Origin: Rubrobacteraceae bacterium
Lineage (GTDB): Bacteria; Actinomycetota; Rubrobacteria; Rubrobacterales; Rubrobacteraceae
Reading direction: 5' to 3'
Assembly (NCBI GenBank): GCA_041745215.1
Contig: JBGTJJ010000040.1
Location: 15,309 to 79,308, forward strand
DNA: 64,000 nt
Under the pieces are notes generated by a model. That model saw nothing but the letters and a program-made list of their open reading frames with translations. It ran no database searches and was not told the DNA's origin. The position numbers were made by a program, and so were the translations under genes. This document shows positions 1-64,000 of the stretch, in pieces. Positions within the stretch are counted from its first letter, which is position 1, and every line of letters begins with the position of its first letter.

Positions 1-19
1 TGGTCTCGGGGGCCGGGAG

Positions 20-502
20 ATGACGGCTTCGGGGCACAGCAAAGACTTCATTCTGAAGGTCGTGCAGCCGAGCCTGGTCGGATTGATGGATGGGTCGGTC
101 TCGACGTTGGCGCCGTTGTTTGCGACGGCATTTGCGACGCGGGAACCGAGGGTGACGTTTCTGGTGGGGTTGGCGGCTGCGGTTGGGGCGGCGATCAGCA
201 TGGGGTTCTCTGAGGGACTCTCGGACGACGGTTCGCTCACCGGCCGCGGGCATCCTTTCTTGAGAGGGCTCATTACCGGCGTCGCGACCTTTATCGGTGG
301 GATACTGCACACGTTGCCGTTCTTGTTGTCGCACGTTGACCTCGCGCTGTACGTGGCGTTCGTGGTTGTGGGCGCGGAGCTTCTGGCGATCTCCTTTATC
401 CGCTACCGTTACTTCAGCATGAGCTTCTGGATGTCGGCGCTGCAAGTCATCCTGGGCGGCGCGCTGGTCTTCGCGGCGGGCATCCTGATCGGGAGCGCGT
501 AA
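20..502 (+). CDS. VIT1/CCC1-family membrane protein (putative Fe/Mn transporter)
   Basis: 160-aa ORF with GGGAG just upstream. Multiple hydrophobic helices and the segment LVGLMDGSVSTLAPLF resemble the VIT family. Family call from memory. Confidence 0.55.
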   Translation: MTASGHSKDFILKVVQPSLVGLMDGSVSTLAPLFATAFATREPRVTFLVGLAAAVGAAISMGFSEGLSDDGSLTGRGHPFLRGLITGVATFIGGILHTLPFLLSHVDLALYVAFVVVGAELLAISFIRYRYFSMSFWMSALQVILGGALVFAAGILIGSA

Positions 503-509
503 GCGACTC

Positions 510-1760
510 TTAGCGCACCGCCCTACCCGCGTCTATCCTTCCATGGCCGTAATAGATATCCCGTCCCCGGCGCCCGAGGTCCCTGGCCGTTCCCTGCATC
601 CGGCCCCGAATCTGCTTTTTGTTGAGGCCTTGAGAAGCTAGAAGTCCGGCCAGCGCGGCGGCGTTGGGGCTCGACATGCTGGTGCCACTGTAGCGCCGGT
701 ATCCTCCGGGTACGGTGGAGAAGATATTGGTTCCCGGAGCGGCCACGTCCACCCACCGTCCGTAGTTGGAGAAGCCCGCCCGCCGGTCTCCGCCGGTAGT
801 CGCGGCCACGGCGATGGCCCGTCCATAGGCGGCCGGATAACTCTGCCGGCTCGTGTCTTCGTTGCCCGCCGCCGCGACGACGACCGCCCCCCTACGCCAG
901 GCGCGGTTTACAGCCCGCTCAATGGCGAGAGTCTTGCCTGACGAACCAAATGAAAGGTTTACCACCCTGGCGCCCCGGTTCACCGACCAGTTAATCCCCC
1001 TGGCAGCGTCCGAGGCGTAGACCCCGCGCCGGTCGCCGACCTTGGCTACCAGCAACCTGCAACTCGGACACCCTCCGGCGACGCCCCGGCGGTTGTCGGT
1101 ATTGGCGGCGACTATCCCGGAAACGTGCGTCCCGTGGCCGACCTGGTCGTCCGCCGCGCCATCGCCGTTTACGAAGTCCCGCTGGGCGGCTATCTTTCCC
1201 CTGAGGTCCGGATGACGGGCAGTTATGCCGCTGTCCACTACGCCAACCTTTACCCCCCTGCCGAGCGTTTTGTTCCACGCTGCGGGATAGCCTGGCTTCT
1301 TCAGTCCCCATTGCCGTTTGAAGAGCCTGTCGTTCGGCACGTAGTCGAACTGGAGCAGGTAATTGTAGTCCGCCGATTCGACGGCCGGATTTTTTTCGAG
1401 CTTCTTCCTTATCTGTTCCAGCGCTTCCTCACGGGCCTGTTGCGCCCGGTTGTTCTTGATCTCGGGGAAGGAGATGAGCACGGTTTCGACGTCCGTCAAA
1501 GTCTCCTTTCTCTCCGCGCTGGTAGATCGGATCAAGCCTTTCACCTTTTCCCCGTCGGCGCCGGGTTCCAGAGAAACGAGCAACTCCCCTGCCGCGTAGG
1601 GAGCGCCCGCCGGACCCCGGTCTATGGCGACTTCCGGCGTCTCCCCCCGAGCCATCGGCGCCGCGGCGAGCAGGACCAGAGCGCTTGCGACCGCCAACAC
1701 CAGGGCGACCAACTGCTTCCGGAAACGTCTTGCAAATACTTCGACGGAATCGTTCTTCAC
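510..1760 (-). CDS. secreted S8 (subtilisin-like) serine peptidase with N-terminal propeptide
   Basis: Catalytic triad motifs VGVVDSG, HGTHVSG and GTSMSSP. N-terminal hydrophobic signal LVALVLAVASALVLLAAAP. Confidence 0.85.
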   Translation of the reverse strand: MKNDSVEVFARRFRKQLVALVLAVASALVLLAAAPMARGETPEVAIDRGPAGAPYAAGELLVSLEPGADGEKVKGLIRSTSAERKETLTDVETVLISFPEIKNNRAQQAREEALEQIRKKLEKNPAVESADYNYLLQFDYVPNDRLFKRQWGLKKPGYPAAWNKTLGRGVKVGVVDSGITARHPDLRGKIAAQRDFVNGDGAADDQVGHGTHVSGIVAANTDNRRGVAGGCPSCRLLVAKVGDRRGVYASDAARGINWSVNRGARVVNLSFGSSGKTLAIERAVNRAWRRGAVVVAAAGNEDTSRQSYPAAYGRAIAVAATTGGDRRAGFSNYGRWVDVAAPGTNIFSTVPGGYRRYSGTSMSSPNAAALAGLLASQGLNKKQIRGRMQGTARDLGRRGRDIYYGHGRIDAGRAVR

Positions 1761-1803
1761 TAGGTTGAATCCCCCTTCACGCGGTTCTCCGAACCGATCC
1801 TAC

Positions 1804-3030
1804 TCACTTGACAGCCTTGTTCGCTCTAATACGTCCGTGTCCGTAGTAAGGATCGCGCCCTCTCGGTCCGAGGTCCCGCGCGGTAAGGAGGATGCGACGA
1901 CGGATTGTTTCCGGTCTCTTTATTTTGGTGGCGATAAGTCCAGCCAGGGCTGAAACGTGCGGTGCGGCCTGGCTGGTACCACTGAAGGTGCCGTATCCAC
2001 CGGGAACAGTGGAGAAAATACCGATGCCGGGAGCAGCTACGTCCACCCAACCTCCGTATCCGGCGTTGCCAGCCCGTCGATCATGCCTGTCAGTCGAAGT
2101 CGTGGCTAAGACGCTTCGGTAGGCGCCCGGATATACCGGGGACCTGGTACCGTCATTTCCGGAAATGGACACTACCAGCGCCCCTTTTCCTGCCGCGTAG
2201 CGAACCGCTTTGTGTAGAGCACTAGAATCCCCAGTACCGTAAGCTGAAATGTTGATTACTCTGGCTCCCTTATCCGCGCTCCATATGACAGCATCCACCA
2301 TGTCGTTATAGTAGTACCATCCCTCGGATCCGATAACCTTGGCGGACAGAAGCCTGCAGTTCGGACAGCCACCGGCTATTCCCCTTCTATTCCCTGTCCT
2401 GGCAGCCACCACACCGGACACGTGAGTACCATGTCCGGTCGTGTCTTCGACGGTTTTGTTGTTATTCCTGAAATCCCACCTGGCAGCTACCTTAAGCCTG
2501 AACTCTATGTGACGCACGTCCAGACCACTGTCCACTACAGCTACCTTTATTCCGCCTCCACGAGACCTGTTCCATGCTTTCTCGAAGCCGGTCTTCTTGA
2601 GGCCCCACTGTAACCGGAACTTGGGATCTTTGGGCGTGTAGCCCGCCACGCCTATGTAATTGTAGTCAACACTCTCTACGGCGGGGTCTTTTTCCAGGTC
2701 TTCCTTTTTCAGCTCCAGGCTCTGTTCACGCACTTTCTGGGCACGTTCATTCTTTAGTACGGGGAATTCGAGAACCTGGGCGTCTATCTCGGGGATTTCG
2801 TCTTCCAGGTCGGCCCTAGCCTCCCGCTTGACCTCCCCCATCTTCTCTTCGGAGGCATCCTCTTTGTAGGTGACGATCAACTCGCCCGCCGCGTAAGGAG
2901 ATCCGGCAGGGTCTTCGTCTACGAGCTCCTCTACGGAGGACTGTCCCCGCGCGGATGAAGAGATAACTAGAAGCGCCACGGCGCCGAGCAGGGCCGCCAA
3001 GAAAACAACTGCCTGCCGCCTCAGAACCAC
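1804..3030 (-). CDS. secreted S8 serine peptidase, tandem paralog
   Basis: Motifs VAVVDSG, HGTHVSG and GTSQAAP. Signal peptide present. Collinear similarity to the 510..1760 product (PYAAGEL, DYNY, QWGLKK, GGCP.CRLL). Confidence 0.85.
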   Translation of the reverse strand: MVLRRQAVVFLAALLGAVALLVISSSARGQSSVEELVDEDPAGSPYAAGELIVTYKEDASEEKMGEVKREARADLEDEIPEIDAQVLEFPVLKNERAQKVREQSLELKKEDLEKDPAVESVDYNYIGVAGYTPKDPKFRLQWGLKKTGFEKAWNRSRGGGIKVAVVDSGLDVRHIEFRLKVAARWDFRNNNKTVEDTTGHGTHVSGVVAARTGNRRGIAGGCPNCRLLSAKVIGSEGWYYYNDMVDAVIWSADKGARVINISAYGTGDSSALHKAVRYAAGKGALVVSISGNDGTRSPVYPGAYRSVLATTSTDRHDRRAGNAGYGGWVDVAAPGIGIFSTVPGGYGTFSGTSQAAPHVSALAGLIATKIKRPETIRRRILLTARDLGPRGRDPYYGHGRIRANKAVK

Positions 3031-3266
3031 TTATCCCCCTCCAGCCCTGGCTCCCTCTCAAGACAGGGAACTTTTCGCTCGATCATTTTCGATTTTACTT
3101 GGACCCGCCCCTATCGCGGTTTCGAGAGTGGCTCCACCCTCCCCGCCCATGTATCACCGGATTCTATACCGGCGACCGTGGCCCGTCTATCTTTCTGTCT
3201 ATGTCTATCGGTACGTTGGGCGGGGAGCTTTAAGCGTTGGCGTGAGTTGTTTGGGGCTGACTCCGG

Positions 3267-3620
3267 TTAGCCTTGTGGCGACTCGTAAAGCTGGAGATCG
3301 TTGCCCTCGGAGTCTTTGAAGGTGGCTATCCGGCCCCAGTCGTGGTCGGAGATCCCACTGGCCTCGACGCCCTTACTCTTGAGGTCTTCGATGGCCGCCT
3401 CGATGCCCTCGCCGGGCTGGAAGGTCAAGACCGGACCACCCTCTACGCCGGCCCCGCCGGGCTCCCGGCCGTTCAGGCCGATCCTCATGCCTTCTACCTC
3501 GTACTCGACCCAGTCCCCATCACGCTTCACCTGCGAAAGGCCCAGGGTATTCTCGTAGAACTCGACGGCCCGATCGGTGTCTTCGACCGGCATCCAGACG
3601 TTGGCTATTCCCATTGCCAT
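3267..3620 (-). CDS. VOC (glyoxalase/bleomycin-resistance/dioxygenase) family protein
   Basis: 117 aa. N-terminal pattern VWMPVEDTDRAVEFYENTLGL and C-terminal FKDSEGNDLQLYE are typical of the VOC fold. Confidence 0.7.
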   Translation of the reverse strand: MAMGIANVWMPVEDTDRAVEFYENTLGLSQVKRDGDWVEYEVEGMRIGLNGREPGGAGVEGGPVLTFQPGEGIEAAIEDLKSKGVEASGISDHDWGRIATFKDSEGNDLQLYESPQG

Positions 3621-3652
3621 GCTTGGTTCCTCCCTCTTCTGTTGCTTATACG

Positions 3653-4315
3653 TTAGCCTAATACTTGCAGGAAGTGTTCGACTATTCTGTGTTCGACTTC
3701 ATCAAGTGGTATTTTTCCCGCCAACTCTTTTTCCAAACTCGTAACGCCGAACTCCCGGATACCGCATGGTGTGATCCGGTCGAACCAGGAGAGATCCGTG
3801 CCTACGTTCAGGGCAAAGCCGTGAGAGGTGATCCAACCGGACGAGAACTTTACCCCGATGGCGCAGATTTTGCACTCTCCAACCCACACCCCCGTGTATT
3901 CCGGATGCCGCCAGCCTTCGAGACCGTAGTCTCCGAGCACCCGGATAACCACCTCTTCCAGGTCTCGTAAATATTTGTGGGTGTCGCGCACTTTCAGACG
4001 CAGGATCGGGTAGCCGACGATCTGACCCGGCCCGTGAAACGTCGCATCTCCCCCGCGATCGCTCCAGAACACCTCCGCCCCGAGCGAGCGCAAGTAGCCC
4101 TCCCCCGCCCCGAGGTTGGAGGCGTCACTCGCCGCCTTACCCACGGTAAAGACCGGCGAATGCTCTAAAAGAACGAGGGTATCCGGGATCTCATCACGCT
4201 TCCGCTGCCGAACGAGGTCCTTCTGCAAGTCCCAGCCCTCAGCGTAAGGTACGAGCCCCGGCAAACGTCGAACCTCGATACCGAGATTCGACTTTACGGG
4301 CTCAGGCTGCAACAT
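3653..4315 (-). CDS. lipB: lipoyl(octanoyl) transferase
   Basis: Motifs LLEHSPVFTVG, RGGDATFHGPGQ and KICAIGV. Lies in a lipoate gene neighbourhood. Confidence 0.85.
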   Translation of the reverse strand: MLQPEPVKSNLGIEVRRLPGLVPYAEGWDLQKDLVRQRKRDEIPDTLVLLEHSPVFTVGKAASDASNLGAGEGYLRSLGAEVFWSDRGGDATFHGPGQIVGYPILRLKVRDTHKYLRDLEEVVIRVLGDYGLEGWRHPEYTGVWVGECKICAIGVKFSSGWITSHGFALNVGTDLSWFDRITPCGIREFGVTSLEKELAGKIPLDEVEHRIVEHFLQVLG

Positions 4316-4562
4316 ATTCGCGTATATCTACCAAAACTCCCGCACGCGCTGCTTCCTCAGCCGCCGAAAGTAAACGAGTAGTGGTTTCCTCATCTACGTA
4401 CTCTTCTCCGCACACCTGACATACTCTAGCCGGTACTTTCCTGAACACTAGAACCATCTCACCTCGCTCCAGGGTAACCGTGGCAGTACCTGGTTGCACC
4501 TCTCCTTGCTTACACACAACACATTTCAAAGCGTTCGCTTCTTTCTGAAACCAGATTCCCAA
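4302..4562 (-). CDS. YgiT/MqsA-type zinc-ribbon protein (putative antitoxin, no HTH domain)
   Basis: 86 aa with two CxxC pairs (CVVCKQG and CQVCGEEY). Overlaps the upstream DUF4258-like ORF by 37 nt and the lipB start by 14 nt. Confidence 0.6.
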   Translation of the reverse strand: MGIWFQKEANALKCVVCKQGEVQPGTATVTLERGEMVLVFRKVPARVCQVCGEEYVDEETTTRLLSAAEEAARAGVLVDIREYVAA

Positions 4563-4804
4563 AGTTCCAGCGTAGGCTCGTAGACGGTTATTACGAAAGT
4601 CTCATCGCCTTCCGTACTGTCTGCAGCCCCCACGTGGATCGGCGACGAGCCTCGCCAGCCCAGGACTAGCCGGCTTGGGTAGGGTCTATCTTCCGGATAT
4701 TCCTGGATTATCTCTCCCATCTCCAGTACACGCCGAACGTCCTCGCTACCAATCTGTCGCCGGAACATGCGTTGTATGGCGTGTACTCGAAAGACAAGTC
4801 GCAC
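4526..4804 (-). CDS. DUF4258-family protein (putative toxin)
   Basis: 92 aa with the pattern HAIQRMFRRQI...EYPEDRPYPSRLVLG...PIHV...VITVYEP characteristic of DUF4258. Confidence 0.65.
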   Translation of the reverse strand: MRLVFRVHAIQRMFRRQIGSEDVRRVLEMGEIIQEYPEDRPYPSRLVLGWRGSSPIHVGAADSTEGDETFVITVYEPTLELWESGFRKKRTL

Positions 4805-4825
4805 CGCTAATCGTAGTAGGTCTCT

Positions 4826-5845
4826 CTAAACGCCCGCCCCGACTTTTTGGGCGTCGGCGGTCTGCTCGTGGGCGTGGTACGAGCTGCGGACGAGCGGGCC
4901 GCTCTCGACGTGCTTGAACCCTAGCTCGTCGAGACCGTAACGCCTCAGCAACGCGAACTCCTTAGGCGTGTAGTAGCGGCTCATCGGCAGGTGGTTCTCC
5001 GAGGGCCGCAGGTACTGGCCGATGGTCAGGATGTCCACGTCGTGCTCGCGCAGGTCGCGCATCGTCTGGTGAAGCTCCTCTTCCGTCTCACCGAGCCCCA
5101 CCATGAAACCGCTCTTGGTCAGCCCGTCGGGGTTTAGCTCTTTGGCGTGCTGGAGCACCTCCAGTGAACGCCGGTACTTGGCCTGCGGCCGAACCGCCGG
5201 ATAGAGTCGTGGCACTGTTTCGATATTATGGTTGAAAGTGGCGGGACGGGCCTCTATGACGGTCTTTATGGCGTCCTTGTCGCCCTTGAAGTCCGGGGTC
5301 AGGACCTCCACGGCGCATTCGGGGACCTCTTCTTTTATCGCCCCAATCGTGGCGGCGAAGATGGATGCCCCCCCGTCGGCCAACTCGTCACGGTTTACCG
5401 AAGTTATGACGGCGTGCCGGAGTCCCATCTGCTTCGCGGCATCGGCGACGCGGTAGGGTTCGTCCAGGTCCAGTTCCGATGGCTTGCCGGTCAGCACGGC
5501 GCAGAAGCCGCAGGAGCGGGTGCAGACGTTGCCCAGGATCATGAACGTGGCGGTCCGGTTGTTCCAACACTCACCGATGTTCGGGCAGCGGGCCTCTTCG
5601 CAGACTGTGTGGAGCGAGAGGCCGCGCATGGTCTCTTTGATCTCTTTGTAGGTCTCGCCGCCGGGGACGCGGGCTTTCAGCCAATCGGGACGCCCGTGGT
5701 CGCCGCGCTGTTGCTTGAACGGCAGGTATTCTGCGGGAGTTCCATCGGGCGGCGGCGCCACGGGACGGTCTTCCCAGCGATGGCGCACCTCGAAAGTGCG
5801 CGTGCCGTCGTCGAGAACCTTCAGGTTTACCTGTCTGCGAGCCAC
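4826..5845 (-). CDS. lipA: lipoyl synthase (radical SAM)
   Basis: Auxiliary cluster [12 protein letters not shown] and radical-SAM motif CTRSCGFC. Full-length similarity pattern to LipA. Confidence 0.95.
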
Positions 5846-5949
5846 CGCTCTCCTCTTTCCTAGCTCCTATGTCTGTCTATATGGTAACCCACGATGGGGC
5901 CGCGACTGTGAATCCTGCCCGGCCCCGTCGTGACGGATTTTTACAGTTC

Positions 5950-7437
5950 CTACATGTGGATGGCGTGTCCGTCGACGGCCATCGAAGCCTCGGCTATTAC
6001 TTCCGATAGGCTCGGGTGCGGGTGGATGGTCATCCCGATCTCCTGCGGCGTGCCCTCGACTAGCTTGGCGAAGACTCCCTCGGTGATGAGATCCGTCACC
6101 TTCGGGCCGATGGCGTGCATCCCGAGCAGCACGTCGGTCTCCGCGTCCGAGACGACCTTTACGAAGCCGTTCGGTTCGCCTTCGATCAGGGCTTTGCCGA
6201 TGGCCCGGAAGGGGAACTTGGATTCCTTGACCTCGTAGCCTTCTTCCTCGGCTTCGGCTTTCGTGAGGCCGAAGGATGCCACTTCGGGACGGCAGAAGGT
6301 GACGCGCGGGACGAGCGTCTGGTCCATCGGCATCGGGTTCTCGCCAGCCATGTGCTCCACGGCGATTATGCCCTCGTGGCCGGCGGCGTGGGCCAGCCAG
6401 TAGCCCCCGATCACATCTCCGGCGGCGTAGACGCCGTCCTCGCCGGTCTGTCCGAAGCCGTCCACCTGGATCTCACCCCGGTCGTTGAGCTCCACACCAA
6501 TTGCATCGAGGTTTAGCTCTTCGGTGACGGTCTTACGGCCCACGGCGACCAGGATGCACTCGGCCTCCAGGGTCTCGCCGCCTCCTTCACCCTCGCCGGT
6601 CGGGGCGTCACCGCCGCCGTAGCTGCCGCTCTCGCCCTCGGCCTCTTCCTTCTCTTCACCGGCGTCGGAGATGCTTATCTTTATGCCGTCGTCGGTCTTT
6701 TCGAGGCTTTTGGGGTCGGCCATGGTGCTGGTAAGGACCTTGATGTCGCGGCTGTCGAACTCCTTCTGAAGTTCGGTGGAGATCTCCGGGTCCTCCAGCG
6801 GCACAATACGGTCCAGCAACTCGACTACCGTAACGTCGGCGCCGAAGTCATTGAACATGCTGGCGAACTCGACGCCCACGGCCCCGGAGCCGAGGATTAT
6901 GATCGACTCTGGGATGCTATCCATCTCGGTGATCACGTAATCGCTCGATAGGACTTTATCTCCGTCGAAGTCCAGCCCCGGCAGGCTCTTGACAGCCGAG
7001 CCGGTGGAGATGAGCACGTTGTCCGCCTCCAACTCCTCCTCGCCGTCTGCGGTCTCCACTTTGATCTTCTTTGGCTCGACGAAGCTGCCGGTCCCGTTGT
7101 AGACCTGTACTTTGTTCTTCTTCATCAGGCCTGATACGCCCTTGCGAAGCTGGCCCATGACCTGGTCCTTGTGGCCGGTTACTTTGGAGTAGTCGAGCTC
7201 CACGTCGTTAGCCATGATTCCGAACTGCTCGGCGTGCTTGAAGTCGTTCATCAAGCCCGCGCTGTGCAAGAGCGCCTTGGTCGGGATGCAGCCGAGGTTG
7301 AGGCACGTGCCGCCGAGATATCCGCCTTCGCGCTTCTCGATCAGGGCTACCTTCATTCCCAACTGGCTCGCCCGGATCGCCGGGATGTACCCCCCGTTAC
7401 CGCCGCCGATTACTATGAGATCAAACTTATCCGCCAC
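5950..7437 (-). CDS. lpdA: dihydrolipoyl dehydrogenase (E3) with acidic/Gly-rich insertion
   Basis: FAD motif GGGNGGY, redox disulfide CLNLGCIPTK, NAD motif GSGAVGVE and C-terminal HPHPSLSE. Confidence 0.9.
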   Translation of the reverse strand: MADKFDLIVIGGGNGGYIPAIRASQLGMKVALIEKREGGYLGGTCLNLGCIPTKALLHSAGLMNDFKHAEQFGIMANDVELDYSKVTGHKDQVMGQLRKGVSGLMKKNKVQVYNGTGSFVEPKKIKVETADGEEELEADNVLISTGSAVKSLPGLDFDGDKVLSSDYVITEMDSIPESIIILGSGAVGVEFASMFNDFGADVTVVELLDRIVPLEDPEISTELQKEFDSRDIKVLTSTMADPKSLEKTDDGIKISISDAGEEKEEAEGESGSYGGGDAPTGEGEGGGETLEAECILVAVGRKTVTEELNLDAIGVELNDRGEIQVDGFGQTGEDGVYAAGDVIGGYWLAHAAGHEGIIAVEHMAGENPMPMDQTLVPRVTFCRPEVASFGLTKAEAEEEGYEVKESKFPFRAIGKALIEGEPNGFVKVVSDAETDVLLGMHAIGPKVTDLITEGVFAKLVEGTPQEIGMTIHPHPSLSEVIAEASMAVDGHAIHM

Positions 7438-7458
7438 CCTAAGCTCCTTTCGTTTTGT

Positions 7459-8316
7459 CTACATCAATGATAACTGTTCGCCTTCCCAACTACCATTCTC
7501 TATCTGACACTCCGGACAGTAGTAGGTTGTCCTGCCGCCGACCTGCTCCTGCGACACCTTTCCTCCACACTCCGGACAGGGCTGTCCCCCTCGCTCGAAG
7601 ACCCGCAGATAGTGCTGGTGCTCTCCGGGGCGGCCCAGCAGGTCCCGATGAAACTGCACCGTCGTGCCGCGATGCTCTATACCGGCTTCGAGGTTCTCCC
7701 GGATCGCGGCGTGAAGCGCTCGGCACTCTTCCATAGAGAGCGTGCTGGCCTTGCGCCGGGGATGTATCCGGGCGTCGTAGAGGATCTCGTCGGCGTAGAT
7801 GTTTCCTATCCCGGCGACCAGTCTCTGCTCCATCAACAGAGGTTTTATCCGGGAACGTCGGCCGCCCAGATTCTGCCGCAGGTACTCGACGCTGAAGCCC
7901 TCTTCCAGAGGGTCCGGCCCGAGGTCCGAGAGCCCTTCTTCCAACTCGCCCGGCCCGAAGAGCCGGGCCCGTGTTAGCCGGAGCTCATCCCGCAGATATA
8001 GCCGCTTCTCATCGTCGAGATGGAAGATGAGCATTACGGCCGATTCCGGGACTTCGACCGGCGGCGCGAGCAGTAGCTGGCCCGCGAGCTTTAGCTGCAA
8101 GTCCAGAGAATACTCGCCCTCCAGCTCCAGGATGATGTGCTTCGCGCGGCGCCAGGCGCCGGTTATCTTCACTTCGTTAATATAACGGGCGAACTCCTCT
8201 ATCGAATGCTCTTCTACGAGTGCCGTGTCCGGAACCTCGGTCCGCAGTATCCGGGAGCCCACGACCAACTCGCGCAGGTCTTCCTTGATGGTTTCGGCCT
8301 CGGGGAGCTGTGGCAT
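7459..8316 (-). CDS. mutM: formamidopyrimidine-DNA glycosylase
   Basis: N-terminal MPQLPE with catalytic Pro2 and Glu. H2TH region present. C-terminal zinc finger CPECGG...CPECQ. Confidence 0.9.
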   Translation of the reverse strand: MPQLPEAETIKEDLRELVVGSRILRTEVPDTALVEEHSIEEFARYINEVKITGAWRRAKHIILELEGEYSLDLQLKLAGQLLLAPPVEVPESAVMLIFHLDDEKRLYLRDELRLTRARLFGPGELEEGLSDLGPDPLEEGFSVEYLRQNLGGRRSRIKPLLMEQRLVAGIGNIYADEILYDARIHPRRKASTLSMEECRALHAAIRENLEAGIEHRGTTVQFHRDLLGRPGEHQHYLRVFERGGQPCPECGGKVSQEQVGGRTTYYCPECQIENGSWEGEQLSLM

Positions 8317-8326
8317 CCGGCCTGGT

Positions 8327-9061
8327 TTACTCGCCGGTGTTCAGGGCGTGTGCGGAGACTCGCAACGGAACCGGCTCCCGAAAGACGGCCCGGTAGAGGC
8401 CATCCAGCATGATCGAACGCGTGTCGAGCGAACGGATGGCTCCTTCCCGAACCTTCCGTTGTCCTTCTTCGTCCTCGGCGTAGGGCGCGAGGGCGTCCAT
8501 CATGATCCGGGCGTGGGTTACGTCCATGGTTACGTGGCTGGTGAATATCTCCAACGCCTCATCCGGCAACCCGGCGCTCTTCTTGAGGCCTTCCGCGAGC
8601 CGGACGTAGATCGGGGGCACCGGCCACTCGCTCGCCGGCCCCATCGCCCCGAGTCCCAGCCGCACGTCCGGGTTGCGGCAAAGCTCGTAGTGGACGGTGA
8701 TGTACGACTCTATCTCCGGAAGCGTCCGAGGGGCCGCCCATTCCTCTTCGCTTATGTCCAGGGCGTGAAGAAAACGCCGGTACAGGGCCGGGTGAGTCTC
8801 CGCCGGGTTGAGGTGACCGTACTCGTCCACCAGGACTTCGGCGAGGGCGAGCTGAAGTTTCTCGTCGTCGCGGCAGTTCGAGATCAAAGCCGCCAGGTAC
8901 AACCGGCTGACCCGCACGTGCCGATAGTACTGGATGGCGAACTCCCGCACCCCTTCCGCATCCGCCTCGCCATCCCCAAAGCGTTCCAGGAAAGGATGGA
9001 TCAACGCCGGGTGCCCGATCACATCCCGTTTCAGTTGTTCCAGAAATTGTGTGGAATCCAT
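8327..9061 (-). CDS. heme-oxygenase-like iron-containing redox enzyme family protein (TenA/PqqC/CADD-like fold)
   Basis: 244 aa, all-helical, with the pattern EFAIQYYRHV...EVLVDEYGH...HPALYRRFL typical of this family. Confidence 0.6.
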   Translation of the reverse strand: MDSTQFLEQLKRDVIGHPALIHPFLERFGDGEADAEGVREFAIQYYRHVRVSRLYLAALISNCRDDEKLQLALAEVLVDEYGHLNPAETHPALYRRFLHALDISEEEWAAPRTLPEIESYITVHYELCRNPDVRLGLGAMGPASEWPVPPIYVRLAEGLKKSAGLPDEALEIFTSHVTMDVTHARIMMDALAPYAEDEEGQRKVREGAIRSLDTRSIMLDGLYRAVFREPVPLRVSAHALNTGE

Positions 9062-9147
9062 ATCCGACCTCTCGACATACGCTCTTATTGTTTTAGTTTA
9101 CCGCCCAATCCATAGATTCGTACGGAGACCAGCGGGGCTGGCAGCGG

Positions 9148-10788
9148 CTAGAGGGTGAAGTAGAAAGCCGCGCCCTGACCCGTGTATCCTTCCGCCCAGA
9201 CCTGGCCGCCGTGCCGGTGGATGATGCGCTGTACGGTGGCGAGTCCCAGGCCCGTGCCGCTGAACTCTTCGCGCTCGTGAAGTCTCTGAAACGGGCCAAA
9301 CAGGTTTTCCGCGTAGGACTCGTCGAAGCCCACTCCGTTATCCCGGAAAAAATACACGCGTTCTCCACCCTCCTCTTTCGCGCCAAACTCTATCGCCGGG
9401 TTAGGCTGGCCTCGGGTGAACTTCCAGGCGTTATCCAGCAGGTTCTCGATTACGACCCTGATGAGTTGCTCGTCAACCTCCACCGGAAGGTTTTCAGCCA
9501 CCGTAAACTCCGTATTGCCCTCCGGGTGGCTCTTTCGCAGGTCTTCGACCATCCCGGCCACGATGTCGGCCAAGTCTATCTTCTCGCGCTCTAGCTTTCT
9601 GTGGGTTAGGCGCGCAATCTCCAACAGGCTGTCCACACGGTCACCCATAGTATCGCTCGCAACGAGTATCCTGCCCAGGTAGTCCTTGCTCTCCGCATCT
9701 AGACTCTTGGCGTGATCCTCCAACAATATCTTTGAGAAGCCCGTGATCCAACGCAGCGGAGCCCGCAACTCGTGGGATATGGAGTAGGCGAACTGCTCCA
9801 ACTCGGCATTGTAGCTCTCTAGCTGAATCGCCCGTTTCTTAAGCTCTTCTTCGGCGTGCTTACGCTCGTCAATGTTCGACTGGGAACCCGTAACGCGGAG
9901 GGCATCGCCGTTGCCAGCCCGCACCGCCACGCCCCGCGAGAGCACCCACAGGTAATCACCGTCACTATGCCACATCCGATGCTCGCTCTCGAAGTTGGGC
10001 GTGGCGCCGTCCAGATAAGCCTGGAGTTGCGCCTCTACCTGCTCCCGGTCGTCGTGATGTACGCGATCCAACCACTCCCCGGACTCTTCTCCGACGGCCT
10101 GCTCCTCCAGGCCGAGCATCTCTTTCCAACGCGGCGAGAAGTAGACCCGGTCCGTGCCCAGGTCCCAGTCCCATATGCCGTCGTTGGTAGCCCGGACAGC
10201 GAGCGCGTAGCGTTCTTCCGCCGCTCGAGTCCGGCGGAGCGTTCTAGTTAACCGGCTTCTGAACTGCCAAAGGAGGAGCAACAGGGTGGCAATCGTGGCG
10301 GCGAGCGAGGCCACCAGAAAGAGATCCCGGACCCAGAACGGCAGGCTAGTCGAATATGGGACGATCCGGCCGATGAGGACGACCGCGAGGGTCACTACCC
10401 AGGTCCCAAAGAGCAGGGATCCCAGAATACGGTCTTCGGTATACGGAAGCGCTACCATGACCGTAAGGAGCGAGGTTATTACGAGCGTAGGGTACCAGTA
10501 TGGCTGCACGAGGGCGACGACCAGGGTCGTACCGAGGATGCCGGCGCAGATGGTGACGACCGCTGACTCCAGCCTGCCCGCCCGCAACCGCGCCCGCGCC
10601 ACGAATAGCAGGCAACCGAAGACGAATATAAAACCTCCGGTCACACCAAGCGCGACATCATCGAATATCACCGCGACGATAGCCGAGAGCCCGGCGAAAC
10701 CAAAAGCTACCGGCACCAGCCAGTTGATGAGCTGCTTGAGCTGCGACGTCTGGAAAGAGGGTGAGTCCGTCCGCTCGGGGATCATCAT
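9148..10788 (-). CDS. membrane sensor histidine kinase (multi-TM N-terminus, PAS, HisKA, HATPase_c)
   Basis: H-box SISHELRAPL, N-box NLLDNAWKF, and G-boxes DNGVGF and GTGLGLA. PAS segment NDGIWDWDL. Start trimmed to the ATG at 10788, which forms an ATGA overlap with the terpene synthase stop. Confidence 0.85.
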   Translation of the reverse strand: MMIPERTDSPSFQTSQLKQLINWLVPVAFGFAGLSAIVAVIFDDVALGVTGGFIFVFGCLLFVARARLRAGRLESAVVTICAGILGTTLVVALVQPYWYPTLVITSLLTVMVALPYTEDRILGSLLFGTWVVTLAVVLIGRIVPYSTSLPFWVRDLFLVASLAATIATLLLLLWQFRSRLTRTLRRTRAAEERYALAVRATNDGIWDWDLGTDRVYFSPRWKEMLGLEEQAVGEESGEWLDRVHHDDREQVEAQLQAYLDGATPNFESEHRMWHSDGDYLWVLSRGVAVRAGNGDALRVTGSQSNIDERKHAEEELKKRAIQLESYNAELEQFAYSISHELRAPLRWITGFSKILLEDHAKSLDAESKDYLGRILVASDTMGDRVDSLLEIARLTHRKLEREKIDLADIVAGMVEDLRKSHPEGNTEFTVAENLPVEVDEQLIRVVIENLLDNAWKFTRGQPNPAIEFGAKEEGGERVYFFRDNGVGFDESYAENLFGPFQRLHEREEFSGTGLGLATVQRIIHRHGGQVWAEGYTGQGAAFYFTL

Positions 10789-11759
10789 TGCCGACGCTCC
10801 TGCGGGGAGTCTTCGAACGACTGCCTGTAACGCCCCGATTCGTTCGCCCAATCCAGGAAACCCCGCATCCGGGTCATAAGAACATCCACGAATCTCTCCA
10901 GGTTCTCATTCGGCGGCTCCCCCAATGACGCCTGAAGCTGCGGGATCGTCTCTAAAAAAGTGCGTACCTCCGCATTGTGCATCTCGATAGCCTGGCGGAT
11001 GGCGGCCTGGCGGGTAAGGTTTTCCTCGTGCTCCAGGATCAGGACCAGGTTATGCACCTCGCCGCGCCGGGCCTCTTTTTCGAGCGAGAAGATGTCGTTC
11101 GCCCAGCAAACAGAGTTGTTGGAAGTCCGGGTTAGAGTCTGGAGTATAGGATTGACCCGTACCGTCGCCGATAGGCGCGCGTGCTCGGCTACCTCGATAA
11201 ACTGGGTGTCGACGTTCAACCCTCCGGTAATGGGCCGCATTCTGATGTAACTGTCGATGTCCGGAATAGCGCCGCGTGAACGATTGGTCGCCTCCCAAAC
11301 GGTCGAGTCGAAATGTTCCCGGATGCTGTCGACAAAGCGTTCCATCCAGGCGCCACGGAGAGTTTCATCCTCCACCTGGGTCCGAAGGTCCCAGAGGGCG
11401 TGCGCAAGGGTGTCCTCACTATCCTCGGGCTTCGAACCTTCCAGTATTTCGATAAACCGGGCATTCGAAGCCGCCAGAAGCTCCGGCTGTTCCCCGAGTT
11501 CCGACTCGTCCCGCTCGTCGTCCCTGAAAAACATCCAGGCATACCATTTGGAGACGAGTTGCAAAGTCCCGAGCGAGGCGTCGGGGTGGAACCTGGCGGC
11601 CAAGCGCCCGATCCTGGTGGCGTAAAACCTCTTGTACGCCGCCTCATCCTTGAACACCCGAAAGCCTTGCAGCCATTCGACAGTACTCTCGTGGACTTCG
11701 TCCGCGTGAGAGTTTATGCGCGAAGGGAACGGCGAATATAGCTTCGGGAGAGCGCCCAA
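10785..11759 (-). CDS. class I terpene synthase (bacterial terpene cyclase family)
   Basis: Asp-rich motif FFRDDERDE (DDxxD), NSE triad NDIFSLEKE and C-terminal SGRY pair. Size of 324 aa is typical. TTG start. Confidence 0.8.
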   Translation of the reverse strand: MGALPKLYSPFPSRINSHADEVHESTVEWLQGFRVFKDEAAYKRFYATRIGRLAARFHPDASLGTLQLVSKWYAWMFFRDDERDESELGEQPELLAASNARFIEILEGSKPEDSEDTLAHALWDLRTQVEDETLRGAWMERFVDSIREHFDSTVWEATNRSRGAIPDIDSYIRMRPITGGLNVDTQFIEVAEHARLSATVRVNPILQTLTRTSNNSVCWANDIFSLEKEARRGEVHNLVLILEHEENLTRQAAIRQAIEMHNAEVRTFLETIPQLQASLGEPPNENLERFVDVLMTRMRGFLDWANESGRYRQSFEDSPQERRQ

Positions 11760-12015
11760 TTCTGTGTCCTATTCTACATCTAGTCTCGGCGAAAGCCCTC
11801 TCACCAGACGTTATTTTCGCGGCGACGACTCTACGGAACAACCGACCAGCCCCCAGACTGCCGACCTTTCTTACGCCTCGCTCGCCGGTCATATAGTAGC
11901 CGCTAATGGGGGCCCTAAGCAAAGCCATCGCGCAACCGGAGTATCGGGAGTCGGTCACTCCTCAGATCAAAAAATGTCTTTTTTCCAGGAAAATCGTCGT
12001 CGGAAAGAGGCCCTT

Positions 12016-12573
12016 ATGCAGTATAATTACGCTATGACAGATACAAAAAAAGAGACCCGGCAAGGTTGGTTGAGCGTTCCGAGACGTCGAGACGACGAGC
12101 GGCTGGACCCGCACGTATACGAGCGGGGCGTGAATGGCCTGACGGTCGAGGAAGCGGTTGGACGGGCGGCCCCGAGGGTGATGGGTATCTTGGGGCGTAG
12201 CGGCGAATCTTATTCGGAGTTCGAGATGGAGTTGGTGCGTCAGGCGGTCCGGTCTGCCCTGATCTCCCAGGTTTCGCGGGCGAACCTTTACCGGATCGCC
12301 GGCATCCTCGTCGCCGACCGGCGGGATTCCGGGTCTCACCTGGGTAGGTCTCTGGCGCTGGCTTACGTCGCGGCTTTGCGAGAGGCGTTCTTGAGCGAGC
12401 TATCGGTTGGTGAACAGGTCATAACCCCCGAAGGGTCGGGCGAGATCCGCTACGTCTCCGAAGACGGGAGCAACGCGGTAGTGAGTCTTGATAGTGGGCG
12501 GGAAATATGGCTGCCGGAGGCACAGGTCTCCCGTTTTCATCCTTCGGAAGGGTACGATCTCCAGGCCTCCTGA
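12016..12573 (+). CDS. hypothetical protein
   Basis: The track ORF 11716..12573 overlaps the terpene synthase start antisense, so I trimmed it to the ATG at 12016. ATGs at 11974 and 12034 are alternatives. No family recognised. Confidence 0.4.
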   Translation: MQYNYAMTDTKKETRQGWLSVPRRRDDERLDPHVYERGVNGLTVEEAVGRAAPRVMGILGRSGESYSEFEMELVRQAVRSALISQVSRANLYRIAGILVADRRDSGSHLGRSLALAYVAALREAFLSELSVGEQVITPEGSGEIRYVSEDGSNAVVSLDSGREIWLPEAQVSRFHPSEGYDLQAS

Positions 12574-12596
12574 GCCTTCTGCTATATTCAAGTTAG

Positions 12597-13523
12597 ATGG
12601 CGGCATTCAGGGAAAAAGCGCGGGCGATCTGCAACCCGGCCTCCGGTGGGGGTGGTTACGACCCCGAGGAAGTGCGCCAGAGCCTGAGCGGTTACGATCT
12701 GGAGTGGATCGAGACCGGCAGCGCCGGAGAGGCTGAAAGCGCCGCGCGGGAGTGGTCGGAAGGTCTTCTCATTGTCGTGGGCGGAGACGGCACCATCACC
12801 CAGGCCGTCAACGGCCTCGGCCAAGCCGGTTTCTCCGAAGCCGTGACCCTGGCTCTCCTGCCGACGGGTACCGGCAACGACCTCGCTTCCACCCTGGCGA
12901 TCCCCGAAGACCCCGGAGAAGCCGTGGCAACGATCCAAAACGGCCGGGTTCGTAAGCTGGACGTCATCCGGGTCCAGCCCGAAGGCGAAGAAGACCAATT
13001 CCTCGTCAACGTGGCGACCGGCGGGGTGGGCGCGCTGACTACCGACATGGTAGACGACGAGATGAAGCGGCGTTGGGGAAAGATGGCCTACCTCAGGGCG
13101 GGGCTCGAGGTGGCACGGGGCTTCGAGGTGCAGGAGGTGCGTCTAACGCTGGACGGCGTCGAGCGCGAAGTCCGCGCCATCAACATCGCCGTCGGCAACG
13201 GGCGCTACGCCGGTGGCGGCTGGCCCGCGGCGCCGAGGGCCAACCCCGAAGACGGCCTTATCGACCTGGTTATAATAGAAGATGTGGGTCTGCAGGAGGT
13301 GCTGGCGCTCACCCCGGCGGCGCTCGCCGGGTCCGACTACCTCGACAAAGAAGGGGTGTTTTTCGCGCGGGCGAAAGAGGTCCGGGTAGACATCGAGCCC
13401 TCCGACTTCGAGTTCACGATTGATGGTGAGGTGATCGGGAGCGAGCCCGTCATGTTTACTATCATGCCCCAGGCCCTCAAAGTAGTGGCCGGGGCGGAGT
13501 ACGTCCCGGAACCGGAGGTTTGA
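12597..13523 (+). CDS. diacylglycerol/lipid kinase family protein (YegS/BmrU-like)
   Basis: Motif VVGGDGTI plus GTGNDLA; 308 aa. Confidence 0.85.
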   Translation: MAAFREKARAICNPASGGGGYDPEEVRQSLSGYDLEWIETGSAGEAESAAREWSEGLLIVVGGDGTITQAVNGLGQAGFSEAVTLALLPTGTGNDLASTLAIPEDPGEAVATIQNGRVRKLDVIRVQPEGEEDQFLVNVATGGVGALTTDMVDDEMKRRWGKMAYLRAGLEVARGFEVQEVRLTLDGVEREVRAINIAVGNGRYAGGGWPAAPRANPEDGLIDLVIIEDVGLQEVLALTPAALAGSDYLDKEGVFFARAKEVRVDIEPSDFEFTIDGEVIGSEPVMFTIMPQALKVVAGAEYVPEPEV

Positions 13524-13771
13524 ACTTGGAGAGCATAAAAGTGCGGCTGTTCGGGGCGGCGGCGGATCGGGCCGGGACCCGCGAAGTCGAAGTAGAATCG
13601 GAAGCGACTACCCTCGACGGGCTCTGGCCTGTGCTGGCCGAGAAGTATCCCGGCCTCGAACCGATGCGCGAGACTCTGGCTTTCGCGGTAAACGAGGAGT
13701 ACGCTAGGGGCGACGCTCTCGTAGAACCCGGCGACGAAGTCGCGGTGCTGCCGCCGGTCTCCGGTGGGTAG
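13520..13771 (+). CDS. moaD: molybdopterin synthase sulfur-carrier subunit
   Basis: 83 aa ending in ...PPVSGG, the C-terminal Gly-Gly. Overlaps moaE. Confidence 0.8.
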   Translation: MNLESIKVRLFGAAADRAGTREVEVESEATTLDGLWPVLAEKYPGLEPMRETLAFAVNEEYARGDALVEPGDEVAVLPPVSGG

Positions 13772-14210
13772 ACATTTGGGCGGCGCGTTCGCCATAGTAG
13801 ACGGGCCGATAGACGTCGGGGCCATGCTCTCCGCCGCCCAGCGCCCGGACTGCGGCGCCGTCTCGACGTTCCTCGGCACGACGCGGGTGGATGAGACCTC
13901 CGGCGCGAAGGTCGAATACCTGGAGTACGAAGCGTACCGCCCGATGGCCGAGAAGAAACTCGCGGAGATCGGGGGTGAGATCGAGGAACGCTGGGACGTG
14001 CGCCACGTCTCGATCGTCCACCGGCTGGGCAGGGTAGATCCCGGCGAGGCGAGCGTCGCCATAGTGGTTTCCGCGCCGCGAAGAGGCCCAGCGTTCGAGG
14101 CGAGCCGGTACGCCATCGAGCGGATCAAAGAGATAGTCCCGATCTGGAAACGGGAGATCTGGACCGACGGATACATCTGGGTCGGCAGCCAGGTTGGAAC
14201 CCGCCAGTAA
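13764..14210 (+). CDS. moaE: molybdopterin synthase catalytic subunit
   Basis: 148 aa with the pattern GAVSTFLGTTR...VEYLEYEAY..MA...PIWKRE typical of MoaE. Confidence 0.85.
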   Translation: MGRHLGGAFAIVDGPIDVGAMLSAAQRPDCGAVSTFLGTTRVDETSGAKVEYLEYEAYRPMAEKKLAEIGGEIEERWDVRHVSIVHRLGRVDPGEASVAIVVSAPRRGPAFEASRYAIERIKEIVPIWKREIWTDGYIWVGSQVGTRQ

Positions 14211-14339
14211 ACCGCCCTAACCCCGAACATCCAGGGCCCCGCGAAACGTAATTTTCTCCATCGGGCCAATTGCATGTACGAGGCTGCGGGAGTAGGGTTA
14301 TTCGACCTTTAGCGACCTTATGAATTAGAGGAGCGTAGC

Positions 14340-15641
14340 TTGCAGGACCGCCGCATGGGCTTGGAACAGGAGTTCTTCCTGGTAGACGAGGAAGGTGCCC
14401 TCTCCAACCGGGCCGACGAGTTTCTCGAACGGTGCTGGGAACTGGCCGGAGAAGAGGATCTCGACCCGGATCATTTCGCGCCGGAGTGCGTAAAGAACCT
14501 CGTGGAGGTCAGCACGCCACCGGCCGATTCCCTGGAAGATCTCTCCGAAGCCTATTTAGAAAGCGTCGGTGCGGCTCTGCGGTCTGCGAAGGATGTGGGC
14601 CTGCGGCTCTATCCGCTCGCCACCTACCCACTACCTATAACGCCTGACCTGCGCGAAGAGACCCACTACCAAATACAGGCCATGACCCTGGGGGCGGATA
14701 AGTTCCTCCACGCCGGGCGCTGCGCCGGGGTGCATCTTCACCTTGAGGTCGCACCGGAGACCGTCGATCCCCGAATCGGTGTCGCATACGATTCCCAGCC
14801 GGAGGCCCGCCAGGAGTTGTTAAACGTCTACAACCTGGCGACGGCGCTGGACCCGGCGATCATCGCCCTCACCCGTTCCTGTCCGTTCTACGAGGGCCGG
14901 CTGACGGAGATCGCCGCCCGCACGGCCTACTACCGGGGTTGTCCGAGGCTCGCCCCCTACGGTCTCTACGGAGAACTGGAGGAGGTGGGCGGCCTGCGGC
15001 CTTACGCGGAGGACTCTGCGAGGCTCGTCGAGCTACAGTTCGAGCGGTACCATGCGTGGCTCTCGGCGATGGACCGGGCAGGCGTCGAACGCCGTCTTTT
15101 TCTGGAAGCGGGCGACGGGATGCTGGATGCGGCGTGGAATCCGGTGCGTCTGAACGACCACGGCACCGTCGAGCTGCGCGGCATAGACGCCGGACACCCG
15201 AAGGTGGTTCTGGAGATCGCCGCCCTCGTCCGCCAGGTGGTCCGGAGGGTCTTGGACGAAGGCCTCACGGTAACGCCGGTCGCCGGGCTCACATCCTTCG
15301 AGGTAGAAGGCCGGAGCCTGATGGTCCCCGGTTTCGAGGAGTTGAGCGTGGACCTCTTCCGGGAAGCGGCCACTCTGGGCGTAGATAGCGCGGAGATCAC
15401 CACCTACCTCGACTCTATCTTCGATTTCGCCGGTGCGTTCGCCGGGTCGGCCTTCGAGAGTCTCAAACAGGGCAATGCTTACCGTTGTCCGGAGACGGAA
15501 GTCCTCGAAACCTATGGCGTAGAAGTCTCTCAAGAGACCGGCCTCCAGCTAGTGAGAGAAGCCTGTGGCAGACTGGAGGAACAAATCCACTCCTTCCGAA
15601 AACGAGAAACAACAACCTCTGCGGATGGCGGACAGCGATGA
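14340..15641 (+). CDS. GCS2-family carboxylate-amine ligase (glutamate-cysteine ligase family 2, YbdK-like)
   Basis: N-terminal MGLEQEFFLVDEEG and the HLHLEV segment. TTG start at 14340; an ATG at 14355 is an alternative. Confidence 0.8.
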   Translation: MQDRRMGLEQEFFLVDEEGALSNRADEFLERCWELAGEEDLDPDHFAPECVKNLVEVSTPPADSLEDLSEAYLESVGAALRSAKDVGLRLYPLATYPLPITPDLREETHYQIQAMTLGADKFLHAGRCAGVHLHLEVAPETVDPRIGVAYDSQPEARQELLNVYNLATALDPAIIALTRSCPFYEGRLTEIAARTAYYRGCPRLAPYGLYGELEEVGGLRPYAEDSARLVELQFERYHAWLSAMDRAGVERRLFLEAGDGMLDAAWNPVRLNDHGTVELRGIDAGHPKVVLEIAALVRQVVRRVLDEGLTVTPVAGLTSFEVEGRSLMVPGFEELSVDLFREAATLGVDSAEITTYLDSIFDFAGAFAGSAFESLKQGNAYRCPETEVLETYGVEVSQETGLQLVREACGRLEEQIHSFRKRETTTSADGGQR

Positions 15642-17014
15642 AAGTCAGGCCATCCCACTACAACGAAGTCTTCGAAGAAAACGGAGAAACCCGCGAAGTG
15701 TACGCGTCACTCATGGAGACCATAGGACGTATCGGGGACGAAGAGTTCTCCAAACTATCCGGGGCCGCCACAGAGAGGTTGCGGGAGTTGGGGGCGACCT
15801 TCCCGCTCTCCGAAGAGGATGGTAGAAGAGAGCGAGTCCTGCCGGCGGATTGGGTGCACAGGATCATCCCCGCCGACCACTGGCGCAAGATCTCCGCGGG
15901 CATCTTGCAGCGCGGGAAAGCTTTAAACGCCTGGCTCACCGACCTCTACAACGGAGATCAGAGCGTGGTTCCCCGGCAGGTAGTAGAGAGCAGCATCTTC
16001 TACAGAGACGCCCCGCTCCCGGAACCTTCGGTCTCGAACCCCATCCACGTCTACGGCCCGGACCTCGTACACCTCGGCGACGGCGAGTACGTGGTGCTCG
16101 AAGACAACGTGCGGGTACCGAGCGGCGTTACCTACTCGGAGGCTCTTAGGTGGGCGAGCCTGGACGTAATGAAAGACCTCTTCGCCCCCTACAGGGTCGC
16201 CAACGGACGCGCCTATTACTCGAAGCTCCGCGCGAGCCTCGAAGCCGCCGCTCCTTCCGGCGTGCGAGATCCCTGCATCGCCCTCGTAACCCGTGGGGAA
16301 GAAGACTCCGCATACTTCGAGCATAATCGCATAGCCGAAGCCTGTGGCATCCGTCTCCTGACGCTCGCCGATTGCTGTGTGGAGAACGGCGAGTTGCGGG
16401 ACCGCTCCGACGATCGGCGGATAGACGTGATCTACCGCCGCTTCGACGAGGAGTACCTGAAGACGGACCTCCCGGAGCTGGAAGAAGTCTACGAGAACGG
16501 CGAAGTATGCCTGGCTAACGCGCTCGGTGTCGGGGTGGCCGACGACAAGGCCGTCTTCCCCTATGTACCGGAGATGATCCAACACTACCTCGGCGAGGAA
16601 CCTATCCTTTCGAACGCCCCAACCCACTCCTTCATAAAACCCGAGCAACGCGACGAGGCACTCTCCCGGCTCGACGAGCTGGTCCTAAAACCCCGCGAGG
16701 GCTACGGAGGCCAGGGTCTAGTGGTGGGACCGGAAGCGGACGAAGAGGCGGTGAACGAGGCGAGGGATAACGCGCGCGAAAACCCCGCCAACTTCATCGC
16801 CCAGGAGACCCTGGACTTCTCGACCCACATTCTCGAAGACGACGAGGGCTCCGACACCGAAGAAGCCTACATAGACTTGCGCGCCTTCGTGCTGCCCGCT
16901 GCGGATTACGTCATGCCCGGCGGCCTTACGCGGGTCGCCAACCCCGGCACCCGGATCGTCAACTCCTCGGCCGGGGGAAGGGTAAAAGATACCTGGGTCC
17001 TCGAAGACCAGTAG
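15638..17014 (+). CDS. circularly permuted type-2 ATP-grasp protein
   Basis: Start trimmed to the ATG at 15638, giving an ATGA overlap with the GCS2 stop. 458 aa with the N-terminal pattern YNEVFEENGE.RE.Y and LKPREGYGGQG typical of this family. Confidence 0.75.
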   Translation: MKVRPSHYNEVFEENGETREVYASLMETIGRIGDEEFSKLSGAATERLRELGATFPLSEEDGRRERVLPADWVHRIIPADHWRKISAGILQRGKALNAWLTDLYNGDQSVVPRQVVESSIFYRDAPLPEPSVSNPIHVYGPDLVHLGDGEYVVLEDNVRVPSGVTYSEALRWASLDVMKDLFAPYRVANGRAYYSKLRASLEAAAPSGVRDPCIALVTRGEEDSAYFEHNRIAEACGIRLLTLADCCVENGELRDRSDDRRIDVIYRRFDEEYLKTDLPELEEVYENGEVCLANALGVGVADDKAVFPYVPEMIQHYLGEEPILSNAPTHSFIKPEQRDEALSRLDELVLKPREGYGGQGLVVGPEADEEAVNEARDNARENPANFIAQETLDFSTHILEDDEGSDTEEAYIDLRAFVLPAADYVMPGGLTRVANPGTRIVNSSAGGRVKDTWVLEDQ

Positions 17015-17073
17015 ATTCTCGGGGCTTCTAATCCCAAAGTCCGCCGGCCATCCCCGGATGTATACTCAAACCG

Positions 17074-17565
17074 ATGGCTAAGGATCGCGGCGACAAAAAC
17101 ATAGACTTCGGTATCCGGGTCGGGGCGATCGTGGAGCGGGATGGCGCTATCTTGCTGGTGCGCCACCAGAAGCCGGAACTCGACCCATACTGGGTCTTGC
17201 CGGGAGGCAGGCTGGAGCCCGGAGAGACGATCCCGGAGTGTGCCGTGCGAGAGTTGGCCGAGGAAACTAACCTCACCGTCCGTTTCGCGGAGATACTTTA
17301 CGTAAGCGAGTTCCTGCGCGAAGACCGACACACGGTCGACGTAACCGTGCGGGCGACGGCGGGTGCGGACGAAGAAGCCCGGCTCGGGAGCGACCCGGAG
17401 GTCGAGGAAGACGAGGAGCCAACTTTGAAAGAGCTACGCTGGGTCGAGACCTCGAAACTCGGAGAGGTCGAATTGTTGCCGACCTGGATCCGGGACCGGA
17501 TAGTAGAGGACGCCGGACGGGAACGGGGTACCAGCAAAGTCTACCTGGACGGGGCCGAAGATTAA
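17074..17565 (+). CDS. NUDIX hydrolase
   Basis: Nudix box GGRLEPGETIPECAVRELAEETNL. Confidence 0.85.
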   Translation: MAKDRGDKNIDFGIRVGAIVERDGAILLVRHQKPELDPYWVLPGGRLEPGETIPECAVRELAEETNLTVRFAEILYVSEFLREDRHTVDVTVRATAGADEEARLGSDPEVEEDEEPTLKELRWVETSKLGEVELLPTWIRDRIVEDAGRERGTSKVYLDGAED

Positions 17566-17605
17566 CGGCCCGCTGCAGGCGCTACTCTCCGTCATAACGC
17601 TGAAC

Positions 17606-18280
17606 TTGCTATTGATGGGCGTTACGGTCGGCCTCTTCTGGGCTGGTGTCTTCACGGCCCGGATGCTCGGACGAAAGAGCAGCTTCTCTCTGTCCCCGCT
17701 CGGTTTCTCCCTCCCGAAAAACGGCACGCTTAGAGGGATCTCTATCGGTTTGTCGGTGGGAGTCGTGGCGGTATTCGTGGGGGCGATCCTGAACGCCGTT
17801 AGCACCGTGGTGTTCGAGAGCCTGGGCTACTCGGCCGACTCGCGGGTGCAGCAACCGTTCATGCAATCCCTGAAAGGATGGGTGCAAGACAGTCCCGCGC
17901 TCGCCATACCGGCCATCGTATTCGCGGTGGTGATCTTCGGCCCGTTCGTCGAGGAGCTGGTATTCCGTGGGGCCATCTTCAACGGCCTGTATCGGCTGGT
18001 TCGGTTGGCTCCGGTCTCGTTGGGCGGCAAGGAAATCACCCGGTCGGCCGACCTGATCTCCTTCGCCCTCGCGGCCATCGTTTCCTCGTCCTTCTTCGCG
18101 CTTTTGCACCTGGAGCCGGTCCTGCTTCCGGCGCTACTCACGCTGGCGGTCGCCCTGTGCGCCCTGTTCCGGTGGAGCGGGAGCCTACTGCCATCCTTCG
18201 TCGCCCACGCGACCTTCAACTCCTTCGCCACCGTCCTGATCATCCTCAGTGGGCTCGGCGTGTTCGAGTTGCCCGTCTAG
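17606..18280 (+). CDS. CPBP-family intramembrane glutamic endopeptidase (CAAX protease-like)
   Basis: Motifs EELVFRG, FALLHLE and HATFN within a polytopic membrane protein. Confidence 0.75.
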   Translation: MLLMGVTVGLFWAGVFTARMLGRKSSFSLSPLGFSLPKNGTLRGISIGLSVGVVAVFVGAILNAVSTVVFESLGYSADSRVQQPFMQSLKGWVQDSPALAIPAIVFAVVIFGPFVEELVFRGAIFNGLYRLVRLAPVSLGGKEITRSADLISFALAAIVSSSFFALLHLEPVLLPALLTLAVALCALFRWSGSLLPSFVAHATFNSFATVLIILSGLGVFELPV

Positions 18281-18375
18281 TCTCAGGCGGTTTCGGGCAA
18301 CAAAACGGCGACACCGACTCTGCTAACATCCACGGCAGCAAAGAGATCGTCCACGAAGCAAAAAGGGGAGAGCCA

Positions 18376-18774
18376 ATGATTGCATACGAAGAAGCCCAGC
18401 AGATAATCGCCGCCGCCACGCGGAAAGCCGAGGAGATCGGGACGCCCATGAACATAGCCGTCATGGACGCCGGCATGAACCTCGTGGCGTTTGGGCGGAT
18501 GGATGGCGCGTGGGTATTGAGCATAGACATCGCAATAGGCAAAGCTTTCACTTCGGCCGGTCGCGGACTCTCTACGAGAGATATCGGTGAGAAAGCCCAG
18601 CCCGGACAGCCCCTTTTCGGAGTCAACACGACAAACGGTGGCCGGGTCGTCATCTTCCCCGGCGGCCTCCCGCTCGTGCGCGACGGCGAAGTAGTCGGCG
18701 CCATAGGCGTCAGCGGTGGCCCCGTAGACCAGGACGAGCAGGTAGCGGAGGCAGGCGTCGCAGCCTTCGGGTAA
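18376..18774 (+). CDS. GlcG/HbpS-like heme-binding protein (DUF336)
   Basis: Trimmed to the ATG at 18376, preceded by AAAGGGGAG. Pattern IAVMDAGMNLVAFGRMDGA...GAIGVSGG. Confidence 0.8.
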   Translation: MIAYEEAQQIIAAATRKAEEIGTPMNIAVMDAGMNLVAFGRMDGAWVLSIDIAIGKAFTSAGRGLSTRDIGEKAQPGQPLFGVNTTNGGRVVIFPGGLPLVRDGEVVGAIGVSGGPVDQDEQVAEAGVAAFG

Positions 18775-18799
18775 CGCCTCACTGCTACCCACGAACGCG

Positions 18800-20035
18800 C
18801 TAACCTGAATCCTGCGGCGACTCCCCGACGTAACGCGCCCTGGGGCGTATTAGAGTGTCGCTAGCGTACTGCTCGATGGCGTGGCCGATCCACCCAACAG
18901 TCCGCCCCAAAGCGAACAGCGCGAGCGCCCCGCCCGGCGGCAACTCCAGGGCGCGGGCCAGCGTTACAAGCCCCAGGTCCAAGGTCGGTCGTTCACCCAG
19001 CACCTCCAGAGCAGCCGCGCGCGTGGCGGCGGACACTTGCACGGCTGCAGATCCCGGACGGGCTGTTTCGGACAGCCGGATCAACTCCGCCCCTCTCGGG
19101 TCGCCGCCGGGATAGAGTTGATGCCCGAAACCCGGTATGCTCTCCCCGCGCCTCAGACGACCACCCACGATATCCTGCGCATCCCCGGAATCTTCGACCT
19201 CCTGTAGCAGTTTCTCCACGAGCTCGATCTGGCCGCCGTGCTTCACACCCTGCATCGCGGAGAGACCCGCCGTAACCGCTGCGTAAGGTGTCGCCCCGGA
19301 CGAGGCGACGCAGCGAACGGCGAAAGTCGAGACGGGCAACTCGTGGTCGGCGCAGATAATTAGCGCGGCATCTATGAGACCTCTGGAGTCCGGATCTTCC
19401 GGTACCCAACCGCGTTGCAGAGCACCCGCAATGCTCCCACCCTCGACCCCGCCGGAGAGCCTTCCGGCCATTAGACGCAGGATGCGCCCCCCGGTCTTCG
19501 CTACAGACTCGGAACGAAGATCGTAGGCGGCAGAATCCCCCATGGCCGCGAGCGACAGCAGACTTTGTAAGCCCTCCAGCGACGTTGGGCGAAGACCCGA
19601 TTCTTTCTCTGCTACAAAGTGTCCTGTCGAGATATCCGGTCCAAGGATCTCGGTAGTGTCAGCCGGAAGCTCGCCGGTCCAGATCAGGGCCGCCACCTCC
19701 TCGATGCTCCGGCTCCGGGAGAGATCCAACGCGTCCCGCCCCCGATAGTAGATGCGCCCGTCGGTGACCAGCGTGATCCCGGACTCTAACATCGGCGCGC
19801 CCCAACGCAACACACCCTCCAATGCACGTTCCGGGTCCCGCCGCCGCTCTTTCCGCTCCAGGAGCCTCCGCACGTCCTCACCGTGGTAACGCCTGCTCCG
19901 CCGGCTCCCCCCAACCTCCTCCGAACGCACCAGCCCCCGGCTCACGTAAGCGTACAAGGTCGGCAGGCTCACCCCCAACCCCTCCGCCGCCTCCCGCGCA
20001 CTCAAATAACGCTTCTCTTCCGGCACCCCAGACAC
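18800..20035 (-). CDS. HTH DNA-binding domain fused to a citrate-synthase-like domain
   Basis: The N-terminus YLSAREAAEGLGVSLPTLYAYVSRGLV resembles a MerR/excisionase-type HTH. The remainder matches the citrate synthase fold (GVKHGGQ, PGFGHQLYP, LGRTVGWIGHAIEQ). GTG start. Confidence 0.8.
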   Translation of the reverse strand: MSGVPEEKRYLSAREAAEGLGVSLPTLYAYVSRGLVRSEEVGGSRRSRRYHGEDVRRLLERKERRRDPERALEGVLRWGAPMLESGITLVTDGRIYYRGRDALDLSRSRSIEEVAALIWTGELPADTTEILGPDISTGHFVAEKESGLRPTSLEGLQSLLSLAAMGDSAAYDLRSESVAKTGGRILRLMAGRLSGGVEGGSIAGALQRGWVPEDPDSRGLIDAALIICADHELPVSTFAVRCVASSGATPYAAVTAGLSAMQGVKHGGQIELVEKLLQEVEDSGDAQDIVGGRLRRGESIPGFGHQLYPGGDPRGAELIRLSETARPGSAAVQVSAATRAAALEVLGERPTLDLGLVTLARALELPPGGALALFALGRTVGWIGHAIEQYASDTLIRPRARYVGESPQDSG

Positions 20036-20089
20036 GCCCTTACGCCCTTCTTCAAACCTTGTCCCGTATAGACAAACATCATAACTTAC

Positions 20090-20107
20090 ATTGATTTATA
20101 AATCAAT
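20090..20107. promoter_or_regulatory. perfect 18-bp palindrome ATTGATTTATAAATCAAT in a divergent promoter region (candidate operator)
   Basis: Read directly; the reverse complement is identical. A third ATTGAT half-site follows at 20108-20113. Sits in the AT-rich 115-bp gap between the HTH-CS-like gene and citrate synthase. Confidence 0.45.
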
Positions 20108-20150
20108 ATTGATAACTAACTTTCAACCAACTACGATACCTTTAGGACAG

Positions 20151-21326
20151 ATGACGAAAGGAAGACTGATGGGCGAAGACCTGACAACCTCCTTCGTACC
20201 GGGTTTGCAGGGCGTGGTTGCGGCCGAGACCCGGCTCAGCAAGGTAGACGGCGCCAACGGAGAGCTCGTGATCTCCGGTTTTCCCGTAGAAGAGTTGGCG
20301 ACCAGGGCGTCTTTCGAGGAATGCGTGTATTTGCTCTGGCGAGACGTCTTGCCCGGAGCCGAAGAGTTGAAAGACCTCCGCAGGTCTCTGGCCGGAAGCT
20401 CGGGGTTATCCGGCGCGACACTGGACCTTCTGAGGGCGGCGGCGAAAGAGGGCGTCCCGGTTATGGACGCGCTACGGATGGCGGCGGGAACCGTCGGCCT
20501 GGAGACATCCAATGGTCCTTCCGATGAAGCTGGATACGATCGGGACGCTATGATGCTGGTGGCGCTGACTCCCGAGATAGTGGCGGCCTACTGGCGAATG
20601 CTAAACGGAGAAAAGGTCGTCGAGCCGGACCCGGATCTGGGATACGCGGAGAACTACCTGTACATGCTGACTGGAAAGGTTCCCGACGCCGAGCGCGCCC
20701 GCGCCCTGGAGACCTACCTCAACACGGTCGTGGATCACGGCATGAACGCCTCGACCTTCGCGGCCCGCGTCATCATCTCCACCCGCTCCGACATCGTCTC
20801 TGCCCTCGTGGGGGCGATCGGCGCGCTGAAAGGCCCGCTACACGGTGGCGCTCCGGGACCGGCGCTGGACGTAGTATTCGAGATCGGGGGAAAAGACAGG
20901 GCCGAACCATATCTGAGGGAGAAGATCGAAAGCGGAGAAAGGTTAATGGGCTTCGGCCACCGCGTCTACAAAGTCCGCGACCCCAGGGCCGATGTGCTCG
21001 CATCGGCTGCGGAGAGGCTGTACGAAAACGCGGGCGACACGGAACTCTACGAGCTGGCGCTACACGTCGAGAAGACCGCCGTGGCACTGCTCGAAGAGTA
21101 CAAACCAGGCCGCAACCTGCAGACCAACGTAGAGTTCTACACCGCGCTGCTCCTGCACGGCGTCAGCCTCCCGACGGAACTCTTCACCCCCACCTTCGCC
21201 ATCGGCCGGACGGCGGGCTGGACGGCGCACTGTATAGAGCAACGGGAACTCGACCGGATCATCCGCCCGGAGTCAGCCTACGTCGGCCCTGAGAACCGGG
21301 GTTGGGTTTCTCTAGAAGAAAGATAA
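20151..21326 (+). CDS. citrate synthase (short, type I/archaeal-like)
   Basis: Motifs GPLHGGAPG, MGFGHRVYK and GRTAGWTAHCIEQ. Start set at the ATG at 20151; the ATG at 20169 is an alternative, and the track's TTG at 20091 lies inside the operator region. Confidence 0.9.
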   Translation: MTKGRLMGEDLTTSFVPGLQGVVAAETRLSKVDGANGELVISGFPVEELATRASFEECVYLLWRDVLPGAEELKDLRRSLAGSSGLSGATLDLLRAAAKEGVPVMDALRMAAGTVGLETSNGPSDEAGYDRDAMMLVALTPEIVAAYWRMLNGEKVVEPDPDLGYAENYLYMLTGKVPDAERARALETYLNTVVDHGMNASTFAARVIISTRSDIVSALVGAIGALKGPLHGGAPGPALDVVFEIGGKDRAEPYLREKIESGERLMGFGHRVYKVRDPRADVLASAAERLYENAGDTELYELALHVEKTAVALLEEYKPGRNLQTNVEFYTALLLHGVSLPTELFTPTFAIGRTAGWTAHCIEQRELDRIIRPESAYVGPENRGWVSLEER

Positions 21327-21351
21327 CTGAGTAAGAGGTTCTGTTGAGCGA

Positions 21352-21379
21352 GAAGTCGATAAATCAGAACGTCGACTTC
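21352..21379 (+). terminator. hairpin 25 nt after the citrate synthase stop (GAAGTCGA-N12-TCGACTTC)
   Basis: Perfect 8-bp inverted repeat read in the sequence. There is no U-tract, so terminator function is uncertain. Confidence 0.3.
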
Positions 21380-21414
21380 ACCTCCTATCGACGAGCTCGT
21401 TCTCACGATGGCGG

Positions 21415-21615
21415 TTAATTTCTTTGGTCTTGCCTATTGGTCTCGCTGAACAGTGTTTTGAACAAGTCTTTAAAGGTTTTCGCTTCTTCCGCTTCGTGCT
21501 GCTTACCATTAGACGCTTCTTCACACGTGATGAACAAGCTTTTGGAAGATCTGCCGACTAAGTAAGTAGTGCTACCCTCGAAAGTTCCACTGACCACTCC
21601 ACCCAACAAGGGCAC
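21415..21615 (-). CDS. hypothetical small protein (AT-rich island)
   Basis: 66-aa ORF with a GTG start and no recognisable family. Could be a gene fragment. Confidence 0.25.
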   Translation of the reverse strand: MPLLGGVVSGTFEGSTTYLVGRSSKSLFITCEEASNGKQHEAEEAKTFKDLFKTLFSETNRQDQRN

Positions 21616-21723
21616 GGCTTTGTAATGTCAAATATATAGTGACATAGTAAGCTAACGTGCTGTAGTTACTGTGCCAGTCGAACGCAGGTTACTGCTTGGC
21701 CCAGTACACTCTATCTGGTCGCT

Positions 21724-21978
21724 TTACTCTTTTGTTAAGTGCTTTGGCAGCACGGAGTAGAATGCATTGTCTCCGTCTGGTTGCACTTGGATGTAGACTT
21801 CGTTTGCGTCTGGCCCGTTAATCGGCGTAGCTGCACCTATCACTGTACCGCTCTTGCCAGCGATGCCCTTTTCTTTGTTCTCTTGCGAATCCGTGATTGA
21901 CACCCTCAACCCCTCAAGCAATGCCCCAAGTCCTACAGACGGCACAATCGTTACTCCCTTCCATCCCACTTGACCCAA
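21724..21978 (-). CDS. hypothetical small protein, SH3-like/DUF4926-Imm31-like pattern
   Basis: 84-aa ORF with a TTG start. The pattern GLRVSI...GIAGKSGTVIG...EVYIQV...FYSVLPKHL resembles small beta-barrel immunity or antitoxin-type domains. The similarity is weak. Confidence 0.4.
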   Translation of the reverse strand: MGQVGWKGVTIVPSVGLGALLEGLRVSITDSQENKEKGIAGKSGTVIGAATPINGPDANEVYIQVQPDGDNAFYSVLPKHLTKE

Positions 21979-22095
21979 GCATCGTACAGTATTTCTATTG
22001 TACCCTGTTGGAAAAATAACTGTGGTATAAATCTCGGCATGGCGTACAATTAGCTTTAATCGTGTCGCTCCGTGGGAACATTAATGAGATAGATT

Positions 22096-22665
22096 ATGCA
22101 CTGGTTCTCTAGCGATGTGAGAATTATGGCTGTCGTTATCGTTTCTCTGCTGTTGTTGAAGTTCGTCCTCAACTTAGCTCGTTTCGTACGAATGAAACGC
22201 TACCTAGAAAAGTATAAGAAATGGCACTCGACGAGGGACGAGAAATTCCTGGAGTCGAAATCGCAAGTGGTCAGGTTGGTAAGGGACGCTGGTGTAAGCG
22301 ACCAACGCATTAGTGTGAGTGAACATGTGGGCTACGGAAATCTGCGAGTGACCGAAGCGTCGGTAATGGACAACTTCCCGCACCTCAGCCAAGATATGTC
22401 TAGTGCCGCACAGCGGCTTATGCGCGAAGCCATAGGAACCTACCGAGCAAGGATGCGGGAAACATTTAACCCCTTGTATTGGATTGAATATCTCGTTTAC
22501 TTACCGAGGGAAGTGCTTGATTACTTAGGAGTGCCAGCCGAAAGCATCTTCGTTAAGGTATTGCAGATTGTATGGTGGGCAATAGGGACAATACTTAGCC
22601 TATTGTATGTCGTGTACAGACCAGAGATAAGAGTACTTATCGAGCGCTGGATTACATCGGGTTGA
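22096..22665 (+). CDS. hypothetical membrane protein (AT-rich island)
   Basis: 189-aa ATG ORF with an N-terminal TM (IMAVVIVSLLLLKFVLNL) and a C-terminal TM (VLQIVWWAIGTILSLLYVV). An extended -10-like TGGTATAAA lies upstream. No family recognised. Confidence 0.55.
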   Translation: MHWFSSDVRIMAVVIVSLLLLKFVLNLARFVRMKRYLEKYKKWHSTRDEKFLESKSQVVRLVRDAGVSDQRISVSEHVGYGNLRVTEASVMDNFPHLSQDMSSAAQRLMREAIGTYRARMRETFNPLYWIEYLVYLPREVLDYLGVPAESIFVKVLQIVWWAIGTILSLLYVVYRPEIRVLIERWITSG

Positions 22666-22843
22666 GTTCGATATATTCGAAGGGGTGTCTTAAATCTGCT
22701 CTAGAGCAAGTCGGGAAACTGTACAGTATTGGTAGAGAGAAGAAAGCGGAGCAGTTAAAGGATAAGTTGAACACGTTACAGGAGCTGGTGAAAAGAGGGT
22801 GATTTGTTTGTAAGAGTACAGCAAATCGAGTGCTGTACGGGCA

Positions 22844-22875
22844 TAAAAAACGGCCCCTGGCAAAAACCAGGAGCC
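22844..22875 (-). terminator. intrinsic terminator (minus sense): GGCUCCUGG-UUUUUG-CCAGGGGCC followed by GUUUUUU
   Basis: 9-bp GC-rich stem (one G-U) with a 6-nt loop and a U6 tract, read on the minus strand. Confidence 0.6.
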
Positions 22876-23102
22876 GTACCTTCTGAGTGTTACGCAGGTA
22901 TCTGGTATTTCAGCACGCCGCCTTCAACTACCGAAGAGGCGGTACAGGAAATAACCCGGTACTCCGCAAGGGTTTTGGCGGGACTAGGTCAGAGCCACCT
23001 CTTCCAGAAGATACCCACGTCTACTACTCGGTGCGTCGATCTGGATCACCTCCTCTCCGTGCCGTCAACTAGCGGAGATTCTACTATCCCTAAATATCTC
23101 CG
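22845..23102. ncRNA. candidate structured RNA containing 16S rRNA helix-45 and anti-SD-tail sequences (strand unresolved)
   Basis: No credible ORF. On the + strand: CTGGATCACCTCCT at 23041-23054, GGTGCG at 23030-23035 and AGCCGTACC at 22872-22880. Nested long-range helices 22885-22888/23026-23029 and 22892-22902/23010-23020. Hairpins or terminators at both ends. Confidence 0.4.
23073..23102. terminator. hairpin CGGAGAT-N16-ATCTCCG, 20 nt downstream of the cinA stop
   Basis: 7-bp inverted repeat read in the sequence. A U-rich run follows in the + sense (UAUUUUCAAGAUUUAUUUUU). Possibly a bidirectional terminator. Confidence 0.35.
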
Positions 23103-23121
23103 GCAAGAGTATTTTCAAGAT

Positions 23122-24405
23122 TTATTTTTCTTCCAACCGCCGCCGCAGAATATCGAAGGCCCGATTCGCGCTCCGCTCCCGGATCGCCTCCCGCGAACGA
23201 CGCCAGGCCGAGAGGTCCAACTCCTCCGCAAATGTCTCTTTTTCGTCGGAGACCCCGATCCAGACGAGACCTACCGGCTTCTCTTCCGTCCCGCCATCCG
23301 GCCCGGCGACCCCCGTAACGGAGAGCCCGTAATCCGAACCGGCTACCTCCCGCGCTCCCTCCGCCATCTCACGGGCGACGGCCTCGCTCACGGCCCCATG
23401 CTCCATCAGGGTCTCGCGCTTTACTCCGAGCAGGCGCTCTTTGGCGTCGTTTGAGTAGGTGACGAGGCCTTCCTGAAAATACGCCGAAGAACCGGCGCTG
23501 TCAGTGAGGCGTTTGGCGAGCAAGCCTCCGGTGCAACTCTCGGCGAGGGCCAGCGTGGTGCCGCGCTCTTCGAGCAAGCGTCCAACGGCGCTCTCAAGGG
23601 TCTCTTCGTCTTCGCCGAAGTAGTAGTCGCCGAGCCGGGAGAGTATCTCCTGGGCTACGGGCTCTATCTTTTCTTCGGCTTCTTCGGGGGTGGCGGCGCG
23701 GCTGGTGATGCGGAGGCGGACCTTGCCCTGACCGGCGAGCGGGGCTACCGTCGGGTCTTCGGCGTCGAGCAAGTCCTGGACTTTCTCCGCGAGCGCGGAT
23801 TCGCCCATTCCGGAGAACCAGAGAGTTTTGGAGACGATGGAGCCGTCGCTGCGTTCCCGAACCAGCGGGGCGAGAGTCTCGCCGAACATACCCTTCATCT
23901 CCCCCGGCACGCCGGGGAGTGTGGCGAAAAGCGTCCCGTCGATTTCGAGGAGCGCGCCCATCGCCGTGCCTAGGGGGTTGGGGATCAGGGTGGTCCCCTC
24001 CGGGAACAGGGCCTGCTTGTAGTTGGATGGCGTCGGCTTGCGACCGAAGCGGGCGAACATGTCTTCGACGTGCCGCCGGGCCTCCTCGTACTCGACCATC
24101 TCCCGGCCCGACAATAGCGCCAGGCACTCGTTCGTCAGGTCGTCGGATGTAGGGCCGAGTCCACCGGTGGTAATTACCAGGTCGGAACGCGCGGCGGCGT
24201 CACGCATCGCGCCGACTACCCGGTTCCGGTTGTCTCCAACGGTGGTGTGCCGGTAGATGCCGACGCCGAGCTCCGCGAGGTGGGTGCTGAGCCAGGCCGT
24301 GTTGGTGTCCACCAGCGCCCCGAGCAGCATCTCGGTGCCGATAGTAATGATCTCCGCTCTCTCGATGTTACGTTCTTCGGATTTCCGTTCGTGGTTTTTT
24401 TGCAT
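23122..24405 (-). CDS. cinA: competence/damage-inducible protein CinA (MoCF-like N-domain plus nicotinamide-nucleotide amidase C-domain)
   Basis: N-terminal [13 protein letters not shown]...[13 protein letters not shown] and C-terminal ESCTGGLLA...GPDGG. Confidence 0.9.
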
Positions 24406-24427
24406 TCCGGTATTCTACAATCCCCGG

Positions 24428-25090
24428 ATGGAAGAACGCTCGAAATACACCGACTCCGTAGACGACTTCGTGGAAACCGCCGGCGCCTTCGCCCGCGAAA
24501 GGCTCTCGGAAAAGCGCTACGCCCACACGATCCGGGTCGCAGAGACCGCCGAACGCCTGGCCGCCGTTCACGGTCTGGACCGGCGTCGGACGCGCCTCGC
24601 CGCACTACTGCACGACGCCGCTCGGGAACTCCCGCCCGAAGAATATCTACAACTGGCCGAGAAGTGGGATCTCTGGATGGGCGAGCCAGAACGCGAAAGT
24701 CCCAAGCTCCTTCACGGTCCTGTGGCAGCGTCGTTTGCAAGGGAAGAGCTTGGTGTCGAAGATGAGGAAGTCCTGGACGCCGTCCGGGTTCACACCGTCG
24801 GGAGTCCGGGGATGGGGCCACTCGCGCTCGCCCTCTACGTGGCGGATAAGATCGAACCGGAACGCGACTACCCGAGCGTGGAACGGCTCCGGGAGTTAGC
24901 CGCCAAAGACCTCTACGAAGCCGCCAGAGAAGCCCTGAAAAGGTCCCGCGATTACAACGAACAACGCGGACGTCCGACACACCCGGCAAGCCTGAAGACC
25001 CTGAAGTGGCTAGAGGAGACCGTCCACGAAAGGATAGACCAGGGAGATAGAGACACCCACGAAGGCGAGCACGACCAGCGCCACGAGTAG
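24428..25090 (+). CDS. yqeK: HD-domain bis(5'-nucleosyl)-tetraphosphatase (YqeK family)
   Basis: Trimmed to the ATG at 24428. Motifs RYAHTIRVAETA, ALLHDAAR and LYVADKIEP. Confidence 0.8.
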   Translation: MEERSKYTDSVDDFVETAGAFARERLSEKRYAHTIRVAETAERLAAVHGLDRRRTRLAALLHDAARELPPEEYLQLAEKWDLWMGEPERESPKLLHGPVAASFAREELGVEDEEVLDAVRVHTVGSPGMGPLALALYVADKIEPERDYPSVERLRELAAKDLYEAAREALKRSRDYNEQRGRPTHPASLKTLKWLEETVHERIDQGDRDTHEGEHDQRHE

Positions 25091-25564
25091 CTCGACCACT
25101 CCCCCGCTCTTGAAGCCCCCAGGAAAGAGCCTGAACGTCCCTCCAAAAGGCCAGAGGAGCGGCACGCCCCGAGTATTCAGCGCGTCGGCGACGATGTGCG
25201 AGGCGTAACCGGCCACGAGCGCGTAGAAGAAGTTCGGGTAGTCTCCCAGGAGCAGCCACACGGGCAATGTAAAAAGCGCCAACCCCAGCAAAGAGTGGGT
25301 CAACGTCCGGTGTCCGACGGTCCTGAGAAGCAGGAAAGACGTGATCCGGAGCACCCAACTCAGGGGCCGGGTGACCAGGTTCAGGACCGGGCTCTTCAGG
25401 CGGCTCAGGCCGTTTCCCAGACGGCTGCGGGGGTTATCCACGTCCGGCACCCACGCGGCGACGACCGCCGCCGGATAGACGTAGATAGACGGCTCGGTCC
25501 CGGCGAGGAGCGCGGTCCCCGTCAGGGCCGCGACCCCGAAGATGGCGTGTGTAGTGGCATTCAA
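25010..25564 (-). CDS. membrane-bound metal-dependent hydrolase (YdjM/DUF457 family)
   Basis: Polytopic protein with GHRTLTHS and SHIVADALNTRGVPLLWP motifs. Its 3' end overlaps yqeK convergently by 81 nt. Confidence 0.7.
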   Translation of the reverse strand: MNATTHAIFGVAALTGTALLAGTEPSIYVYPAAVVAAWVPDVDNPRSRLGNGLSRLKSPVLNLVTRPLSWVLRITSFLLLRTVGHRTLTHSLLGLALFTLPVWLLLGDYPNFFYALVAGYASHIVADALNTRGVPLLWPFGGTFRLFPGGFKSGGVVELLVALVVLAFVGVSISLVYPFVDGLL

Positions 25565-25728
25565 TCCGGGATGCAGTGTAGCAACTCGGAGGATAGACGT
25601 TCGTCATCCAGCAATCTTGGTTGCGCTTCAGGTAAGACTTCTCTATACTTCTTCTTATGCTTTGAAGAGAATGGAATACGTGCAACCCTGAGGATCCCGG
25701 CCAAGGGTTTTGCATGCCTGTTCACCGT

Positions 25729-25744
25729 TGTTGCATGTGCAACA
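25729..25744. promoter_or_regulatory. inverted repeat TGTTGCA-TG-TGCAACA (candidate operator)
   Basis: 7-2-7 inverted repeat read in the sequence. Related half-sites TGCAAC (25681) and TTGCATG (25710) lie in the same divergent intergenic region. Confidence 0.3.
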
Positions 25745-25762
25745 GTTCCAAAAGCTTCCGGG

Positions 25763-26626
25763 ATGGCTGCGAGGGGAAATATGCATCAGAAATCCGGTAA
25801 GGCGAGCTTCGGGCACATCTACGACCTCGAAGATCCAAGAGAGTATTATAGCACTCTGGGAGGCATGGACTACAGGGCCCCGGAACACGGCCAGCGGCTG
25901 TTCTCCACGCTCATAGAGAAGCGGGGCAACGGTAATGGGCCGGTGAACGTGGTGGACTTGTGCTGCTCTTACGGCATCAACGCCGCGCTGCTGAAGTACG
26001 ACGTTGCCCTTGATGACCTCTACGATAGGTACTCCTCGGATAATCTGCCGCTCTCCGGCGACGAGCTGGCGGAGTCCGACGCCGCGTACTACGCAGACCG
26101 CGAGAAGGAAGACGCGCCTCGGGTAGTCGGCGTGGACGCGGCGGGCAACGCGGTTTCCTACGCGCTCAAGGCCGGGCTCCTCGATGCCGGCGCGGGCGAA
26201 AACCTTGAGAACGGGCCGCCCTCGGAGGCGCTCCGGCGCGAGGTTTCGGATACGGATCTCTTCACCGTCACGGGCGGCATCGGGTACATCTCGGAGCGCA
26301 CCTTCGACCGGCTGCTCGGCTGCGTGGACGAGACGCGGGATCCCTGGGTCGCGGTGCTCGCTTTGCGGTGGGTCTCGTACGAGAAGATTTCCGAGGTCCT
26401 CGGCGGGTACGGGCTCGTGACCGAGAAACTCGAAGGACACACCTTCGAGCAGCGACGCTTCGCCGACGAGGAGGAGCAAGAGTACGTCTGCGGCGAGCTC
26501 GAGCGCATGGGCATCGACACGGAAGGGAAAGAGGGCGAGGGTAGCTACCACGCCGAGTTCTACCTCTCCCGGCCCGAGAAGCAAGCTTCGGAGGCGAGCG
26601 TAGAAGAGTTGGTCGGCTTAGCCTAA
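25763..26626 (+). CDS. putative class I SAM-dependent methyltransferase-like protein
   Basis: Trimmed to the ATG at 25763 (alternative 25781). Motif-I-like VVDLCCSYGINAA and an acidic post-I VVGVDAAGNAV. The family call is tentative. Confidence 0.5.
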   Translation: MAARGNMHQKSGKASFGHIYDLEDPREYYSTLGGMDYRAPEHGQRLFSTLIEKRGNGNGPVNVVDLCCSYGINAALLKYDVALDDLYDRYSSDNLPLSGDELAESDAAYYADREKEDAPRVVGVDAAGNAVSYALKAGLLDAGAGENLENGPPSEALRREVSDTDLFTVTGGIGYISERTFDRLLGCVDETRDPWVAVLALRWVSYEKISEVLGGYGLVTEKLEGHTFEQRRFADEEEQEYVCGELERMGIDTEGKEGEGSYHAEFYLSRPEKQASEASVEELVGLA

Positions 26627-26648
26627 GGCCTGTACAGGTGCCATGCGG

Positions 26649-27233
26649 CTAGGGAAAACCTACAGCCTGCGCCATCGCCCGTTTGGAATCCCGCGCGAAC
26701 CGCTTCTGTAACGCTCTTCCTACCGGGTAACCGAGCCGCGCCAGCGGATGACGGGGACGGGAGAAAGCGTAGACGTCGTACCAGACCGAGCCATCCGCAC
26801 GGTTCCACTCGACGGTGAACCGCTCCTCGCCACTCTCCGCGTGCTCCGGCAGCGTGCCGTAGGCGAAACCGTACCGTTTGACCTCGCCTTCTTCCTCGAT
26901 CAGATAAACGATCCGGCATGCGTTTAGTGACCAGAAGCCGTAATGATGCCCGATCACCGCGACCGTCGTCCCTGATTCGGTAGGCGCACACGGAGGATAG
27001 ATACGAACCCATCCCAGGTCGAACATCTTCCAGCCACGCAGGGCCTCCACCGCCCGGACGAACGCCTCTTCACCCTCACCTAAACGGATCCTGTTATGGT
27101 CCACCGTATATCCACCAACGGACGCCGCACCGAGGCGCGAAGCCCCAACCTCCGGGTAAGAGAATGGCTTCTCCTCCTGATCGCCCAGAAACCCCTCGAT
27201 GCGTTCCGTGGAAGGCTCAACTAGTAGAAACAA
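26649..27233 (-). CDS. DUF1990-family protein
   Basis: Pattern FSYPEVGASR...GGY.VDHNRIRLGEGEEAF..A..ALRGWKMF. Confidence 0.6.
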   Translation of the reverse strand: MFLLVEPSTERIEGFLGDQEEKPFSYPEVGASRLGAASVGGYTVDHNRIRLGEGEEAFVRAVEALRGWKMFDLGWVRIYPPCAPTESGTTVAVIGHHYGFWSLNACRIVYLIEEEGEVKRYGFAYGTLPEHAESGEERFTVEWNRADGSVWYDVYAFSRPRHPLARLGYPVGRALQKRFARDSKRAMAQAVGFP

Positions 27234-27284
27234 AGCTTCAGGACTCGCCGTTCGCTAACGGGCGCGATGTTATCCGGCGGACCT

Positions 27285-27728
27285 TCATCCCGTGCCCGAG
27301 GAACCGAATCCTCCCTCGCCACGACCGTCCAGGCTGTCTTCGAGAAGATCCACCTCGACGAAGTCCGCCTCGGCAGCCCGCACGAACACGATCTGGGCGA
27401 TCCTCATTCCCGGCGTGACCTCGAAAGACTCATCCCGGTCGTGGTTTATGAGGGGGACCTGGATCTCCCCCCGGTAACCCGAGTCTATGAGCCCCGGCGT
27501 ATTAACGAGCGAGACTCCATGCCTTACCGCGAGCCCGCTGCGCGGCAGCACGAGGCCCGCATAACCTTCAGGGATGGCGACCGAGATCCCCGTCCGAACC
27601 AGCGCCCGTTCGCCGGGAGCCAGACGAACCTCATCGACCGAGCACAGGTCGTAGCCTGCGTCACCCGCGTGGGCCTGCGCCGGCAAACGGGCATCCTCTT
27701 GCAACCGTCGGAAGGGTATCCGCATCAA
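27285..27728 (-). CDS. dut: dUTP diphosphatase
   Basis: Motifs AGYDL, PRSGLA, GLIDSGYRGE and RIAQ. Confidence 0.9.
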   Translation of the reverse strand: MMRIPFRRLQEDARLPAQAHAGDAGYDLCSVDEVRLAPGERALVRTGISVAIPEGYAGLVLPRSGLAVRHGVSLVNTPGLIDSGYRGEIQVPLINHDRDESFEVTPGMRIAQIVFVRAAEADFVEVDLLEDSLDGRGEGGFGSSGTG

Positions 27729-27785
27729 AGTTTCCGTGTCATAGGATGGGCCATCTTAGCATGCGGTAGCAGGACATTTGGCGCT

Positions 27786-28169
27786 TCAAGAGCGCCAGCG
27801 GAACCAGAGCAGTGCCGCCACGTAGGCCACCGCGAACGCGAAACCCAGGAGCGCATAGGGCTGGCCATCCTGTCCCCGCACTATCTCATAGACGAACGCC
27901 CCGATTATAACCACGGCCAGGAACTCGCTGGCGAACCAGATCGCACGCAGGTTGAACGACTTCCACATCTCGTCGGCGGGCTGTCCGCGCAATACCCGCA
28001 CGACCTGGCTGCTGCCGGTAAAGAGCAAGACTCCATAGCCGACCATGACGGCGAACGGCCCCAGACCGGCGACCGGATTGCCCGCCGCTCAAAACGCAAA
28101 CAGGAAAACTATACCGAAGAGCAGACAGAGCAACGGCACCGCCCACCTCTTACTTCTCGTAGTCTGCAT
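27786..28169 (-). pseudogene. 4-TM small membrane protein gene interrupted by an in-frame TGA (28091..28089)
   Basis: The ATG at 28169 gives MQTTRSKRWAVPLLCLLFGIVFLFAF, then TGA, then AAGNPVAGLGPFAV, which joins in frame to the 86-aa track ORF (MVGYGVLLF...). I verified this codon by codon. It lies downstream of the XRE gene and overlaps it. Confidence 0.45.
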
Positions 28170-28350
28170 GGAAAACCTCCTCTACAGGTAGGGCGAAGAA
28201 CCGGGCCAGAGAGATCGCCAGCGGCAACGACGGCGTGTAACGTCCGGTCTCGATCGCATTGATCGTCTGCCGCGACACGCCCATCTCCTCCGCCAACCGA
28301 CCCTGGGACAATCCTTTCTCGGCCCTGAGCTCTCGCACGTCGTTCTTCAT
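28150..28350 (-). CDS. XRE-family HTH transcriptional regulator (short, YozG-like)
   Basis: 66 aa with LRAEKGLSQGRLAEEMGVSRQTINAIETGRYTPSL. Confidence 0.85.
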   Translation of the reverse strand: MKNDVRELRAEKGLSQGRLAEEMGVSRQTINAIETGRYTPSLPLAISLARFFALPVEEVFHADYEK

Positions 28351-28352
28351 GG

Positions 28353-28399
28353 GTGTAAAGCTAACTTAACAGTCAATGTTTGTCAAGTTGGCTTTACAC
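28353..28399. promoter_or_regulatory. long imperfect inverted repeat (19-nt arms, 17/19 matching, 9-nt spacer) directly upstream of the XRE gene; candidate auto-operator
   Basis: GTGTAAAGCTAACTTAACA ... TGTCAAGTTGGCTTTACAC, read in the sequence. Confidence 0.45.
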
Positions 28400-28476
28400 A
28401 GATGCTCTTTTACAGATTGCCGAAGATTCCATGACCGCGCAATTATCGGGCATTCCAAGATGTTATTCTTTACGCC

Positions 28477-30192
28477 ATGAGCGAGAAGAGAGAGCGTTAC
28501 CTGGTAACTTCGGCGCTGCCATACGCAAACGGTCCGTTACACCTCGGGCAGATCGTCGGGGCGTACCTGCCGGCGGACGTGTTCGTGCGCTACCTGCGCG
28601 CCCGAGGCCACGACGTAGTCTACGTCTGCGGCACCGACGAGCACGGCGTACCCATAACCCTCACCGCCGAGCGCGAGGGAAAGACCCCCCGCGAGGTCGT
28701 GGACTACTGGTACGACCATATGAAAGGAACCTTCGCCCGCCTGGGCATCAGCTTCGACAACTTCTCGCGCACCTCTACACCGCTTCACGCGAAGAATACC
28801 CAGCTCTTCTACCAGAAGCTCAAGGAAGGTGGGTACATCTCCGAGGCCGAGAGCCGCCAGATGTACAGCCCGACCGAAGGACGTTTCTTGCCGGACCGCT
28901 ACGTCGAGGGGACGTGTCCGGTCTGCGGCTACAAGGAGGCGCGGGGCGACCAGTGCGACAACTGCGGTAGCTGGTACGAGGCGTACGAGCTCATAGAGCC
29001 GCACTCGAAGGTTACCGGCGGCCCGGTCGAGGTCCGGGAGACGACTCATTTGTACCTGGACTTGCCCAAGTTCTCCGAGAGGATAAAGGACTGGATCGGG
29101 GGCCAGAAGCACTGGCGCGACTCGGTACGGAACTTCGTGCTCGGCATGATCGAAGGCGGTCTGGAGAAGCGACCCATCACCCGCGACATCGAGTGGGGAG
29201 TCCCGATCCCCGAACCGGGCTTCGAAGATAAGCGATTCTACGTCTGGTTCGACGCCCCGATAGGCTACGTCTCCTCCACGATGGAGTGGGCTGAGTTGAT
29301 CGGCGACCCGGACCGCTGGCGCGAGTACTGGCAGGAGCCGGACACGAAGATGGTCCACTTTATCGGGAAGGACAACACGGTCTTCCACGCCGTGGTGTGG
29401 CCCGCGATGCTGATGGGGACCGCCGAGGACGGCGAAGAGCCGTTCATATTGCCCTACAACATCCCGGCCAACGAGTTCATGAACCTCGAAGTAGTAGTGA
29501 ATGGGGAGCCGCGCTCGATGCAGATGTCCACGAGCCGCAACCTGGCCGTGTGGCTGCACGAGACGCTTGACGATTTTCCCGCCGACCTCCTGCGGTTCTA
29601 CCTGGCATCCATATTGCCCGAGACCGGGGACGTGGACTTCTCCTGGCGCGAGTTCCAGTCGCGGGTGAACTCCGACCTGATCGGCAACCTCGGCAACTAC
29701 ATAAACCGCGTTCTTTCCTTCACCGAGAAATACGCCGACGGCGAGTCCAACCGTCCAGACGAGTTGCCGGAAGAATCAAACGCGGTACTGGAAGACTTCA
29801 AACGGATAGAGGACCGCTACGAGCAGAAGATGCTCGCCGGCCGTCCCCGCGACGCCCTCACGGAGCTACTCGCCCTCGGACGCCGGGCCAATCAGTTCTT
29901 CGACTCCGAGGCCCCCTGGAAGACTCGCAAGGAGAACCCGGAGCGCGCCAGAGTCACGCTATACACGTGCTCCGTCCTCCTCGGCTCCCTCGCCTACCAC
30001 GCCACACCATTCGTCCCGGAGGCCGTCGAACGGCTAGAAGCCTTCTTCACCGGACCGGTTGATCGGGTTTTGGATCTCGACCTTCCGACGAGCTACCGGG
30101 TAACGGGAGCGAAGCCGCTCTTCCGGAGGATCGAAGACGTCGAGGTCACGGCGGCGGAAGAGAAGCTCGCGCGGGCGGCGCGAGGAGAATAG
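28477..30192 (+). CDS. metG: methionine--tRNA ligase (zinc-knuckle type) with non-canonical HIGH/KMSKS
   Basis: PYANGPLHLGQ, zinc knuckle CPVCGYKEARGDQCDNCG and anticodon-binding region. The KMSKS position reads QMSTS. Confidence 0.9.
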   Translation: MSEKRERYLVTSALPYANGPLHLGQIVGAYLPADVFVRYLRARGHDVVYVCGTDEHGVPITLTAEREGKTPREVVDYWYDHMKGTFARLGISFDNFSRTSTPLHAKNTQLFYQKLKEGGYISEAESRQMYSPTEGRFLPDRYVEGTCPVCGYKEARGDQCDNCGSWYEAYELIEPHSKVTGGPVEVRETTHLYLDLPKFSERIKDWIGGQKHWRDSVRNFVLGMIEGGLEKRPITRDIEWGVPIPEPGFEDKRFYVWFDAPIGYVSSTMEWAELIGDPDRWREYWQEPDTKMVHFIGKDNTVFHAVVWPAMLMGTAEDGEEPFILPYNIPANEFMNLEVVVNGEPRSMQMSTSRNLAVWLHETLDDFPADLLRFYLASILPETGDVDFSWREFQSRVNSDLIGNLGNYINRVLSFTEKYADGESNRPDELPEESNAVLEDFKRIEDRYEQKMLAGRPRDALTELLALGRRANQFFDSEAPWKTRKENPERARVTLYTCSVLLGSLAYHATPFVPEAVERLEAFFTGPVDRVLDLDLPTSYRVTGAKPLFRRIEDVEVTAAEEKLARAARGE

Positions 30193-30195
30193 CAG

Positions 30196-31356
30196 CTACT
30201 TCGCCGCTCTCCGGCGTCCCAGGCGTAGCGAGAGGACGAATACCAGAACGCCCGCCGCGACTATGACCGCCAGGGCGAGCCGCAACCCGAACAACTCCGC
30301 CAACCCGCCCACGACCACCGGCCCCAAAAGAAACCCGCCATATCCAAAAGTCGTAACCACCGAAACGGCGCTCCCGGCCCGTCCCGGCGCCAGATTCCCC
30401 GCCATGGAGAAAGCAACCGGCACAATCGCCGAAAGGGCGAGGCCGACGAGCAAAAAGCCCATGATGATAATTACAGGTCTCTGGGTAACGAGAGCTACCG
30501 ACATTCCAACAGAGACCAGCGCCCCCGAACCCAAAAGGGTGATCCGGTTTCCGAAGCGGGCCACGACGGCGGCGGAAGCAAGGCGGCCCACTGCCATCGC
30601 CGCATAGAAAACGGCGACTCCCGAAGACCCGAGCAGCGCCGGAAGCCCGACGTTGTCCCGCAGATAGATGCCCGACCAATGCTCCATCTCGCCCTCGGAG
30701 AGCATGGATAGGGTCGCTATAGCGGCCACGAGCAACAGCGGGAGGCTAAGAAATAGGTCGTAGCGACCGGGCTTCTCTACGTAGCCTACGGCTTCCGGGT
30801 GAGGGAAACGAGTAATGCCCACGGATATAAGAACCGCGCCCAGCGGGATCAAGACAGCAAGGTACACGTACCGGAACCCGATACCGGCTTCCAGCAGCCC
30901 ACCCGCCGAGAGGGCGCCGACGACCCCTCCGGCGCTGAAAGTCGCGTGCAGAAGCGTCATGTAGCGGTGGCCCGTAACCCTCTCCAGATCCACGGCGGCG
31001 GCGTTTATCCCTACGTCGTAGAGCCCGGAGGCGGAATAGAGGACTACCAAAACCAGGATCAGGGCCGCGTACCCACCAGCGACCGCGAGACCCAGGATAC
31101 CCAGTCCGAAAACGGCGGACGAACCTAGAAGAAATACCCGGCGTCCGAGCCGGTCGGCAGTCCATCCGAGAGCCGCCATGGAGAGTATGGAGGCCGCGGC
31201 CCCGGCGAATAGGGCGAGGCCCAGGGGACCAGGCGAGAGGTCTAGGGCGCGGGCGAGGTCCGCCAAAAGGACCGCGAAAGTACCCGCGAATAGTCCGAAG
31301 AACCCGAACGCGCCGAACACCACGGGCAGGCTGCGCGGCCTCGTATCTATCTCCAT
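30196..31356 (-). CDS. MFS transporter
   Basis: 386 aa with about 12 TM helices and the loop motif DRLGRRVFLL. Confidence 0.85.
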   Translation of the reverse strand: MEIDTRPRSLPVVFGAFGFFGLFAGTFAVLLADLARALDLSPGPLGLALFAGAAASILSMAALGWTADRLGRRVFLLGSSAVFGLGILGLAVAGGYAALILVLVVLYSASGLYDVGINAAAVDLERVTGHRYMTLLHATFSAGGVVGALSAGGLLEAGIGFRYVYLAVLIPLGAVLISVGITRFPHPEAVGYVEKPGRYDLFLSLPLLLVAAIATLSMLSEGEMEHWSGIYLRDNVGLPALLGSSGVAVFYAAMAVGRLASAAVVARFGNRITLLGSGALVSVGMSVALVTQRPVIIIMGFLLVGLALSAIVPVAFSMAGNLAPGRAGSAVSVVTTFGYGGFLLGPVVVGGLAELFGLRLALAVIVAAGVLVFVLSLRLGRRRAAK

Positions 31357-31471
31357 ATACCTCGTCTCGGAGTCTGGCCCTGCAGTCTATGCGCAGGTGG
31401 ACCGGGCAGAACTTCAGAGCCTCATAAAAAACGTGTTTCTAGTTCGGGTGTCCGCAGCTTCCCCGGAGTGG

Positions 31472-31504
31472 GCTATCCGCCGCTATCCGCCGCTATCCGC
31501 CGCT
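31472..31504. repeat. 10-bp tandem repeat GCTATCCGCC x3 (+3 nt)
   Basis: Read directly. The distal copy contains the last codons and the TAG stop of the rhodanese gene. Confidence 0.85.
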
Positions 31505-31861
31505 CTCGACCTCGTAACCTTTCTCGCGCCAGGCATTCGTGCCGCCCTGCATGTTTGCGACGTTCGTGTAGCCCATCTCCCGAAGGGTCTTCGTCGCCAG
31601 AGTTCCCCGGCCGCCGACGGCGCAGTGTACGACGATACGCTGGTCTTTCTCCGGCAACTCGTCGTTAGCCAGATACTCCAGCATCCCACGCGGTATGTGC
31701 TTCGCACCCGGAATATGTCCCTGCTCATACTCGCCTGGCTCCCGCACGTCAAGAACCGTGAACTCTTCGCCGGACTCTACCGACTCGTGGACTTCCTCCA
31801 CGCTGACCTGCTCCGTCTCTTCGCGAGCCTCGGCCACCATCTCCTCGTAGCTCTTCGCCAT
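31493..31861 (-). CDS. rhodanese-like sulfurtransferase domain protein
   Basis: Trimmed to the ATG at 31861, preceded by GGGAGGA. Active-site loop VVHCAVGGRG; 122 aa. Confidence 0.85.
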   Translation of the reverse strand: MAKSYEEMVAEAREETEQVSVEEVHESVESGEEFTVLDVREPGEYEQGHIPGAKHIPRGMLEYLANDELPEKDQRIVVHCAVGGRGTLATKTLREMGYTNVANMQGGTNAWREKGYEVESGG

Positions 31862-32009
31862 TTCGATCCTCCCGTTCTCTATTGCACGTGAGGACCATGT
31901 TAGCATCGCGCGCCGAAACCGTGCGCCTCTCGTAAGATGCGAAACTCCAAACACATCTCCTCTATTAGGCGGACTGTAGAATGACGCGGTAGGCGATAGA
32001 GGAGATAGC

Positions 32010-33473
32010 TTGGGTGAGTACGACCTGGTAGTGATCGGTGGCGGCACGGCGGGATTGGTCGCGGCGGCGGGCGGAGCCTCGCTCGGCGCGAAGGTGGCCC
32101 TGATAGAGAAAAACAAGCTCGGCGGCGAATGTCTCTACTACGGTTGTGTACCGACCAAAGCACTCGTAAAGAGCGCGAAGGTAGCGAGCCTCATGCGCCG
32201 CGCCCCGGAGTTCGGGATCAGTGAAGTGCCGGTCGAGGTGGACTTCCCGGCGGTGATGCGCCGGATGCGCTCCGTCATAGAGAAAGCCGGCGAGGCCGAC
32301 AGCCCCGACAGGTTCCGGAAGCTCGGCGTCGAGGTGTTTCTAGGCGCTTCGGCCCGCTTCGAGGAACCGCAAGAAGTCTCCGTGAACGGGAGTCGGCTGC
32401 GGTCGCGCAGCGTCATCCTGGCAACCGGCTCCTACGCCAAACCGCCACCCATCGAAGGACTCGAAGAAGCCGGCTACGTGGACCACGTGAGTGTCCTTGA
32501 GCTGGAAAAACTGCCCCGCTCGATGGTGATCGTAGGCTCCGGCCCGATAGGCAGCGAGTTCTCCCAGATATTCGCCCGCTTCGGGTGCCGGGTAGAGCTG
32601 ATCTCCTCTTCCCCCGATCCACTCCCCAAAGAGGACCCGGAGGTAAGCGCCGCGCTACGCCAATTCCTCGAAGAAGACAGCATAAAAGTCCACGGCGGAG
32701 TCCGGGCCGAATCGGTCCGTGTTGCGTACGGCGAGAAGGTCGTCACCGTTAAGGACAAGCAAACCGGCGAGACGTTCGAGGTGCGTGGGGAGGAGATCCT
32801 GGTAGCAGCCGGACGAGCACCCTCCGTAGACGGGCTGAACCTCGCAGGCGTCGGCATCGCGATCGGCGACAACGGCGTGAAAGTCGACGAGCACCTCGAA
32901 ACGACCGCCAAAAACGTCTACGCCTCCGGCGACATAACCGGCAAGCTCCTCTTTACCCACGCCGCCGAGCACCAGAGCCGCACCGCCCTCTCCAACGCCC
33001 TCTTCCCAATCAAACAAAAGATAGACTACGACGCATTCCCCTGGACGACGTTCACCGACCCCGAAGTCGCCCGCGTAGGCCTCACCGAGCAACAAGCCCG
33101 CGAACAACACGACAGCGTAAAGGTCTTCCGCTTCTCCTTCGAAGACCTCGACCGGGCCATCTGCGACGGCGAGGCGGAAGGTTTCGTCAAGCTGGTGACG
33201 TACAAGCGCGGCAAAATCCTCGGCGGTCACATCATCGGCCCCGAAGCCGGGAACTACATCGCCGAGGTCGTGCTCGCCATGCGGAAAGGCATCTCCGTCG
33301 GCGAGTTATCCCAGACCGTCCACGTCTACCCCACCCTCTCCGAGAGCGTCAAAAAGGCCGGCGACGGCTACTATCGCGAGAAGCTATTCACCGAGCGAAA
33401 CAAGAAGATTCTGGGCGCGGTCTTCTCCGTCCGACGCTTCCTGGAGCACCAGATAGGGCGGCTGAGAGGCTGA
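32010..33473 (+). CDS. FAD-dependent pyridine nucleotide-disulfide oxidoreductase (dihydrolipoyl dehydrogenase/mercuric reductase-like)
   Basis: GGGTAG FAD motif, redox pair GGECLYYGCVPTK, NAD motif GSGPIGSE and a dimerisation domain. TTG start. Confidence 0.85.
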   Translation: MGEYDLVVIGGGTAGLVAAAGGASLGAKVALIEKNKLGGECLYYGCVPTKALVKSAKVASLMRRAPEFGISEVPVEVDFPAVMRRMRSVIEKAGEADSPDRFRKLGVEVFLGASARFEEPQEVSVNGSRLRSRSVILATGSYAKPPPIEGLEEAGYVDHVSVLELEKLPRSMVIVGSGPIGSEFSQIFARFGCRVELISSSPDPLPKEDPEVSAALRQFLEEDSIKVHGGVRAESVRVAYGEKVVTVKDKQTGETFEVRGEEILVAAGRAPSVDGLNLAGVGIAIGDNGVKVDEHLETTAKNVYASGDITGKLLFTHAAEHQSRTALSNALFPIKQKIDYDAFPWTTFTDPEVARVGLTEQQAREQHDSVKVFRFSFEDLDRAICDGEAEGFVKLVTYKRGKILGGHIIGPEAGNYIAEVVLAMRKGISVGELSQTVHVYPTLSESVKKAGDGYYREKLFTERNKKILGAVFSVRRFLEHQIGRLRG

Positions 33474-33478
33474 CGCTT

Positions 33479-34414
33479 TTACGCTTTGCGATGTTCGGTG
33501 GCTACGGTGTAGGTCCCGTCAGGGAGGGCTGAAAGCTCGTAGTCGCCGAAGAGGATCGGGTCGGAAGTATGCAGGCAGAGGAAGAGACGGAGGGCTAGGG
33601 CCCGGATCTCGCTCTCCGCGTGCGCGTCGGCCCGCATCTCTATTATGTGCCTCAGCGCCCGGACGTTGCCGGTGAAGACCATCGGGGCCTCGGTCTCGTT
33701 GGGTAGCAGAGACCGGGCGGTCTGCTGGACTTTTTTGCGGGCGTCGGTCTTGTAGTCGGCGGAGAGCATGGCGGCTCCCCCCTCTTGACGATCCAACAAC
33801 TCTTCAGCCATCGACTCGTATTCGGCGGCGGCCCGGTCGGCCCGTTCTTCGAAGGTCCGGTGTAGTTCCTCGTCTTCCTGGTACTCTGGACGCTCCACGA
33901 AACGGAGCACAGCACCGCTAACGTAGCGCTGGCTTATTTGCGAGAAGCCTGCTCCGGCCCGGTGACGGACGAGCTCGTGGGTTACGCTGCGGCTGATACC
34001 GTAGAGCAGGAAGCTGAAGCTGGCGTGCTCCAGTACGGAGCCGTGGCCCGCCGAGGTGAGGCGCTCGAAGTAGGACGCGGCGTTCTCGTTGGTGGTCCTG
34101 CGCGGTCCGAATGAAGCGTAGCAGAGCTGTCCCGCCGTCTTGCAGAGTTGGGAGGAGTCGGGCAACTCCGTGGGGTCGTTCAGGTAGTCTGGGAAGCCGA
34201 GCGCGGGGTCGAAGCCTTCGAGGAAACCTTCCAGTCCTGCCACGTTGGTCTGGGGACGGGCAAGCATGACGACGCCGGGGCTTTTGAGGTAGGGAGTGCC
34301 ATATTTCGTATGGTGCGCGGTGGAGTGAATGGCGGGAAAACCACCATTAACCGCCCCTCCAAACTTATCGAAAAGACCTGCTATGCGTCCGGCGTTCTGC
34401 TCGCTCGTCTCCAT
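33479..34414 (-). CDS. thyX: FAD-dependent thymidylate synthase
   Basis: ThyX signature RHRAGAGFSQISQRY. 311 aa with a longer N-terminus than the roughly 250-aa forms. Confidence 0.85.
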   Translation of the reverse strand: METSEQNAGRIAGLFDKFGGAVNGGFPAIHSTAHHTKYGTPYLKSPGVVMLARPQTNVAGLEGFLEGFDPALGFPDYLNDPTELPDSSQLCKTAGQLCYASFGPRRTTNENAASYFERLTSAGHGSVLEHASFSFLLYGISRSVTHELVRHRAGAGFSQISQRYVSGAVLRFVERPEYQEDEELHRTFEERADRAAAEYESMAEELLDRQEGGAAMLSADYKTDARKKVQQTARSLLPNETEAPMVFTGNVRALRHIIEMRADAHAESEIRALALRLFLCLHTSDPILFGDYELSALPDGTYTVATEHRKA

Positions 34415-34484
34415 TAGATTCCCTTCTGTTCTTTAGTCGAAGGGTATCTAATTTACCGGGTCGCGTCTGCGATTCCGGCCACCG

Positions 34485-35135
34485 CTATCCACTGTGTGGC
34501 CGGCTGGGGATGTTGATCCAGGAGGCCGAATAGCCCGCCATGTGGAGGCTTTGCACTACGGTTGAGGGGTCTTCGGCCGAGAGCCGGAAGACCATGGTGC
34601 GGTTGCCGGCTCGTTTTTCGGGCTCCGACAGGGCGCTCACTATGTCTACGTCCAGGTCGTTGATGCATTCTACGACCTCGGCTAGCGCACCTGCCCGATC
34701 CGTGGTCTGCACCTCAACCTGGCTGCCGGATTCGTGGACCCCGGTTAGCATGACGAGCGCACGCATTACGTCCGTGGAGGTCACGATGCCGAGCAGCTTC
34801 TGGTCCTCCATCACCGGCAGCGCGTCCAGCTTCCTCTCGTACATCTCCTTGGCGGCGTACCCGGTCGGGTCTTGCGGATGGGCCGTCACGACATCCCGGC
34901 TCATGAAATCTCCTACCCGGAGGTTTCTTACGGCCTCTTCGTGATCGGGGTCGTCCGGCGAGGGGCTCGCTTCGCTGAGATCCCGGTCCGAGACTATGCC
35001 TACCAGTTCTCCGTTCTCCAAAATCGGGATGTGGCGTATCTCGCGTTCCCGAAGTAGTTGTAGGGCTTCCGCCACGCTGGCCTCCGGCTCCAGCGTCATG
35101 AGATCACGGGTCATCAAGTCTCTCACCAGCAGCAT
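34485..35135 (-). CDS. CBS-pair plus ACT domain protein (AcuB-like)
   Basis: Two CBS repeats (MTRDLMTL..., FMSRDVVTA...) followed by an ACT-like C-terminus (VEVQTTDRAGALAEV). Confidence 0.8.
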   Translation of the reverse strand: MLLVRDLMTRDLMTLEPEASVAEALQLLREREIRHIPILENGELVGIVSDRDLSEASPSPDDPDHEEAVRNLRVGDFMSRDVVTAHPQDPTGYAAKEMYERKLDALPVMEDQKLLGIVTSTDVMRALVMLTGVHESGSQVEVQTTDRAGALAEVVECINDLDVDIVSALSEPEKRAGNRTMVFRLSAEDPSTVVQSLHMAGYSASWINIPSRPHSG

Positions 35136-35254
35136 TTAGCCTCCCTCGGGGTCGCGGTGCGGGTACATTCCGGAAAGCCCGAAAGGCACCCCCCGTACCC
35201 GATACTCTACCAAATACGCGGCGTCCGCATGAATCCGGAGTTTAGAGAATAGTA

Positions 35255-36091
35255 TTAAACCGCTTCGGAGAGAGCCTGCCGGAGCGCGCCGGAGTAGCGT
35301 CCGGTACGGATGGTCCTGAGCGCTTTGATCTCTACCTGACGCGCCCGCTCTTGCGAGATACCCAGAGTCTCGGAGACCTCGCGGAGGGTGCGGATCTCAC
35401 CGCCGTCGAGCCCGTTGCGGAGCTCCAGAACTTTTGCCTCACGTTCGGGCAGAGACCTTATCGCCTCTGTGAGAGTCCGCTCCCACTGGCCGGCGTCGAT
35501 GCGGGCGTAGTCTTCGCCGGACCGCTCGTCCGGTAGCAGATCACCCACCTCAGAGCCTTCCTCGACCCCGAGCCTGGCGTTTATGCTCCCGATGGGCTGG
35601 CTGACCTCGCGCAGCCGTCGGGCCTCTTCGGACTTTATCTCCAGCCTGGCGGCGATCTCCTCGTCGGTAGCGTCTCGTCCTAACTCGACGCTCAGGGTCG
35701 ACTCGGTCCGGCGCAAGCGGAACAAGGAATCTACGACGTGGGCCGGCAGACGCACGGTGCGGGCCTGATCCGCTATGGCACGGGTCATACCCTGCCTTAT
35801 CCACCACGTCGCATAGGTAGAGAAACGGTTGCCGAGCGTTGGATCGAACTTCTCCACAGCCCGGATAAGTCCGGCGTTGCCTTCCTGGATCAGGTCCTCG
35901 AAAGCCACGCCCCGCCCCCGGTATTTCTTGGCGATGGAGATGACCAATCGCAGGTTCGATTCTATGAGCCGCCTCCGGGCTTTCCTGTCGCCCTGACGGG
36001 CGCGCCGGCTGAGGTCCCGCTCCTCTGCCGCGTCCAGCAATCTGCCGCCCCGTATCCTACCCAGGTAATGTGTGAGAGTGTCCTGCTCCAT
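35255..36091 (-). CDS. sigma-70 family RNA polymerase sigma factor (regions 1.2-4; group 2/3-like)
   Basis: Region 2 [18 protein letters not shown]...[11 protein letters not shown] and region 4 [19 protein letters not shown]. Confidence 0.9.
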
Positions 36092-36145
36092 CCCGTCCCC
36101 TTTCTTTCTAGCTTTTCGTCCGGCCGCGATGGCCGTCGTACTCCT

Positions 36146-36427
36146 TTAAGCTGCGGATGGCCCGTCGTTGGCGCCCCGAACTCTCGGCCCCGCGTGGGTT
36201 ACGAACCTACTGAGTACCCGTTCATCCAGACTGGACGTCACGATCCAACGTTCCCCGCACGAGCATCCGAATGACAATAGCCGCCGTCCGTCCTCTGGCT
36301 CTCGCATCACGGATTTTTTGAAAGATTTGAGACAACATAGGGGTAGTCCCCGGACGTAAGTCTCTTCCTCCGGTTCCTTCTCCGGGGCGAGGGTGGTATC
36401 CGCCCGCAATGCGCTCTTTTTCCTCAT
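36146..36427 (-). CDS. Cys-rich small protein (CC...CxC), paralog of the 36424..36618 product
   Basis: 93 aa from the ATG at 36427, with an ATGA overlap on the upstream ORF stop. Shares the pattern ET.Y....P.CC...ED...SF.C.SCG..W with its neighbour. Confidence 0.4.
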   Translation of the reverse strand: MRKKSALRADTTLAPEKEPEEETYVRGLPLCCLKSFKKSVMREPEDGRRLLSFGCSCGERWIVTSSLDERVLSRFVTHAGPRVRGANDGPSAA

Positions 36428-36618
36428 GCGGCTCCCTTTCGTTCCTCTTCCGTACGCTCCTCCGCAAAGGCGCACTCTTCCGGCTCCGCCGTCAACGCGG
36501 CCTGCCAAGCTGCTCCGCACGACAGGCACTCGAAGGAGTCTTCGGAGTTCCGGGCCTCGCGTTTGCAGCATCCCGGCATGTCCTGCTCGTAGAGCGTTTC
36601 TCCTCCGAGCGCCGCCAT
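36424..36618 (-). CDS. Cys-rich small protein (CC...CxxC)
   Basis: 64 aa from the ATG at 36618, 12 nt after the stop of the 186-aa gene. The track's longer start at 36663 overlaps that gene. Confidence 0.4.
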   Translation of the reverse strand: MAALGGETLYEQDMPGCCKREARNSEDSFECLSCGAAWQAALTAEPEECAFAEERTEEERKGAA

Positions 36619-36629
36619 CCAGAGTTTCA

Positions 36630-37190
36630 CTACGCCGCCTTCCCGGAGAGACGGCTGATCCACTCGCTCGCCTCCTCGCGGGTGAGCTCGTTTACCGGCT
36701 TGCCGACCATCTCTTCGAACTTGGTGACGCCGTCCTCTACCACGTCGGAGATGAGGACCTCCAGGTAGTTGAGTTGCTTGCGCGTTGCGGGCAATACCCC
36801 ACGGTCTTCTTCCCGCTCGGGGGCCGCGACCGGAGTCCTGGATTTCTCCGTACCCTCATCTTCCCCACCGAGCTCCTCAAGCGCCGTAACGCCGACGTTG
36901 ATCGCATCCCGCAGAGCCCGTGCCTTTGCCCTCGTCTCGGCCATCCGAATCAGGTGCGGCGCTATGGCCCGGCCCACGTTCTCGGGGCTCGCGTCCCCTA
37001 TACCGCTGAACTTCCCTTCCTCAGTCCGAACTACCGCCTTCACGATGGCGACCTCGCCGTTCCCGGCGTCCGGGATCTGCAACAACTCCGTCTCGATGCT
37101 CCGCAGGCCGCGTCCGTGGGCCTCTTCGAGAAGCCCCGCGTACAGCACGAACTTCCGGCCTCCACGCTCGATCATGTACTCTTCCCGCAC
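36630..37190 (-). CDS. hypothetical protein (conserved-looking; C-terminal DUF3072-like helix pair)
   Basis: 186 aa with a GTG start preceded by GAAGGAGG. Segments GIGDASPENV and RMAETRAKARALRDA. C-terminal ATRKQLNYLEVL...LTREEASEWISRL. No firm family. Confidence 0.55.
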   Translation of the reverse strand: MREEYMIERGGRKFVLYAGLLEEAHGRGLRSIETELLQIPDAGNGEVAIVKAVVRTEEGKFSGIGDASPENVGRAIAPHLIRMAETRAKARALRDAINVGVTALEELGGEDEGTEKSRTPVAAPEREEDRGVLPATRKQLNYLEVLISDVVEDGVTKFEEMVGKPVNELTREEASEWISRLSGKAA

Positions 37191-37275
37191 GGCTATGCCT
37201 CCTTCTGCGCCCTTGCGCTTATACCAATACTTCTACCCTCACTGAAATGAGTGAGACTGGAAACAAAATAAAACA

Positions 37276-37881
37276 TCAGGCGATCCTTCCGTAGGTATAC
37301 TGGCGTCCGCCGGGAGCGGCGGTCTCCACTTTTCGGTGGATCAAACCGAGCTTCGCCAGCCGGGTCGCCCGGTTGTTGCAGGCGGTGTGGTTGAGCCCCA
37401 GCTTTTTGGCGAGGTCCGCGTTCGTGATCGACCCGGCCTCCTGTATCGCCTGCAGAGTCTCGACCAGGTGCTCCGGCATATCTCCTACGAGACCGGGCTC
37501 GGTCCCGACGTCGTTGACCAATATCATCGCCAGCGAACGTTGCCTCAAGGAGGCCTCTACGTTCTCCAGAAGATCCCGGTCTTCCTCAACCAGCACCAGG
37601 CGACGCCCATCGTACTCTCCGCCCGCGACCCGTGACGCAAGTATCCCCAGCGCCTCGTCGGCGAACGAGTAGTCCATGAGCTCCGCGCTCCGGGTATCCA
37701 CGTACAGCACACCGCCATCCGGCAACCCGGAGAGAGTCTCTTCCAGCGCGGCCCGAACCTCGCGCCCCGCCTTGCGGGTCACCAGCAACCTACCGCCGAA
37801 CTCTCCTCCGGCGACCTCGAAGAGCCGCCAGGGGCGCTCCTCAACCACCGATTCTGTCCTCATTGTCTTCAGTGAGATCAT
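37276..37881 (-). CDS. STAS-like (DUF4325-type) domain plus C-terminal winged-HTH protein
   Basis: N-terminal part GRLLVTRKAGREVRAALEE...VLYVDTRSAELMDYSFADEALG. C-terminal part ITNADLAKKLGLNHTACNNRATRLAKLGLIHR. Confidence 0.6.
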   Translation of the reverse strand: MISLKTMRTESVVEERPWRLFEVAGGEFGGRLLVTRKAGREVRAALEETLSGLPDGGVLYVDTRSAELMDYSFADEALGILASRVAGGEYDGRRLVLVEEDRDLLENVEASLRQRSLAMILVNDVGTEPGLVGDMPEHLVETLQAIQEAGSITNADLAKKLGLNHTACNNRATRLAKLGLIHRKVETAAPGGRQYTYGRIA

Positions 37882-37944
37882 GTGAAAGGATTATACGACC
37901 TCTTCCGTCAGAAAACAACATCATGTTTGGAAGATATTTTGCCT

Positions 37945-38880
37945 TCATCCGGAAGTATTTTCTTGCGGCCTTCGGGGCAGGGAGACGCGGACGAAGGTGC
38001 CGGGGAATTCGGGGACGTTGCGGGAGTTCTTCCGGTTCTCGTATACGGTGACGCGCCCGGAGCCGCTGCGGAGTGAGAGCGAGCCTCCTGAACGGCCGGC
38101 GATCTGGGCGACGAGGGCGAGGCCGCCGCCGCGCCCGACTTCCCCAGTCCCCGATACGCCCATCGTCAGGGCCTGGCGCAGCGCGTCGTTGTCGGTGGTG
38201 GTGTGCTCGGCGAGAGCCGGGTTGCGGGAGAGAGTCTCGCGGACGCCGACCCCGCCATCGGCGATTGCCACGAGGACTTCTTCCCCCTGGCGTTCACCGG
38301 AACGGGCTCCGTGGCGGCCGCTAACGATGTGGTGGTAAGCCTGGACCGAGGCGTAAGCTCCAAACGAGGACGAGCCGTGTTCGGCGGCGTTGGCGCAGAT
38401 CTCCGAGAGCACCGAGCAGACGGCCACCCGCTCCCGAAGCCGGTAGCCCTGGTTTTCGAGGATCTCCGAGATGCGATTTATGATGCCCGGTATCTCTCCC
38501 TCGTCCTGAAAATTGACCAGCTCCTGAAGGGTTCCGGGGTTGTGCCGCTGGCGGGCTTCGAGGGATAGGATGTCCGCGTTCGTCTTAACCCGGTCGCCGA
38601 AGAGTCGGAAGAAGTTCATCCGCTCCAGGTAGGCCGGTACGTCGCGGCCGGAGAGGACGACGCCCACATCCTCGGAGCGTGGGATCAGGAACTCCAGCAA
38701 AGCGGCCAGCCCGCAGATGCCGGCGGGCTCGACGAACTCTACCTCCCGGAGATCCAGGACAACCGCCTCCCCGTCGAGTCTTTCGGCGGCCTCGAAAGCC
38801 GGGTCCAGGCTGCCCAAAGTCAACACCCCGCTCATCGTGCCCCGGCTCCTGACGTTCAGTTTGAGTTGCGTACGCATCAT
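37945..38880 (-). CDS. STAS domain fused to GHKL (HATPase_c-like) ATPase/kinase (anti-sigma-kinase-like)
   Basis: STAS-like N-terminus AVVLDLREVEFVEPAGICGLAALL. GHKL boxes EICANAAEHG (N), IADGGVGV (G1) and GRGGGLALV (G2). Confidence 0.7.
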   Translation of the reverse strand: MMRTQLKLNVRSRGTMSGVLTLGSLDPAFEAAERLDGEAVVLDLREVEFVEPAGICGLAALLEFLIPRSEDVGVVLSGRDVPAYLERMNFFRLFGDRVKTNADILSLEARQRHNPGTLQELVNFQDEGEIPGIINRISEILENQGYRLRERVAVCSVLSEICANAAEHGSSSFGAYASVQAYHHIVSGRHGARSGERQGEEVLVAIADGGVGVRETLSRNPALAEHTTTDNDALRQALTMGVSGTGEVGRGGGLALVAQIAGRSGGSLSLRSGSGRVTVYENRKNSRNVPEFPGTFVRVSLPRRPQENTSG

Positions 38881-38931
38881 AGTAATTGTAGTCGGCCCGA
38901 GGCGAAAAGACGCCGACCAACTGTCTTGGAT

Positions 38932-39420
38932 CTACCCTTCTCTCCGGCGCTCGTAGAAGAGTTCGGTGTAGCGGCGGTTGTCGTAGCGGCTGATAATAGA
39001 GCCGTCGCCCACCTCTTTGAATCCGCATTTCTCGAAGACCCGCTGCATGCGGTGGTTGTGGGAGAGAGTCGAGCCGCGGACCACCCGGAGGTCCAGGGCG
39101 TCGAAGACGTAGCCGGAGAGCAAGTCTACGGCCTCGCTCGCGTAGCCCCGTCCCCGGAGTGTCTCCGGGCCGATCTTTATCCCCAACTCGCATCCGTCGT
39201 AGCGGAAGTCGTAGAGGGTAGCCATGCCGATTGGCTCGCCTTCCGCCTCTATCATGAAAGTCTTCACGCTCGAGTCCTCCCATCGGGAGAGATAATCCCG
39301 GCGGGCGGCGGAGAGGGAGATCGAGATCGGGGCCCGCCCGTTCCAGGCGGCGAGCTCAGGGTCTTTGTCCCAGGCGTAGGCGGCCTCCACGTCCGCCTCC
39401 TGGGGAGGTCGTAGGGTCAC
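38932..39420 (-). CDS. GNAT-family N-acetyltransferase (RimJ/RimL-like)
   Basis: 162 aa; motif A region RGRGYASEAV and the HNHRMQRVFEKCGF pattern. Confidence 0.85.
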   Translation of the reverse strand: MTLRPPQEADVEAAYAWDKDPELAAWNGRAPISISLSAARRDYLSRWEDSSVKTFMIEAEGEPIGMATLYDFRYDGCELGIKIGPETLRGRGYASEAVDLLSGYVFDALDLRVVRGSTLSHNHRMQRVFEKCGFKEVGDGSIISRYDNRRYTELFYERRREG

Positions 39421-39681
39421 GGAATCACCGCATATTGTTTGAAGTTCTTCCGCGTAAATATCGGTTCCTCCTGTCTAGGACCTCTATATTACACATGCCC
39501 AAGCCCACGCGTCACAGCCAGGGCAAATCCCGGACTCCGGCAAAGAAAAAGGGCCGGTGTTTACAGAAGGGTGAGACCCTTTTCCGGCCCTTAGCGGTTC
39601 CCTAGACGAAACCGCTAGGATGATACAGAGATTATAAACACGGCCCGCCCACGACGCAAGTACGGACAACAAACTTTAATC

Positions 39682-39710
39682 TTTTTGTTGCCGCCGGCCG
39701 ATGCTATAAT
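39682..39710 (+). promoter_or_regulatory. candidate promoter for tRNA-Lys (perfect -10 TATAAT at 39705-39710; weak -35 TTTTTG with 17-nt spacer)
   Basis: Read in the sequence. The -10 hexamer ends 10 nt before the tRNA 5' end. Confidence 0.35.
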
Positions 39711-39720
39711 CCCGCTTCAC

Positions 39721-39793
39721 GGGCCGCTAGCTCAATTGGCAGAGCAAAAGACTCTTAATCTTTAGGTTCCAGGTTCGAGTCCTGGGCGGCTCA
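39721..39793 (+). tRNA. tRNA-Lys (anticodon CUU)
   Basis: Hand-folded 73-nt cloverleaf: acceptor GGGCCGC/GCGGCUC, D arm GCUC-AAUUGGCA-GAGC, anticodon arm AAAGA-CUCUUAA-UCUUU, T arm CCAGG-UUCGAGU-CCUGG, discriminator A. CCA is not encoded. Confidence 0.9.
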
Positions 39794-39798
39794 CTCTC

Positions 39799-40212
39799 TC
39801 ACCGTTCTCTAGGAACCACGGCCACCGTACAGCGCGAGACGCAGATAAGCTTATCTTCTTCGTCGGTTATGCGGATGTCCCAGACCATGATCTTGCGTCC
39901 TCTATGAAGCGGCGAGCCTACAGCGGTTACCGTGCCTTCACTCTTGCTCCGGACGTGATTGGCGTTTATCTCCAGCCCCATCGCAAGCTCTTTTTCCTCG
40001 TCTATGAGATTGAAAGTTCCGAGGCTCGCGACAGTCTCGGCCAGCACGACCGAAGCTCCGCCGTGCAGAACGCCGAAGGGTTGTTTCGTGGGTCCGTGTA
40101 CGGGCATTGTGGCGACGACCCGATCTTCCGAGACCTCGGCGATCTCTATCCCGATCGCCTCCATGATGGTGTTCTCCATGCTCGCGCGCGCCTGGCTCAT
40201 CCGCTCCTCCAC
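39799..40212 (-). CDS. PaaI/YbdB-family hotdog-fold thioesterase
   Basis: Pattern QPFGVLHGGASVVLAETVAS...; 137 aa. Confidence 0.85.
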   Translation of the reverse strand: MEERMSQARASMENTIMEAIGIEIAEVSEDRVVATMPVHGPTKQPFGVLHGGASVVLAETVASLGTFNLIDEEKELAMGLEINANHVRSKSEGTVTAVGSPLHRGRKIMVWDIRITDEEDKLICVSRCTVAVVPRER

Positions 40213-40344
40213 TTCCGGTTTTATCCGCAGCCTGCCCCGAGATCAGAAAGATATCACGCGCTTTTGCGCCCCACCGAGACATCCGTGCATCCAAAAGCGC
40301 ACAAAAAAAGACGAAGGAGTGCAGGCTCTCCTCCGTCCCTATCA

Positions 40345-40374
40345 GGAGCCTCGCGCCATAAAGGCGCAGGCTCC
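40345..40374 (-). terminator. GC-rich hairpin 22 nt downstream of the Met-rich protein gene
   Basis: GGAGCCTCGCGCC-ATAAA-GGCGCAGGCTCC (one bulge). The U-tract occurs only in the + sense, so this may be an I-shaped or bidirectional terminator. Confidence 0.4.
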
Positions 40375-40395
40375 TTTATTCTGCTTAGTTAGATA

Positions 40396-40731
40396 TTACC
40401 TGCGACGCAGAACCGCGTAGGTCAGGATGCCGGATCCCAGAAGCAGAGCAGCCGCCGGCAGAAGTATGGCCGGGCCACCGCTCTCCGGTAGGCCACTGGC
40501 GCCCATTCCGGCGGTGGTTTCGCCCATCATGGTGTCGCCACCCATCATGCCGGTGTCGCCGCCCATCATGGTGCTGCCACCCATCATACCGGTGTCGCCG
40601 CCCATCATGGTACTGCCGCCCATCATGCCGGTATCGCCGCCCATCATGGTGGTACCCTGCGCGAACGCGGCGGGCGCCATTAGCATTACGGCAACTAGAG
40701 CCGTGGCGACCAATAGAGTAAATCTCTTCAT
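40396..40731 (-). CDS. secreted Met/Gly-repeat protein with LPxSG-type C-terminal sorting signal
   Basis: Signal peptide ...APAAFA/QG. Three 13-aa repeats TMMGGDTGMMGGS. C-terminal LPESG, then hydrophobic AILLPAAALLLGSGILTYAVL, then RRR. Confidence 0.7.
   Translation of the reverse strand: MKRFTLLVATALVAVMLMAPAAFAQGTTMMGGDTGMMGGSTMMGGDTGMMGGSTMMGGDTGMMGGDTMMGETTAGMGASGLPESGGPAILLPAAALLLGSGILTYAVLRRR
40522..40650. repeat. 39-nt coding tandem repeat x3.3 (Met/Gly repeats)
   Basis: Read in both the DNA and the translation. The units are near-identical with synonymous differences. Confidence 0.85.
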
Positions 40732-40908
40732 ACAGTCCCTCCTTTTCTATGTTCTCGTTCTACAAGTGGCCTGCACTCGTCCTCATTTCGAGGAGTTGCC
40801 CGTAGTGTACATACTTCAGACGCAAAAGTCTCTATTATCTTAACAATTTTTCATAAAATTAATATTTACGCGAAGCCCTGATCTGGCGTGAAAGACACCG
40901 TGCCGGGC

Positions 40909-40994
40909 TGGCGGAAGGGGGGAGAGTCGAACTCCCAGAGGTTTTACCCTCGACGGTTTTCAAGACCGCGTGACACGCCGATGTCCGCCCTTCC
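40909..40994 (-). tRNA. tRNA-Ser (anticodon UGA), CCA encoded
   Basis: Hand-folded 86 nt: acceptor GGAAGGG/CCCUUCC, anticodon arm GCGGU-CUUGAAA-ACCGU, long variable arm GAGG-GUAAAA-CCUC, T arm GGGAG-UUCGACU-CUCCC, then GCCA. Position 8 reads C and the D arm is compact, which is atypical. Confidence 0.8.
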
Positions 40995-41117
40995 TTATCT
41001 GTTCATCAGGACATTATATTCGATCCCAAGTGGTGATTACACTGTGGAGGATCTCCTTTACTCGGGCCCTGCGCTAAGATGCCAACCACAATATCCCGAC
41101 CAGGATGGAGGAGAGCG

Positions 41118-41531
41118 ATGACCGAGAGCAGCGACGTAGCGAGAGAGAGGCAAGAGAGCGACAGGAGCGTGTTCGACAAGTTCGCCGGCCACGCGGCGGA
41201 GTTCGTGAGCAAGGCCCCGTTCTTCACCTTCTGTGTCCTGCTCATCGTGGTGTGGGCGCCGAGCTACTTTCTGGTGGGCAACTTCAACACCTACCAACTC
41301 CTCATAAACACCCCGACGACCATCATCACCTTCCTGTTGGTGGCGCTCTTGCAGAACACTCAGAAGCGGGGCGAGCAAGTCATGCAGCACAAGCTGAACG
41401 CCATCGCCGATGGCCTAGTAGATCTCATGGAGCATTTCGCCAGCGATGAGGAAGATAGGGCGGCCAGGGAGGACCTCGCCCACGACCTGGACGACCTCCG
41501 GGCGGCGGTAGGGCTCGAAAAAGAGATGTAG
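41118..41531 (+). CDS. low-affinity iron permease family protein
   Basis: Trimmed to the ATG at 41118. Pattern FDKFAGHAAEFVSKAPFFTFCVLLIVVW...YQLLINTPTTIITFLLVALLQNTQ. Confidence 0.7.
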   Translation: MTESSDVARERQESDRSVFDKFAGHAAEFVSKAPFFTFCVLLIVVWAPSYFLVGNFNTYQLLINTPTTIITFLLVALLQNTQKRGEQVMQHKLNAIADGLVDLMEHFASDEEDRAAREDLAHDLDDLRAAVGLEKEM

Positions 41532-41600
41532 ACACAGACCGCCCACGCCAATTTCAATGGCGTTTCGTACCCGTCCGCGAGTATTGCGCTGAAACGTAGC

Positions 41601-42248
41601 TCAGGTGGTCTCGTACTCGAATGCCGACGGGCAGATGTCGTTGAGAGAGCAGTTCGGGCAGTCGGGTTTGCGGGATTTGCAGATGCGGCGTCCGTGCAGG
41701 ATCAGGAGGTGCGAGAACACTGTCCGGTCTTTTTCCGGCACGAGCTCCAGCAGGTCCTTCTCTATCTTCTCGGGATCTTTGTTGCCGGAGAGACCGAGGC
41801 GGTTGGAGAGCCGTCGGACGTGAGTGTCCACGACGACGCCTTCGTTTACGTCGAACGCGTTGCCGAGCACCACGTTGGCGGTCTTGCGCCCCACACCGGG
41901 CAGCGCGACCAGCTCGGGCATGGTGCGGGGGACTTCTCCGCCGTGGTTTTCGACCAGGGCGCGGGCCATTCCCTGAAGGGAGCGGGCCTTGTTACGGTAG
42001 AAGCCGGTCGGCCGGATCCCCGCTTCGAGTTCCTCTGGGGCGGCGCCAGCGTAATCCTCCGCAGTACGGTATCGCTCGAACAGGTCCTCCGTCACCTGGT
42101 TGACCCGGACGTCGGTCGTCTGGGCGGAGAGGATCGTCGCCACCAGGAGTTCCAGCGGATTCGACCAGTTGAGCTCGGTCGTGGCACCAGGGTATTCGTC
42201 CTTCAGGCGCTCCAAGACTTCGTTTATCGGGGCGGGTTCGTCTGCCAT
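41601..42248 (-). CDS. nth: endonuclease III
   Basis: HhH-GPD motif LPGVGRKTANVVL, catalytic VDTHV and the 4Fe-4S cluster CKSRKPDCPNCSLNDIC. Confidence 0.9.
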   Translation of the reverse strand: MADEPAPINEVLERLKDEYPGATTELNWSNPLELLVATILSAQTTDVRVNQVTEDLFERYRTAEDYAGAAPEELEAGIRPTGFYRNKARSLQGMARALVENHGGEVPRTMPELVALPGVGRKTANVVLGNAFDVNEGVVVDTHVRRLSNRLGLSGNKDPEKIEKDLLELVPEKDRTVFSHLLILHGRRICKSRKPDCPNCSLNDICPSAFEYETT

Positions 42249-42360
42249 GGTGATTGGGGATTATACATTTGCCGGTACGCGCCGGAGGCTGCGGAGTAGC
42301 TTTCGGACTCCGTTTGCCAGTAAACTACCGCCGGAGAGGCACACAGAGAAGGGAGCTAGC

Positions 42361-43650
42361 ATGGCGGAAGTGAGTTTCGACTACAAAAACCTGATGGAGG
42401 TCGAGGGCGGCATCCAGGAAAGCGAGCTGGAAGATATACGGCCCAGGCTGGAAGAGGCCGCAAAGGAGTTGCTTGAGGGGGACCCCGGCTTCATGCAACT
42501 CCCGAAGACCGGCCGTTACGCCGAGGTATCCAAGGTGCTTGCCGAAGATATCCGCAACTCGGGGGCGACAGACTTCATTCACGCCGGCATCGGGGGATCG
42601 GCGTTGGGCCCTATGGCGGTACAAAAGGCGCTCAATCACCCTTATTACAACCAGCTAACGGACCGGGGCGGACCCAGGATACACTTCGCGGAGAACACGG
42701 ACCCCGCATCTCTAAGTGCGATCCTGGACGTCGCCGACCCGGAGAACACCTGGATAAACGCCGTGACCAAGAGCGGTTCGACCGCCGAGACGATGGCGAA
42801 CTTCCTCGTCGTCCGGGGCTTTCTGGAAAACGCGTTGGGCGATGGTTTCAGGGAGCATACGGTCTTTACCACGGACCCCGAAGAAGGGTTCTTGAACGAG
42901 ATCTCCGACCGCGACGATATAAAGACGCTCCCGATCCAGCAGAACGTCGGCGGTCGCTTTTCAGTCCTGACTCCGGTCGGACTGCTCCCTGCGGCCGTGG
43001 CCGGTATAGACGTCGACGCCTTGCTCGCCGGGGCAGCACAGTGTGTAGACGAGGTGAACGAGCAGGGCGCGGAGCATCCGGCGGTTCTCGGCGCGGCGAT
43101 GCACTACCTTATGGATACCGCCCGAGGCCGCAACGTGCGGGTAATGATGGCGTACGCGGACTCGCTGGAGCGGATCGCGGCCTGGTTCGTCCAGCTCTGG
43201 GCCGAGTCGCTGGGCAAGGACGGTAAGGGTTCGACGCCTCACGGGGCCGTCGGCACCACCGATCAGCACTCACAGGTCCAGCTTTATATGGAAGGCCCGC
43301 AGGACAAGGTGATCGAGATCGTGCAGGTAGAGAACCATCCGCGCGACCTGGATATCCCAAAGGCTTACGAGGACATCGAGGGCGTCGGCTACCTGGGCGG
43401 GCACACGATGGCCGAGCTTCTGAACGTCGAGTGCGACGCGACCCAGAAAGCGCTAACCGAAGCGGGAAGGCCGAACTGTGCGATCAAACTCGGAGACGTA
43501 AGCGCGGAGAACGTCGGCTACCTGTTCCAGGCTCTTGAGGTCCAGACCGCCATCTCCGGCTCGCTCTACGGGGTCAACGCCTTCAACCAGCCCGGCGTCG
43601 AGGCCGGTAAGAACATCACCTACGAGAAGATGGGAAGGCCCGGCTACTAA
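42361..43650 (+). CDS. pgi: glucose-6-phosphate isomerase (short bacterial type)
   Basis: Trimmed to the ATG at 42361. Motifs GIGGSALGP, TKSGSTAET and GGRFSVL. Confidence 0.85.
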   Translation: MAEVSFDYKNLMEVEGGIQESELEDIRPRLEEAAKELLEGDPGFMQLPKTGRYAEVSKVLAEDIRNSGATDFIHAGIGGSALGPMAVQKALNHPYYNQLTDRGGPRIHFAENTDPASLSAILDVADPENTWINAVTKSGSTAETMANFLVVRGFLENALGDGFREHTVFTTDPEEGFLNEISDRDDIKTLPIQQNVGGRFSVLTPVGLLPAAVAGIDVDALLAGAAQCVDEVNEQGAEHPAVLGAAMHYLMDTARGRNVRVMMAYADSLERIAAWFVQLWAESLGKDGKGSTPHGAVGTTDQHSQVQLYMEGPQDKVIEIVQVENHPRDLDIPKAYEDIEGVGYLGGHTMAELLNVECDATQKALTEAGRPNCAIKLGDVSAENVGYLFQALEVQTAISGSLYGVNAFNQPGVEAGKNITYEKMGRPGY

Positions 43651-44111
43651 TCCCCCGGGCCATAAGAGCCCATAACCTCTGAAACCCGTTCCAGGTAGCG
43701 GGCCACAACCCGGCGCTCGTCCGGCGAAAGCTCCTCGGCGACGGCGTCCAGGCCCGCTACCAGAGGCCGGATCACACCCAGCACCTCCTCGACCGCGTGC
43801 CGCGTGGGCTCCACCACCAGCCGACGCCGGTCCGTCGGATGCGGCCGCCGCTCTACGTGGCCCACCGCTTCGAGCCGGTCCACCAGTGCGGTAGCCGAAG
43901 CCGACCTCATACCCAGAAGGTTTCCCAACTCCGCGGGACCAAGCGGCCCTCCCTGGAGCAAGTGGTCCATCGCGGTCATATCGTTCACACCGAGCCCCAG
44001 CCGCCGCGCCAGCTCTCGCGTGATCTCCGCGTTGGCCCGCGTCACTTCGCGCAAGGCCCAAGACAACTCGTGGGCCTGGAGAGAATTTCCCTCTTGAATT
44101 TCTTCTTCCAT
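43647..44111 (-). CDS. MarR-family transcriptional regulator
   Basis: 154 aa; wHTH segment LGPAELGNLLGMRSASATALVDRLEAVGHVERRPHPTDRR. Confidence 0.85.
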   Translation of the reverse strand: MEEEIQEGNSLQAHELSWALREVTRANAEITRELARRLGLGVNDMTAMDHLLQGGPLGPAELGNLLGMRSASATALVDRLEAVGHVERRPHPTDRRRLVVEPTRHAVEEVLGVIRPLVAGLDAVAEELSPDERRVVARYLERVSEVMGSYGPGD

Positions 44112-44134
44112 ACCGTAATATTAGCACGTCTAGT

Positions 44135-44159
44135 AATTAGATAGTCTAGCTATTTAATT
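44135..44159. promoter_or_regulatory. imperfect inverted repeat AATTAGATAG-TCTAG-CTATTTAATT (candidate MarR operator)
   Basis: Arms match 9/10. Located in the AT-rich divergent region between the MarR gene and the ABC transporter genes. Confidence 0.35.
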
Positions 44160-44191
44160 GCGGTCAAGAGCCGAAAGTAGTGTGAGAGGAG

Positions 44192-45229
44192 TTGTTCTTG
44201 GCGGGTACGTTTGAGTCCAATGGCTTTGCTCCCGATGGTGACGCCATCGTGGCAGAGGGTATGGAGCGAGTTTTCGGGGAGAACCGGGCGGTGGACGGGG
44301 TAGATATCTCGGTTCGGGAAGGTGAGATCTACGGTTTCCTGGGTCCCAACGGCGCGGGCAAATCGACACTGGTAAGGATGCTCTGTACGTTGCTGGCCCC
44401 CACCGGCGGCCAGGCCACCGTGGCGGGTAAAGACGTGATCCGGGAGCCGGAAGCAGTACGGTTGCGGATCGGGGTGGCGCTACAGGACGCCGCCCTGGAC
44501 GAGAAACAGACCGGCGTGGAGATGCTCCGCTTGCAAGGCCGCTTCTACGGACTCTCCCGGCGCGACATCGACCGCCGTCTGGCCGACCTGAGCGAGCTGG
44601 TGGACATCGGACCGGCGCTAAATGACCGGGTCGCGACTTATTCCGGCGGGATGAAGCGCAGGTTGGATCTGGCTCTCGCGCTGGTACATAATCCGAAGGT
44701 ACTATTTCTCGACGAGCCTACTACGGGCCTGGATCCAGTGAGCCGGGCCAAGGTGTGGGAAGAGGTGCGCCGGCTCAACCGGGATCTCGGCATGACCGTC
44801 TTCCTGACCACCCAGTACCTCGAAGAAGCCGACGAGTTGGCCGAGAGGGTCGGGATCATTCATCACGGGAAGATCGTGGCCGAAGGCACGCCGGAGAAAC
44901 TAAAACGGTCCATCGGCACGGACCTGATCGTGGCGAACGTAGAAGGCGACGTGGAGGCGGCGCGCCATGCTCTGGAATCAATCTCCCAGGTCGAGCGGGT
45001 CGACGTGAACGGCGCCGAGATCACCGCATCGGTAGAAGACGGACCTACCGCGGTCAGTCCGGTCGCCCTCGCGCTAAACGGCGTCGGAGACAGATTACAG
45101 GTCCGTGACCTATCGTTACGTACTCCGACTCTCGATGACGTTTTCCTATTCGCCACCGGGGAGCGAATCGCTGCCCATGCCGAAGATCCCGAGCCCGCCT
45201 ACGCGGAGGCTATGGAGGAGACCAAATGA
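44192..45229 (+). CDS. ABC transporter ATP-binding protein (DrrA-like)
   Basis: Walker A GPNGAGKST, signature YSGGMKRRL and Walker B VLFLDEPT. Confidence 0.9.
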   Translation: MFLAGTFESNGFAPDGDAIVAEGMERVFGENRAVDGVDISVREGEIYGFLGPNGAGKSTLVRMLCTLLAPTGGQATVAGKDVIREPEAVRLRIGVALQDAALDEKQTGVEMLRLQGRFYGLSRRDIDRRLADLSELVDIGPALNDRVATYSGGMKRRLDLALALVHNPKVLFLDEPTTGLDPVSRAKVWEEVRRLNRDLGMTVFLTTQYLEEADELAERVGIIHHGKIVAEGTPEKLKRSIGTDLIVANVEGDVEAARHALESISQVERVDVNGAEITASVEDGPTAVSPVALALNGVGDRLQVRDLSLRTPTLDDVFLFATGERIAAHAEDPEPAYAEAMEETK

Positions 45230-46059
45230 CAGACATTTCGACCGCCGATATCGGCAACGGCGCGCCCGGAACCCGCTCCGCCGACATAACCGCGTCACAT
45301 GCAGGATTTCTGAAAGACTTGATCTCCGTTGCCACGCGGGCGCTGCGCCAGATCCCACGCGAACCCGAGGCGATAATACCGGCCCTCATCATCCCGGTCT
45401 TCTTCTTTGTGGTGAACGTCGGGGCGCTGGGAGACATCGCCGACCGAACCGGCGTCGGCGACTTCAAGGCGTTCCAGTTGCCGGTGGCGATCATCTTCGC
45501 CGTTACAGGGGTCTCGCGGGCCAGCGCGCTCGTTACCGACATCACCGGCGGCTACTTCGACAGGTTACTGCTCACTCCGATCAACCGCCTCGCCCTGTTG
45601 CTCGGGCTAATGATCGCCGACTTCGCCCTGGTAGTCGCCCTCTCGATACCCGTCCTGATCCTGGGCTTTATCGTTGGCGTCGGATTTACTACCGGATTGC
45701 CCGGCCTGCTCTTGTTCCTCCTCCTCGCCGGCGCCTGGGGTCTCGCCTTCACCGGCTTCCCCTACGCCATCGCACTAAAAACCGGCAACCCGGCGGCGGT
45801 CAACTCTAGCTTCATCTTGTTCTTCCCGTTCGCCTTCCTGACGACCACGTTCCTACCACAAGAAGCGCTGACCGGCTGGCTCTCGACCATTGCGGACTAC
45901 AATCCTGTCACCTACCTGCTCGAAGCCCTACGCTCGCTCATCAGCGAAGGTTGGTCGGCAGGCCCGCTGCTAAGAGGCGTTGCAGCGATCGGCATAGTTG
46001 CGACGGTCAGCTTTACCCTGGCGATGGCGGCCCTGAAAGGCCGCGTTTCGAGGGGCTAA
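45226..46059 (+). CDS. ABC-2 type transporter permease
   Basis: ATGA overlap with the ATPase gene. 277 aa with about 6 TM helices. Confidence 0.85.
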   Translation: MTDISTADIGNGAPGTRSADITASHAGFLKDLISVATRALRQIPREPEAIIPALIIPVFFFVVNVGALGDIADRTGVGDFKAFQLPVAIIFAVTGVSRASALVTDITGGYFDRLLLTPINRLALLLGLMIADFALVVALSIPVLILGFIVGVGFTTGLPGLLLFLLLAGAWGLAFTGFPYAIALKTGNPAAVNSSFILFFPFAFLTTTFLPQEALTGWLSTIADYNPVTYLLEALRSLISEGWSAGPLLRGVAAIGIVATVSFTLAMAALKGRVSRG

Positions 46060-46069
46060 TCGGAAGCGG

Positions 46070-47266
46070 TCAGCGGAAGGCGGGCGTGCCGGTAAGGGCG
46101 TTGCCCAGGATGAGCGTGTGGATCTCGCTGGTTCCCTCGTAGGTCAGCACACTCTCCAGGTTGCTCATGTGCCGCATGATCGGGTATTCGAGCGTTACCC
46201 CGTTGCCGCCAAGGATGGTGCGGGCCTCTCGCGCTATTGCAAGAGCTTCCCGCACGTTGTTGAGCTTCCCGAAGGAAATGTGTTCGGGGCGCACATTTCC
46301 CTCGTCTTTCAACCGTCCGATGCGCCACGCCACCAGCAAGCCCTTTTCTATCTCCAGCATCATGTCCACCAGCTTCTGCTGGGTTAGCTGGAAGGAGGAG
46401 ACGGCCTTGCCGAACTGCTCACGGTTCTTCGAGTATTCGAGCGCAGTTTCGTAGCAGTCACGCGCCGCACCCATGACGCCCCAGATGATCCCGTAGCGGG
46501 CTTCACCCAGGCAGGAGAACGGTCCTTTTAGGCCCGTGACCTCCGGCAGCACGGCGTCTTCCGGCAGGCGCAGGTCCTCGAAGTAGAGTTCACTCTGGAT
46601 CGAAGCCCGCAGAGATAGCTTGTGCTCTATGTCGACAGCCTTGTAGCCAGGCGTGTCCGTGGGAACGAGAAAGCCTCTCATACCCTCGTCGGTCTGCGCC
46701 CAGACGACCACAACATCCGCTATTGAACCCATCCCGATCCAACGCTTCGAACCGTTCAGAACCCAATCCGTCCCGTCTTTGCGGGCGTTGGTCTTCATGG
46801 ATGCCGGGTCCGAACCCGCGCTGGGTTCCGTGAGGCCGAAAGCCGCTATCGCCTCGCCGCTCGCCAGCCTCGGCAGCCACTCTTCTTTTTGCCCCTCGGA
46901 CCCAAACTTGTGGATGGCGCTCATCGCCAGAGAGCCCTGAACGCTGACGAAGGTCCTCAGAGAGGTGTCCCCCGCTTCGAGTTCCATGCAGGCCAGGCCG
47001 TACTCCGTCGCGCTCTTGCCGGCGCAGCCGTAGCCTTCGAGGTGCATGCCAAGAAGGCCCTTCTTTCCCATCTCCGGGACGATATCGCGCGGGAAATACG
47101 CCCTCTCGTACCAGTCTTTTATGTTTGGTGAGATCCTCTCCTGTACAAAAGAGCGAACGTCATCGCGTACGGCGAGTTCCTCTTCGGAGAGAAGCCGATC
47201 CAGGGCGAGGACGTCGGTCGGCTCGGGGTGTTTGAGGGCTGCGGACTTTCTCTGCTTGGTATCCAT
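46070..47266 (-). CDS. acyl-CoA dehydrogenase (glutaryl-CoA dehydrogenase-like)
   Basis: 398 aa; patterns GLTEPSAGSD and YEGTSEIHTLILG. Confidence 0.9.
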   Translation of the reverse strand: MDTKQRKSAALKHPEPTDVLALDRLLSEEELAVRDDVRSFVQERISPNIKDWYERAYFPRDIVPEMGKKGLLGMHLEGYGCAGKSATEYGLACMELEAGDTSLRTFVSVQGSLAMSAIHKFGSEGQKEEWLPRLASGEAIAAFGLTEPSAGSDPASMKTNARKDGTDWVLNGSKRWIGMGSIADVVVVWAQTDEGMRGFLVPTDTPGYKAVDIEHKLSLRASIQSELYFEDLRLPEDAVLPEVTGLKGPFSCLGEARYGIIWGVMGAARDCYETALEYSKNREQFGKAVSSFQLTQQKLVDMMLEIEKGLLVAWRIGRLKDEGNVRPEHISFGKLNNVREALAIAREARTILGGNGVTLEYPIMRHMSNLESVLTYEGTSEIHTLILGNALTGTPAFR

Positions 47267-47382
47267 AATTCAAGTCTACAACAGCCGCAATTCCGGCGCG
47301 CCGCACGAAAATCGTTCACGAGCATCGGGCGGGTTATAATGAGTTCTGGCGCGGTTACAAGCGACTCGAAGGATGATCTCAC

Positions 47383-48015
47383 ATGAAATGGCTCACGGTT
47401 TACGGTCTTCCAAGGCTCCCTCTCTTTCTGGCCCGATGGGCAATGAAGCTGGGATTGCCGGGGCCGACCTGGTACAAGTGGAAGGCGGCATCGGCGGGGA
47501 ACGGCGTGATCCTGGACGAGATGATCCGGGCCGCCGATGACCTCGGCTACAACGGCCAGAAGGTCGGACAACTCGCCATGAGCCGCATCGGCGAGAAGCA
47601 GGGACACGACCTCGGCGAACAGCTCGGCGTCAAGACCATGAAAGACGCCGTAGACGTTGTCATGCTCGCCAACCGCTTCTTCGACATCGAGATCACCCTG
47701 ACCGAGACCAAGGACGGCGAGTACGTCATAAACGCCGACCGCTGCCCCTGGTTCGGCGGGATGGGCCACGATGGAGTCCCCGGCTGGGACGTAAAGCCCT
47801 GCGCCGCCTTCTCCACCTACGAAAAAGCCATGGTCAGCGCCATAAACCCGAATGTAAAACTTTCGTACACCGAGAAACGCACCACCGGCGGCCACACCTG
47901 CCGCGGCGTCTACCAGTACAAAGACAAAGAGCTCGGCGACAACGTAGAGCCACAGACCGAGTTCGTAGGCCTCGGCAAGAAGCCGAAGGAAAAAGCTGAG
48001 TCGAAGGCGCAATAG
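47383..48015 (+). CDS. hypothetical protein (possibly L-2-amino-thiazoline-4-carboxylate hydrolase-like)
   Basis: 210 aa with a spaced Cys pattern (RCPWFGG, KPCAAF, GGHTCRG). Stops 2 nt before the next gene. The family call is weak. Confidence 0.4.
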   Translation: MKWLTVYGLPRLPLFLARWAMKLGLPGPTWYKWKAASAGNGVILDEMIRAADDLGYNGQKVGQLAMSRIGEKQGHDLGEQLGVKTMKDAVDVVMLANRFFDIEITLTETKDGEYVINADRCPWFGGMGHDGVPGWDVKPCAAFSTYEKAMVSAINPNVKLSYTEKRTTGGHTCRGVYQYKDKELGDNVEPQTEFVGLGKKPKEKAESKAQ

Positions 48016-48017
48016 CT

Positions 48018-48617
48018 TTGGAACGCATCGAGATAGATACCGCCCGAGGAAAAGAGCGAGTTCCTCCGGGTCAGTATTTGGTCGGTGACCGTTGGCCGAT
48101 ACTCACCTACGGTCCTACGCCGGAGTTCGATCCGGAGAACTGGGATTTTACGATCTCGGGGCTCGTGGAGAATCCTTTGAGCTTCACCTGGGAGGAGTGG
48201 AACGAGCTTCCCACGGTCGAGGTCAAGGCGGACATGCACTGCGTCACTTCGTGGAGCAAGCTGGAGAACGTGTGGTGTGGAGTTAAGGCCAAGAACCTGC
48301 TGGAGATGGCGAGCCCAAAACCGGAGGCCGAGTTCTTCTCCGCCTTTTGCGACGGCGGGTACACGACGAACGTGCCGGTCGAGGAGCTATACGAGGAAGA
48401 CGCGGTGTTCGCGACGCATCATAACGGGGAGCCTTTGGAGCAGGGGCACGGCGCCCCGATGCGGTTGGTGGTACCACGCCTCTACGCCTGGAAGAGCGCC
48501 AAGTGGATCCGGGGCATAGAGTTACTAGCCGAGGATAGACCGGGTTTCTGGGAGAACAACGGTTACCATAACTATGGAGATCCCTGGCAGGAACAACGCT
48601 ACAGCTTTAGTTTTTAG
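48018..48617 (+). CDS. sulfite-oxidase-like molybdopterin-binding oxidoreductase
   Basis: Pattern PENWDFTISGLVENPLSFTWEE...DMHCVTSWS...NGEPLEQGHGAPMRLVVP. TTG start. Confidence 0.8.
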   Translation: MERIEIDTARGKERVPPGQYLVGDRWPILTYGPTPEFDPENWDFTISGLVENPLSFTWEEWNELPTVEVKADMHCVTSWSKLENVWCGVKAKNLLEMASPKPEAEFFSAFCDGGYTTNVPVEELYEEDAVFATHHNGEPLEQGHGAPMRLVVPRLYAWKSAKWIRGIELLAEDRPGFWENNGYHNYGDPWQEQRYSFSF

Positions 48618-49545
48618 GGTTTATCGAATATCCGTAGCGCTGGAGCAGCGGTAGCGTTAGCCCTGTGACCAGGTTGCGGTCTTTGGAAGTCATCTTGTCG
48701 ACCCACTCGCGGTCATGTCGGAGGGCGACGCTGCCGGTCTCGAAGCGGTTTGGGTTGCCGGAGACGGTGTGGCTGACGCCGAGCTTTACTTCTTGATCTC
48801 CGGTTAGCGGAAGCTCCGCATCTTCTTCGCCGAGGAGATCCAGAATCCGGGCGAAGCTCTGCCGGGGATTCGCCACGAAGTCCTCGTAACGGAGCCTCAG
48901 ATACTTGTCCTCGCGCCAGAGGGCTTCGGCGGCGGCGTTCCAGGCATCCCAGAGCGCGGCGCTCTTTGTGGGGCTGAAGCGGTGCATGAACTCCAGATCT
49001 TCACTGTCGGGTTGGGGCTTCTTTTTCAGCCAGGAGTAGGCGGCTGCGCGGGGGTCCCGGACGAGGTGCAAGACCCGCAGGTCGATGTCGGGGACCAGCC
49101 CGAGGGCGTAACCGTAGGCTGGCTCCTTGGAGGAGTCCACTATTACGCGACTTTGCGTAACGGTGCGAAGGGCACTGTATAAACAGCCCGTATTTTGGAG
49201 CCAGCCGTCGAGGCGGTTGGCGATGGCTTTGGAGCCTTTCACCGTGAGCATCATGGGGATATGGCGGGTGCGGGCCGCAGAATGTTGAAGCCCGATCATG
49301 CGCCGGGCGTCCACTCCTTCGGGGCCGCCGAAAGCCTTTTCCACGACTTCCGTCCACACCGGGCACTCGTAGAATGGCCGCCCGCAGCCGCAGAGGCGGT
49401 TCTCGATGAAGTTGTGCTTCCACATGTAGCAGACCTCGCCGACCGAGGAGAAGCCGTCGATCTGGCCGAGGCTGTTGGAGAGTATTGTGCTGCCGCTACG
49501 TCCTAGCCCGACGATGTAGAGGACTTTCGTAGGTCCGTTCTCCAA
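48607..49545 (-). CDS. sulfotransferase family protein
   Basis: 5'-PSB-like loop GLGRSGSTILS and 3'-PB-like LVRDPRAAAYS. Confidence 0.75.
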   Translation of the reverse strand: MENGPTKVLYIVGLGRSGSTILSNSLGQIDGFSSVGEVCYMWKHNFIENRLCGCGRPFYECPVWTEVVEKAFGGPEGVDARRMIGLQHSAARTRHIPMMLTVKGSKAIANRLDGWLQNTGCLYSALRTVTQSRVIVDSSKEPAYGYALGLVPDIDLRVLHLVRDPRAAAYSWLKKKPQPDSEDLEFMHRFSPTKSAALWDAWNAAAEALWREDKYLRLRYEDFVANPRQSFARILDLLGEEDAELPLTGDQEVKLGVSHTVSGNPNRFETGSVALRHDREWVDKMTSKDRNLVTGLTLPLLQRYGYSINPKN

Positions 49546-49548
49546 AGC

Positions 49549-51171
49549 TCAGCCCCTTCCCCGACGGAGCTGACGTTGGGCCACGTCCCAGAAGGCCTGT
49601 AGGAACTCTTTATCGGTGTCGTTCAGGCCGAAGAGGAGGAGCAGCGCCAGGTAGAGGACGCCGAAGACGCCGCCCACGACCGCGAGAGCCAGTATCGCCG
49701 GTAGGGATAGTACGAGCGACAAACCGTAAGCGGCGGCGGCGGCGATAAGGCCGGCGGCGAGGGGTTTGATCCAGGCCAGGTTGTAAGGCCAGAAACCCAG
49801 CCGGCGCCGCACGGCGAGCAGGGTGGCGGTGTTCTCGGTGACGATACCGGAGGCCATACCGATGGCGGCGCCCAGTATCTTCTGCTCGATCGTCGGTGCG
49901 CCCCAGACCAGGGTTATGCTCACGGCGAGGCCGGTGAGCGCGGCCACACCGGTGGCGACCATTACCACGTTCTGGTTGTCGGTCATGGCGAGCATCCGAG
50001 GCGTAGGGCCGACGGAGGAACTGAATAGCTGGGCAAAGGCAACCACGACGAGCGCGAGCGCACCCGTCGCCGCCCGTTCCCCGAAACCCAGGGCCAGCAC
50101 GTCCTCGGCGAGCAGCAGGATCGCCAGGAAGATGCCGAAGGCGCCGGTGAAGATCCAACGCGAGATGTCTTTGTAGAGGACGCCCAGCCGCTCCCGGTCG
50201 CCCTGGGCGTGAAGGCTGGAGATGATCGGGGAGAAGATGCCGCTGAAAGCGAAGCGCACGATGGTCGAGAGCGTCGCGGTTCGGGCTGCGGCCTGAAAGA
50301 TCCCCACCGGCGCCCCGGCCGCGAAGAAGCCCAGCACCCAGATCGCCGACCACGTGTTGAGGTACTGCGCGCCGGTCGTAATGCTCATGGGGATGGAGAC
50401 GGAGAAGAGCGCCTTCGTCTCGTACTTAGGCTCCACCTTTCGGTCCAGAATCGGCGGAAAGAGCCTGTGCAGGTAGTAGACGGCGATCCCGGCTCCCAGC
50501 AGCATAGAGATCCCGTAGGCCGCGATAGCCCCCACCAACCCGGCTCCTACGACGTAGAAGATCGGCAGGAGTACGAGGTAGATAGCGGGCCGCATCATCT
50601 GCTGCACGTAAGCGGCGTAAGTGACCGTTTGGAAACCCTGGGTCGCCCACAGGACCATCATCATGAACGTAAAGAACGGAAGCGTAACAGCGAAGGCGCG
50701 CAGTACGTTCGCCATTACCGGCGCTTTGTAGTACCAGTCGGCCATAAAGCCCGCGCCGAAGAACATGACCAACGAGAGGACGATGCTCACGACGAAAGAG
50801 ACCAGGAGCGCCTGGATGATCGTGCCTCGCACCCGCGAAGTGTCGTCTTGGGTACGGTAGTGGGCTACGTAGCGCACCACGCCGTTCTCCATCCCGAAGC
50901 GAGAGAGTATGTGAGCCAGGTTCACCGCCGCCTCGCCCAGAGAGTAAAACCCAAACGCCGCGACCCCGAAGAACTGGGAGATCGCAGCCTTGGTCAGGAA
51001 ACCGAGCACCCGCCCGACTCCCTGACCCACGGTACTGATACCGGCCCCCCGCGCCACCTTGGCAACGTAAGAGTCTCCTCCAGCAGAAGACTCTTCGGGA
51101 ACTTCGCCCGTGGGAACATCCTCCGGGGAGGCTCCGGGGCCGTTGGATCCTGGTGTTCGTTCTGGAGTCAC
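49549..51171 (-). CDS. MOP-superfamily oligosaccharide flippase (Wzx-like)
   Basis: 540 aa, polytopic with about 14 TM helices. Clear paralog of the 61422..62975 product. Confidence 0.8.
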   Translation of the reverse strand: MTPERTPGSNGPGASPEDVPTGEVPEESSAGGDSYVAKVARGAGISTVGQGVGRVLGFLTKAAISQFFGVAAFGFYSLGEAAVNLAHILSRFGMENGVVRYVAHYRTQDDTSRVRGTIIQALLVSFVVSIVLSLVMFFGAGFMADWYYKAPVMANVLRAFAVTLPFFTFMMMVLWATQGFQTVTYAAYVQQMMRPAIYLVLLPIFYVVGAGLVGAIAAYGISMLLGAGIAVYYLHRLFPPILDRKVEPKYETKALFSVSIPMSITTGAQYLNTWSAIWVLGFFAAGAPVGIFQAAARTATLSTIVRFAFSGIFSPIISSLHAQGDRERLGVLYKDISRWIFTGAFGIFLAILLLAEDVLALGFGERAATGALALVVVAFAQLFSSSVGPTPRMLAMTDNQNVVMVATGVAALTGLAVSITLVWGAPTIEQKILGAAIGMASGIVTENTATLLAVRRRLGFWPYNLAWIKPLAAGLIAAAAAYGLSLVLSLPAILALAVVGGVFGVLYLALLLLFGLNDTDKEFLQAFWDVAQRQLRRGRG

Positions 51172-51201
51172 GGCGTCAGATTATAGAGGTACATTGGCAG
51201 T

Positions 51202-51807
51202 TTAGCTCACCCGCGGCTTTCGCCGGGTCTTCCACGACGCCACAATCGCCTCGACTAACAGGCTAAAGCCGAGCCAGACCCATCCAACGCCGAACAGTAT
51301 CCAGAGCGTAGCCCCTAACGTACCCAGATCCCCGGTTACGGAGACCAGCCCACCGACCGAGAGGACAGTAAACGGCGCGACGCCCCATACGGGCAGCGTC
51401 CGGGCGCGCAGGGCGGCGGCGCCGAACACTATGGAGCCCAAAGCGAACAGTAGAAAACCTATCCGCATGGCCCGGTAAGCCGGCGCGGTCGTCAAGTAAG
51501 TGTCGTCCACGGCGAGCCAGAATTTGCCCACGTCGCCCGCCACGATCAGGAGGAGCCCCAGGAGCGCCAGCGCAAAACCTACCCTACCGGGCCATCCCGC
51601 GCGCCCGGTCTGCCAGAGTTGCAGCCCGATCAGGCCGAGCATCAACAACAGTGGCGCCGACGGGAAGAGTTTCCAGAAGACAACCGGGGCCGAGAAGCGA
51701 TACTCGGCGAGTGAGATCCCCAGCGGGGTGAGCGCCCACAATACGCCGCCCGGCACGCACAACAACACACTCCACCTGACCAGCCCCGAGAGCGACTTTA
51801 GAAACAA
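51202..51807 (-). CDS. hypothetical integral membrane protein
   Basis: The track ORF 51202..52239 overlaps the sulfatase-like gene out of frame. I trimmed it to the TTG at 51807, preceded by GGAGGG. About 6 TM helices. Confidence 0.5.
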   Translation of the reverse strand: MFLKSLSGLVRWSVLLCVPGGVLWALTPLGISLAEYRFSAPVVFWKLFPSAPLLLMLGLIGLQLWQTGRAGWPGRVGFALALLGLLLIVAGDVGKFWLAVDDTYLTTAPAYRAMRIGFLLFALGSIVFGAAALRARTLPVWGVAPFTVLSVGGLVSVTGDLGTLGATLWILFGVGWVWLGFSLLVEAIVASWKTRRKPRVS

Positions 51808-51818
51808 CGCTTGCCCTC

Positions 51819-53306
51819 CTAATACTTGGGCAGGAGTCCGCCAGCGTCCGCCAGCACGTACTCCTCGAACATCCGCTTTACGAGGCCGGGCTTCTGTCCG
51901 GCTATGTCGTTTTGCATGTCCGGGTCGTTCTCCAGGTCGTAGAGCTTCGCCTCCGTGCCGTCGTTGCGGCTGAACATGACGTAGCGGTCGTCGCGTGTCC
52001 AGGCGTAGTCGTTGTAGCCCAGTGTGAAGTGCGGCCGGGGCTCGGGATTTCCGCCGTCGAGGAACACGGAGAGGTCCTGGCCATCCATCGGCTGCTTCGG
52101 CTCGACGTTCAGTTGGCTCAGCACCGTGGGCGCGACGTCGTGGGTAGAGGCGTAGTAGTCGCTCGTCTCGCCGGCGCCTTTTCCGCCCGGATGCCGGATA
52201 AAGAACGGCACATCCGTAAGCTCGGGCCATAGCCCCCAATCCACTTTGCCGGTGGCGGTGTGCTCCGCCAGGGCTATCCCGTGGTCGGAGAGGACCATGA
52301 GCAGGGTGCTGTCCATGAGGCCCAAGTCTTCCACCCGGTTCAGGAAGTTGCCCAGCCAGTGGTCGACCATCGTGACCTCGGCGGCGTAGAGGACGCGCAT
52401 GCGTTCGAGTTGGCGGCCTTCGATCCAGCCGTCGCTACTATAGTTCGGCACGACAGGCTCGCCTCCCCGATAACCCTCGTCGTAGAGGTCCACGTACTTC
52501 TTCGGGGGGTCCCAGGGCTCATGCGGATCGAAGCTGTCCACCACCAGGAAGAACGGCTGGGCCTCGCGCGCGACCTCCAGGTAGTCCGCCGCCCGGAGGA
52601 AGACCTTCGGCGCGAAGTAGTCCTCCTCGGAACGGCGGTTTGCCGTGTTGGCGAGGTACTGGCGGACCTTGGAGCGCATGCTGTCGTCGTTGCCGCTGAC
52701 GGTGTAGCGGTCTACCTGATCCTCTGAGACGCGCAGCGGCGAGCGGTAGCGATCCCGCTCTTGGCCGCGGATGTAGTCGAAGATGTCGAAGCCGCGCTGG
52801 AAGTTCATCGAAGCTTTGAACATATGCTGGGTGTCGGTGATCAGGGCCGTGTTGTAGCCTTCGGGCTTCAGGGTCTCGGAGAGGGTAACCTGGTCCTCGG
52901 GGATACGCTGCCACCCGGCGGGAAAGAAAGTCTCCCCCTTCTGGGGGATCCAGTTGCGGAAAGGCCAGGTCCGCTTACCCGTGTGAATGGCCCGTCGGGC
53001 CGGGATGGTCGGGATGGAGTCCGGGTAGGCGCGGGTGAAGCGCAGGCTCTCTTTGGATAGAGCGTCGAGGGTGGGGGTCTGTATCCAGTCGTTCCCGTAC
53101 GCCCCGACGTGGTCCTTACGAAGGCTATCCAGTATTACAAGTATGACGTTCATCCTCGACCCCCCACTCGGAAGATAGGTACTACAGCCTGACCCGAGGG
53201 CCGACGTACCGAGCAGGGACACCCCCGCCGCGCCGGCCCCGGCGACCTTCAAGAAATCCCTGCGCGTTACACCTTGCTTCAAACGAAAACTACTCCTAAA
53301 AAACAC
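51819..53306 (-). CDS. sulfatase-fold (alkaline-phosphatase superfamily) protein with Tat-type signal; Thr at the nucleophile position
   Basis: RRDFLKVAGAGAAG twin-arginine signal, metal site VILDSLRKDH, and IPTIPARRAIHTG where sulfatases carry C/S-x-P-x-R. Confidence 0.8.
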   Translation of the reverse strand: MFFRSSFRLKQGVTRRDFLKVAGAGAAGVSLLGTSALGSGCSTYLPSGGSRMNVILVILDSLRKDHVGAYGNDWIQTPTLDALSKESLRFTRAYPDSIPTIPARRAIHTGKRTWPFRNWIPQKGETFFPAGWQRIPEDQVTLSETLKPEGYNTALITDTQHMFKASMNFQRGFDIFDYIRGQERDRYRSPLRVSEDQVDRYTVSGNDDSMRSKVRQYLANTANRRSEEDYFAPKVFLRAADYLEVAREAQPFFLVVDSFDPHEPWDPPKKYVDLYDEGYRGGEPVVPNYSSDGWIEGRQLERMRVLYAAEVTMVDHWLGNFLNRVEDLGLMDSTLLMVLSDHGIALAEHTATGKVDWGLWPELTDVPFFIRHPGGKGAGETSDYYASTHDVAPTVLSQLNVEPKQPMDGQDLSVFLDGGNPEPRPHFTLGYNDYAWTRDDRYVMFSRNDGTEAKLYDLENDPDMQNDIAGQKPGLVKRMFEEYVLADAGGLLPKY

Positions 53307-53355
53307 TTACTCACGCCGCGACATATTCTAAAGGATAACGCCCATATGCAACCGG

Positions 53356-54324
53356 CTACCGGCCGGCGGAGGAAGAATCCGTGCTACCGGAACGGGCGGC
53401 AAACCATCTGAGAGTAGCTTCGAGACCTTCCCTAGCAGAGACCCGAGGCTCCCATCCCAGGACTTCGCGGGCACGGGTTATGTCCGGGCAGCGCTGTTTG
53501 GGGTCGTCGGCGGGAAGCGGCTCGCAGACGAGCGGGCTCCCGCTGCCGGATATCTCAAGGATCAACTCCGCCACCTCGCGCACGGTGTACTCGACCGGGT
53601 TGCCGATGTTCACGGGCCGGGTCTCCGTACTTCGCATGAGCCTGAATATGCCTTCTATCAGGTCGTTTACGTATTGCACGCTCCGCGTCTGGCTCCCGTC
53701 ACCGTAGATTGTCAGAGGTTCATCGGCAAGGACCTGGGAGATGAAGTTGGGGATCATGCGCCCGTCGTTGGGGCGCATCCTCGGCCCGAAGGTGTTGAAG
53801 ATGCGTACTATCCGGGTGTCCACGCCGTGGTGGCGATGGTAGGCCATCGTGATGGCTTCGGCGTAGCGCTTGGCCTCGTCGTAGACTCCCCGTACACCGA
53901 TCGGGTTTACGTTGCCCCAGTACTCCTCCGGCTGGGGATGGACCATCGGGTCACCGTAGACCTCGGAGGTGGAGGCGAGCATCAGGCGCGCGCCCTTCGC
54001 CTTTGCCAGACCCAGCGAGTTGTAGGTTCCTAGGGCACCGACCTTGAGTATTGGGATCGGGATGCGCTCGAAGTCCGCCGGACTAGCGGGAGAGGCGAAG
54101 TGATACACCTCGTCCAGATTTCCCGGAACGTCGATGTAGGTGGTAACGTCGTGGTCCACGTAGTCGAAGTTCGGGTCGTCCCGCAAGTGCTCTATGTTCT
54201 CCAGGGATCCGGTACGCAGGTTGTCCATGCAGATCACGCGTAGCCCCTCGGAGAGCAACCGCTCGCAGAGATGGCTGCCGAGGAACCCGGCTCCCCCGGT
54301 GACGAGAGCCCGGCGCTCAGGCAC
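53356..54324 (-). CDS. UDP-glucuronate decarboxylase (UDP-xylose synthase, SDR)
   Basis: [12 protein letters not shown] and the YDEAKR catalytic motif. Start set to the GTG at 54324, overlapping the ugd stop by 8 nt. Confidence 0.85.
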
Positions 54325-55702
54325 GCCCGAAACCCCGGTACAGAAGACCGCTATCACGGGCGGCAACAGCATCCAGGACGTTGCGGCCGTCCACCAGGAG
54401 CTTCGGCGTCTCCATGAGTTCGGCGGCCCGCCTCAGATCCAGAACCCGAAGCTCCTCCCATTCCGTGACCAGCACAGCGGCGTGGGCCCCGGAGAGGGCT
54501 TCGTAGGGATCGAAGACTACCTTGAGGTCCGGCTGTTGGGAGGCGGCGGCCTTGCCCGCCACGGGATCGTAGCCGACGACCCTCGCGCCCAGGGAGTTCA
54601 GGGCACGGGCGATCTCCAGGCTCGGCGCGTCCCGGAGGTCGTCCGTGTTCGGCTTGAAGGCGAGACCCAGCAGAGCTATCCGCTTACCCTTTAGAGTGTG
54701 GAGGTCTTTCTGGAGCTTGGAGATGACCTGCTTGCGCTGCCGGACGTTTACGGCGACGGTCGCGTCGAGGATGGCCGGCTCGTAGTCGTACTCGCGGGCG
54801 ATGGAGCGGAGCGCCGAGACGTCTTTGGGGAAGCAGGAGCCGCCCCAGCCGATGCCGGCGTTCAAAAAGCGTGGCCCAATGCGCTCGTCCAAGCCCATGC
54901 CGGCGGCGACGCTCGATACGTCAGCCCCGACCAGCTCACAGATATTGGCGACCTCGTTTATGAAGCTGATCTTGGTGGCGAGGAACGCGTTTGCGGCGTA
55001 TTTGATCATCTCGGCGCTCACCAGGTCTGTGGTGACGAACGGGACCGCGACCCGCGGCCTCGGGTCTATCTCCGACGGGAAGCTCTGCTCGATTATCGGC
55101 TCGTAGAGAGCCCGCATCCGGTCCAGCGCGTCACGCCGGTCGGCCCCGAGCACGATCCTGTCAGGGAACAGCGAATCGTAGACCGCGCTTCCCTCTCTCA
55201 GAAACTCCGGATTGGAGACTACCCGGTAATCGACCTCCGCGCCGCCACCTTCCTCGGCGCCCTCCTGAACGAGCATCGAGACGTAGTCTCCGCTACCTAC
55301 CGGGACGGTGCTCTTGTTGACCACCACGAGCGGATGCTCCCTGTAAGCTCCCGGCTCCGCCAGTGCCCGGCCGATGCTCCGGGCGACCGACGCTACGCTT
55401 GAGAGGTCCGCCGAACCGTCCTCATCTTGTGGAGTATCGACCGCGATAAAGATGATGTCGGAGTCGCGCACCACCTCCGGCAGATCGGTCGAGAAAGAGA
55501 GCCTGCCTCGGCCAACGCCGCGTGAGACCATCTCCTCCAGGTTTGGCTCGTAGATCGGCATGACGCCGTTTTCCAGGTCGGAGACACGGTCTTCGTTCTT
55601 GTCCACGCACACGACCCGATGGCCGACGTGCGCCAGACAAGCGCCAGTGACCAACCCTACGTATCCGGCTCCGACTACCCCGACCCTGAACTCTTCTATC
55701 AC
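54317..55702 (-). CDS. ugd: UDP-glucose 6-dehydrogenase
   Basis: [11 protein letters not shown] motif and catalytic [10 protein letters not shown]. Confidence 0.9.
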
Positions 55703-55813
55703 CGATTAATCTCCAAACACTTGCGACCCTGGTCACAGTACAGCCGTACTGCCCCAGGAACTTACATTCAGTCGGTATAGCTTACAAGAGAACGTACGGT
55801 GAAGGGCAAACTA

Positions 55814-57196
55814 TTAGTAAGCTCCCTCGCGGCGGAGCACGGCGCCGAGGGTCTTGACGATGATCTTGATGTCGAATGAGAGCGACCAGTTCTCGATATA
55901 GTAAAGGTCCAGGCGCACCATGTCCTCGAAAGATAGGTTGCTGCGGCCGCTGATCTGCCAGTATCCGCTCATCCCCGGCACCGCCGCCAGCCGCCGCTTG
56001 TGCTGCTCGCTCATCCTCTCGAAGTCCCGCATCGGTAGGGGTCTCGGCCCGACCAGGCTCATTTCTCCCTTCAGGACGTTTATGAGCTGCGGCAGCTCGT
56101 CCACGCTCCACTTTCGGATAAAGTACCCGACGCGGGTGATCCGGGGGTCGTCCTTTATCTTGAAGACCGCGCCATCGGCCTCGTTCCGGGCCTCCAGCTC
56201 GGCCTGCCGCCGCTCGGCATCCTCGTACATCGAGCGGAACATGTAGCAGATAAAGACTTTCTCATCCACCCCGGCACGCTTCTGCCGGAAGAGCACGGAT
56301 CCCGGAGAATCGAGACGGATCGCCACGGCCACGGCTAACAGCAATGGGGAGAGCAGGATGAGCCCTACCGCGGAGCCCACGATGTCAAGAGCCCGTTTGA
56401 GAGCCCGCTGGGTGTTGTCTAATTGGGGATAACCTACCTCCAGGAGTGGTAGCCCAAGGTTGTTGGAGAGCACGGGGCGTCCCCTCATCAGGGAGATTGC
56501 GCCGGGCACTACCCTCATCCGTACCCCGCGCAACCGCACGGAGCGCAGGAGGTCCAACAACTTCTCGTCCGGGAGACGTTCGGCCCCGGCCAGGATCACG
56601 CTGCGCGCCCCGGTCCGGTCCAGCGTCTCCCGTAGTTCCGGCAGGTTGAGGGTTCCGTATCCGAGGTCCATCTCGCCTACGCACGAGTACGAACCAGTCC
56701 CGAGTTCCAGCATCCGGCGCACACGCCCGCGCTCTTCAGAGTTTCCAATCACTATGGCCGCAGTTCTCCCCAGGCCGCGGCGGTAGATCCACTCTATCCC
56801 CTGCTCGTAGAGGAACCTCACGCCTCCGACGAGTACCAGGGCGAAGAACGCGGTCAGCAGAACCTCTCCTAGACCCAAACCGCTCTCGGGATAGACGACC
56901 GATCCCAGCACCACTAGCCCGGCCCACGAGAGCACCGCCCCGAGTAGAGCGCCGGGGTTCCGCCGGGTCCGGGCCCGGTCATAGAGGTCGTGGGCCGCGA
57001 AGATGACGATCCAGCCTCCCACCAGCAGCGGCACGAGTGCCTGCACCTCCCCCACCCGATCTCCACCGCCCACCAAATACTCCGCCGCGTTCACGCCCGC
57101 CACCAACGCCCCTGCGTCCACGGCGATCAAAACTACGACGCTCAGCAGACGCCGCAGGGTTGGTACGTTGAGCAATTTCTTTAGGGTATCTTTCAT
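55814..57196 (-). CDS. polyprenyl-phosphate hexose-1-phosphate transferase (WbaP/EPS priming sugar transferase)
   Basis: N-terminal TM bundle and C-terminal sugar-transferase domain (DELPQLINVLKGEMSLVGPRP...PGMSGYWQ). Confidence 0.9.
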   Translation of the reverse strand: MKDTLKKLLNVPTLRRLLSVVVLIAVDAGALVAGVNAAEYLVGGGDRVGEVQALVPLLVGGWIVIFAAHDLYDRARTRRNPGALLGAVLSWAGLVVLGSVVYPESGLGLGEVLLTAFFALVLVGGVRFLYEQGIEWIYRRGLGRTAAIVIGNSEERGRVRRMLELGTGSYSCVGEMDLGYGTLNLPELRETLDRTGARSVILAGAERLPDEKLLDLLRSVRLRGVRMRVVPGAISLMRGRPVLSNNLGLPLLEVGYPQLDNTQRALKRALDIVGSAVGLILLSPLLLAVAVAIRLDSPGSVLFRQKRAGVDEKVFICYMFRSMYEDAERRQAELEARNEADGAVFKIKDDPRITRVGYFIRKWSVDELPQLINVLKGEMSLVGPRPLPMRDFERMSEQHKRRLAAVPGMSGYWQISGRSNLSFEDMVRLDLYYIENWSLSFDIKIIVKTLGAVLRREGAY

Positions 57197-57268
57197 AATC
57201 TGCGCCAGACTCCTTCAAGGCGCAGTATAACGCCACAGCCCGGATAGAACTTCAAACTTAAGAGGAGA

Positions 57269-58543
57269 TTACCAGCTTCCGCGGGCGGCGTACTGGTAAG
57301 GGATGCGCTTGCCGGTGGGATGAACCAGGTAGACGACGCCGCCGTTGCCGTAGTTACCGTAGCGGTTCGCATGGTTCTTTAGCCAGGCCCTCGCGAACTC
57401 GTTGCGCCGGTAGACGCGCCGGACCCCCGACTTGCCGGATGCGGCCGGGTCGTTGACGATCACGTGCCCTGACCTGGTAAAGCCTCGTACCAGCAGTATG
57501 TGACCGTTGCTCCGCTGCAAAGGAGCCCCCACGAGCCGGTACTTGGTGCCGTAGATACCGGTGCGGTTGTCCCACGCGATGCTGACCGTCACCGGGATAC
57601 CCATGTCCGTCCAACGCTCGATCTGCGCGAGCTGGCTGAAACGGCTTACCCGGGCGCTCAGGCCCCTGGACGCGGCGTAGGAGGTATTGAACGACCAATT
57701 GCCCCATCCTCTATATGTATAGTCATACACGCCCCTGGCGACCGTGGGCACCGTCTGGTTTAACCCCCTACGTCCGGTCTTATTCGCCCAGTAAGCCATT
57801 ATCATGGAGAGCGTAGTCGGGCTGCACCAGGCCTCGCCCTGGGAATAGACCATCTGCGAACGAACGGGAACCCGGAGATCCTTGCCCCAGGCCCTCTTGA
57901 GCGGTGGAATGTCCAGAGAGCTTCCGTGCCGGTAAGAGTTGGAGGAAACGAAGGACAGGGCGTTTATACGCGGGGAAGCGCTACGTTTCTTGGTGTACAA
58001 CGTCGCGCGATACCGGTAGGCGCTAGCGAAAACGCGGCCCTTGCTCTGCAAGGTATCCGTATTCACTTGCCAGCGGCTGGTGTCCTGCCCATTTATGCTG
58101 CGGCGTTTTATGTCACGTGTCCCCTGGGCCCACACGCCCATGTTGAACCACCGGCTCCAATTACTGCCGGAGAACACCTGTACCTGCGTCTTGATAAACG
58201 TCCCGGCGGGCGTCCGCGCGTTCCAGGACGGTACGACCGTGTCGAATTTCGTGGACGGCCTGTAGACCTTCGAAGTCAGCCTGCCCCAGTACAGACTTCC
58301 GGAGCGATGGGGAGAAGCCCCCAGCCGCGCCGTGCCGCGCCTGACCACGACCCGATCCTCCCTGCCCGCTGAGAGGGCTTTCTGGCTTGCATGGTTGTCG
58401 AGGTCTATGTAGGAACCGGCGGCCGCCTCAGACTTATCCGCGCCGAACATAAACATGGAAGCAACCACGAGCGCCAACGCACCAAGATATGCCAGCTTAC
58501 GTCCTGTCGATAAGTATCCCCTCATTGAAAATGATTTTAACAA
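57269..58543 (-). CDS. secreted/anchored protein with C-terminal C39-like cysteine peptidase domain
   Basis: N-terminal TM anchor. Segments EAWCSPTTLSMIMAYW and GHILLVRGFT..GHVIVNDPA are typical of C39-like domains. Confidence 0.6.
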   Translation of the reverse strand: MLKSFSMRGYLSTGRKLAYLGALALVVASMFMFGADKSEAAAGSYIDLDNHASQKALSAGREDRVVVRRGTARLGASPHRSGSLYWGRLTSKVYRPSTKFDTVVPSWNARTPAGTFIKTQVQVFSGSNWSRWFNMGVWAQGTRDIKRRSINGQDTSRWQVNTDTLQSKGRVFASAYRYRATLYTKKRSASPRINALSFVSSNSYRHGSSLDIPPLKRAWGKDLRVPVRSQMVYSQGEAWCSPTTLSMIMAYWANKTGRRGLNQTVPTVARGVYDYTYRGWGNWSFNTSYAASRGLSARVSRFSQLAQIERWTDMGIPVTVSIAWDNRTGIYGTKYRLVGAPLQRSNGHILLVRGFTRSGHVIVNDPAASGKSGVRRVYRRNEFARAWLKNHANRYGNYGNGGVVYLVHPTGKRIPYQYAARGSW

Positions 58544-58589
58544 TGTTCAATACATTCGTATATACCCTGACAGTAACCTGGCGAGGTTT

Positions 58590-59336
58590 TTACGAGTTTA
58601 TATGTCGCTGGCCGAGACGTTGTCTGAGCACCCTGAGCAAGAAGATGGGGTTTCCGACCACGTAGCGACGCCAGAGCCGGCGTGGCTCCACCATGAGACG
58701 CGCCAGCCACTCGAAGCCATTGTCGGTCAAGACGCGCGGCCCGCGGCGCAAACCGCCGGAGACATAATCGAAGACGGCCCCGCCGGTCAGGGCTACGTTG
58801 GCGTCTATCCGGCGCCAGTTCTCCATCAACCATCGCTCCTGCAACGGCATACCGAAACCAACGAGGAGTATGTCCGGAGCGACGGCGTTTATCTCCTTTA
58901 TTACGGCTTCGTTCTCCGGGCTGCCGGCGGATCGGTCAAAGTAGCCATCGTGGATGCCGGCGACCTGTAGGCTCGGATAGCGCTCTTTGAGCTTCTCCGC
59001 AGCCTTCTCCGCAACGCCGGGCCGGGCGCCGAGGAGGTAGAGAGTGAACCCTTCGGCGGTAGCGTAGGACGCCAGGCGCCAGATCCAGTCGGCGTAAGTG
59101 ATGCGCTCCGGGATGCGGCGGCCTAGGAGACGCGCCGCGAGCATGACGCCCGCGCCGTCACAGAAGACCACCTCGGCCTCGTTCAGAAAGCTCCGTAATT
59201 CCGGGTCCGCGTAAGAGAGGTTGAGACAGTGGACGTTCGCATTGAGCACGAGAGCGTGGCCGCCGGCCCGGATCTCACGGCCGATCTCCGCGTGAAGCTC
59301 CTCTACCGTCAGGGGATCCACACTGACCCCTAGCAC
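58590..59336 (-). CDS. WecB/TagA/CpsF-family glycosyltransferase
   Basis: Trimmed to the GTG at 59336, just after the upstream stop. 248 aa with the pattern NANVHCLNL...VFCDGAGV...LLGARPGVAEKAA. Confidence 0.75.
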   Translation of the reverse strand: MLGVSVDPLTVEELHAEIGREIRAGGHALVLNANVHCLNLSYADPELRSFLNEAEVVFCDGAGVMLAARLLGRRIPERITYADWIWRLASYATAEGFTLYLLGARPGVAEKAAEKLKERYPSLQVAGIHDGYFDRSAGSPENEAVIKEINAVAPDILLVGFGMPLQERWLMENWRRIDANVALTGGAVFDYVSGGLRRGPRVLTDNGFEWLARLMVEPRRLWRRYVVGNPIFLLRVLRQRLGQRHINS

Positions 59337-59338
59337 CT

Positions 59339-60481
59339 CTACCCGGTCTTCAGCGCGTCCCACAACTTCTCCTCGATCTCCTCGAAACGGACGTCCCAAG
59401 AGTTCTTCCTGGCAAGCTCCATCCGCGCCCGGACTTTCTCTTCCGTCTCGTAGCGCCCCAGGGCTTTCAGCGCCGTTACGAACTTCCCTGCGTCTCCGGC
59501 AAGGTAGACGTGGTCTTTGATCTCCTTGAGCGCCGGGAGCGGACTCGCCACGACCGGCTTGCCCGTCGCCAGGCACTCGTAGGTCTTGGCGGGCGAGATG
59601 CCTCGGGTGAGCGTGTTGTTCAGATAAGGGAGTATGAAAGCATCAACGCCTTCGAGCGCCGAGGGAAGCTTCCGATGCGGAACTTCTCCGACGTGATCTA
59701 TCCCAGATGTCCGAAAGAAACCTGGGTCCACATTGCCTATTCCCCCTAAGATCCGGACCGTAAAGCCCGCCTCCGCCACGGCCCGCAAAGCGGAGAGGTC
59801 TATGCGTTCCGGCCCCAGATGCCCGAAGTAGCAAACAGTTCGGATTCGACCAGAATCGCGCTTTTGCAAACCGGCGAACTGTTCGTAGTCAACACCCGGA
59901 CCGTTTAGAAAAGCATCCGGACGCAGCGGCTCGACCTTCTCCAGTAGGGAGGGCGAAGTGCAGGAGACTACGTCGGCGCGCCGGAGAATCTCTTTCTCGG
60001 TGGCGGCTATATCTTTCGGGATGCCGGGAAACCCTTCGTAGTCCTCCGAACAATCATAGTAGAGGAGCCGGGGACGGAGGGAGAGGATCAGGTCCAGCGT
60101 AGTCCGGGTGGGCGGATAAGCCACGACAATGGGGTCTTCACCCGCGATCTCCCGCAAATCCCGCGCAACCCGCGACGCGAGGACCCGACGGTTCAAGTCG
60201 CGAAACGCCTTCCAGGTCGGTGGCGCAACGAGCGGCGAGTAGACGGTTAGGTTGGGCTCTTCGGGAGGCTTCTCGCCCGCGCCTCCCGAACGCCGGAGAC
60301 GGTCGGCCAACTTGCGGAGCGTGACCCTGTCGAAGTGGGGATTGGAGAGGCCTGTAGTCTCGACGAAGACCGTTTTGTAGCCGGCGCGGGCGAAGCGGGT
60401 AGCCAGTATCTGATGGCGCTGCCAGAGAAAATCCCACCGGATACCGGAGAGCATAACCACCGGCGGTTTACCCTGCCTCAT
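59339..60481 (-). CDS. GT-B fold glycosyltransferase (GT1/GT4-like)
   Basis: 380 aa. C-terminal pattern FILPY......GISPAKTYECLATGKPVV resembles the EX7E region. Confidence 0.7.
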   Translation of the reverse strand: MRQGKPPVVMLSGIRWDFLWQRHQILATRFARAGYKTVFVETTGLSNPHFDRVTLRKLADRLRRSGGAGEKPPEEPNLTVYSPLVAPPTWKAFRDLNRRVLASRVARDLREIAGEDPIVVAYPPTRTTLDLILSLRPRLLYYDCSEDYEGFPGIPKDIAATEKEILRRADVVSCTSPSLLEKVEPLRPDAFLNGPGVDYEQFAGLQKRDSGRIRTVCYFGHLGPERIDLSALRAVAEAGFTVRILGGIGNVDPGFFRTSGIDHVGEVPHRKLPSALEGVDAFILPYLNNTLTRGISPAKTYECLATGKPVVASPLPALKEIKDHVYLAGDAGKFVTALKALGRYETEEKVRARMELARKNSWDVRFEEIEEKLWDALKTG

Positions 60482-61440
60482 CTGCGGATCTTCACTAGAC
60501 TGCGAACGCCATCGAGGTCCGGCAACGGTCCCTCACCATAGATACGGTCGAGCCCGAAGAGCGCGAGTATCTCCGCGGCCCTCTCCCGTTCAGCGCCGCC
60601 CACCGCGCGGGTCCAACTATCCACGGGGCGCTTCCCGAGCACGACGGCGCTCTCCCGGCGGCTCAGGGATGAGGGCCGCTTCATGGCGCTATAGACTCCT
60701 CCGTCGAAGTCTTTTTCGAGGTAAGTAAACAGGCGACCCAACTCATTTTCCGGCTGCGTACACAACAGCTCGTAGAACACGATGTGTACGGAGTTTCCTT
60801 GAAGCTGACGCAGAGGTACATAGTTCTCAATGCACCAGAGAAAGACGCTGCGCTCGAACGGAGTTTTGGCTTTACGGATCTCTTGCTCGAAAGGTCCGAG
60901 GAAATCTTCGACCAGTTCTTCCTGCTCCATCGTATCGTCGAGGATGTCTCTCCAGCCCAATTTCAGGCGAGAGTTCGTCACGGCGCACGGATGACGGAGC
61001 AGTAGGATCTGGGGCATCCGGGGAAAGTTGGCGCGCATCCAACCCAGCAGCAGGTTGGCTCTTATGTCCTTGATCAGACGCCGCCGCGCCACATGCTTGC
61101 GGTTGAGATGGTCCGACCAGGTGTTTCTAAGGCCGCCGGAGAGTATGGTCCGGGCCGGTTCGAGATACTCTTCCCGCGTATCGTCCGGCCTCAGGTATTG
61201 CTTGCGCCGGAAATTTTTACAGATACCCACCTTTTCGGGATAGAAGGGCTCGAAGACATAGCGGTACTCGTTTCGGTAGTTGATGATCTCCGAAAGCCAG
61301 GTAGTCCCGCTCCGGCCGCTGCCGGCCAGGAAGATCGAACGCCCGGCATCCCGCCCGAGGTCCACGTACATGCTCCCGAGAAATCGCTCCCCGGCCAGTA
61401 GCACACGAGGAATCAGCTCCGTCAAACCTTCACGTTCCAC
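60478..61440 (-). CDS. sulfotransferase family protein
   Basis: PAPS loop GSGRSGTTWLSEI and LLLRHPCAV. ATGA-type 4-nt overlap with the downstream GT gene. Confidence 0.75.
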   Translation of the reverse strand: MEREGLTELIPRVLLAGERFLGSMYVDLGRDAGRSIFLAGSGRSGTTWLSEIINYRNEYRYVFEPFYPEKVGICKNFRRKQYLRPDDTREEYLEPARTILSGGLRNTWSDHLNRKHVARRRLIKDIRANLLLGWMRANFPRMPQILLLRHPCAVTNSRLKLGWRDILDDTMEQEELVEDFLGPFEQEIRKAKTPFERSVFLWCIENYVPLRQLQGNSVHIVFYELLCTQPENELGRLFTYLEKDFDGGVYSAMKRPSSLSRRESAVVLGKRPVDSWTRAVGGAERERAAEILALFGLDRIYGEGPLPDLDGVRSLVKIRR

Positions 61441-62975
61441 TTGAGGTTACGCCTGACTGCTATCCAGAAAGAGGACAGGAATTTATGGTCGCTGGGGCTG
61501 AGGCCGAGGGATGTGAGTGTTACCGCAAAGACCGCCAGAAACAGTGGCGTGAAGAGGGCGAGCGCCAGAAGCCCATCGTAACCGGGCAGCACGAGCCGCA
61601 ATAAATATACGGCCAGGCAGGCGACGGCCCCGGCGGCCAACGGTTTTACGTAGCGCCGCTCGTAGGGCCAGAATCCCAGGAAGCGACGGACGAAGAACAG
61701 GCTCAGGGAGTTGGAGACTACGAGGGCCGCCGCCGTGGCGACCGCCGCGCCGAATATGCCGAAATCCGGGACCAGCAGGAGGTTTGCGACTACGGCGACT
61801 ATGGCGGAGCTTATGGTAGCCGTCATGACCATTCTCTGGCGTCCGGTCATAGCCAGCACACGGGCCGTTGGTCCTACGGAGGAGTTAAAGAGTTGGGCGG
61901 CGGCGACGATCACTATTACCGGCCAACCCACGACGAAATCCTCCCCAAAGAAGGCCATTACGTCTTTCGCGAGCAGCGTTGTGATAAGGAAGAAAACCAG
62001 GGCTCCGGTGAACGTCCACCGGGAGACGTCTTTATAGAGGTAGCCCAGATCCGCCGTCAAGCCCTGCTGGTGGAGGCTGGAGATCATAGGCGAAAAAATG
62101 CCCCCAAAGGAGATCAGGACCAGGGCCGAAAGGGTGGCCGTCCGGGAGGCTACGTCGTAGATCCCAACCTCGCCGGCGCTCGTGAAGATGCCGAGTACGA
62201 TCAGGGCGGTCCACAGATTTATGTACTGGGTGAAGTTGGCGATGATCATCGGCCCCGAGACCGAGAACAATGCACGACTCTCGTATAAGGTCTCGGTCTC
62301 CCGATCCAGGATCCGCGGAAAGATTTTCGTCAGGTAGTAGAGCGCAAACGCGGCGCCGAGCGCCATGGAGGCGATGTAGGCGACCACCGCGCCGAGGATC
62401 TGCTCGCCTAGAAGGTAGAAGACGAAGACGAGGATCAGATTCGACAGAGGCCGCAGGATGTCTCGGACTAGCGTGGCGTACTTGACGGTCTGAAATCCCT
62501 GGGTGGCCCAGAGCGTTATGCTCATCAAGGTGAAGAACGGCAGCGCCACCGAGAAAAGCTGGAACATGGTTTTGAGGAAAGGTTTATTGAAGACCCAATC
62601 CGCCAGGAAATCCGCCCCGAAGAATATGCCACTCGAAAAAACCACGCTGAGTCCGAAAGTCACCCCAATTGCCTGGAGTATGGTTCCCCGGACTCTTGCA
62701 GTGTCACCCTCGGACCGATAATGGGCCACGTAGCGCACCACGCCATTGTCCATCCCGAACTGCGAGAGGATGTTCGCCACCTGCAAGACTACGATCCCGA
62801 GCGCGTAGAACCCGAGCTGGGCCTTGCCGTGCATCTTGGCGATGGCCGCCGCCGTGGCGTAGCCGATCAGCCGCCCTATCCCCTGTCCGGTGGAACTCAT
62901 GCCGACACCGCGGGCTATGCGCCCAACGTACTCGTCGTACTCTTCTTCTTTCCGGCTCTCGGAACTGACGCTCAC
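61422..62975 (-). CDS. MOP-superfamily oligosaccharide flippase (Wzx-like), paralog 2
   Basis: 517 aa. Long collinear identity blocks with the 49549..51171 product (NGVVRYVAHYR, ARVRGTI.QA, LWATQGFQTV, ALFSVS.PM). Confidence 0.8.
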   Translation of the reverse strand: MSVSSESRKEEEYDEYVGRIARGVGMSSTGQGIGRLIGYATAAAIAKMHGKAQLGFYALGIVVLQVANILSQFGMDNGVVRYVAHYRSEGDTARVRGTILQAIGVTFGLSVVFSSGIFFGADFLADWVFNKPFLKTMFQLFSVALPFFTLMSITLWATQGFQTVKYATLVRDILRPLSNLILVFVFYLLGEQILGAVVAYIASMALGAAFALYYLTKIFPRILDRETETLYESRALFSVSGPMIIANFTQYINLWTALIVLGIFTSAGEVGIYDVASRTATLSALVLISFGGIFSPMISSLHQQGLTADLGYLYKDVSRWTFTGALVFFLITTLLAKDVMAFFGEDFVVGWPVIVIVAAAQLFNSSVGPTARVLAMTGRQRMVMTATISSAIVAVVANLLLVPDFGIFGAAVATAAALVVSNSLSLFFVRRFLGFWPYERRYVKPLAAGAVACLAVYLLRLVLPGYDGLLALALFTPLFLAVFAVTLTSLGLSPSDHKFLSSFWIAVRRNLKWNVKV

Positions 62976-63068
62976 CGAGCGTACCTGCGGCTAGGAATCA
63001 AATTTTCGGTCATAAGGCACGATGATAGTCTTTCGCCCGCAAGCCTTCAATGGAAGTCCTGACTGCCG

Positions 63069-63992
63069 CTACTTGCCGTTGCCCGCGCGGACGCCGTTGT
63101 CGGACGGGGTCCACTGAGGCCGGGCGGAGAACTTTACGGCCACGCCGGCCAGGATAAAGAAGAGCAGCGTCGAGGCCGGGATGTACCAGTGCCACTCGAG
63201 AACCGACGAGAACAGGTACACCGACAGGGCAGCGACCAGACCAGAGAGGAGGATGCGTCGGTTGCCAAGGGGGGCCGAACGCCAGGCGGACCGCGCAGTG
63301 TAGCCGACCAACAACGCTGAGAAGGCGACGACGGCCAGAAACGCAAACACGCCAGTCTCGGTCCCCTGTTCGAGATAGAGATTGTGGACCTGCTTTACGC
63401 CACCGAATCCGGGACGGTTTTCGAGAAAAGTGTGTTGAAAGGTTCCTGCGCCGGCACCCAAAAAAGGATGCTCTTTCCAGGAGTCCCAGGCGACCTGCCA
63501 GTACTGCGACCGGGAGTTGGAGCTTAGTGAGGTAAGCCGTTCGTTGGCGTTTTCGGACTGTTGCATCTGTCCTGTCACGGATTCGGAGAAGTTGTCCGCA
63601 AGGAGTTGCTCACCAGCCAGATACGCACCTGCTCCGCCGAACAGCAAGACTATCACGAGGGCCGCGACCCCGAGTAACCGGCGCGCCTCTGGTACCAGCT
63701 CATAACGATTCGCGAGAACGGCGTAGATCGCCTGTAGCACGAAAGCGCCAGCGGCGGCCACGAGCAGGTCGGTCCTGAAAGCGAGACCATCGGAGATCAA
63801 CTGTCCGTCGCTGGCCTGATCCGTGACGAAGAGGGCTTCTAGATCCTGAACTGTGTACAAGAGCCATCCGAGCGGGGCCGAGGCCAAAGTCAAGTTGACG
63901 AAAGTCTGTAGCCTGTTGCCACCCAGCACGAACAGGACGGCGAGCCCCACACCTGCTGAGAGCAGCCCTCCCCGGGAGAAAGTGAAGTACAA
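63069..63992 (-). CDS. O-antigen ligase/polymerase family (Wzy_C-like) membrane protein, 5' end probably beyond the window
   Basis: Polytopic, with FTFSRGGLLSAGVGLAV typical of the Wzy_C loop. The frame stays open to the window edge, so the start is not defined. Confidence 0.65.
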   Translation of the reverse strand: MYFTFSRGGLLSAGVGLAVLFVLGGNRLQTFVNLTLASAPLGWLLYTVQDLEALFVTDQASDGQLISDGLAFRTDLLVAAAGAFVLQAIYAVLANRYELVPEARRLLGVAALVIVLLFGGAGAYLAGEQLLADNFSESVTGQMQQSENANERLTSLSSNSRSQYWQVAWDSWKEHPFLGAGAGTFQHTFLENRPGFGGVKQVHNLYLEQGTETGVFAFLAVVAFSALLVGYTARSAWRSAPLGNRRILLSGLVAALSVYLFSSVLEWHWYIPASTLLFFILAGVAVKFSARPQWTPSDNGVRAGNGK

Positions 63993-64000
63993 AGCCGTGC

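Follow-up and report, generated by a model that had tools for sequence, protein, structure and literature searches.

The window, the whole 64-kb stretch of DNA analysed here, derives from a Rubrobacteraceae bacterium (Actinomycetota). It contains a structured-RNA gene on the minus strand, lying between a sigma-70-type promoter predicted by a consensus scan and an intrinsic terminator located by scan. The features of the transcription unit are listed below, with both transcript ends being predicted.

23078 to 23106, minus strand: sigma-70-type promoter, with -35 TTGCCG (23106-23101), a spacer of 17 nt and -10 TAGAAT (23083-23078)
22845 to 23070, minus strand: predicted transcript of about 226 nt, with the 5' end placed near A23070 (AGUUGAC...), 8 nt past the -10, and the 3' end in the U-tract
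22845 to 22880, minus strand: intrinsic terminator, with the stem at 22877-22850, the U-tract at 22850-22845 and GGUACGGCU (22880-22872) held in the 5' arm

The original prediction for this element included a strong minus-sense intrinsic terminator (22844-22875), which was recovered by the scan and is conserved in the 14 sequences compared below. A second hairpin proposed to flank the element at 23073-23102 did not hold up. It is not conserved and coincides with the spacer between the -35 and -10 of the minus-strand gene. The element was thought to carry no credible ORF, and no gene was called there in any contig examined.

The RNA was present in 15 of 15 Rubrobacteraceae loci examined (nhmmer E values 1e-55 to 1e-84), always near the 3' end of cinA. 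These loci represent 14 distinct RNA sequences, the RNA of P0083 (L030) being identical to that of L029. The loci were obtained through CinA or a DNA pattern and the sampled range is the Rubrobacteraceae; none of the CinA matches listed (at least 120) fell below 77% identity. Within this sampling the RNA is specific to the family. Identity to the window ranged from 79 to 97% for the RNA and from 76 to 86% for cinA DNA, and the RNA was usually more conserved than cinA. In the alignment of homologues the conservation starts abruptly at AGTTGA and stops at the U-tract. The promoter has an invariant CTTG (-35) and TAGTAnAnT (-10) in the 14 sequences, L007 and L029 included, although these two have a further gene lying between the RNA and cinA. 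In the window, as in L007, L023 and L027, the gene next downstream is convergent. In L006/L024, L022 and L025 this neighbour has the orientation of the RNA but is a different gene. As the downstream neighbours vary, the RNA was classed as a stand-alone small RNA and not a leader. A cis-regulatory leader or riboswitch was rejected due to the lack of a conserved same-strand downstream gene, with both the neighbour and its orientation differing between genomes.

The strand of the element, which had been left open, is now settled as minus based on the promoter, the terminator and the pairing of the helices. In the alignment of the 14 distinct sequences 786 of 794 predicted pair cells (99%) are canonical in the minus sense compared to 656 (83%) in the plus sense. 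The conserved helices include 134 cells which are G-U pairs in the minus sense and become C.A mismatches in the plus sense. A plus-sense RNA had been suggested to mimic the 16S 3' minor domain and act as a decoy for factors such as Era, KsgA and RbfA, or the element could be a decaying rrn fragment. The plus strand does read as sense-orientation 16S, and in 13 of the 14 sequences the helix-45-like stem has a G.U in the plus sense and a C.A mismatch in the minus sense. This stem pairs in the minus sense instead in L029. The conserved promoter and terminator point the opposite way, the element is under purifying selection in the 14 sequences and the Rfam SSU model had no match even at E≤10. A search for further 16S-derived sequence nearby found no other rRNA or spacer sequence. 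The 16S decoy was rejected on the pairing of the helices and the lack of an SSU match, and a functional plus strand of either kind is most improbable. The minus-sense form of the prediction, an extreme SD-like RNA with extended complementarity to the 16S 3' end, agrees with the promoter, the terminator, the 134 G-U cells and the conservation in 14 sequences.

The 14-sequence alignment and its structure model define an RNA family absent from Rfam. At the gathering threshold Rfam 15 predicted one tRNA and nothing else in the whole 64-kb window, and had no match in 13 homologous loci. The element itself gave terminator-like noise alone at E≤10, such as PyrR (22 bits, cut-off 54). No known unrelated family was assigned. 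The 6S RNA model (RF00013) had no match at E≤10 for the element or at the gathering threshold for the 13 loci. ARAGORN identified the RNA as neither a tRNA nor a tmRNA, and the element had no blastn match in phage and plasmid collections. The gene lies in a low-GC island. Repeats around this island were at chance level only (12-18 nt), and none of its ORFs scored above threshold in Pfam and PADLOC scans.

In the consensus fold a free 5' arm (about 40 nt) precedes a branched body. Its elements are listed in transcript order.

23030 to 23050, minus strand: small 5' hairpin, GGUG (23050-23047) with CACC (23033-23030), plus UC/GA (helix 1, 100% of cells paired)
23009 to 23029, minus strand: P1 5' strand, GAGU (23029-23026) and CGUGGGUAUCU (23019-23009) (helices 3 and 4)
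22995 to 23004, minus strand: P2 5' strand, GAAGAGGUGG (helix 5, 10 pairs, 100% paired)
22952 to 22991, minus strand: P3, UGACCU (22991-22986) with GGGUUA (22957-22952) (helix 6, 96% paired)
22933 to 22942, minus strand: P2 3' strand, CCGCCUCUUC, of which the first six bases alternatively pair with AGGCGG (22923-22918)
22904 to 22932, minus strand: conserved junction, GGUAGUUGAAGGCGG(A)CGUGCUGA, near-invariant in the alignment
22885 to 22903, minus strand: P1 3' strand, AGAUACCUGCG (22903-22893) and ACUC (22888-22885), partner of the P1 5' strand

In the conserved helices 99% of cells are paired, compared to 41-50% after displacing the partners by 1-3 columns. Compensatory pairs were found in P2 and the terminator. 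P2 pair 118:192 is A-U in eight sequences, G-C in four and G-U in two, and the upper stem of the terminator (helices 10 and 11) has CG in seven and UA in seven. The lower 5' arm of the terminator, GUACGGC, is unvarying except for an A to G change in L029, while the 3' arm shows C to U changes. P1 has 11 + 3 pairs which are 95-100% paired, with five varying one-sidedly through G-U. The rod helices described earlier (22885-22888/23026-23029 and 22892-22902/23010-23020) are kept in 14/14 distinct homologues. The apical region of P3 is variable between subclades, with indels of 1-11 nt. The hairpin proposed at 22918-22942 was borne out in part. It can form in all sequences (CCGCCU/AGGCGG, 100% pairable) but is without independent covariation and competes with P2 (23004-22995/22942-22933), which is supported by covariation. 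The junction sequence CGUGCU (22917-22912) is 96% pairable with GGCACG (23063-23058) in the 5' arm, again with no two-sided changes. Overall the alternative helices (GGCACG/CGUGCU, the helix-45-like stem CGCACC/GGUACG and CCGCCU/AGGCGG) are 80-100% pairable and have no two-sided changes.

The 5' arm contains a block complementary to the 16S tail, the 3' half of which is covered by the small 5' hairpin.

23041 to 23058, minus strand: 16S-tail-complementary block, GGAGAGGAGGUGAUCCAG, of which 14 nt (23054-23041) are the exact complement of CUGGAUCACCUCCU

On the plus strand the predicted 14-nt identity to the 16S 3' terminus, CTGGATCACCTCCT at 23041-23054, is present. The 64 kb contain a single copy, and no other site on either strand matches with fewer than two mismatches. 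The 16S tail past the near-universal 12-13 nt, and the sequence of helix 45, are those of a general 16S reference, which presumably holds for this organism's own 16S. Against the consensus tail plus this reference sequence the block forms 14 Watson-Crick pairs and four more including two G.U; these four, upstream of the 14-nt core, lengthen the pairing to ...UUUCU-3'. Against the same reference the block of L007, GAAAGGAGGUGAUCCAG, forms 17 Watson-Crick pairs. Close to its 5' end the RNA thus has at least 16 nt of complementarity to the 16S 3' end, as judged by the consensus tail and the general reference. Across 20,648 prokaryotic taxa the 13-base tail GAUCACCUCCUU(A) shows high conservation (PMC6107228), and the tail of B. 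subtilis 16S is GAUCACCUCCUUUCU (PMC6107228). The duplex between block and 16S tail had a predicted energy of -34.1 kcal/mol while the next-best site on either strand of the 64 kb had -23.6 kcal/mol. Window-wide the mean was -7.1 kcal/mol (sd 3.1). The match exceeds chance expectation, and it is the strongest 16S-tail complement of the window on both strands.

The block shows no decay in the related genomes. GGUGAUCCAGAU is invariant in 14/14 sequences and the only variants are GAGAGG to GAAAGG and AGGAGG to AGGGGG. Both swap G.U and A-U opposite the 16S tail, the pairing with 16S being probed by these two substitution types only. The block has a mean unpaired probability of about 0.55, compared to about 0.36 over the full RNA. 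It spans +13 to +30 counted from the predicted 5' end, and no AUG, GUG or UUG is present within 5-10 nt after it.

With moderate confidence we read the element as a stand-alone minus-strand gene whose product, a structured small RNA (about 226 nt), docks on 30S subunits. The RNA has three parts: the 5' arm, the conserved multi-helix body (P1, P2, P3 and the junction) and the intrinsic terminator. In the 5' arm of about 40 nt the largely unpaired GGAGAGGAGGUGAUCCAG would complement the whole single-stranded 16S 3' tail (CUGGAUCACCUCCUUUCU-3'). The exposed purine-rich start of the block would act as a seed on the anti-Shine-Dalgarno tail of a free 30S. The duplex may then open the small GGUG/CACC hairpin and lengthen to about 18 bp, far exceeding any working Shine-Dalgarno helix. 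At the distance of the P site there is no AUG, GUG or UUG, and the stable P1 helix would take up the position of the mRNA channel. Due to the over-long duplex, the lack of a start codon and P1 in the channel, the 30S would be held docked or on standby with little or no translation. At the ribosome the RNA may occupy the mRNA-docking tail, carry its folded body to the 30S platform, or do both.

To our knowledge RNAs with a full-length complement to the 16S 3' tail have been described only in alpha-proteobacteria, as rreB and rreR. The view that no described RNA has such a design needs amending, as rreB/rreR carry the same 16-17-nt complement and bind the 30S. Similarly to the element described here, rreB/rreR are small independent transcripts with an RpoD-type promoter and a terminator (165 nt there, a predicted 226 nt or so here) and are conserved at the family level. 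They have a 5'-proximal 16-17-nt complement with the common core AGGAGGUGAUCCAG. The first few bases of the complement are free and the remainder lies in a small conserved hairpin, giving a seed and hairpin arrangement. A short open frame of 14-18 codons follows the complement. There are also differences. The two occur in different phyla, in alpha-proteobacteria and in Actinomycetota. The Rubrobacteraceae RNA has a large conserved multi-helix body which is overlapped by its frame, and its complement is flanked by blocks resembling helix 45 antisense. The gene, its strand, structure, conservation and 16S complementarity are observations of this analysis. Binding to the 30S, demonstrated for rreB, is most likely for the Rubrobacteraceae RNA by analogy. 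With its 17-nt complement rreB co-sediments with the 30S and is weakly translated (Hahn et al., RNA Biol 2017; PMC5711450). Shortening the block to the 6-nt SD core changed its localisation (PMC5711450). A 20-fold overproduction of rreB left growth unaffected, so simple ribosome titration may not be the function (PMC5711450).

In rreB/rreR the complementarity ends in the first base of the GUG/AUG start codon of a 14-18-codon sORF (PMC5711450). In the Rubrobacteraceae RNA the triplet at the position of this GUG is GAU in 14/14 sequences, and the only conserved frame begins one base later with AUC/AUA.

22984 to 23040, minus strand: open frame of 18 codons (AUC/AUA ... UAG), a possible small ORF starting 8 nt past AGGAGG

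The element could be a small mRNA of the rre type, with an extended Shine-Dalgarno recruiting the 30S to translate this frame (23040-22984) from the near-cognate AUC/AUA and a peptide as the product. The frame and its stop are preserved in 14/14 sequences with a length of 18-19 codons, and the encoded pattern is xDA[PS]SS..R[GR]YLL[EG][EG]VAL[TI]. The chance of an open stretch of 18 codons is about 40%. Both in-frame indels are +3, but they sit in an (AGU)n repeat which slips by threes anyway. Variable columns number 9/4/3 at codon positions 3/2/1, placing 9 of 16 at the third position. These changes are also neutral in helices P1 and P2, as for CGU to CGC and GGG to AGG in P1 (U-G/C-G and G-U/A-U). 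UAU CUU CUG is without synonymous change, and the conservation past the stop codon equals that of the frame. The distance from AGGAGG to AUC/AUA is 8 nt compared to 7 nt to the GUG in rreB/rreR, and rreR also has 18 codons. In every sequence, however, AUG, GUG and UUG are absent at a usable distance. The codons AGU, AGA, CGU, UAU and CUU are probably rare at this genome's 62% G+C. Coding of a peptide is considered unlikely. Two other starts were rejected. The frame from the 5' UUG (UUG ACG GCA ...) is broken by a 1-nt insertion in L022 and L023. At the GUG within GGAGGUGAUCC the SD core abuts the start codon and the upstream GGAG is not conserved.

The layout of a 5' single-stranded seed, a structured body and a terminator is also that of an ordinary trans-acting small RNA. 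The purine-rich 5' arm would then be a seed for C/U-rich mRNA sites, or a stabiliser against 5' exonucleases resembling STAB-SD, with an unrelated body. STAB-SD is a short SD-like element of about 9 nt in the leaders of B. thuringiensis cry3A and similar mRNAs, and presumably holds a 30S and protects the RNA. In STAB-SD leaders as in the Rubrobacteraceae RNA, an SD-like sequence is found close to the 5' end and is followed by no start codon at a distance suited to initiation, and the GAAAGG[A/G]GG form in L007, L022 and L023 is presumably close to the STAB-SD sequence. STAB-SD differs in its length (about 9 nt as opposed to 18 nt) and in its setting, a long mRNA's leader as opposed to a stand-alone structured small RNA. 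The body of the RNA is conserved as strongly as the block, as might be found in an ordinary small RNA. Against this, the 14-18-nt complement to the 16S tail, including GAUCCAG past the SD core, exceeds the needs of a seed or stabiliser, and its core is invariant in the 14 sequences. The abundant 16S tails would also be met first. A stabiliser role would itself fall under ribosome docking and is not a true alternative. This explanation is distinctly unlikely.

Two further blocks resembling helix 45 had been reported on the plus strand, GGTGCG at 23030-23035 and AGCCGTACC at 22872-22880, and both are present. In the minus-strand RNA they read CGCACC (23035-23030) and GGUACGGCU (22880-22872). The helix-45 resemblance is real in the sequence but strand-symmetric. 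Were the RNA an antisense clamp spanning the entire 16S 3' minor domain, then besides the pairing with the tail CGCACC would pair with the 3' strand of helix 45 and GGUACGGCU with its 5' strand. P1 would set both blocks side by side and helix 45 would be held open in an immature or stored 30S, with the GGAA loop (the KsgA target) staying unpaired. The three blocks run in the same order as in the antisense of ...AGCCGUACC-GGAA-GGUGCG-G-CUGGAUCACCUCCUUUCU. In mononucleotide shuffles, which relied on a general 16S 3' end in place of this organism's own, the two flanking blocks were individually rare, with p of about 0.016 (9-mer) and about 0.002 (CGCACC, counted within 14 nt). The blocks were, however, chosen post hoc after seeing the data. 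Changes within them (C to U in columns 85 and 87, A to G in column 253) retain 16S pairing through G.U, but at their edges C83 to A in four sequences and U258 to C in six break it. The C/U variation of columns 87 and 85 in the CGCACC region is opposite G and fits both the 5' hairpin and pairing with GGUGCG of 16S, so the two are indistinguishable by it. The unvarying lower 5' arm of the terminator beside a varying 3' arm would suit a clamp. Each block has a simpler role inside the RNA, one in the 5' hairpin and the other in the terminator stem, both of which are 100% paired. Since a hairpin read in antisense again forms a hairpin, the blocks resemble a remnant of an antisense rrs 3' end just as well. 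Helix 45 is also very stable and buried in the mature 30S. Such a clamp, judged against a general 16S reference, is very unlikely.

The docking of a small RNA on the 30S, as favoured here, has conceptual parallels. 6S RNA is structured and abundant, and imitates an open promoter bound by RNA polymerase. The Rubrobacteraceae RNA would likewise engage a core machine by mimicking its nucleic acid ligand, in this case as a super-strong SD for the 30S. It differs from 6S RNA in having a free 5' arm in place of a rod with a central bubble, and its target would be the ribosome and not RNA polymerase. RMF and other hibernation factors act at the same 30S site, the 16S 3' tail, blocking SD-dependent mRNA binding; these are proteins and the link is purely conceptual. 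A broader proposal, of which we are doubtful, is that the RNA is a ribosome-level counterpart of 6S. As such it would be abundant and untranslated, cap the anti-SD tail of the 30S, possibly clamp the two strands of helix 45 in particles that are immature or stored, and regulate or protect the translation machinery. If true this would be RNA-based silencing or chaperoning of the 16S 3' end in desiccation-tolerant soil actinobacteria, a role so far known to us only for proteins (RMF, HPF, Era and KsgA).

That such a device is present in a second, distant phylum suggests a recurrent and selected strategy of docking on the anti-SD tail. With no usable start codon and a larger conserved fold, the Rubrobacteraceae RNA offers a cleaner test of ribosome function as opposed to peptide coding. 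In a soil lineage that is both abundant and stress-tolerant, it is also a defined candidate for a regulatory RNA associated with the ribosome. A metagenome scan used the pattern GGTATCTTCTGG-N62-92-GGCGTGCTGA, which was too strict since several homologues read GGCGGACGTGCT. Nine matches were obtained, of which eight were due to chance and one (L018) was a true homologue.

The gene of the small RNA lies on the minus strand, 3' of cinA, with a predicted transcript of about 226 nt (about 23070 to 22845). The strand was settled by the consensus structure of 14 distinct sequences, in which 786 of 794 pair cells were canonical in the minus sense compared to 656 of 794 in the plus sense, the shortfall arising because 134 cells are G-U. 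The minus-sense terminator of the original prediction was recovered by scanning (stem 22877 to 22850, then a U-run). A promoter was found by consensus scan. Abrupt strong conservation (AGTTGAC, 23070) began 8 nt past its TAGAAT, with the terminator at the opposite end of the gene. The hairpin at 23073-23102, proposed as a bracket to the element, was not conserved and fell inside this promoter.

Features of the small RNA gene
23106 to 23078, minus strand: promoter TTGCCG-17 nt-TAGAAT
23070-23030, minus strand: 5' arm, including the block GGAGAGGAGGUGAUCCAG
23058-23041, minus strand: block GGAGAGGAGGUGAUCCAG within the 5' arm, complementary to the 16S rRNA 3' tail
23040-22984, minus strand: open frame AUC/AUA ... 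UAG, 18-19 codons, 14/14 sequences
23035-23030, minus strand: CGCACC, tied to the 3' half of the block by the 5' hairpin GGUG/CACC
23029-23009 with 22903-22885, minus strand: consensus helix P1
23004-22995 (GAAGAGGUGG) with 22942-22933 (CCGCCUCUUC), minus strand: helix P2, with covariation support
22991-22952, minus strand: helix P3, enclosing a variable tip
22932-22904, minus strand: near-invariant junction GGUAGUUGAAGGCGG(A)CGUGCUGA
22880-22845, minus strand: terminator, with compensatory changes in the upper stem

CinA (427 aa, gene ending at 23122, minus strand) had 80-90% identity to relatives in Rubrobacteraceae metagenome-assembled genomes. The small RNA was found in 5/5 Rubrobacteraceae loci of a genome scan (nhmmer and blastn), in one true metagenome match (L018) and in every contig obtained via further CinA homologues (L022-L030), for a total of 14 distinct sequences from 15 related loci. 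It directly followed cinA in all loci except L007, L029, and L030, where it was 1.2-1.6 kb away with an opposite-strand gene inserted between, and the promoter had relocated along with it. Identity to the window was 79-97% for the RNA compared to 76-86% for cinA DNA. The downstream gene varied among genomes and was often convergent, which rules out a leader or riboswitch. 6S RNA and an rRNA fragment or mimic were also rejected as identities. In every contig, gene callers left the small RNA free of ORFs, in agreement with the earlier statement that no credible ORF covers it. The apical region carries indels of 1, 2, and 11 nt, which exclude the long plus-strand ORFs of a mechanical listing. Assignment to a known Rfam family, named in the original prediction as grounds for refuting it, did not occur, as Rfam 15 held no family matching the window element or its homologues. 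ARAGORN predicted nothing on the small RNA, and phage and plasmid collections contained no match to it.

The similarity rankings of the small RNA (22845-23070) and cinA (23122-24405) conflicted across L004-L029. L004 and L018 had the closest cinA (82-86% nt) yet an RNA identity of just 80-81%, while L005, L006, and L024 had a cinA identity of 78-79% and an RNA identity of 96-97%. Such discordance suggests that the locus has undergone recombination or exchange.

In the consensus structure 99% of cells were paired, compared to 41-50% after the 3' partners were slid by 1-3 columns. The predicted helices 22885-22888/23026-23029 and 22892-22902/23010-23020 form and are kept in all homologues. The hairpin at 22918-22942 competes with P2, which has covariation behind it, so this detail was corrected. 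One P2 pair was A-U in 8 sequences, G-C in 4 and G-U in 2. The observed covariation score exceeded that of all 500 shuffles, a count that is not a probability as the sequences are related. The individual compensatory pairs are firmer support for the fold.

The predicted CTGGATCACCTCCT was present at 23041-23054 on the plus strand and was the sole match with fewer than two mismatches on both strands of the window. A 22-nt sliding window was scanned over both strands of the 64 kb against an 18-nt 16S tail. The best duplex was the small RNA site at -34.1 kcal/mol (runner-up -23.6; mean -7.1, SD 3.1). For helix 45 and the final three bases of the tail, the reference was actinobacterial 16S rRNA, from which this lineage's own may differ. 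Only two copies of GGAGGTGA occurred in the window, so long Shine-Dalgarno sequences are no habit of this genome. GGUGAUCCAGAU was unchanged in 14/14 sequences. The sole changes within the block were GAGAGG to GAAAGG (L007, L022, L023), turning a G.U opposite 16S UUU into A-U, and AGGAGG to AGGGGG (L022, L023), turning an A-U into G.U. The former gives L007 a perfect 17-nt complement, equal in length to that of rreB. Mean unpaired probability was about 0.55 for the block compared to about 0.36 for the whole RNA, making the block more accessible. The 13-base tail GAUCACCUCCUU(A) is very highly conserved over 20,648 prokaryotic taxa, and the B. subtilis tail is GAUCACCUCCUUUCU (PMC6107228).

The closest known RNAs are rreB and rreR, small alpha-proteobacterial transcripts with a 16-17-nt 16S-tail complement that ends on the G of the GUG that starts an ORF of 14 or 18 codons (PMC5711450). 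Only the first five bases of the rreB complement are free and the remainder is in a hairpin; translation of rreB, which co-sediments with 30S subunits, is only weak (PMC5711450). The layout of the small RNA is strikingly alike. Its 18-19-codon frame was kept in 14/14 sequences with two indels, both +3, and changes of 9/4/3 at codon positions 3/2/1, as a translated small mRNA would show. Such translation is nevertheless unlikely. There is no AUG, GUG or UUG at usable distance and GAU stands where the rre RNAs have GUG. Both indels fall within an AGU repeat, the third-position changes double as neutral wobble exchanges in P1, UAU CUU CUG has no synonymous change and the sequence past the stop is equally conserved. 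The codons, which we judge to be probably rare for a 62% G+C genome, were also counted against it. In L022 and L023 a 1-nt insertion disrupts the frame that would start at the 5' UUG.

The sequences establish the gene, its strand, fold, conservation and complementarity to the 16S tail; by analogy with rreB, we infer that the small RNA binds the 30S subunit. Pairing with the anti-SD tail on a free subunit would be seeded by the unpaired, purine-rich start of the block, and the helix would then lengthen across the small hairpin to reach about 18 bp. The P site would be without a start codon and P1 would obstruct the mRNA channel, leaving a docked, essentially non-translating complex. Candidate consequences are capping of the anti-SD tail, delivery of its folded body onto the 30S platform, stabilization against 5' decay, and low-level peptide synthesis. 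The small RNA would thus work like the rre RNAs, yet it lacks one feature that defines their family, a complement running into a GUG/AUG start codon. It belongs to another phylum, and the likeness seen is one of layout. A start-codon-less, strongly structured RNA with a full-length anti-SD complement, conserved family-wide in Actinomycetota, is notable to the specialist and would give a cleaner setting than rreB in which to study the action of such RNAs on the ribosome.

The predicted GGTGCG (23030-23035) and AGCCGTACC (22872-22880), likened to helix 45, were both present. In the minus sense the series tail complement, AUCGA, CGCACC, P1 body, AGAA, GGUACGGCU runs collinear to the antisense of AGCCGUACC-GGAA-GGUGCG-G-CUGGAUCACCUCCUUUCU, our assumed helix 45 and tail, with the folded body in place of the GGAA-loop complement. 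Shuffling gave p of about 0.016 for the 9-mer match and about 0.002 for CGCACC within 14 nt, for blocks picked post hoc; the likeness is therefore probably not chance. It fits an origin as an antisense copy of the rrs 3' end: a C.A mismatch in the stem formed by the two blocks, present in 13/14 sequences, is exactly what the antisense of the helix 45 G.U would give. In L029 both bases are changed, to U.G. Pairing of the flanking blocks with helix 45 itself, as a clamp, is a minority reading, because the blocks have internal roles, in the 5' hairpin and the terminator stem respectively, and their edge positions vary in ways that would disrupt 16S pairing.

A low-GC island (21400-22800, 46-49% G+C compared to about 62% around it) lies between a citrate synthase gene and the terminator of the small RNA. 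A divergent pair of citrate-synthase-family genes (18800-21326) is kept in relatives.

Other features of the window
18800-20035, minus strand: citrate-synthase-family gene with N-terminal HTH_17/MerR-type domain
21415-21615, minus strand: island ORF, 66 aa, weak PADLOC match to PDC-S29 (E 2e-5)
21724-21978, minus strand: island ORF, 84 aa, function unassigned
22096-22665, plus strand: island ORF, 189 aa, membrane-like, function unassigned
22662-22802, plus strand: island ORF, 46 aa, function unassigned
39721-39793, plus strand: tRNA gene, sole Rfam match in the window at the gathering threshold

On the opposite edge of the island (21378-21389, minus strand) is the window's second GGAGGTGA, within a 12-nt near-repeat of the block (TCACCTCCTATC compared to TCACCTCCTCTC), probably by chance. 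Relatives carry other genes, or none, just past the RNA 3' end, so this slot holds variable cargo. In L025 (6611-6694 and 7492-7532) the last ~70 nt of the small RNA, including the terminator, plus ~35 nt of downstream sequence are tandemly duplicated, and past an inserted adh_short gene lies a third, similar terminator, as cassette insertion or recombination at the RNA 3' end would produce.
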